This document shows positions 1-17,751 of a stretch of 17,751 nt of DNA, piece after piece. The DNA comes from Candidatus Bruticola sp. (GTDB lineage Bacteria; Vulcanimicrobiota; Xenobia; Xenobiales; Xenobiaceae), in contig JBJEGD010000006.1 of the NCBI GenBank assembly GCA_051874735.1, positions 52,647-70,397 on the forward strand. Reading direction: 5' to 3'. The position numbers were made by a program, and so were the translations under genes. The first letter of the stretch is position 1; every line of letters starts with the position of its first letter. The notes under the pieces are model-generated. The model saw only the letters and a program-made list of their open reading frames with translations, ran no database searches and had not been told where the DNA came from.

Positions 1-148
1 CATTTGCTCCCGGACCAACTGGACGCTGACCGCCAGGAGCCATCGGCTGGCGAGGTACATTTGCTCCCGGACCAACTGGACGCTGACCGCTAGGAGCCAT
101 CGGCTGGCGAGGAATATTCGCCCCTGGACCAACTGGACGCTGACCGCT
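1..148 (-). repeat. 57-bp coding tandem repeat (at least 2.6 copies), 19-aa unit [10 protein letters not shown](V/I)PRQPMAP(G/S)
   Basis: 1-57 and 58-114 are nearly identical (catttgctcccggaccaactggacgctgaccgc..); 115-148 is a diverged partial copy. The array is cut by the window edge. Confidence 0.93.
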
Positions 149-3055
149 CCCAGAATGACGGTAATCCGCAGCCATACCTTCAGGGACATCATACTGGCCA
201 GGATTTTGGGCCACACTAGGCTGATTATAAGCATCTTGCGGAGGATACCCCCCCTGCTGGGGGTAGCCACTAGACTGAGAGTAACCGCCAGGCTGCCCAT
301 AACCACCAGGCTGAGAATAGCCGCCAGGTTGAGGGTAACCGCTAGGCTGAGAATAGCCACCAGGTTGAGGGTAACTGCCAGGCTGAGAATAGCCACCAGG
401 TTGAGGGTAACTGCTAGGCTGAGAATAGCCGCCAGGTTGAGGGTAACCGCCAGACTGAGGATAGCCATCAGATTGAGGGTAACCGCCAGACTGAGGATAG
501 CCGCTGGGCTGACCATACGAGCCTTGAGAAGTATAATTGGGAGCAGAATCAGGAGTAGCCACTACTCCAGAAGCAGAACGCGGATGCGCGGAAGCAGATG
601 CTCCCGCGGCAGAGTTGCCGCTCTCATCACCGAAAGTATCACTCAAAGCCCGATTGTCCAAGGAAAAAACCACTTTATCGCCTTCATCAGCCATATCAGC
701 CCAAATAAGGGTATTCGGCGGCACCTTATGGCGAAGCACGTATTCAGCAAACGGCCTAGTCAACCAAGTATCGATAGCCCGGTTCAGAGGGCGGGCGCCA
801 TACTCAGGATGATAGCCTTTGTCGAGCAGGAAATTTATAACATTTTTCGTTACGTGTAAATCGACCTGTCGGCTTTCCTTAATTCGTTTTACGCATTTTG
901 ATAAATTAATATCGACTATGCCCTGTAAATCTTCACGTTTGAGAGTTTTAAATATAATAATTTCATCAATGCGGTTTAAAAACTCCAGCCGGAAGTGACC
1001 GCGCAGAGCGGCTTGATAAACCTCAGGCATATCGTCCAACTGACCGACATACCCCTGATCGGTAGGCAGCAAATCGGCCAAAGGATCCTTCATTTTGGCT
1101 AAAGCGCCCATCTCTTCGTCGCCGGTAGCTTTCTCTAAAGCAGCTCCAGCAGCGGCCATCTGGGCAGAGGCCATATCGAGGGCTTTACGAGATCCTAAAT
1201 TGGAAGTCATAATAATAATAGAATTAGTAAAGTTTACCGTGCGTCCGCGCGCATCTGTGAGACGTCCATCGTCAAAAACTTGCAAAAACAGATCGAAAAC
1301 ATCGGGATGGGCTTTTTCTACTTCGTCGAGTAAAATTACACAGAAGGGCTTGGTACGCACAGCTTTAGTCAGCTGGCCCTCCCCTTCATAGCCCACATAG
1401 CCTGGAGGAGCACCGATAAGACGAGCCACAGAGTGCTTATCGTGGAATTCAGACATATCCAAACGAATCATATCGCGCTCTGAGCCGAAGAGGAACTCTG
1501 CTAAAGTTTTGGCTAACTCAGTTTTTCCTACACCGCTGGGGCCCAAGAAAAGGAATACACCACTAGGACGAGTAGGAGACGAAAAGCCCACTCTTACCAC
1601 TCTTATAGTGCTGGCCACAGCGGCTACTGCATGATCTTGACCAACAACACGGCCGCGCAGCAAATTTTCCATATCGAGCAGGCGAGCCTCTTCTTCATTG
1701 GCAATGCGAGAAATTGGCACCCCTGTCCAATCGGCGACAACTTCAGCGATGACCTCTTCTGTAACTTCCTGCATGCCCTGCCCCTGACAGTTGCCCCGAG
1801 TTTTTATACGTGCGGCCGCTTCATCGATAAGATCGATAGCCTTATCGGGCAAATTGCGATCTGGCAAAAAGCGCACTGACAGCTTTACAGCAGCTAAGAG
1901 AGCTTCATCGGAAAATTGCACATGATGGTGCTGTTCATAGCGCTCTCGAAGTCCTTTAAGAATTTCAAAAGCATCTTCCTCGGAAGGCTCGCTGACGAAC
2001 ACTTGTTGGAAACGGCGTTCCAAAGCAGGATCAGCCTCAATATAACGGCGATATTCATCGATGGTGGTGGCTCCCATAACAGCTAAATCGCCCCTGGCTA
2101 AAGCCGGCTTCAAAATGTTGCCAGCATCCATTCCTCCGCTGCCACCAGCCCCCACAATTTGATGAATCTCATCAATAAAAAGAATAATTTTGTTATCTTT
2201 GCTAACTTCTTCGATGACTTGCTGTAGACGTTTTTCAAAGTCACCGCGATGGCCAGCACCCGCGACTAAAGAACTTAAACTCAACTCTATAAGATGATGA
2301 TCTTTAAGGAGATCAGGCACTGTACCTTCAGCTAAACGCTGCGCTAAACCGTAAGCCACAGCCGTCTTACCTACGCCAGCCTCACCGACTAAAACGGGGT
2401 TAGACTTAGTCTTGCGAGTTAGCACTTCTAAGACACGGCGCACCTCATCATTTCGTCCGACTACGGGATCCATTTTTTTCTGACGTGCTAACTCTGTAAG
2501 ATCGCGGCCATATTCTAACAGCTGTTTATGTTCTCTGGCGAACTTGCGTCCATCAGCAGTCATGTTTTTATCAGCTCCGCGGTTAAAGAAACCACCTCCG
2601 CCAGAAGACTTAGGCGACTCTTGACGGACGACTCCGCGAATCGAATCGCGCAGTTTCAGCAGCTCTACACCACGGTTGAGAAGCACGCGACAAGGCACGC
2701 TGCGCCCCTCACGCAAAATAGCCGTAATCACATGTTTCGGTTCTACACGCAGTGCCTGAGCAGCCTCGGCTTCTTCAGGCACTATAGTTTTCATAATACT
2801 GCGGTAGCGCGGAGTTTCCGGAATTCCGTCCCAAAGAGGGGGATCATCTTGAGGAGGCACCAAATTGGCAATGCCTTCCTCTAACTCACTGAGAGGTACT
2901 CCTTCATCGGCAATCGCTTCCGCTAACGAGCGATCCAGCTGACAGGCGGCAGCAAAAAAATGCTCTACTCCCAAATAGTAATGTTTCCATGAACGGGAAA
3001 GTTCTCCAGCTCTGGCTATTACCCGTTCTGTTGCTTCGCTGTTATTTATGGCCAT
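1..3055 (-). CDS. Hsp100/Clp class I AAA+ ATPase (ClpA/ClpC-like) with long low-complexity C-terminal tail; 3' end lies outside the window (at least 1018 aa)
   Basis: Manual translation from ATG 3055 ([34 protein letters not shown]) has no stop down to base 2. It shows a Clp N-domain, [22 protein letters not shown], Walker A1 GEAGVGKT (2386-2363), Walker [28 protein letters not shown], Walker A2 [50 protein letters not shown] and YGARPL. The start is 1 nt after the rlmD stop. Confidence 0.95.
212..535 (-). repeat. 18 x 18-bp coding tandem repeat, hexapeptide Y(P/S)Q(P/S)GG
   Basis: Translation: [108 protein letters not shown]. The central part alternates, giving a 36-bp higher-order unit. 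Confidence 0.95.
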
Positions 3056-3056
3056 A

Positions 3057-4484
3057 TTACTTCCGAACTATGTGCGCTACACACTCAACATGATAAGTTT
3101 GAGGGAACATATCGATAGGCTGTACTTCCAAAACAGAATAGCCCTTTTCATGAAGTATTCCCAAGTCTCGGGCTAAGGTAGAAGGATTACAGGAAACGTA
3201 AGCCAAGCGAGGGATACGCATCTTAGCTATAGTATCCAGCACTACAGGATCGCATCCTTTCCGCGGAGGGTCTAAAACAGCGCCGTTAAAGCTGGTTCGC
3301 CGCTGCAGAGGAGAGCCTTTGTGACAAAGAGCAGGCAGTATTTTTTCCACCGTGCCATCCATAAAAGTAGTGTTAGCTAGATTGTTTAGATCGGAGTTAA
3401 CTACTGCATCTTCTATGGCATCCTGACATTCGTCTATGCCGAAGACGCGCTTAGCTTGACGAGCCATATACAAAGCCAGCGAACCGACTCCGCAGTAAGC
3501 ATCGAGAATAATGTCGCGAGGCTGAATCTGCAGATACTGATCTATTTGATTATATATGGCTTCAAGCCCCTCAATATTGACTTGGAAAAATGAGTTAGCT
3601 GAAATATTGAATTTTAAACCGGCAACCTCTTCAATAATATGATCGCTTCCCCACAGTACGGAGTTATGGGAGCCCAAAATCACGTTAGAAAAATGTGGAT
3701 TGAGGTTGAGCACTACCCCGCACAGCGAATGCACTCGTTTGCGTACAATATCGACGAATTCGCGCACTTTAGGCAGACGAGGCTGACTAGAGACGATAAC
3801 TAACAAGGTTTGGTTCGAATAGAAGCCGTGGCGAGCGACCAAATAACGCACGGCACCGCTGCCATCTTCACTGTTGTAAATAGGCCACTGCAAACGTTCT
3901 ATAGCTTCACGGCAAGCCGCCGACAGCTCATTGTTGACTTCATGCTGAATAGCGCAGTTATCAACTTTAACTATAGAATGGGTCCCTTTGGCATAGTATC
4001 CAACATAAGGATGAAAACGTGGTGCCTCTTCGTTGTCGCTGCATTCTTGACGCTGCAAATAAGGCTTAGCGCCTAAAACCATCTGCATTTTGGAGCGGTA
4101 ATTCCAAGGATGCTTCATTTTTTTACAAGGACGCACCTTAACGCCATCTAAGCCGGCGATATGGCGCAAAGCATCTTGGACCATTTTAGTTTTAAATTCT
4201 AATTGAGAGTCATAATTGACATGCTGCAAGTGGCAGCCGCCGCATTCACTGTAAACTGGACAGCGCGGTTGAACACGGCGCACTGAGGGGACAATAATTC
4301 TGTGAATACGAGCACGTCCGTAATTTTTTTTAAGTTCGGTTATATGGGCTTCTATTTTATCACCAGGAGAAGCACCAGGTACAAAAAGTACGAAGTTGCC
4401 CACTCTCCCAACAGCTTCCCCCCCAACGGCGAAATCGTTGATAGTCAGCTCTACCTTCTGACCTATTGATAAAGAATCGGCCAT
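3057..4484 (-). CDS. rlmD: 23S rRNA (uracil-C5)-methyltransferase RlmD/RlmCD family
   Basis: N-terminal TRAM domain, CPVYSECGGC Fe-S motif, SFFQVN, DAYCGVG SAM-binding motif, LDPPRKG, YVSCNPSTLARD, DMFPQTYHVE. Confidence 0.95.
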   Translation of the reverse strand: MADSLSIGQKVELTINDFAVGGEAVGRVGNFVLFVPGASPGDKIEAHITELKKNYGRARIHRIIVPSVRRVQPRCPVYSECGGCHLQHVNYDSQLEFKTKMVQDALRHIAGLDGVKVRPCKKMKHPWNYRSKMQMVLGAKPYLQRQECSDNEEAPRFHPYVGYYAKGTHSIVKVDNCAIQHEVNNELSAACREAIERLQWPIYNSEDGSGAVRYLVARHGFYSNQTLLVIVSSQPRLPKVREFVDIVRKRVHSLCGVVLNLNPHFSNVILGSHNSVLWGSDHIIEEVAGLKFNISANSFFQVNIEGLEAIYNQIDQYLQIQPRDIILDAYCGVGSLALYMARQAKRVFGIDECQDAIEDAVVNSDLNNLANTTFMDGTVEKILPALCHKGSPLQRRTSFNGAVLDPPRKGCDPVVLDTIAKMRIPRLAYVSCNPSTLARDLGILHEKGYSVLEVQPIDMFPQTYHVECVAHIVRK

Positions 4485-4718
4485 AAAAAAACTCCGTAAA
4501 AAAAATTGCTCTAACCCTGCCAGCAGGGAAAGGCTGCCGCCCTTGGCTAACTAAAATTTAAAAACTGCCTGTTTCTTACCGCCATACGCTTCTGCCACCA
4601 TCCTTATAAAGCTGGGAAGTTATGGCAGGAAGTAAAAATATACAGAGAAACACGCCTTCAGATGTTCAATTTCAGGAAGTCTTTTTCCTACTCAAATATA
4701 TTTTAAGGAGTTCATCGC

Positions 4719-4934
4719 TTGAATAAAGGCAATTTGTCAGTAAATGTACAGTCGGCCCAGTCTTATTTAGAAGAGGCTCTAGAAAAATTAGACGATATTA
4801 TTGACTTTCTGCACAACTTAAGCGAAGAAGAGCTGGAAAGTTCAGCTCCGGCTGGCGGTATTGCTCAAATAGAGCGCGCCCAAGCTCTAACTTCTCAGGC
4901 TCTATCCGCTCTAGACAAAGTTAAATTTCACTAA
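4719..4934 (+). CDS. Small acidic helical hypothetical protein (71 aa)
   Basis: TTG start with AAGGAG 8 nt upstream; amphipathic helical pattern; occupies otherwise non-coding space upstream of tatA. Confidence 0.65.
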   Translation: MNKGNLSVNVQSAQSYLEEALEKLDDIIDFLHNLSEEELESSAPAGGIAQIERAQALTSQALSALDKVKFH

Positions 4935-4997
4935 CACAGGTTTTGATATGCCAGGCGAGCATCAACCTGTACAGCTTCGAGGTTTTACAAAAAAATT

Positions 4998-5297
4998 ATG
5001 CCGTTCAATTTAGGTCCGGGAGAACTTATCATATTAGCAGTAGCAGCTCTGCTTCTTTTTGGTCCTCAAAAACTTCCCGAGATAGGCAGATCGCTGGGAG
5101 AAGCTCTAGGATCGTTAAAAAAAGCTTATAATAGCGCATCAAGTTTAGAAGAAGCGAAAACCTCCCCTGCCAGTTCCTCAGCAGCTGAAGATACAGTTTC
5201 CCGTACGTCTTCAAATTCGTCTGTAGATAGCCTATCAACAACAGACGATCAACTATCTCCCCATAACAGCTTACAAGACAAAAAAACTGACATTTAG
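4998..5297 (+). CDS. tatA: Twin-arginine translocase TatA/TatE family subunit
   Basis: LGPGELIILAVAALLLFGPQKLPEIGRSLGEALGSLKKA: TM helix, FG hinge and amphipathic helix, followed by a Ser-rich disordered tail. Confidence 0.93.
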   Translation: MPFNLGPGELIILAVAALLLFGPQKLPEIGRSLGEALGSLKKAYNSASSLEEAKTSPASSSAAEDTVSRTSSNSSVDSLSTTDDQLSPHNSLQDKKTDI

Positions 5298-5356
5298 GTG
5301 CCAAACAGTTTATTAACTAATTTCAGCTTTTATGCTCAGTTTTCAATCTTAAGCGC

Positions 5357-5412
5357 AAAAAAACGAGGTTTTCTGCAGGCATTTAACCTACCTACGGAAG
5401 CCCCGTTTTTTT
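5357..5412. terminator. Probable bidirectional intrinsic terminator between convergent tatA and lipoprotein genes
   Basis: A7-CG-AGGTTTTCTGCAGG ... CCTACGGAAGCCC-CG-T7 is an imperfect inverted repeat flanked by A7 and T7. Confidence 0.65.
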
Positions 5413-5489
5413 CATTGGTATATTTTGCAGCAGCTCACCCTAAACTGAGCAAAAAATTTCGAGCGAACCGATCTTAAAAAGCCACTGAG

Positions 5490-6059
5490 CTATCTCGAGC
5501 GGCGTCCCTTTCTCGGCTTTGACTGAGGTGCTGCCTTTTTAGCTTGATAAATAAACAGCGGCGGCAGGTCTAGAGAACGTATCTTCCAGCCTCCTCTAGT
5601 CTGCTCAAATTCCCAAATCCAAGGGGGAGCATTAGGATACTTTAAATCGTAGACCTTAATTAATGCCACTTTGCCTGATACTCGCTCGTCGCCCACCGAT
5701 CTAGTCATATAAACACTTTTAGTGGAAGCCATAGAGAAGTATCTTTCTAAACCTTCTGAAAAGCTCTTAAAATTGACCTTCATTTTGGCGTCGACACTTA
5801 GAGCAGCGTAGGCTTTTTTATAGTTTTTAGTTTTGACATTGTTTAAAAATTCATTGGCTACTACGAAAGGACGACGGCTTATATCAGGCGGAGGGATAAA
5901 CTTATCATCACTTTTCTTGTTGATATTAACTTCCGGAATCGAGCAGGCCGCCATTAGACAGACAACCTGAATCAGCAAGACAATAACAGCCAGCCTCTTA
6001 AGTTTTCTCATTTTGAATAAATTGGATACCTTAATTGACAACATATTGACCGCTTCCAT
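5490..6059 (-). CDS. Putative lipoprotein, possibly NTF2-like fold (alternative start at ATG 6011)
   Basis: Basic N-region MRKLKR, hydrophobic stretch, lipobox-like MAAC; FLNNVKTKNYKKAYAALS and GGWKI patterns typical of small NTF2-like lipoproteins; AGGAG upstream of 6059. Confidence 0.7.
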   Translation of the reverse strand: MEAVNMLSIKVSNLFKMRKLKRLAVIVLLIQVVCLMAACSIPEVNINKKSDDKFIPPPDISRRPFVVANEFLNNVKTKNYKKAYAALSVDAKMKVNFKSFSEGLERYFSMASTKSVYMTRSVGDERVSGKVALIKVYDLKYPNAPPWIWEFEQTRGGWKIRSLDLPPLFIYQAKKAAPQSKPRKGRRSR

Positions 6060-6103
6060 CCCGCTCCTAAGTTTTTACCGACAACTAAAACATTATCGTT
6101 CAA

Positions 6104-7777
6104 TTATAAATGCACAATTTCAGCATAGCTGATGTAAGCGCCAGCTCGGATAATTCTAATAACAACTTCTTTGCCTACTCTATCAGCAGCGCGCTCCACT
6201 TCAACTAAGCAACCGTCGACTATAGCTAAAGCAGAACCGTTTTCCGACTCGCTGTTTTCCAAAATATCTACCCGAGCCTGTTGTCCGACAGAAAGCAAAG
6301 ACCGATCGCTGGCCGAGAGCTTATCTATACAACTGACACTGAAACGCTCCGGATGAATATTGTCTGAAGCACGAACTATAATTACAGATTTAGTCTCTTT
6401 CGCAATCTGCTCAGCCTCAGATCCGTTAGGACCGACAAAGCGATAGGCGGCCGCCGGTGAGAGAGTAACGACTGCAGCTTCATGCTTACTTAAGCCGCCC
6501 ATTTCCCGCAGCAAATTGCGACGAGCCCGCAAAGCCACAGACTTGGGAGATAAAACCTTGCCGCGGCCATGGCATATGGGGCAAACATCGCGCATAATAC
6601 CATCTAAGTCTTTGCCTTCACGCTTGCGAGTTATCTGCACCAACCCCAGCTCAGTCATACTCACCAAATGAGTTCGGGTACGATCTTTTTTAAGCTCATC
6701 GCCCAAAGTTTCCAAAATTTTGCGCTGGTCGTCGGAACTGTCCATATCGATAAAATCGACAATAATAATACCAGCCATATCGCGCAAGCGAAGTTGACGA
6801 CAAATTTCTTTACAAGCTTCTAAGTTAGTGCGCAGAATAGTTTCTGCTAAATTGTTTTTACCGATATAGCGTCCGGTATTGACATCGATTACCCAAAGGG
6901 CTTCAGTGCGATCGACAATCAGATATCCGCCGGAATCAAGCCAAACCCGACGCGACAGGGCGTTATCAATTTCCTGCTCAATACGATACATATCGAATAA
7001 CGGATAAGTATCTGTATAAAGATGAACTTTATCTAAAAGTTCAGGGGCAGTATGTTCTAGGCGCTCGCGCATATTCAGGTATTCCTGACGATTGTCTATA
7101 ACCAGACGATCGACCTCTTCAGTGAAGAGATCGCGCAGTATTTTACCTATAAGATCGAGTTCCTGATGGACTAGAGCAGGAGCCTGGCAGTTCTTAGCCT
7201 TAGCTTGAACCTTATTCCAAGCTTTAACCAAATAATCTAGATCCATCTCAAGTTCGCTGCGATCATGTCCTTCTGCTGCGGTACGAACGACTATGCCCAT
7301 ACCTTCAGGACGAAGTTCGTCAGCAATACCACGCAGGCGATCGCGCTCCTGCTCAGTAGAAATGCGGCGAGAGACTCCCACATATTGAGCAGAAGGGAAT
7401 AAAACTAAATAACGACCTGGAAGGGTAATATAAGAGGTGATACGGGCGCCTTTAGAGCCAATAGCTTCTTTAACTATCTGCACTAAGGTTTCTTGTTGGG
7501 GGCGGACTATCTCCGCAATAGCGGGCTTAGTGAAATTGTTATCTCCATCACCTAACCCCGCTACTGCATCGCCGGCACACAAAAAAGCATTGCGCTCTAA
7601 ACCGATATCGACAAAAGCGGCATTCATGCCAGGAAGGACATCAGCTACTCTGCCTTTGAATATGCTACCGACCTGACGTTCTTCACGATCTATCAAAATT
7701 TCTATGGGGCGTCCGTCTTCCAGGACCACAGCCCTTCCCTCGCGATCGTCAATGGAAATCAATATTTCTTTGTACAT
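6104..7777 (-). CDS. rng: Ribonuclease E/G family (RNase G-like) with C-terminal TRAM-like domain
   Basis: S1 domain GSIFKGRVADVLPGMNAAFVDIG, TEALWVIDVNTG, RLRDMAGIIIVDFIDM, CPICHGRG Zn-link. The start is revised to ATG 7777 (MYKEILISID), which matches family N-termini; the 77 upstream codons in the ORF track do not look like protein. Confidence 0.92.
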   Translation of the reverse strand: MYKEILISIDDREGRAVVLEDGRPIEILIDREERQVGSIFKGRVADVLPGMNAAFVDIGLERNAFLCAGDAVAGLGDGDNNFTKPAIAEIVRPQQETLVQIVKEAIGSKGARITSYITLPGRYLVLFPSAQYVGVSRRISTEQERDRLRGIADELRPEGMGIVVRTAAEGHDRSELEMDLDYLVKAWNKVQAKAKNCQAPALVHQELDLIGKILRDLFTEEVDRLVIDNRQEYLNMRERLEHTAPELLDKVHLYTDTYPLFDMYRIEQEIDNALSRRVWLDSGGYLIVDRTEALWVIDVNTGRYIGKNNLAETILRTNLEACKEICRQLRLRDMAGIIIVDFIDMDSSDDQRKILETLGDELKKDRTRTHLVSMTELGLVQITRKREGKDLDGIMRDVCPICHGRGKVLSPKSVALRARRNLLREMGGLSKHEAAVVTLSPAAAYRFVGPNGSEAEQIAKETKSVIIVRASDNIHPERFSVSCIDKLSASDRSLLSVGQQARVDILENSESENGSALAIVDGCLVEVERAADRVGKEVVIRIIRAGAYISYAEIVHL

Positions 7778-8055
7778 AAATTTGCTATAAACCTTAACAT
7801 GATGGTGCTGCAGATGCGGCACTCTCCGCAGGGAATAGAACGCAGACTGATACGATGATACGAGCAGCCACTTATAACAAAAATTGCGGAAGGCCTCACA
7901 GCGGCAAAACTGAGAGAGATACGAAAAATTCCCTTGTCTTTTCACGTTCATCTGCCGCACTTCCTGCCGCTCAGCTTTACTGTAAACAGAGACGACAAAA
8001 TATAGCAAACAACTTACATAAAGGGATTTGCAGCTTCTGTACCGAGGCTCGCTTG

Positions 8056-8084
8056 TTGACGAAAAAAGTTATAAAGTATATAAT
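8056..8084 (+). promoter_or_regulatory. sigma70/sigmaA promoter for ffh operon
   Basis: TTGACG (8056-8061), 17 nt spacer, TATAAT (8079-8084). Confidence 0.85.
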
Positions 8085-8246
8085 AGGTCACATTGTTCAG
8101 AAGCTTGCGTTTATCAATGCAAGTTGTACAGTTTTAGGCAGGTTTTAAAATGGTTTGCTATGAACTGCCGAACAACGAAACGGACTTAATTTTATTCCCC
8201 GTTTCATCAGCACCACAGCAGAAAGTGAGATAAGCTCTTTTAAGTT

Positions 8247-9584
8247 ATGTTCGAATCTCTTTCCGAGCGTCTGAACGACATTTTTAAGAAAATATCAGGC
8301 CGCGGCAAACTGACTGAAGACGACGTAAACGAAGCTCTCCGAGAAGTGCGCCGTGCCCTTCTAGAAGCTGACGTCAGCCTTTCGGTGGTTAAAGAGTTTA
8401 TTTCCCACATTCGCGAACGTGCCGTGGGTGAAGAGCTCATTAAGAGCATGACTCCCGGCCAGCAAGTGATCAGATATGTGCGCGATGAGCTAGTTTCTCT
8501 TATGGGAAGCGAAACGGCCAAACTCACTTTTGCAGCTAAAGCGCCTACCGTTTTTATGGTTTGCGGTTTAAATGGTGCGGGTAAAACCACCAGTGCAGCT
8601 AAGTTAGCTTCTTATTTGAGAGGCTCCGGTCATCATCCCCTTCTGGCAGCTACTGACGTCTACCGCCCGGCAGCTATTCAGCAGCTGGAAGTTTTAGCTA
8701 AACAGATCGGCGTTCCAGTCTTTAAACTGGAAGGCTGTCAAGATCCGGTGGAAATTACCTCTCAGGCTGTAGCTCAGGCCAAGAGCTTAGGACGCGACGT
8801 AGTAATCATTGATACTGCCGGCCGTCTAAATATCGACAGCGAGCTCATGGAAGAGCTGAAAAAGCAGCGCGACGCCGTATCTCCACACGAGATTATTTTG
8901 GTTGTTGATGCTATGACCGGCCAAGACGCCGTCAATGTAGCCCGCGACTTCAACGAACTGTTGGGTATTACGGGCGTTATTATGACGAAACTCGACGGCG
9001 ACGCCCGTGGTGGTGCAGCTATCTCTGTGCGCAAAGTTACCGGTGCTCCCATTAAGTTTGTAGGTACCAGTGAACGACTCAGCGGCTTAGAGCCTTTCCA
9101 CCCCGATCGTATGGCGGGACGCATTTTAGGCATGGGCGATGTGCTCAGCTTAATTGAAAAAGCGGAGCAGACTCTCGATAAAGAGAAGGCTCAAGAGCTT
9201 TCCGAACGTCTTAAGCAGAATAAGTTTGATCTTAACGATTTGCTCGATCAAATGCAGCAGATCCGCCGCATGGGTCCTATCAAGGACATTATTAAAATGC
9301 TCCCTGGAGTGGGTCGAGCTCTCGATGACATTCCCATAGGCGAGAAAGAGATCAGGCGAGTTGAGTCTATTATTCTCTCTATGACTCCCAAAGAGAGGCG
9401 CAATCCAGAGATTTTAGATGCTTCGCGCAAAAGGCGCATTGCTAAAGGTTCGGGCAGCGATGTATCAGCAGTAAACGCCATACTTAAACAGTACGGAGAG
9501 CTGCGCAAATTTATGAAGAGCATAGGCGGCTTAGCCAGAAGCAAGAAAGGCAGGAAGCAAGGATTCTTCCGATTACCCTTCTAG
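8247..9584 (+). CDS. ffh: Signal recognition particle protein Ffh
   Basis: MFESLSERL N-terminus, GLNGAGKTT, DTAGR, TKLDGDARGGAA, FHPDRMAGRILGMGD, M-domain SRKRRIAKGSG. Confidence 0.98.
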   Translation: MFESLSERLNDIFKKISGRGKLTEDDVNEALREVRRALLEADVSLSVVKEFISHIRERAVGEELIKSMTPGQQVIRYVRDELVSLMGSETAKLTFAAKAPTVFMVCGLNGAGKTTSAAKLASYLRGSGHHPLLAATDVYRPAAIQQLEVLAKQIGVPVFKLEGCQDPVEITSQAVAQAKSLGRDVVIIDTAGRLNIDSELMEELKKQRDAVSPHEIILVVDAMTGQDAVNVARDFNELLGITGVIMTKLDGDARGGAAISVRKVTGAPIKFVGTSERLSGLEPFHPDRMAGRILGMGDVLSLIEKAEQTLDKEKAQELSERLKQNKFDLNDLLDQMQQIRRMGPIKDIIKMLPGVGRALDDIPIGEKEIRRVESIILSMTPKERRNPEILDASRKRRIAKGSGSDVSAVNAILKQYGELRKFMKSIGGLARSKKGRKQGFFRLPF

Positions 9585-9818
9585 CGTTTTCTTAAACAGT
9601 GGCTTTAAAGAGTGGCCTTGTCAATACAAGTTTTGGCGCTCCGAATATAGCGCCTCATATGGCTGTCGAAACCATCTTTTAGTTAAAAAGAAACTTCGGC
9701 GGGCTTAAGCGCGAGATAATCGCCTAGCACAGACTCTTGACTTCCGCCGGGAGAGTGCTGAAATAATTTTTATAAAAATTGCTAATAGCAGATAATCACC
9801 ACAGGAGGCACCCCATCA

Positions 9819-10136
9819 ATGGTACGCATTAGACTTCGTAGAGTAGGACGCAAGAAACAGGCCAGTTATAGAATAGTAGCTGCCGATGCCAGAAGTCCCC
9901 GCGACGGTCGTTTCATTGAGATTCTTGGGCACTACAACCCTCGCACCAATCCCCCCACAGTCGTTATGAAATCCGATCGCGTTAAAGCGTGGCTCTCTAA
10001 CGGCGCTCAGCCTACTGACTCCGTCCGCACCATGCTGGTCAGCAATGGTTTGTGGAAAGAGTTCTACGGCACCGATTATGTCTATCCTGCTCCTAAAGCC
10101 AAAGAGGTGGGAGAAGAAGCTGCTCCCGAGGCCTAG
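9819..10136 (+). CDS. rpsP: 30S ribosomal protein S16 with short C-terminal extension
   Basis: MVRIRLRRVGRKKQASYRIVAADARSPRDGRFIEILGHYNP..WLSNGAQPTDSV; AGGAGG RBS at 9803-9808. Confidence 0.98.
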   Translation: MVRIRLRRVGRKKQASYRIVAADARSPRDGRFIEILGHYNPRTNPPTVVMKSDRVKAWLSNGAQPTDSVRTMLVSNGLWKEFYGTDYVYPAPKAKEVGEEAAPEA

Positions 10137-10196
10137 TATCTTCTCTGCTCTTTCTACCGCAAGGCAGGAGTTTTAGTAAAAGAGAGGAGAGTCGCC

Positions 10197-10424
10197 ATGA
10201 AAGGCTTGCTGGAGTATCTGGCCCGCCAGCTCGTAGACTTTCCCGATCAGGTTGAAGTCCGTGAACTTCAAGGAGAGCGTTCAACTATATTAGAGTTGAG
10301 AGTAGCACCTGAAGATATGGGCAAAGTGATAGGTCGGCAGGGTAAAACTGCTCAGGCGATCCGTACGCTCGTTAAAGCAGCCGGAACGCGCGAAGGCAAA
10401 CGGGTTATGGTGGAAATAATCTAG
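10197..10424 (+). CDS. khpA: KH-domain RNA-binding protein KhpA (YlqC)
   Basis: LVDFPDQV..DMGKVIGRQGKTAQAIRT; canonical position after rpsP; GAGGAG RBS. Confidence 0.95.
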   Translation: MKGLLEYLARQLVDFPDQVEVRELQGERSTILELRVAPEDMGKVIGRQGKTAQAIRTLVKAAGTREGKRVMVEII

Positions 10425-10427
10425 TTG

Positions 10428-10478
10428 ATAAAACCGGTGCCATGCTTATTGTAGACGCCGGTTTTATTTTTTATTTTT
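10428..10478 (+). terminator. Intrinsic terminator-like hairpin after khpA
   Basis: ATAAAACCGGTG (10428-10439) pairs with CGCCGGTTTTAT (10456-10467), followed by a T-rich tract. Confidence 0.7.
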
Positions 10479-10496
10479 AAGACAACAAGGTTGACT

Positions 10497-11036
10497 ATGC
10501 AAAAACAGCAGAACAACGATTATAAGCCCCAAGATTTTGTGGCTATCGCCTCTGTTTTGACATCTTTCGGAGTGCGCGGCGAAATAAAAGCTCGCATTCT
10601 GACCGATTTTCCTGAACGCTTTAAAAAAACCAAAGAAGTTTATTTAGTAGCTCCAAACGGTGAATATAGCCGTCATACGCTGCAAAGTTCACGTTTTCAC
10701 CAGGGATACGTGCTCCTAAAACTTAGCGGCATTGACGCCCCAGAGATGGTGGCTCCTTATCGCGGCTGGTCTATCAGCGTAACTCCAGATCAACTGGTTC
10801 CCTTAGAAGAGGGAGAGTATTGGCACTTTCAGCTGAAAGGTTTGAAAGTTATCGATCAACACAATGTTTGCCGAGGGAGAGTATTCGACATTTACTCATA
10901 CCCTGGCTGCGACCAATACGCTGTACGCGACAATTTAGGCCATGAGCTGATGGTGCCTGCAGTAGAGCGGTTTATCAAAAAGGTAGACCTGGAGAACGGC
11001 TGCCTCTGGGTTGAACTACCTGAAGAGGAAGCCTAA
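10497..11036 (+). CDS. rimM: Ribosome maturation factor RimM (alternative start TTG 10491)
   Basis: FGVRGEIK..TDFPERF, LEEGEYWHFQLKGLKV, PRC-barrel ELMVPAVERFIKKVD; canonical position before trmD. Confidence 0.95.
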   Translation: MQKQQNNDYKPQDFVAIASVLTSFGVRGEIKARILTDFPERFKKTKEVYLVAPNGEYSRHTLQSSRFHQGYVLLKLSGIDAPEMVAPYRGWSISVTPDQLVPLEEGEYWHFQLKGLKVIDQHNVCRGRVFDIYSYPGCDQYAVRDNLGHELMVPAVERFIKKVDLENGCLWVELPEEEA

Positions 11037-11768
11037 ATGCGTCTAGACATAATAACTCTGTTTCCGGAAATGTTTGCTCCTCTATACACGAGCATCCCAG
11101 CTCGGGCTCAAAAGCGCGGTTTAGTTGAGCTGAAATTAGTAGATTTGCGGGCTTATGGCGTAGGGCGCCACCTACAAACAGACGATGTCCCCTACGGTGG
11201 AGGCAGCGGCATGGTTATGCAGCCGGAGCCTTTGGGACAGGCCATTGAAAATATTCCTAAACAGGGTGCGTCGCCCCACATTATCTACCTTTCTCCTCAA
11301 GGGCAGCGGTTAACGCAGAAAAAAGTAGAAACTCTTACCTATTCATACAGCCATCTGATTATGATCTGCGGCCATTATGAAGGTATCGATGAGCGTATAC
11401 TTCAAAGATATGTCGACGAAGAAGTTTCTTTGGGTGATTTTGTCATTTCCGGCGGCGAACTAGCTGCTATGGTGGTTGCCGATGCCGTTATCCGTCTTAT
11501 TCCCGGGGTTATCGATGATGAATCAGCTAAAAATGAGTCGTTCAGCACCGGCATTTTAGATTGTCCTTATTATACCCGCCCTCTAGATTACCGCGGTATG
11601 AGGGTACCCGAGGTCTTAACTAGCGGAGATCATAAGAAAATTGCTCAGTGGCGCCGACAGCAAGCCTTGCTCAGCACGGCTCGCAAGCGTCCCGACCTGC
11701 TGAAAAACCAAAATTTAACCCCCGAAGAGCGCGCTTTTCTGGCCGATTTTGGTTTTACTCAGCCTTAA
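11037..11768 (+). CDS. trmD: tRNA (guanine37-N1)-methyltransferase TrmD
   Basis: MRLDIITLFPEMF, DDVPYGGGSGMVM, CGHYEGIDER, SLGDFVISGGE, YTRP, VPEVLTSGDH. Confidence 0.98.
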   Translation: MRLDIITLFPEMFAPLYTSIPARAQKRGLVELKLVDLRAYGVGRHLQTDDVPYGGGSGMVMQPEPLGQAIENIPKQGASPHIIYLSPQGQRLTQKKVETLTYSYSHLIMICGHYEGIDERILQRYVDEEVSLGDFVISGGELAAMVVADAVIRLIPGVIDDESAKNESFSTGILDCPYYTRPLDYRGMRVPEVLTSGDHKKIAQWRRQQALLSTARKRPDLLKNQNLTPEERAFLADFGFTQP

Positions 11769-11935
11769 ATTATCATAAGAACTCTGTCAAATTACACTTG
11801 GCTTTTGTTCTTAACCGCAAATTTTCCGGCCTTAATTTAGGAAAGTTTTATAATTAGGAGCTCAGCAAAATCATCTTTTCCTGCAGCTCCGCTCTGCTGC
11901 CGCGGCAGTTTTCCTGCCGACGAGGGGCTTTACCC

Positions 11936-11964
11936 TTGCTTTTTTATATACTGTTTGCTAAAAT
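11936..11964 (+). promoter_or_regulatory. sigma70/sigmaA promoter with extended -10 upstream of the structured rplS leader
   Basis: TTGCTT (11936-11941), 17 nt spacer, TAAAAT (11959-11964), with TG at 11956-11957. The predicted start near 11970-11971 coincides with the start of a long hairpin. Confidence 0.75.
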
Positions 11965-12077
11965 GTTTTAGCCTTGCCTTGAGCTGCCCGTTAGAGCCGA
12001 TAAGAGTCGCTTACGTAAGGGCGGTTTGAGCATGGCAGAACGCAAGTTAGTCAGCGTTGAACCCGCTCGGCGAGAGT

Positions 12078-12199
12078 TACCGTAAAGCACACGGGAATCT
12101 GCGCTTGAGGAGAGCGGCAGCCCGCTTCCTACCATAAAAAGTAAGGGACGCCGTTCGTTGAGCCGAGAATCCCCAGGTTTTAGCCGTGGGGAGTTTCAA
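12078..12199 (+). ncRNA. Orphan IS200/IS605 (TnpB-type) right-end / omegaRNA scaffold
   Basis: TACCGTAAAGCACACGGGAATCTGCGCTTGAGGAGAG...TCGTTGAGCCGAGAATCCCCAGGTTTTAGCCGTGGGGAGTTTCAA follows, from recall, the layout of tnpB-associated right ends. It has the TCCCCA-GGT-TTTA-GCC-G-TGGGGA hairpin and a terminal TCAA. No tnpA or tnpB ORF is nearby. Confidence 0.75.
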
Positions 12200-12273
12200 T
12201 TGTGAGCAGGCTACAGCCAACAGGGAAAGTCCCCCAGAGGCAAGCAAGATTCGTTTAAAGAAGGATATCCACC

Positions 12274-12624
12274 ATGGATCTGATCAAAAGTATTGAGCGC
12301 GAGCAAATGAAAGAAAATTTCCCCAGCTTTGGCCCTGGCGACACCGTAAAGGCTTGGCTGAAAGTTATCGAAGGCGGCAAAGAGCGCTCCCAGGCTTTCG
12401 AGGGCGTTTGCATTAAGAGAGGCAATTCCGGCCTTAAAGAGAGTTTCACACTCCGCAAAATTTCCGGCGGTGTGGGTGTAGAAAGAACTATTTTAGTTCA
12501 CAGCCCTCGCTTAGACAAAGTTGAAGTTATTCGTCACGGCGCCGTACGTCGCGCTCGTCTCTTCTACCTCCGCGACCTCGTTGGTAAGAAAGCTCGCGTA
12601 AAAGAGAGACGCGTAAACCGCTAA
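12274..12624 (+). CDS. rplS: 50S ribosomal protein L19
   Basis: [52 protein letters not shown]. Confidence 0.98.
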
Positions 12625-12669
12625 TTCCGCTTTTTGTTACAGTAGGAATTGTCGATTTTTGCAGATACC

Positions 12670-12720
12670 ATACCGCAGAGAGTAGAGTGGCTTTGCCACC
12701 TTTCGCTGCGGTATTTTTTT
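12670..12720 (+). terminator. Intrinsic terminator after rplS
   Basis: ATACCGCAG (12670-12678) pairs with CTGCGGTAT (12706-12714), with an inner GTGGC-TTT-GCCAC hairpin, followed by a T run. Confidence 0.8.
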
Positions 12721-12842
12721 GTGAGGCGAAAGCAATACGCTCAGCCCAATATTCTCCCTATTATTAATTCTGCAGGGCTCTTGAAGACAGACACGCAATT
12801 CCATTCCTACCTCTAGTCCAGCAGGGAAAAAAGGTTTTCCGA

Positions 12843-13448
12843 ATGAGAGAAGAGCTATTAATCGTTATAATCTATATTCTAGTATTGCTGAGAATTGGCG
12901 TTTTTGTCTTTAGAAAACGCCTCTCCGTCGTTTGGAAGAACATCCTCAAAGAGTATCTCGATTCATTTATTGTAGCTGGTATAGTAGCCATCGTCCTTAT
13001 CACCTACATAGTGCGCAGCTTTTATATTCCTTCGGAATCGATGGTACCAACTTTAAAAGTTAATGACTACATTTTAGTTAATCGCTTTATTTACCAAATG
13101 GCTAAGCCCTCTCGAGGAGAAATTATCGTCTTCCATCCTCCGCACGTAGAGAATCCTGAAGAAACCGATTTTATTAAACGTGTAGTAGCTGTAGAAAACG
13201 ATGTTGTGGAAGTTGCCGGAGGCGTCTTGTACTTAAACGGCTTGCCTCAAGATGAACCGTTTATTAAAGAAAGAATTGAAGCCGATTTCCCAGCTTATAG
13301 AGTTCCTAAAGATCATGTCTTCGTTATGGGCGACAACCGCAATAATTCCGATGACTCACGCTACTGGGGCCCACTGCCTTTAAAGAATGTGGTAGGAAAA
13401 GCTTTTATTATTTTCTGGCCGATCTCGCGCCAAGGCATACTCAAATAA
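12843..13448 (+). CDS. lepB: Signal peptidase I
   Basis: Two N-terminal TM segments, IPSESMVPTL (catalytic Ser), FIKRVV (catalytic Lys), MGDNRNNSDDSRYWG. Confidence 0.96.
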   Translation: MREELLIVIIYILVLLRIGVFVFRKRLSVVWKNILKEYLDSFIVAGIVAIVLITYIVRSFYIPSESMVPTLKVNDYILVNRFIYQMAKPSRGEIIVFHPPHVENPEETDFIKRVVAVENDVVEVAGGVLYLNGLPQDEPFIKERIEADFPAYRVPKDHVFVMGDNRNNSDDSRYWGPLPLKNVVGKAFIIFWPISRQGILK

Positions 13449-13482
13449 AAAAAAGCTCGTTTTTTAAGAAAGGATCGCTTTT

Positions 13483-14394
13483 ATGGACGCCAACGCTCCT
13501 CAGCAGAAACAGAAAGGTTTTTCTTGGTTTCCCGGACACATGCGCAAAGCACTGCGCCAGTTGGAAGAGAGCTTAAATTTAGCAGATATAGTACTGCTAG
13601 TTATGGACGCACGCATTCCTGCAGCCTCCAGACAGCCCGATTTAGAGGAGCTTCTACAACGCAAAAACAAAGAATTAATATTTGTTTTAAATAAAACTGA
13701 TCTGGCCGAAGAGGCAGAAACAAAAAAGTGGCTGGAGTGGTTCAAAGCCCATAATTTAGCAGCAGTAGCTATGCGTTCTACAGCAGGCAAAGGAGCGGGC
13801 CCCTTAGAGGGGGCTATTCAAAGACTGCGCCGCCAGGTAGAATCCAAACGATCGGCCAAAGGCATGCGACCTCGCGACCCTCGTTTAGTAGTGGCTGGTA
13901 TTCCCAATGTAGGCAAATCTTCTTTACTAAACAGATTAGCTGGAGCCAATCGAGCTAAAACAGGAGCCAAACCGGGCGTCACTAGGGGCAGCCAGTGGGT
14001 CGCCGTGCCTAACTATTGGCAAATTCTCGATTCGCCCGGCATTCTCTATCCGCGCATAGATACAGCTGAAACTTTGACTGCTCTGGCTGCAGCCAGCTGT
14101 GTGCGCCACGATGCTATTCCTTTGGAGATGGTCGGCGGCTTGCTCTTAGAACGGCTATGGCGTAAAGGCAAGATAAAAAATGTGGTCCCCACTTCCCTAG
14201 CCCAAAGCTGGCAAACTGCAGATTGTCCTTTAATTCCGGAACAAATGCTCGATGAACTAGCACGGAGTAAAAACTTCTTTATTAATGCGAACGAAGCCGA
14301 TCTCCCCCGCTGCGCGCGCTTTGTACTTAAAGCCTTTGCCCAAGGAGATATAGGACCGATTACTTTAGAGTCAGCTCCTTCTTTAGAAAGCTAA
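13483..14394 (+). CDS. rbgA: Ribosome biogenesis GTPase RbgA/YlqF
   Basis: WFPGHMRKA, DARIP, NKTD, GIPNVGKSS, PGVT, DSPG in the circularly permuted GTPase order. Confidence 0.96.
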   Translation: MDANAPQQKQKGFSWFPGHMRKALRQLEESLNLADIVLLVMDARIPAASRQPDLEELLQRKNKELIFVLNKTDLAEEAETKKWLEWFKAHNLAAVAMRSTAGKGAGPLEGAIQRLRRQVESKRSAKGMRPRDPRLVVAGIPNVGKSSLLNRLAGANRAKTGAKPGVTRGSQWVAVPNYWQILDSPGILYPRIDTAETLTALAAASCVRHDAIPLEMVGGLLLERLWRKGKIKNVVPTSLAQSWQTADCPLIPEQMLDELARSKNFFINANEADLPRCARFVLKAFAQGDIGPITLESAPSLES

Positions 14395-15188
14395 TGGCCA
14401 ATCCTTCTTTACATAAAGTGCTGCAAACTCTGCCTCCCGGATGCACTTACGCAGAGAGCCTGACAATAATGCCTCAGGCCGCCTCCTGGCTAGAAAAAGA
14501 AAAAACGAGGCTAGAGTCCATGTATACTTTCCAGGAAAGTTTATGGAAAAGTGAAGGCGCAGCAGGCTGCGACGAAGTGGGACGCGGTCCTTTAGCAGGC
14601 CCTTTAGTAGCAGCCGCAGTAATACTACCTCCTTACACTTGGATACCAGGCCTAAACGATTCTAAAAAACTCAGCGAAGAAGTTCGCGAACTGCTCGTGC
14701 CCTGGATAAAAAAGCTATCTATTTGGCATGTACAGGAAGTATCTGTCGCTGAATTAGATAGACTCAATAACATGAACACCTCCTCTTTACAGGCTATGCG
14801 CTCCGCTTTAGATCAACTCGGCCAGGAAGCTAAATTTGTCTTTGTAGACGGGCGTTCCCCTATTCCTGAATGTCCCCTTCCGCAGGTGGCCGTCATCAAA
14901 GGGGATGGACGCATTCCATCTATAGCCGCCGCCTCTATTTTAGCCAAAGTTTATCGAGACAATTTGCTCAATCTAGCCCACCAGAAATGGCCTCACTATC
15001 AATTCCAAGATAATAAAGGTTACGGTACCGCCGCTCATATGGAAGCTTTACAGCGCTTTGGACCTTGTCCCTATCACCGGCGCAGCTTCGCCCCTATTCG
15101 TAAGTTCTCAAATAAAGATTCTGAAAAACTAAAATCGAACCAGACACTCAATTATAAAGTGATAATGGAACAGTCCGTTCTATTTTAA
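14394..15188 (+). CDS. rnhB: Ribonuclease HII
   Basis: AGCDEVGRGPLAGP, LNDSKKL, FVDG, KGDGRIPSIAAASILAKV, NKGYGT, HRRSF; overlaps the rbgA stop (TAATG). Confidence 0.96.
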   Translation: MANPSLHKVLQTLPPGCTYAESLTIMPQAASWLEKEKTRLESMYTFQESLWKSEGAAGCDEVGRGPLAGPLVAAAVILPPYTWIPGLNDSKKLSEEVRELLVPWIKKLSIWHVQEVSVAELDRLNNMNTSSLQAMRSALDQLGQEAKFVFVDGRSPIPECPLPQVAVIKGDGRIPSIAAASILAKVYRDNLLNLAHQKWPHYQFQDNKGYGTAAHMEALQRFGPCPYHRRSFAPIRKFSNKDSEKLKSNQTLNYKVIMEQSVLF

Positions 15189-15211
15189 CGTATATATCGC
15201 GACTATTTTCC

Positions 15212-15240
15212 TTCACAAGGTCTGCCAGCTGTGTTATAAT
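15212..15240 (+). promoter_or_regulatory. sigma70/sigmaA promoter with extended -10 upstream of the recombinase gene
   Basis: TTCACA (15212-15217), 17 nt spacer, TATAAT (15235-15240), with TG at 15232-15233. Confidence 0.7.
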
Positions 15241-15279
15241 TTTATGATTTTTATGGTTGTAAAGTGAGGGTTTGCCGAT

Positions 15280-16242
15280 ATGACTTACCAATCTGACAAC
15301 TCCCCAGAGCGTTCCGAATCAGCTCAGGTTAAATTAGAAAAAGCCCGCAACTGGTACATAGATGACTTTGTGCGTTACATTACTGTAGAGCGAAATTTAG
15401 CTAAACGCACCGTTATTGAATACCGTGAAGATCTACTTATATTTCTTAATTACTTTCAGCCTCTTTTTGAAGATGGCTTAACTTTAGGCCGTGTTGATAT
15501 AAGAACTATAAGTGATTTTTTAGCTTATTTGAAGCTTGAGCACAATTACGAAGCTTCTAGTTTAAACCGCAAAATTGCCTGTTTAAAAAGTTACTTCCGC
15601 TTTTTAGAACTTTACGGCTATATTTCCGATTCTCCCATGGATAAGTTCAAAAGCGTCAAAGAAGGGCGCGTTTTGCCCAAAGTTCTCAGTCAGGAAGAGG
15701 TTGGCAAAATTTTAGCTTACGCTCATACCCAATCAGATCCGGGTGGAAACTGGAAAGCATATCGCAACACGGCTATTTTGGAGTTATTTTACTCTACAGG
15801 TATGCGCTTAGCCGAGTTAACTAGTTTAAATTTATCGGATCTTAATTTTGATGATTACTCTATACGAGTTACAGGCAAAGGCAGCAAGCAGCGTATTGTG
15901 TTTATGAACCAAAGCACAGTAAGCTCTCTACAGGCTTATTTAGCGGCGCGCCCCAACACAAAAGATCCGGCAGTTTTTCTCAACAGATTCTACAGCCGAC
16001 TGTCTCGCCGCGGTGTAGAAATTCTTTTTGACAAATTAAAAGAAGAAGCTGGAGTATTCAAAGACGCTTCACCTCACACTATGCGCCATTCTTTTGCGAC
16101 CCATTTACTAGAAGGCGGAGCCGATTTAGTAACTATCAAAGAGTTGTTGGGTCACGCTACCCTCTCTACCACACAGATTTACACTAATCTATCCAGAACA
16201 ACTATGCGCGGAGTTTACGACGAAAGCCACCCACGCCAGTAA
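15280..16242 (+). CDS. XerC/XerD-family tyrosine recombinase
   Basis: SAM-like N-domain, LPKVL, YSTGMRLAEL (R), GKGSKQR (K), SPHTMRHSFATHLLEGGADL (HxxR), LGH, TTQIYT (Y). I cannot choose XerC versus XerD by eye. Confidence 0.93.
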   Translation: MTYQSDNSPERSESAQVKLEKARNWYIDDFVRYITVERNLAKRTVIEYREDLLIFLNYFQPLFEDGLTLGRVDIRTISDFLAYLKLEHNYEASSLNRKIACLKSYFRFLELYGYISDSPMDKFKSVKEGRVLPKVLSQEEVGKILAYAHTQSDPGGNWKAYRNTAILELFYSTGMRLAELTSLNLSDLNFDDYSIRVTGKGSKQRIVFMNQSTVSSLQAYLAARPNTKDPAVFLNRFYSRLSRRGVEILFDKLKEEAGVFKDASPHTMRHSFATHLLEGGADLVTIKELLGHATLSTTQIYTNLSRTTMRGVYDESHPRQ

Positions 16243-16284
16243 GAAAACGATAAAAATAGAGTTCCGCATTTTTCAGGTGAAGTT

Positions 16285-17610
16285 ATGAACTTAAATGCAG
16301 CAGAATACAATTTATCTAGGGAGGCCTCAGCTAAAACTTCAACCCAACAGGAGTTTTCTTGGGATATTGTCGATTTTATGCTTGAGGGTAAATCTCCCAT
16401 CGATCTAGCCGCACTGACCGCCGAAGATCGCGCTCAAGCTCATAAATTTTTGCTCAACTACGGATACGATTACAACAATAAAGAAGCTAAAGATACTGTA
16501 GATGAAATTTTTGCTGAAGCGCTGCGCTTTATTAAAGCTTATTTTGTACATGGACACAGCAGCTGCCCCACCTATTTTACTATTCCCTCAGAAATAGAGC
16601 GGCTTAACGATGTGCGTGACTTGCTCATTTGGGCTTCCGGCCCGCGAGGTACCGAGCGCCAAGCTTGGTCATGTGCTATATTGCGCGTCATGCACACTAT
16701 TCACCATTTAGATAACACTATGCGTGCGGAATTCTTCCCTGAAATTAAGCGACAGATTCTTGATAAATTTCGCCAAAATATTACTGAAGTAAATGGACAA
16801 GTTTATTTAGGTTCCAATAGTGATATGCTGCCGCTTTATGGAGTTTTCTACAAAGAAGAAAAAAGTCGAGACAGCTTAATTTTGAAACTGCTGCATAAGC
16901 CTAAAAATGTAGCGGAGAAAATTCATGACCGCTTAGGTGTTAAATTAGTAACCTACACTAAGTTAGACGTTTTACGCGTACTTTATTATCTATATACTCA
17001 TAATGTAATTATGTTTGCTAATCTTATTCCCGGTCGCAGCCGCAATACTATTCTCGATATAGAAAAATGTCGGGCTATTTTTGCTGAACTGTTAGAAAGC
17101 GAAAAAGAGAGCGACTGCATCGAGCGAGAAAAACGATTGGATAAATTAGTCAATCAACTTAACACTATTTCCGCTCAAGAATTGGCTTCTATGGCTGAGG
17201 AAAAGAAGCATTATAATCCGCTGTCTAGCTCTGATTACCAATCTCTGCAGTTTACAGTTCAAGAATTAGTAAAACTAGAGAATCCAGGATTTTTTAAAGC
17301 CAGACGTCTGCGCACCCAATTAGAAAAATATCATTTAGGCCCCGATTTAGAAGGTTTACTACAAGAACTGGAAGGACCAGTAGCTGAGCAAGAAATTAGC
17401 ATACTTTTCCCTTTAGAAGTGCAAATTATCGATAAAGAAAACTACATGCAGAGTATTGACGGTACTGCTTCTCACGACGCCTACAAACAGAGACAGCAAG
17501 ATCGCGCTTGTCTGCGTGTTTTGGCTGGTGTATTCGCTATACACCCAGATTTAAATCCCCTGACTAAAACCGACCGCCAATCGGATCAAATTAAGCTTTC
17601 CTTTTTGTGA
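16285..17610 (+). CDS. Uncharacterised protein with RelA/SpoT synthetase-like motifs (resembles TIGR04552/TIGR04562 family)
   Basis: EEKSRDSLILKLLHK..IHDRLGVKLVT..DYQSLQFTV..PLEVQIID..ASHDAYK parallels the RSH synthetase motifs in order. The family assignment is from recall. AGGTGA RBS upstream. Confidence 0.7.
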   Translation: MNLNAAEYNLSREASAKTSTQQEFSWDIVDFMLEGKSPIDLAALTAEDRAQAHKFLLNYGYDYNNKEAKDTVDEIFAEALRFIKAYFVHGHSSCPTYFTIPSEIERLNDVRDLLIWASGPRGTERQAWSCAILRVMHTIHHLDNTMRAEFFPEIKRQILDKFRQNITEVNGQVYLGSNSDMLPLYGVFYKEEKSRDSLILKLLHKPKNVAEKIHDRLGVKLVTYTKLDVLRVLYYLYTHNVIMFANLIPGRSRNTILDIEKCRAIFAELLESEKESDCIEREKRLDKLVNQLNTISAQELASMAEEKKHYNPLSSSDYQSLQFTVQELVKLENPGFFKARRLRTQLEKYHLGPDLEGLLQELEGPVAEQEISILFPLEVQIIDKENYMQSIDGTASHDAYKQRQQDRACLRVLAGVFAIHPDLNPLTKTDRQSDQIKLSFL

Positions 17611-17697
17611 ACTTTCGGGTTAACTGTTAGATGACACGTAATTGAGGCTTATTCTTGGCAAGTTTCAATGAATGCGTTTATACGAATATAAAAAAGC

Positions 17698-17739
17698 AAA
17701 AAAAAACGCCCTGTTTTTCTAACAGAACGTTCTTTTTTT
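17698..17739 (-). terminator. Intrinsic terminator for a minus-strand gene beyond the window (possibly bidirectional)
   Basis: On the minus strand AACGTTCTGTT-AGAAA-AACAGGGCGTT pairs fully with G-U wobbles and is followed by a U run. Confidence 0.7.
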
Positions 17740-17751
17740 ATTGAAAAACTT

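Follow-up and report, generated by a model that had tools for sequence, protein, structure and literature searches.

A Clp/Hsp100 ATPase of a gut Candidatus Bruticola with a tyrosine-periodic, modular C-terminal tail

Introduction

Hsp100 unfoldases are well studied, and their known regulation operates via N-domains, M-domains and adaptors. In eukaryotes this class of proteins dissolves sticker-spacer assemblies. The C-terminal extension of Hsp104 is short and acidic and shows that an Hsp100 extension can be a docking site. Outside the Hsp100 class, E. coli SSB has a disordered Gly/Gln/Pro-rich C-terminal linker that ends in a DDDIPF-type acidic tip, and it has been reported to phase separate. 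The low-complexity domains of FUS, EWS and TAF15 are of the [G/S]Y[G/S/P]Q type, and the repeats of yeast Sup35 read PQGGYQQYN. Rho of Clostridium botulinum, a RecA-type helicase, reportedly contains a prion-forming Asn/Gln-rich N-terminal insertion, and work on Fha1 and ClpV1 is said to tie an FHA protein to an Hsp100 ATPase and a Hanks-type kinase. One paper surveys the insertion domains of Rho (PMC11347177), and another treats a threonine-phosphorylation pathway of type VI secretion in which Fha occurs with the Hsp100 ClpV (PMC5995506).

The protein described here is encoded by a gut Candidatus Bruticola of the class Xenobia, phylum Vulcanimicrobiota (= Eremiobacterota), in a window of 17,751 nucleotides, by which we mean the whole stretch of DNA that was analysed. 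The phylum also has a member in culture, Vulcanimicrobium alpinus (PMC9758169). An initial annotation of the window had described a Clp/Hsp100 unfoldase fused to a prion-like tail with evenly spaced tyrosines. The tyrosine array stands, but that description overlooked the modular build of the tail, its conserved tip, a histidine pore loop and a linked FHA gene.

Gene and genome context

The gene lies on the minus strand, as do all features given below by their window positions. Its reading frame begins with an ATG at 3055 and runs through 1018 codons (3055..2) to the window edge, where it is still open; the ORF list, Pfam and extension into the genome sequence identify this stretch (2..3055) as the first 1018 codons of a Clp/Hsp100 class-I ATPase gene. 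The stop codon falls outside the window on its left side, at G000:C6:52264-52266 of the genome sequence, and the next gene starts 2 nt past it. The nominal full length of the protein is 1145 aa, with an uncertain number of repeats, and a 100-N scaffold gap directly precedes the window start, inside a repeat of 57 nt (19 aa) that is the second kind of repeat in this gene. The frame over the gap fits the repeat register, as 13 missing bases and 100 bases leave the same remainder modulo 3. The neighbours of the gene are housekeeping genes, none of them belonging to a type VI secretion system (T6SS), and Rfam and tRNA scans of the window gave no matches.

A scaffold gap inside a repeat, together with the long ORFs that repeats yield in several frames, could mean that the extension was created by assembly or annotation, with a frameshifted, chimeric or non-coding repeat joined to a normal clp gene. 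This is hardly credible. In eight further assemblies from this gut lineage (Candidatus Bruticola, Xenobia) the architecture recurs with no gap, and the continuous frame and the C-terminal end are likewise shared, with synonymous differences. The start of the next gene so near the stop also speaks against an artefact. In L011, the nearest relative (Candidatus Bruticola sp., identity 94%), the gene is complete at 1119 aa, contains no gap and keeps the modules in the same order, and L012, L013, L019, L032, L034, L090 and the partial L095 agree with this tail architecture. Contigs of the one sequencing run listed (share of words 0.06) leave window positions 151-900 uncovered and are uninformative on the junction and on expression; no RNA run was among those listed. 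A stop or frameshift near 660 was not seen, and the earlier statement that the frame stays open for at least 220 codons past the folded body matches the 220 further codons counted inside the window. The long, nearly uncharged, Tyr-periodic low-complexity tail is thus genuine.

Folded core and family assignment

The folded body contains the complete class-I Clp/Hsp100 domain set in the order Clp_N, AAA (D1), AAA_lid_9, AAA_2 (D2) and ClpB_D2-small (PF02861, PF00004, PF17871, PF07724 and PF10431), all above the Pfam cut-off and the last ending at aa 782. The Clp_N repeat of the N-terminal domain (aa 16-63, 2867..3010) scores 27.9 bits against a cut-off of 20.7. It precedes the D1 AAA+ module with its lid (aa 221-435, 1751..2395; AAA and AAA_lid_9), which contains the Walker A motif GEAGVGKT (2363-2386) and a Walker B motif (2162-2182). 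In the D2 AAA+ module (aa 496-699, 959..1570; AAA_2), Walker A (GPSGVGKT), the pore loop GYVG and Walker B are all intact. The D2-small domain (aa 705-782, 710..943; 71.8 bits to PF10431) leads to the end of the folded body at DKVVFS (aa 793-798, 679-662), which is where the initial annotation had placed it. The Pfam domains and Walker motifs also bear out its identification of a Clp/Hsp100 unfoldase, and as the Walker A/B pairs of both rings and the GYVG of D2 are intact, the core appears to be an active unfoldase with two rings.

Although the protein resembles ClpC and ClpA in having Clp_N, two AAA+ rings, D2-small and an insertion at the site of their D2 ClpP loop, there are differences. 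The D1 pore loop reads GHRG, the family alignment placing His 269 (2249..2251) at the position of the Tyr in ClpB and ClpC. This His is found in 112 of 117 aligned homologues, whereas the genome's own ClpB and ClpC read KYRG and RYRG. An aromatic pore loop is therefore present in D2 (GYVG) and missing from D1, where His replaces the Tyr. There is no M-domain, as only ~35 residues separate the end of the D1 lid (aa 435) from D2, and no UVR motif is present; the protein is like ClpA in that a long coiled-coil is absent. Two signs of ClpC are lacking: the MecA-binding short M-domain is absent and the Tyr of the D1 loop is His. The missing M-domain and the D1 His together suggest that the protein is not a DnaK-coupled disaggregase of the ClpB type, nor a ClpC gated by MecA.

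Likeness to ClpB/Hsp104 is seen in that ClpB (TIGR03346) is the best-scoring NCBIfam model and the D2 of ClpB gives the best PDB matches. However, the ClpB score is 827 bits against a cut-off of 1232, with the match split into three pieces, and ClpB/Hsp104 has the M-domain that is absent here. The scores for ClpA (TIGR02639; 698 bits, cut-off 993) and ClpV (TIGR03345; 692 bits, cut-off 885) also fall short, and no NCBIfam equivalog cut-off is reached by the protein. In the tree, the 117 homologues group in a single clade (support 100) from which the genome's own ClpB and ClpC are separate; this ClpB has a long M-domain insert, and the ClpC-like paralogue is 876 aa long. By sequence and phylogeny, then, the protein is a member of a distinct Hsp100 family of the phylum Vulcanimicrobiota, the third, lineage-specific class-I paralogue of its genome. 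Even when read modestly, this family, with its His pore loop and FHA partner and without an M-domain, is an undescribed branch of the Clp/Hsp100 tree; a search of article full texts, with supplementary files outside its scope, found no report of it.

The D2 insertion comprises ~50 residues (aa 627-677), is evident as a gap against ClpB structures and in the family alignment, and ends in GYVGQLDD (1031-1054). It stands where ClpA and ClpC carry the ClpP loop. The family motif at this position is x-G-[YF]-[VA]-G-Q-L-D, not hydrophobic-Gly-hydrophobic, and no canonical ClpP-docking tripeptide is recognisable in the D2 loop QGYVGQLD, a region in which the alignment is weak and at which the HMMER structure alignments stop. 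With no such tripeptide recognised, the earlier proposal that the tail is displayed on the ClpP-docking face of the ring is not upheld.

The altered loop would fit a tail that acts on the unfoldase itself, either as an autoinhibitory pseudo-substrate or fold-back tether, or as a replacement for the ClpP loop that binds a peptidase. The lack of the M-domain, which regulates ClpB and ClpC, agrees with such a role, as do the two ClpP genes in the genome and the G-P-F contained in the tip of the tail. Yet the direct sister of the Tyr-tail clade is a tail-less clade that retains the same core, loop and FHA gene, and we know of no ClpP-docking tripeptide that the tip motif resembles, which makes an effect of the tail on its own motor distinctly unlikely. 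The 20S proteasome was considered separately as a partner for the C-terminal aromatic and dropped, the only Proteasome-family match in the genome being a 190-aa ORF that, judged by its size, we infer to be HslV.

Composition of the C-terminal tail

The tail is built from a D-T-hydrophobic-G-G motif, a Ser/Ala linker, ~20 Tyr, a PEGM..Y island, an Arg/Pro block, a W..Y island and the tip PRPPQPGxPGPFSRRL...W, in this order, and amounts to ~350 disordered residues as a whole. An AlphaFold2 model of the C-terminus of L011 (375 aa, 7-row alignment) has a mean pLDDT of 45.5, with no secondary structure past D2-small and a pLDDT below 50 over most of the tail.

In the window, the first module is SDTFGD (aa 805-810, 626..643), and a Ser/Ala/Gly-rich linker seen in the translation (aa 811-840, 536..625) leads from it into 18 hexads (aa 841-948, 212..535). 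Both the linker and the 18 tyrosines exactly six residues apart had been noted previously, and both are confirmed: Tyr stands at aa 841, 847 and so on to 943 (window 535-212), giving 17 consecutive spacings of exactly 6. No shuffled tail matched this run (0/100000), the longest run of spacing-6 gaps among the shuffles being 5. The hexad consensus is Y-(P9/S5/G2)-Q16-(P11/S4/Q3)-(G11/S5/D2)-(G13/S3), with the first and the last two of the 18 hexads degenerate. Gly, Pro, Gln and Ser make up the spacers between the Tyr. The tract of 108 residues (G26, P21, Q19, Y18 and S18) is as nearly free of charge as had been claimed, its two charged residues both being Asp, and in composition it has the makings of a prion-like, FUS-type low-complexity domain: it is rich in G/S/Q/Y/P, its aromatics are evenly spaced and its charges are few. 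An 11-residue conserved island (PEGM..Y; aa 955-965, 161..193), which recurs in the tails of relatives, separates the Tyr array from the Arg/Pro array. The latter consists of 19-residue repeats (2..145), detected as a 57-nt tandem repeat (TRF period 57, 93% matches), that extend into the scaffold gap; the genome sequence has two more copies on its far side.

At the DNA level the Tyr array is itself a tandem repeat, with a period of 18/36 nt and 6.8 copies of 36 nt at 86% matches. Its 18/18 Tyr are encoded by 11 TAT and 7 TAC codons, and the Gln found in 16/18 hexads by both CAG and CAA, while positions 2, 4, 5 and 6 vary in amino acid. A protein search with the tail only (aa 836-1018) returned the query and one unrelated hypothetical protein; the composition correction of HMMER makes this search uninformative on how common such tails are.

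In its [G/S]Y[G/S/P]Q-type composition, its ~20 evenly spaced aromatics and its few charges the array is like the low-complexity domains of FUS, EWS and TAF15, and as in FUS an Arg-rich region lies beside the Tyr-rich one. The Sup35 repeat has a close match in the unit GGYPQQ. Unlike FUS and Sup35, the array is bacterial, attached to an unfoldase, much richer in Pro and devoid of an Asn-rich region, and its tandem periodicity is perfect, stemming from recent DNA repeats. It departs from FUS-type domains in its Pro content (21/108), which speaks for an extended spacer. Like Rho of C. botulinum, the protein is a bacterial hexameric ring ATPase with a low-complexity, prion-like segment, but the segment sits at the C-terminus of an AAA+ unfoldase and consists of Tyr/Pro/Gln/Gly repeats, where Rho has an N-terminal Asn/Gln insertion. 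Prion-like or condensate behaviour is plausible from the composition of the tract, and the array of these gut Xenobia is as regular as any eukaryotic low-complexity domain.

Conservation of the tail among relatives

A search for Tyr periodicity in homologues was positive, with arrays found in the Tyr-tail relatives. The repeat unit has 6 residues in the window protein and L011, 7 in P0002-4, L012, L013, L019 and L032, and 10 in P0006, and is irregular in P0005/7/8. Despite this turnover of the unit, the tails hold about 18-26 Tyr, 6-17 Arg and 0-2 Lys, the Arg-rich block is always distal to the Tyr block, and a terminal module of ~45 residues can be aligned in 11/11 Tyr-tail sequences. In comparison with L011 there are 92 non-synonymous differences among 226 aligned tail codons, while of 22 Tyr columns 19 persist, 7 of them through synonymous codons, and 3 are changed. 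Judged from these codons, the Tyr of the array appear to be under selection.

Tails of more than 60 aa are found in 80/117 homologues, and the tail types track clades. The expectation that ClpC-like proteins stop soon after D2-small agrees with the tails of 0-89 aa in 35 ClpC-like loci from other phyla, to be compared with the ~350 aa of the Bruticola tail. The long tails of the sister clades are Pro/Arg/Glu- or Lys-rich and have almost no Tyr, and the Pro-rich ones end in related tips, PWSxFRRPE and PFSPLRSPK, the FRRP type being found in 15 members of the family and the PLRS type in 29. From these alignments, the Tyr tail is one version of a family-wide disordered C-terminal tail. Since sister clades have long tails with almost no Tyr and the direct sister has no tail, the basic function of the family does not require the Tyr array.

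A variable disordered linker with a conserved tip, the arrangement known from SSB, is found here. As with SSB, the protein is a homo-oligomer whose disordered linker varies in composition between lineages and whose docking tip is constant. It belongs to a different protein family, however, its tip (PGPFSRRL...W) is not acidic, and the SSB linker lacks periodic Tyr. In comparison with the extension of Hsp104, the tail is ~10 times longer, with a near-uncharged Tyr array and a basic and aromatic tip.

That sister-clade tails differ in composition yet keep a related tip would also fit an entropic spacer that presents the conserved tip, the Tyr periodicity being a by-product of 18/36-nt duplication with no sticker or condensate role. 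The array is after all a plain DNA tandem repeat that differs between species in unit length and in copy number, and its Pro content is high; similar repeats in unrelated ORFs of the genome point the same way, and could equally reflect a lineage bias to slippage-prone repeats. Harder to accommodate are the number of Tyr, which stays within 18-26 although the units differ, the restriction of codon variation at the Tyr and Gln of the array to synonymous changes, the retention of Tyr columns in a tail that otherwise diverges from L011, and the fixed order of the Tyr and Arg blocks. A mere spacer is thus possible, but we tend to doubt it.

A probable FHA partner and a candidate phosphothreonine motif

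Directly downstream of the Clp gene lies a small FHA gene, which is translationally coupled to the ATPase gene and encodes a bare domain of 94-99 aa. The order Clp then FHA is found in 23/25 related loci, the remaining two running off the contig. Residues G30, R31, S44, H47 and N66 of the FHA domain, which presumably have a role in its pocket, are invariant in 19 orthologues. A phylum-wide pairing of Clp and FHA was rejected, since a Clp-like neighbour stands by the best FHA match in ~11/20 distant genomes and, for family f15, a Clp-like ORF stands beside it in 0/6; the Clp test in the 20 genomes was a crude motif regex that missed at least one true member (L127).

Prediction of a complex between Clp(1-840) and the FHA protein gave scores of 0.55, 0.59 and 0.04 (median 0.55), with 0.00 for the best of three controls. 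Agreement between the runs extends to at least 40% of contacts, and the pLDDT of the partner is at least 76, for a verdict of 'weak support'; no interface was reported. The mark applied is reached by 58/80 solved complexes and 2/110 mismatched pairs, with scores of 0.60 or below in only 7 of the 80 solved complexes and in both mismatches. The FHA protein is probably a binding partner of the unfoldase, which it would couple to signalling by Ser/Thr kinases.

The D-T-hydrophobic-G-G motif, in its strict form, is present in 8/8 proteins of the Tyr-tail clade and 6/6 sister short-tail proteins, and Thr 807 of SDTFGD is a candidate phospho-Thr site. As a family-wide phospho-site the motif was rejected, being found in 0/15 proteins of the FRRP clade and 3/28 of the PLRS clade; the FHA gene is present also in clades without it.

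The locus is like the Fha/ClpV pair in that an FHA protein, a Clp/Hsp100 ATPase and a Hanks-type kinase would be linked in function. It differs from that pair in that T6SS genes are absent nearby, the ClpV model is missed (692 vs 885 bits) and the FHA protein is a bare domain. Genes that lie 3-6 kb away in the gut clade encode a Hanks-type kinase, a Fic protein and another FHA protein.

Such neighbours, a phospho-reader as operon partner and the regular spacing of the Tyr would suit an array that serves as a phosphorylation scaffold, analogous to the C-terminal domain of RNA polymerase II, with a phospho-Tyr code read by partners. We find this improbable, given that FHA domains read phospho-Thr and not phospho-Tyr, that the array contains one Thr and no conserved kinase consensus, and that the kinase neighbourhood is limited to 6/25 loci.

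Possible roles of the tail

That related species keep the tail argues that it probably helps the motor to cluster or to dock to partners. We favour, with about as much to be said for it as against it, the reading that the tail is a disordered tether of modular build, which would contain docking motifs and in which the blocks of Tyr and Arg would be weak, multivalent stickers. Each hexamer would carry six such flexible, multivalent tethers, whose conserved short motifs would be docking sites for a partner. Both the Tyr and the Arg blocks may act as stickers, as their composition, patterning and conservation suggest, and would do so through weak pi-pi and cation-pi contacts. These could cluster hexamers with one another or with clients that contain Tyr/Pro/Gln repeats, which would raise the local concentration of unfoldase, while the FHA protein would link the unfoldase to Ser/Thr-kinase signalling. 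A lineage-specific Hsp100 family would then be regulated, if at all, through a disordered tail, docking motifs and a phosphothreonine reader. If the Tyr and Arg are indeed stickers, the family would offer a genetically compact natural system in which to study how aromatic valence and spacing govern assembly and how a disaggregase-type motor is brought to condensed material, and would allow the use of phase separation to be tested in a deep-branching, uncultured bacterial phylum.

A bolder version, which we regard as unlikely, is an Hsp100 that organises itself into condensates, its six tails each presenting ~20 Tyr and then ~15 Arg, with an FHA-read phospho-Thr switch acting on recruitment or activity. 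The unfoldase would then cluster reversibly, alone or with the Tyr/Pro/Gln-repeat proteins of the cell, and the tail would be the equivalent in prokaryotes of FUS-like sticker-spacer domains, placed on a machine of the class that dissolves such assemblies in eukaryotes.

The genome contains three further ORFs with Tyr-periodic Pro/Gln/Gly repeats, at C32:10351-11448, C26:140282-142069 and C16:5355-6956, and these are possible homotypic partners of the tail.

A distinct Hsp100 family

The genome of Candidatus Bruticola sp. (class Candidatus Xenobia of the phylum Vulcanimicrobiota, alias Eremiobacterota, in the NCBI taxonomy) comprises 2.47 Mb in 42 contigs and is 92% complete; the window corresponds to positions 52647-70397 of contig C6. 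Related records stem, by their titles, from primate and human gut and rumen metagenome-assembled genomes (MAGs). The clp ORF occupies the minus strand from an ATG at window position 3055 to position 2, a stretch of 1018 codons still open at the window edge. Pfam recognizes Clp_N, AAA (D1), AAA_lid_9, AAA_2 (D2), and ClpB_D2-small in the product, the last ending at residue 782, and the folded body closes with DKVVFS (residues 793-798, window 679-662), where the initial annotation had placed its end. Walker A and B are intact in both rings, as is the D2 GYVG loop, and by sequence the protein is probably an active double-ring ATPase of a distinct family.

Besides the tailed clp gene, the genome has genes for two ClpP proteins, one adjoined by a ClpX-like ORF, for a ClpC-like protein and for a ClpB whose M-domain is long, as well as a 190-residue Proteasome-family ORF that we take to be HslV. 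Since it has its own ClpB and ClpC-like protein, the tailed clp gene represents a third class-I Hsp100 paralogue. Its product stays below every NCBIfam equivalog cut-off (score/cut-off 827/1232 for ClpB, 698/993 for ClpA, and 692/885 for ClpV), with ClpK and ClpG far under. Source names among the 120 best database homologues include Eremiobacterota, Vulcanimicrobiota, Xenobia, and Armatimonadetes, and some of the names are probably wrong labels; the 117 long enough for alignment form one clade separate from the ClpB and ClpC of this genome (FastTree local support 100). Members lack an M-domain, the D1 lid being only ~35 residues from D2, and the D1 pore-loop tyrosine is replaced by histidine in 112 of 117 (4 Tyr, 1 Asn; His269 here, window 2249-2251), compared with KYRG and RYRG in the genome's own ClpB and ClpC. 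The product works like a Clp/Hsp100 protein, yet by models and defining features it lies outside ClpB, ClpA, ClpC, and ClpV. Full-text literature searches, confined to main articles, turned up no description of this family, nor of any Hsp100 tailed in this way.

ClpP docking canonically uses a hydrophobic-Gly-hydrophobic tripeptide. At the D2 site of the ClpA/ClpC ClpP loop the family has an insertion ending in a conserved G-[YF]-[VA]-G-Q-L-D, and the tripeptide is not recognizable in most members, the loop alignment being weak. That the C-terminal tail serves autoinhibition or peptidase docking seems improbable.

Architecture of the tail and integrity of the gene end

Beyond the body, the minus-strand frame runs through an SDTFGD motif, a Ser/Ala/Gly linker (residues 811-840), 18 Tyr hexads (Tyr at residues 841-943, window 535-212), a short 11-residue island, and 19-residue repeats that occupy the window's first 145 bases. 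The initial annotation had described 18 tyrosines exactly six residues apart in a nearly uncharged tract, and both features hold: there are 17 consecutive spacings of six, a run found in none of 100,000 tail shuffles (longest shuffled run, 5), and the 108-residue array (G26, P21, Q19, Y18, S18) contains two charged residues. The DNA of the array repeats in tandem with a period of 18/36 nt, and the 19-residue repeats correspond to a 57-nt period.

The 57-nt repeat is interrupted directly left of the window by a 100-N scaffold gap (contig C6:52547-52646). Counted within the repeat unit, the left flank breaks off at position 44 and the window begins at position 1, so at least 13 bases are missing. 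Because 13 and 100 are congruent modulo 3, reading through the Ns gives the frame expected from the repeat register. Left of the gap follow two further 19-residue repeats and a non-repetitive end, ...EGAWSQEEYRNG...VPRPPQSGAPGPFSRRLNPGSDHNEGENWR, with the stop codon at C6:52264-52266, giving a nominal protein of 1145 residues with an uncertain number of 19-residue repeats. Of the 16 scaffold gaps in the assembly, each of exactly 100 N, at least two (C6 and C32) interrupt tandem repeats that code for protein; incompleteness is therefore systematic among the repeat-rich proteins of this genome.

That the tail itself is an assembly artefact is extremely improbable, chiefly because, independently of this assembly, the gene of a relative has the same modules and ending without a gap. 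This relative (L011), a Candidatus Bruticola sp. MAG with 94% identity over the best segment, is the closest in the species-representative genome collection. Its complete gene encodes 1119 residues in the same module order, with 22 tail tyrosines, 17 of them in one spacing-six run, and five 19-residue Arg/Pro repeats. Six further loci (L012, L013, L019, L032, L034, and L090) and the partial L095 agree in tail architecture. Contigs from one public sequencing run that contains a little of this sequence leave the junction uncovered, so read data add nothing here. For the C-terminal 375 residues of the L011 protein, AlphaFold2 placed helices and strands in D2-small only (model residues 14-66) and none beyond (mean pLDDT 45.5); with a shallow alignment of seven rows, this weakly confirms the disorder that composition already indicates.

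The tail as a family trait

Extensions of more than 60 residues beyond D2-small occur in 80 of the 117 members, and tail type follows the tree. The Tyr/Gly/Pro/Gln/Ser-tail clade has 12 members, seven database entries of which, like the window gene, end in PGPFSRRL; its direct sister (6 members) ends 13 residues past the body with GYVGDTLGG. Three other clades have a Pro-rich tail ending in PWSxFRRPE (FRRP; 16 members), the ending PFSPLRSPK (PLRS; 32 members), or PILKQR...MPMKGP motifs (Lys/Pro; 16 members). By contrast, the 35 ClpC-like loci from other phyla that came up in the same scan have tails of 0-89 residues and, where the loop was recognizable, a Tyr pore loop. The family is thus marked by a long, disordered C-terminal extension that bears a short aromatic-Ser...Arg motif close to its end, and the Tyr array is the gut-lineage version of this trait.

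Members of the Tyr-tail clade share conserved non-repetitive islands: D-T-[FLY]-G-G directly after the body, (I/V)PEGM..Y, G.W[SQ]..G.Y, PRPPQPG[AS]PGPFSRRL, and a tryptophan 0-2 residues from the C terminus. PFSRRL with its preceding Pro-rich context is confined to the clp protein within this genome. A real, conserved, disordered tail with a docking tip is very likely. It would act as a flexible tether present six times per hexamer and use its short motifs to dock a partner; bacterial SSB has a similar architecture of disordered linker and tip.

Selection or slippage in the Tyr array

The main alternative holds that the tail is a passive spacer and the Tyr periodicity a by-product of repeat expansion. 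Tyrosine is present in 18/18 hexads through 11 TAT and 7 TAC codons and glutamine in 16/18 through both CAG and CAA, and hexad positions 2, 4, 5, and 6 vary in amino acid. Alignment of 226 tail codons with L011 shows 92 differing non-synonymously, 61 synonymously, and 73 not at all, yet tyrosine persists in 19 columns (in 7 via synonymous codons) and is changed in 3. The repeat unit is six residues in the window and L011, seven (GGYPQQQ or GGYPQQP) in the database homologues P0002-4 and loci L012, L013, L019, L032, and L090, about ten in P0006, and irregular in P0005, P0007, P0008, and L034. Despite these differing units, homologues retain 18-26 tyrosines per tail. An Arg-rich block always lies distal to the Tyr block (mean relative positions 0.61-0.84 and 0.30-0.43), the clade's tails having 6-17 Arg and 0-2 Lys. 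Codon usage, the L011 columns, the steady Tyr number, and the Tyr-then-Arg order argue for selection.

However, the sister clades do without tyrosine, which counts against selection on the array. In addition, Tyr-periodic Pro/Gln/Gly tandem repeats occur in three unrelated minus-strand ORFs of the genome, which could mean that the lineage is just prone to them. A 100-N gap splits the one at C32:10351-11448, which has ~24 GYGQPAx heptads; the others lie at C26:140282-142069 and C16:5355-6956. Of these two, one has 27-residue repeats containing GYPQSAP and one has nine 13-residue AQAQPYSQASRTT repeats.

On balance, the passive spacer appears somewhat unlikely, and a sticker role of the array has slightly less than even chances. 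As stickers, the Tyr and Arg blocks would provide weak multivalent attraction, clustering hexamers or holding them on Tyr/Pro/Gln-rich clients. FUS-type domains are similar in composition, and the Sup35 repeat PQGGYQQYN is strikingly so. Among hexameric ATPases, clostridial Rho reportedly bears a prion-forming segment; insertion domains of Rho are surveyed in PMC11347177. The observation in the initial annotation is confirmed and extended; its interpretation is supported in part.

An FHA gene translationally coupled to clp

Two bases separate the clp stop codon (TAA) from the ATG of a 94-99-residue ORF that codes for an FHA domain alone, a stand-alone gene at C6:51974-52273 (9975-10274 of the adjoining stretch L088, C6:42000-52546; minus strand; Pfam E = 4e-15). 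It directly follows clp in 23 of 25 related loci, the two others ending inside clp. Upstream, window 3057-4484 (minus) encodes a TRAM-domain methyltransferase of the RlmD/TrmA type, whose gene ends one base ahead of the clp start; with an RlmD-like gene preceding clp in 22/25 related loci, rlmD-clp-fha resembles a conserved operon. The clp product has a modular C-terminal tail and a conserved terminal motif, and its gene is translationally coupled to that of the FHA protein. FHA proteins of the related loci share 54-98% identity with invariant Gly-Arg, Ser..His, and Asn, presumably the phosphothreonine-binding residues.

At E <= 1e-15 the FHA profile has a match in 147 of the 151 genomes sampled from the phylum, a count that includes the unpublished G127. 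A phylum-wide Clp-FHA pair was rejected: among 20 further genomes a Clp-like ORF lies beside the best FHA match in only ~11, and in 0/6 of family f15, so the pair is typical of Xenobia and several other lineages.

Complex prediction with alignments of Clp residues 1-840 and the FHA protein gave 'weak support' (0.55, 0.59, and 0.04; median 0.55; best of three controls 0.00), at a mark reached by 58/80 solved complexes and 2/110 mismatched pairs; scores of 0.60 or less that reach the mark came from only 7 of the 80 solved complexes and from both mismatches. At least 40% of contacts agree between runs and partner pLDDT is at least 76; no interface is reported. A candidate ligand is the conserved threonine of the D-T-hydrophobic-G-G motif, which in strict form occurs in 8/8 Tyr-tail members, 6/6 sister proteins, 0/15 FRRP, and 3/28 PLRS proteins; the site therefore cannot be universal.

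The FHA protein would connect the unfoldase to Ser/Thr phosphorylation. A cluster found only in the gut clade, 3-6 kb beyond clp-fha, encodes a trypsin-like protease fused to an FHA domain (L088:3653-4894), a Fic-domain protein (5001-6236), and a Hanks-type Ser/Thr kinase (6240-7139). A phosphotyrosine code in the array is very improbable. The FHA-Hsp100 link is reminiscent of the pathway of threonine phosphorylation in type VI secretion (PMC5995506), but the clp locus has no secretion system. Taken whole, a conserved docking tail with a sticker array and an FHA link has about even chances.

Directly after the FHA gene, a 306-residue ORF without a Pfam match (L088:8772-9692, minus) is kept in five gut-clade loci at 77-85% identity. 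Within the window, a 99-residue ORF (4998-5297, plus) has, by eye, an N terminus like TatA/TatE of the twin-arginine translocase and a Ser-rich tail. For ORFs of 189 (5490-6059, minus) and 441 residues (16285-17610, plus), Pfam gives no match at E <= 1e-5; the shorter has a hydrophobic N terminus and is kept beside RNase E/G in 11/25 related loci.

What the first reader, a model, noticed from the sequence alone, without database searches (positions are those of the whole stretch)
12078..12219. Stand-alone TnpB-type omegaRNA (scaffold plus guide) embedded in the rplS leader, with no tnpA or tnpB
Seen: a 122-nt unit whose stems all appear intact. These are CCGT/ACGG (12080-12094), GAGCGGC/GCCGTTC (12112-12118/12150-12156), TTCCTAC/GTAAGGGA (12126-12148), the terminal hairpin TCCCCA-GGT-TTTA-GCC-G-TGGGGA (12170-12192), and TTGAG (12158-12162) able to pair with the terminal TTCAA (12195-12199). 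Several pairs are G-U, which points to selection at the RNA level. Known: IS200/IS605 right ends encode the omegaRNA/reRNA of TnpB and often end in TCAA, and the next ~16-20 nt form the guide; nuclease-dead TnpB derivatives (TldR) are RNA-guided repressors. The guide here would be TTGTGAGCAGGCTACAGCCA. I see no tnpB remnant or clear left end, yet a good promoter lies ~110 nt upstream. Inference: this is either a trans-acting guide-RNA gene for a TnpB/TldR-like protein encoded elsewhere and expressed with a ribosomal-protein transcript, or an omegaRNA domesticated as a cis-element of rplS. The simpler alternative is a decayed non-autonomous IS end.
Basis: partly seen in the sequence, partly recalled or inferred. 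Interest (0 to 1): 0.85.

Follow-up and report, generated by a model that had tools for sequence, protein, structure and literature searches.

The report
Transposon guide-RNA relic in rplS leader
The leader of the ribosomal protein L19 gene carries a roughly 120-base relic of a transposon guide RNA (a TnpB omegaRNA) with no nuclease gene beside it, and related species have kept it nearly unchanged, so it probably now does a job for the host.

Summary
Window 12080-12199 (+) is a folded unit that ends exactly at 12199. A covariance model built only from omegaRNA 3' regions physically linked to tnpB genes in other bacteria (Selenomonas, Phascolarctobacterium, Anaerovibrio records) finds it at E=1e-6; the next-best window hit is E=0.52. 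Sister species carry full-length TnpB elements whose right end is the same hairpin plus GTCAA. The window and the whole assembly (92% complete) hold no TnpB or TnpA.

It is not an inert scar. The unit sits at the same place in 8 of 10 species of the genus. Between the two deep clades, trmD four-fold sites are saturated (0.28-0.40 identical), yet the unit is 0.71-0.75 identical, the 'guide' 0.95, and stems keep pairing through compensatory changes.

It belongs to a family of solo units. At least five are in this genome, including one before rpoB, and others in relatives sit before rpoA, ftsZ, secD and atpF. 18 of 22 representatives lie 4-75 nt before a start codon.

Best reading (about 0.55): a stand-alone omegaRNA/right-end module co-opted as a cis-acting part of the rplS 5' UTR. 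A trans guide for an unassembled TnpB remains possible. No RNA data were available.

The parts
11936..11964 (+). Promoter-like site TTGCTT-17 nt-TGcTAAAAT. The predicted start near 11971 is inferred.
   Evidence: Read. Conserved as TTGATT-17-TGgTAAAAT in 6 genus relatives and as TTGCTT-17-TGCTAAAAT in genus g4. Not listed by the scanner (-35 matches 3 of 6). No terminator-like site between it and rplS.
12033..12077 (+). Conserved leader segment upstream of the unit (contains GCGTTGAACCCGC). Locus-specific and not part of the repeated unit. Role unknown.
   Evidence: 0.80-0.84 identical between the deep clades. A recognisable homologue is in G002, which lacks the unit. Not shared with the other copies of the unit.
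12080..12199 (+). Solo omegaRNA / transposon right-end unit (IS200/IS605 family, end ...GGGGAGTTTCAA). The 5' limit is taken from the common start TACCGTG of all copies.
   Evidence: R1 hit ending at 12199, E=1e-6. nhmmer with the canonical profile E=3.6e-5 genome-wide. 29-nt blastn match to the right end of a full TnpB element. Flanks of independent copies diverge right after the corresponding base.
12080..12094 (+). Hairpin H1 (CCGT-loop-ACGG)
   Evidence: Pairs are invariant in 19 copies (98.9% of cells paired, no covariation); G000 has lost the fifth pair.
12104..12167 (+). Helix P2: 12104-12107 pairs with 12164-12167 and closes the central domain
   Evidence: 3 of 5 pairs changed on both sides across copies.
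12112..12156 (+). Helix P3 (GAGCGGC/GCCGTTC) enclosing a variable inner hairpin at 12126-12148
   Evidence: 5 of 6 pairs changed on both sides. C-G to U-A swaps within the rplS copies. The inner hairpin differs in sequence but still pairs.
12170..12192 (+). Terminal hairpin H4 within the motif GAATCCCC-loop-GGGGAG
   Evidence: 100% of cells paired, with one C-G to U-A compensatory pair in 6 copies. The same motif follows tnpB in Selenomonas, Phascolarctobacterium, Anaerovibrio, cyanobacterial, Poribacteria and Prevotella records.
12193..12199 (+). Right-end terminal motif GTTTCAA (canonical GTATGTCAA)
   Evidence: bona fide elements end in GTCAA and then diverge.
12200..12219 (+). Guide-equivalent flank TTGTGAGCAGGCTACAGCCA, which is ancestral rplS leader
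   Evidence: Identity to the six other-clade rplS copies is 0.95, i.e. one C/T difference in 20; identical in G008. The homologue TTTGAGCAGACTTACGGCCA in genus g4 lies 27 nt after the promoter. No second site in G000 with fewer than 3 mismatches in 20. 0 exact matches in viral contigs.
12216..12281 (+). Ancestral rplS leader: hairpin GCC..GGGA-loop-TCCC..GGC (12216-12241), AGATTCGT (12247-12254) able to pair with ATGGATCT (12274-12281), and SD GAAGGA (12260-12265)
   Evidence: Present without the unit in G005, and in genera g4 and g5. The pairs are invariant, so the structure is untested.
12274..12624 (+). rplS (ribosomal protein L19, 116 aa)
   Evidence: ORF. 84-98% protein identity in relatives. 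The L19 name is my reading of the sequence and operon order; no family scan was run on it.

Best explanation
Window 12080-12199 is the omegaRNA-scaffold / right-end module of an IS200/IS605-family (IS608-like, TnpB-bearing) element, surviving as a solo unit.

History (inferred from comparison): it entered the rplS leader, between the promoter at 11936-11964 and the older leader hairpin, in the common ancestor of 8 of the 10 sampled species of the genus. It has been inherited vertically since.

Expression (inferred, no RNA data): it is transcribed as part of the rplS 5' UTR, because no terminator follows it.

Shown: its fold and several single-stranded motifs are held by purifying selection. 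This genome's assembly contains no TnpB or TnpA.

Proposed mechanism (inferred): the unit has been co-opted by the host as a cis-acting, compactly folded 5'-UTR module. It would act as a stabilising or insulating RNA domain that sets mRNA half-life, processing or access to the downstream regulatory hairpin and ribosome-binding site, and would not serve as a guide RNA. The same co-option appears to have happened at other core genes: rpoB in this genome, and rpoA, ftsZ, secD and atpF in relatives.
For: IDENTITY
- CM R1, built from 9 tnpB-linked omegaRNA 3' regions outside the genus, hits 12011-12199 at E=1e-6; the next-best window hit is E=0.52.
- Canonical nhmmer profile: E=3.6e-5 genome-wide.
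- Full-length TnpB ORFs (PF07282 + PF01385) in genus relatives are followed by ...AGAATCCCC-hairpin-GGGGAGTATGTCAA, after which flanks diverge.

ANCIENT, VERTICAL, SELECTED
- The unit is syntenic between trmD and rplS in 7 of 9 genus relatives.
- G005 has a 136-nt spacer without it, and G002 lacks it.
- G000 against the other clade: trmD four-fold sites 0.28-0.40 identical, 5' leader 11973-12032 0.28-0.38, but the unit 0.71-0.75 and 12033-12077 0.80-0.84.
- Covariation: 9 of 21 pairs changed on both sides, and 91.9% of cells paired against 29-48% for slid controls.

NO EFFECTOR IN THIS GENOME
- 0 hits for PF07282, NF040570 and PF01385 and for PF01797.
- tblastn with 3 relatives' TnpBs gave only an unrelated zinc-ribbon protein.
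- A custom HMM of 20 TnpB homologues found 0 hits among 21,390 six-frame ORFs.
- The TnpB-less pair G000-G008 still shows constraint: unit 0.88 against trmD four-fold 0.52.

PATTERN ACROSS LOCI
- G000 has at least 5 solo units (rplS, rpoB, an aldehyde dehydrogenase, a TPR protein, and a degenerate one before a gene I read as glutamate dehydrogenase), all 4-75 nt 5' of a same-strand start.
- 18 of 22 representative copies I picked in the genus lie 4-75 nt before an SD-preceded start.
- The rpoB unit is 83/115 and 87/115 identical between clades, against 23-32/120 just upstream.
Against: - No expression data: no RNA run holds the stretch. Co-transcription, processing and any effect on rplS are inferred.
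- G005 (96% complete) has none of these units at all (0) and a short rplS leader, so the unit is dispensable in a close relative.
- The motifs that stay conserved (GAATCC-hairpin-GGAGT-GTCAA) are the ones conserved in working omegaRNAs across phyla. That fits continued binding by TnpB at least as well as a new host role.
- The assembly is 92% complete in 42 contigs, and multi-copy IS elements are often lost from such assemblies. In G009 many copies sit at contig ends. Absence of TnpB is therefore weak evidence.
- G000 has changes at otherwise invariant positions: 12084, 12195, and one C lost from the C-run at 12171-12174. These could mean relaxed constraint.
- Placement next to highly expressed genes in sense orientation may simply reflect single-strand-DNA target choice by the transposase (established knowledge of IS200/IS605, not tested here).
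- The 22 representatives were chosen by me and include recent G008 duplicates.
Confidence: 0.55

Rival explanations
1. It is still a selfish, trans-acting stand-alone omegaRNA. A TnpB encoded elsewhere (unassembled here, or lost only recently) loads the scaffold, and the guide 12200-12215/19 directs cleavage of the empty site if the unit is excised. Lineages whose scaffold decays lose the unit, so the conservation seen is survivorship, not host benefit.
For: - Stand-alone omegaRNAs and PATEs that work in trans are described: introduction passage of PMC10691335 and Discussion passage of PMC10055086.
- Full-length TnpB and/or TnpA are present in 4-5 genus relatives.
- The family is active there: 24-25 R1 hits in G009 and G007, plus PATE-like LE+RE copies.
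- The conserved motifs are the canonical omegaRNA ones.
- G005 could be read as an empty site.
Against: - No TnpB or TnpA in G000. In one search, G008 and G004 show only remnants or a partial Zn-ribbon match and no full-length TnpB, yet the unit is equally conserved there.
- No left-end hairpin like that of the full element was seen upstream when I read 11967-12077 by eye (no tool test of that stretch). blastn of the full element against the window gave only the 29-nt right-end match. Excision, and hence the retention cycle, therefore looks impossible for this copy.
- The rplS copies score low against the canonical model: 24.7 and 29.9 bits in G000 and G008, and none of the other six is listed at E<=0.01.
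- Orthologous copies group by locus, not by genome, so there is no ongoing homing or gene conversion.
Confidence: 0.2
2. It is an inert fossil of a non-autonomous IS end. It happens to decay slowly, or is conserved only because it is wedged into a constrained leader.
For: - No effector and no left end.
- G005 does without it.
- Single-sequence folding is not significant.
- G000 carries a few changes at otherwise invariant positions.
Against: - Identity of 0.71-0.75 across a divergence at which trmD four-fold sites and the adjacent 5' leader are at 0.28-0.40.
- Compensatory changes in three helices.
- The same picture at the rpoB copy.
Confidence: 0.12
3. It is the guide RNA of a domesticated, nuclease-dead TnpB relative (TldR-like) that regulates rplS and the other unit-bearing core genes, either on DNA or by binding the scaffold in the mRNA.
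For: - TldR-type exaptation of TnpB exists (listings and passages).
- The units sit directly before ribosome-binding sites of many core genes, so a scaffold-binding protein would cover the start region.
Against: - No TnpB-like ORF of any kind in G000, by Pfam/NCBIfam models or by a clade HMM.
- The sequence 5' of the would-be DNA target is the transposon end (TTCAA). It is not the TTAC found at the left boundary of 5 of 8 copies where I placed one.
- The guide has no second target.
- In known TldR systems the guide RNA gene is next to tldR (recalled; not checked here).
Confidence: 0.05
4. It is not transposon-derived at all, but an unrelated riboswitch or ribosomal-protein leader that resembles an omegaRNA by chance.
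For: - It sits in a ribosomal-protein leader.
- It is multi-copy before diverse genes, as riboswitches are.
Against: - 0 Rfam matches at gathering score, and only chance-level ones at E up to 10.
- The CM from tnpB-linked RNAs hits it, ending at the transposon boundary.
- In G008 the same 5' module directly follows a tnpB 3' remnant inside 385-nt repeats.
Confidence: 0.03

Closest known systems
Stand-alone omegaRNAs of OMEGA (TnpB/IscB) systems
   Same: An omegaRNA scaffold plus flank-derived guide, with no effector or transposase gene next to it. It is multi-copy, and relatives' genomes hold compatible TnpB elements. Basis: introduction passage of PMC10691335 seen, which cites earlier work I did not read.
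   Different: Per that passage, the described ones are 'evidently mobilized', occur in genomes that also hold the effector, and have an unknown role. This one is fixed at one orthologous site across species, lies inside the 5' UTR of rplS, evolves under constraint, and its genome shows no effector.
PATE-like minimal IS200/IS605 elements (Geobacillus stearothermophilus)
   Same: Protein-less derivatives of IS605-family elements that 'often encode omegaRNAs' needing TnpB in trans (PMC10055086, passages seen). True PATE-like copies (left end of about 120 nt joined to the last 190 nt or so) exist in genus relatives.
   Different: The rplS unit has no detectable left-end hairpin. It is old and diverged (24.7 bits, against 105-119 bits for the young copies) and is conserved between species.
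TldR guide RNAs (TnpB-like nuclease-dead repressors)
   Same: A TnpB-derived RNA component tied to host gene regulation.
   Different: There the protein is the exapted part and is encoded next to its guide, and the guide matches a distant promoter. Here no protein is found, and the 'guide' is simply the adjacent leader.
Miniature transposon relics co-transcribed with neighbouring genes (for example Neisseria Correia elements, ERIC/REP-type repeats).
   Same: It would work like these if the cis reading is right: a small folded transposon relic inside mRNAs that alters stability, processing or expression.
   Different: Different transposon family and fold. Those elements are not guide-RNA scaffolds.
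Rfam L19_leader (RF00556; name and accession recalled)
   Same: A structured leader before rplS, presumed to be autoregulatory.
   Different: No match to any Rfam family. The family-wide conserved hairpin at 12216-12241 is the better candidate for an L19 operator, and it is separate from the transposon-derived unit.

Membership tests
TnpB omegaRNA / IS200-IS605 right end | Sequence-plus-structure match to RNAs that directly follow tnpB genes | tested here: met
   R1 (9 tnpB-linked sequences from outside the genus): 27.8 bits, E=1e-6 in the window; E=1.1e-3 genome-wide; nhmmer E=3.6e-5.
TnpB omegaRNA / IS200-IS605 right end | The 3' edge coincides with the transposon boundary, after which independent copies diverge | tested here: met
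   The model and all copies end at the base homologous to 12199. Flanks differ after GTCAA in L049 against L068 and in 9 or more foreign loci.
TnpB omegaRNA / IS200-IS605 right end | Overlaps or follows the 3' end of a tnpB ORF | tested here: not met
   No tnpB or coding remnant in the spacer. It is therefore a stand-alone unit.
TnpB omegaRNA / IS200-IS605 right end | A cognate TnpB is encoded in the same genome | tested here: not met
   0 hits with PF07282, NF040570, PF01385, tblastn or the clade HMM. The assembly is 92% complete, so this is not proof of absence.
TnpB omegaRNA / IS200-IS605 right end | The guide matches a TAM-flanked DNA target | tested here: not met
   The only perfect match is the locus itself, which is preceded by the transposon end. 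The best other site has 3 mismatches in 20. 0 exact matches in viral contigs. Plasmid and other phage collections were not searched.
TnpB omegaRNA / IS200-IS605 right end | Exists as a discrete RNA of about 120-150 nt bound by TnpB | not testable with these tools
   No RNA run holds the stretch.
PATE (non-autonomous IS200/IS605 mini-element) | Both a left end with a TnpA-recognised hairpin after a TTAC-like target and a right end | tested here: inconclusive
   The right end is present. No left-end hairpin was found: blastn of the full element against the window gave only the right-end match, and I saw none reading 11967-12077 by eye. All type-B copies start at the same TACCGTG, which suggests a transposition boundary. 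My idea that this 5' part derives from the left end failed a shuffle test.
TldR guide RNA | An adjacent nuclease-dead TnpB-like gene | tested here: not met
   The neighbours are trmD and rplS. There is no TnpB-like ORF in the genome.
Known ribosomal leader or riboswitch (any Rfam family) | Reaches a family's gathering score | tested here: not met
   0 matches in the window and in 9 related loci. Only chance-level hits at E up to 10.

The most novel reading that the evidence does not exclude
In this genus the omegaRNA scaffold itself, not TnpB, has been domesticated. A burst of mini-transposon insertions placed the same folded RNA module directly in front of the ribosome-binding sites of core genes (rplS, rpoB, rpoA, ftsZ, secD, atpF and others). 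These modules are now a selected, shared 5'-UTR device. Either they form a common stability/processing element, or they are a common handle through which one RNA-binding factor (a TnpB where present, or a host protein) co-regulates the growth machinery at the mRNA level.
Probability: 0.15. Interest if true: 0.85.

Novelty: new variant of a known kind. Interest (0 to 1): 0.62.

Why it matters
Stand-alone omegaRNAs are known, but according to the passage seen their biological role is unknown. Every case of OMEGA exaptation that I saw in print concerns the protein (TldR, sigma-TnpB, Cas12). My four literature searches found no report of an effector-less omegaRNA conserved inside a host 5' UTR.

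This locus and its sisters before rpoB, rpoA, ftsZ, secD and atpF give a concrete, testable case. The RNA half of a transposon nuclease may have been kept by the host for its fold. Alternatively, TnpB may have an unrecognised relationship with the mRNAs of core genes. Either result would extend what guide-RNA scaffolds are understood to do.

The case also warns annotators that omegaRNA-like hits in leaders need not imply a nuclease nearby.

Tried and rejected
- Rfam: 0 matches at gathering score in the window and at E<=0.1 in 9 related loci. The permissive scan of 11700-12350 gave four chance-level hits to eukaryotic lncRNA and sRNA models.
- BLAST of the leader against its own genome found no sister copy. 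The copies are too diverged and only appeared with a motif pattern, the CM and nhmmer.
- My first working idea was a novel riboswitch or L19 leader unrelated to transposons. I dropped it.
- The marginal TnpB-like hit at G000:C3:73439-73588 is a small zinc-ribbon protein, not TnpB.
- The idea that the 5' module (H1 plus GAATCT..GC) derives from the transposon left end is not supported. Local alignment scores of 9 copies against the left end lie within shuffles for 8 of 9, and the one low count (2 of 300) is the G000 copy with its own derived bases.
- TTAC before the unit in G000 (12076-12079) looked like a TAM. It arises from a G000-specific 3-nt insertion absent from the other 7 rplS copies, so I draw nothing from it.
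- RNA evidence: no RNA holder is listed for 11500-12900.
- Guide targets: nothing convincing in G000 and 0 exact matches in viral contigs.
- Lineage: I did not resolve it. look_up_taxonomy on a label seen in one relative's record title only returned a list of names.
- Not used: structure prediction, complex prediction, the protein-database searches and the metagenome scan.
- Supplementary files of the papers were not seen.
Full report
SETTING

The window holds the operon ffh, rpsP, a KH-domain gene, rimM, trmD (11037-11768), a 505-nt spacer, rplS (12274-12624), lepB, ylqF and rnhB (the gene names are my reading of the ORFs). The finding lies in the spacer.

CHECKING THE OBSERVATION

On its own the 142-nt stretch does not fold significantly better than shuffles: z = -1.78, and 10 of 200 shuffles fold as well. 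Rfam finds nothing.

The consensus scanner missed it because the -35 matches only 3 of 6. It is conserved in relatives. No terminator-like site lies between it and rplS.

COMPARATIVE PICTURE AT THE LOCUS

- A DNA search of 41 genomes (the window's own genome plus 40 relatives) found the spacer in 9, which includes 7 of 9 genus relatives. In every case it lies between trmD and rplS.
- G005 (same genus, 96% complete) has only a 136-nt spacer. G002 has a 430-nt spacer without the unit.
- All of these, and genera g4 and g5, share the 3' leader. It consists of a hairpin (12216-12241), a stretch able to pair with the start codon (12247-12254 with 12274-12281) and the SD. This is the ancestral leader.
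- The window therefore carries extra sequence between the promoter and the ancestral leader, and its 3' edge is at 12199.
- By trmD protein identity, G005 and G002 are the most distant in the genus. One insertion in the ancestor of the other eight species is the simplest history (inference).

WHAT THE UNIT IS

- A motif from its 5' part occurs 3 times in G000 and 6-10 times in each of the other seven genus members that carry the unit. The total is 64 matches in 19 genomes of the family, against 1 for the reversed control pattern.
- In G008, three loci share a 385-nt repeat at 93-97% identity and a fourth copy is cut by a contig end. The repeat consists of a left-end-like hairpin, a stretch that translates to the zinc-ribbon/RuvC-III end of a TnpB, this motif, and an end after which flanks diverge.
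- Full-length TnpB ORFs exist in genus relatives. The one in G003 carries PF07282 and PF01385. It is followed by ...AGAATCCCC-hairpin-GGGGAGTATGTCAA, and a second copy diverges immediately after that end.
- Homologues of that TnpB in 31 loci end the same way. These include Selenomonas, Phascolarctobacterium, Anaerovibrio, cyanobacteria, Poribacteria and Prevotella records.
- From stop codon to transposon end is 121-146 nt in nine Negativicutes records, and 122 nt in five of them.
- I built covariance model R1 from those nine sequences only. With filters off, it hits window 12011-12199 (+) at 27.8 bits, E=1e-6. The match ends on 12199, and the next-best hit is E=0.52.

The unit is a diverged member. 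Its 5' hairpin and linker differ from the canonical form, and it scores far below the young copies.

STRUCTURE

On 19 distinct copies of this unit type from three orthologous loci (before rplS, a STAS-domain gene and a TPR-protein gene), I counted four helices:
- H1: 12080-84 with 12090-94
- P2: 12104-07 with 12164-67
- P3: 12112-18 with 12150-56
- H4: 12170-77 with 12184-92

91.9% of cells pair, against 29-48% in slid controls. 9 of 21 pairs changed on both sides, and 0 of 500 shuffles reach the covariation score. H1 never varies, so it is untested. The alignment is poor for P3 in the TPR-locus copies, which lowers its percentage.

IS IT A DEAD SCAR?

Between G000 and the six species of the other clade:

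| Region | Identity |
|---|---|
| trmD four-fold sites | 0.28-0.40 |
| 5' leader 11973-12032 | 0.28-0.38 |
| 12033-12077 | 0.80-0.84 |
| unit 12078-12199 | 0.71-0.75 |
| 'guide' | 0.95 |
| 3' leader | 0.88-0.91 |
| rplS four-fold sites | 0.69-0.78 |

An unconstrained relic would be randomised at this distance.

A second solo unit ends 28 nt before the rpoB start at G000:C42:40699-40818 (R1 68.9 bits). It behaves the same way: 83/115 and 87/115 identical between clades, against 23-32/120 just upstream.

EFFECTORS

G000 has no TnpB by three curated models, by tblastn with three relatives' proteins (the one marginal hit is an unrelated zinc-ribbon protein), or by an HMM of 20 clade homologues on 21,390 ORFs. 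It has no Y1 transposase either.

Across the genus, TnpB Zn-ribbon hits above the cut-off occur in 8 of 10 genomes. Only G003, G006, G007, G009 and G002 show long open frames. G008 and G004 show only remnants or a partial match, and G001 a 111-aa remnant and a 306-aa frame cut by its contig's end. The rplS unit is conserved regardless.

Caveat: these are draft assemblies and repeats are easily lost. In G009 many copies sit at contig ends.

THE WIDER FAMILY

R1 finds the following numbers of hits per genome:

| Genome | G000 | G002 | G008 | G004 | G006 | G001 | G003 | G009 | G007 | G005 |
|---|---|---|---|---|---|---|---|---|---|---|
| R1 hits | 2 | 1 | 5 | 7 | 8 | 10 | 13 | 24 | 25 | 0 |

- The top-scoring stand-alone copies are PATE-like: a left end of about 120 nt joined to the last 190 nt or so.
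- The old copies are solo right-end/omegaRNA units.
- In G000 I found five: rplS, rpoB, an aldehyde dehydrogenase, a TPR protein, and a degenerate one before a gene I read as glutamate dehydrogenase.
- In relatives, units precede rpoA, ftsZ, secD, atpF, a STAS protein and a UDP-glucose dehydrogenase.
- Of 22 representatives I chose, 18 end 4-75 nt before an SD-preceded start on the same strand, 2 end 125-184 nt before one, and 2 had none by the script's rule. The set is hand-picked and includes recent G008 duplicates.

HOW IT MOST LIKELY WORKS

Shown:
- Homology to omegaRNA/right ends.
- The solo state.
- Age and vertical descent.
- Selection on fold and sequence.
- No effector in the assembly.
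- No second guide target.

Inferred:
- The unit is transcribed in the rplS 5' UTR.
- It acts in cis as a compact RNA domain affecting stability, processing or insulation of the downstream regulatory hairpin and ribosome-binding site.

The main rival is a trans-acting, selfishly retained guide for a TnpB that is unassembled or recently lost. The conserved motifs are the canonical ones, which suits that rival. The lack of a left end, the low model score and equal conservation in TnpB-poor genomes speak against it.

The position next to highly expressed genes may reflect insertion into transcription-exposed single strands. This rests on established knowledge of the family and was not tested.

G005 shows that the genes can do without the units.

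LITERATURE

- Stand-alone omegaRNAs without an effector, working in trans and of unknown role, are mentioned in the introduction of PMC10691335 (passages seen).
- PATEs that 'often encode omegaRNAs' are mentioned in the Discussion of PMC10055086 (passages seen).
- TldR papers appeared in listings and passages.
- I found no report of an effector-less omegaRNA conserved in a host 5' UTR in searches. Supplements were closed.

VERDICT

The function is unresolved, with cis co-option favoured at about 0.55. It is a new variant of a known kind.

Noticed in passing
G000:C42:40699-40818 (-), locus L131: A near-canonical solo omegaRNA/right-end unit (R1 68.9 bits, E=1.4e-16) ends 28 nt before the rpoB start codon, after an attenuator-like hairpin and T-run. 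It is conserved in G008, G004 and G001 with compensatory changes.
   Followed up: partly
G000:C13:71049-71186 (+), C13:138604-138723 (-), C5:13144-13273 (-): Three more solo units in the window's genome. They lie 35, 38 and 35 nt before the starts of an aldehyde dehydrogenase, a TPR protein and a gene I read as glutamate dehydrogenase. The C5 copy is degenerate (nhmmer E about 0.01-0.02).
   Followed up: partly
window 12216-12281: A leader hairpin conserved across the family, plus a stretch complementary to the rplS start codon region. It is present even in relatives that lack the transposon unit. It is a candidate L19 autoregulatory site. All pairs are invariant, so the structure is untested.
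   Followed up: partly
window 12033-12077: A strongly conserved, locus-specific leader segment with a T-loop-like GCG-TTGAACC-CGC. A homologue is present in G002, which lacks the unit. Function unknown.
   Followed up: no
L011:1952-2061 (-), L014, L013, L016 (trmD-rplS spacers of G004, G001, G009, G003): A second unit of the other type (ending in GTTC-like sequence) lies in tandem further upstream in the same spacer, before the promoter. It lengthens the spacer to 582-666 nt.
   Followed up: no
L046:1241-1625, L021, L038, L030 (G008): 385-nt repeats at 93-97% identity shared by three loci, with a fourth copy cut by a contig end. They carry a left-end hairpin, an internally deleted tnpB whose last 60 codons or so are still readable, and the omegaRNA unit. 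This is a recently spread non-autonomous element in a genome with no full TnpB or TnpA detected.
   Followed up: partly
G009 contig ends (for example C169:1-115, C20:1-115, C166:1-97): Many R1 hits sit exactly at contig ends. This shows the element is multi-copy and breaks the assembly, and it is a reminder that TnpB counts in these drafts are lower bounds.
   Followed up: no
L136 (G007:C1:58330-60250): A young PATE-like copy appears to be inserted into the upstream part of an older unit of the other type. The flank reads like the GGGATAAAGG..GCGAAG segment shared by those units.
   Followed up: no
L063, L064 (G001:C9, G003:C14): A different TnpB lineage (421 aa) has a right end ...GGGTAGTTCAC, resembling the GTTCAC end of the second unit type. 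The two solo unit types share a 5' module but have different 3' ends, which hints at mosaic origins.
   Followed up: no
L101-L109 against L049: The TnpB of G003 is 81-83% identical to TnpBs in Selenomonas, Phascolarctobacterium and Anaerovibrio records, far closer than expected for unrelated lineages. This suggests recent horizontal spread among bacteria that share a habitat.
   Followed up: no
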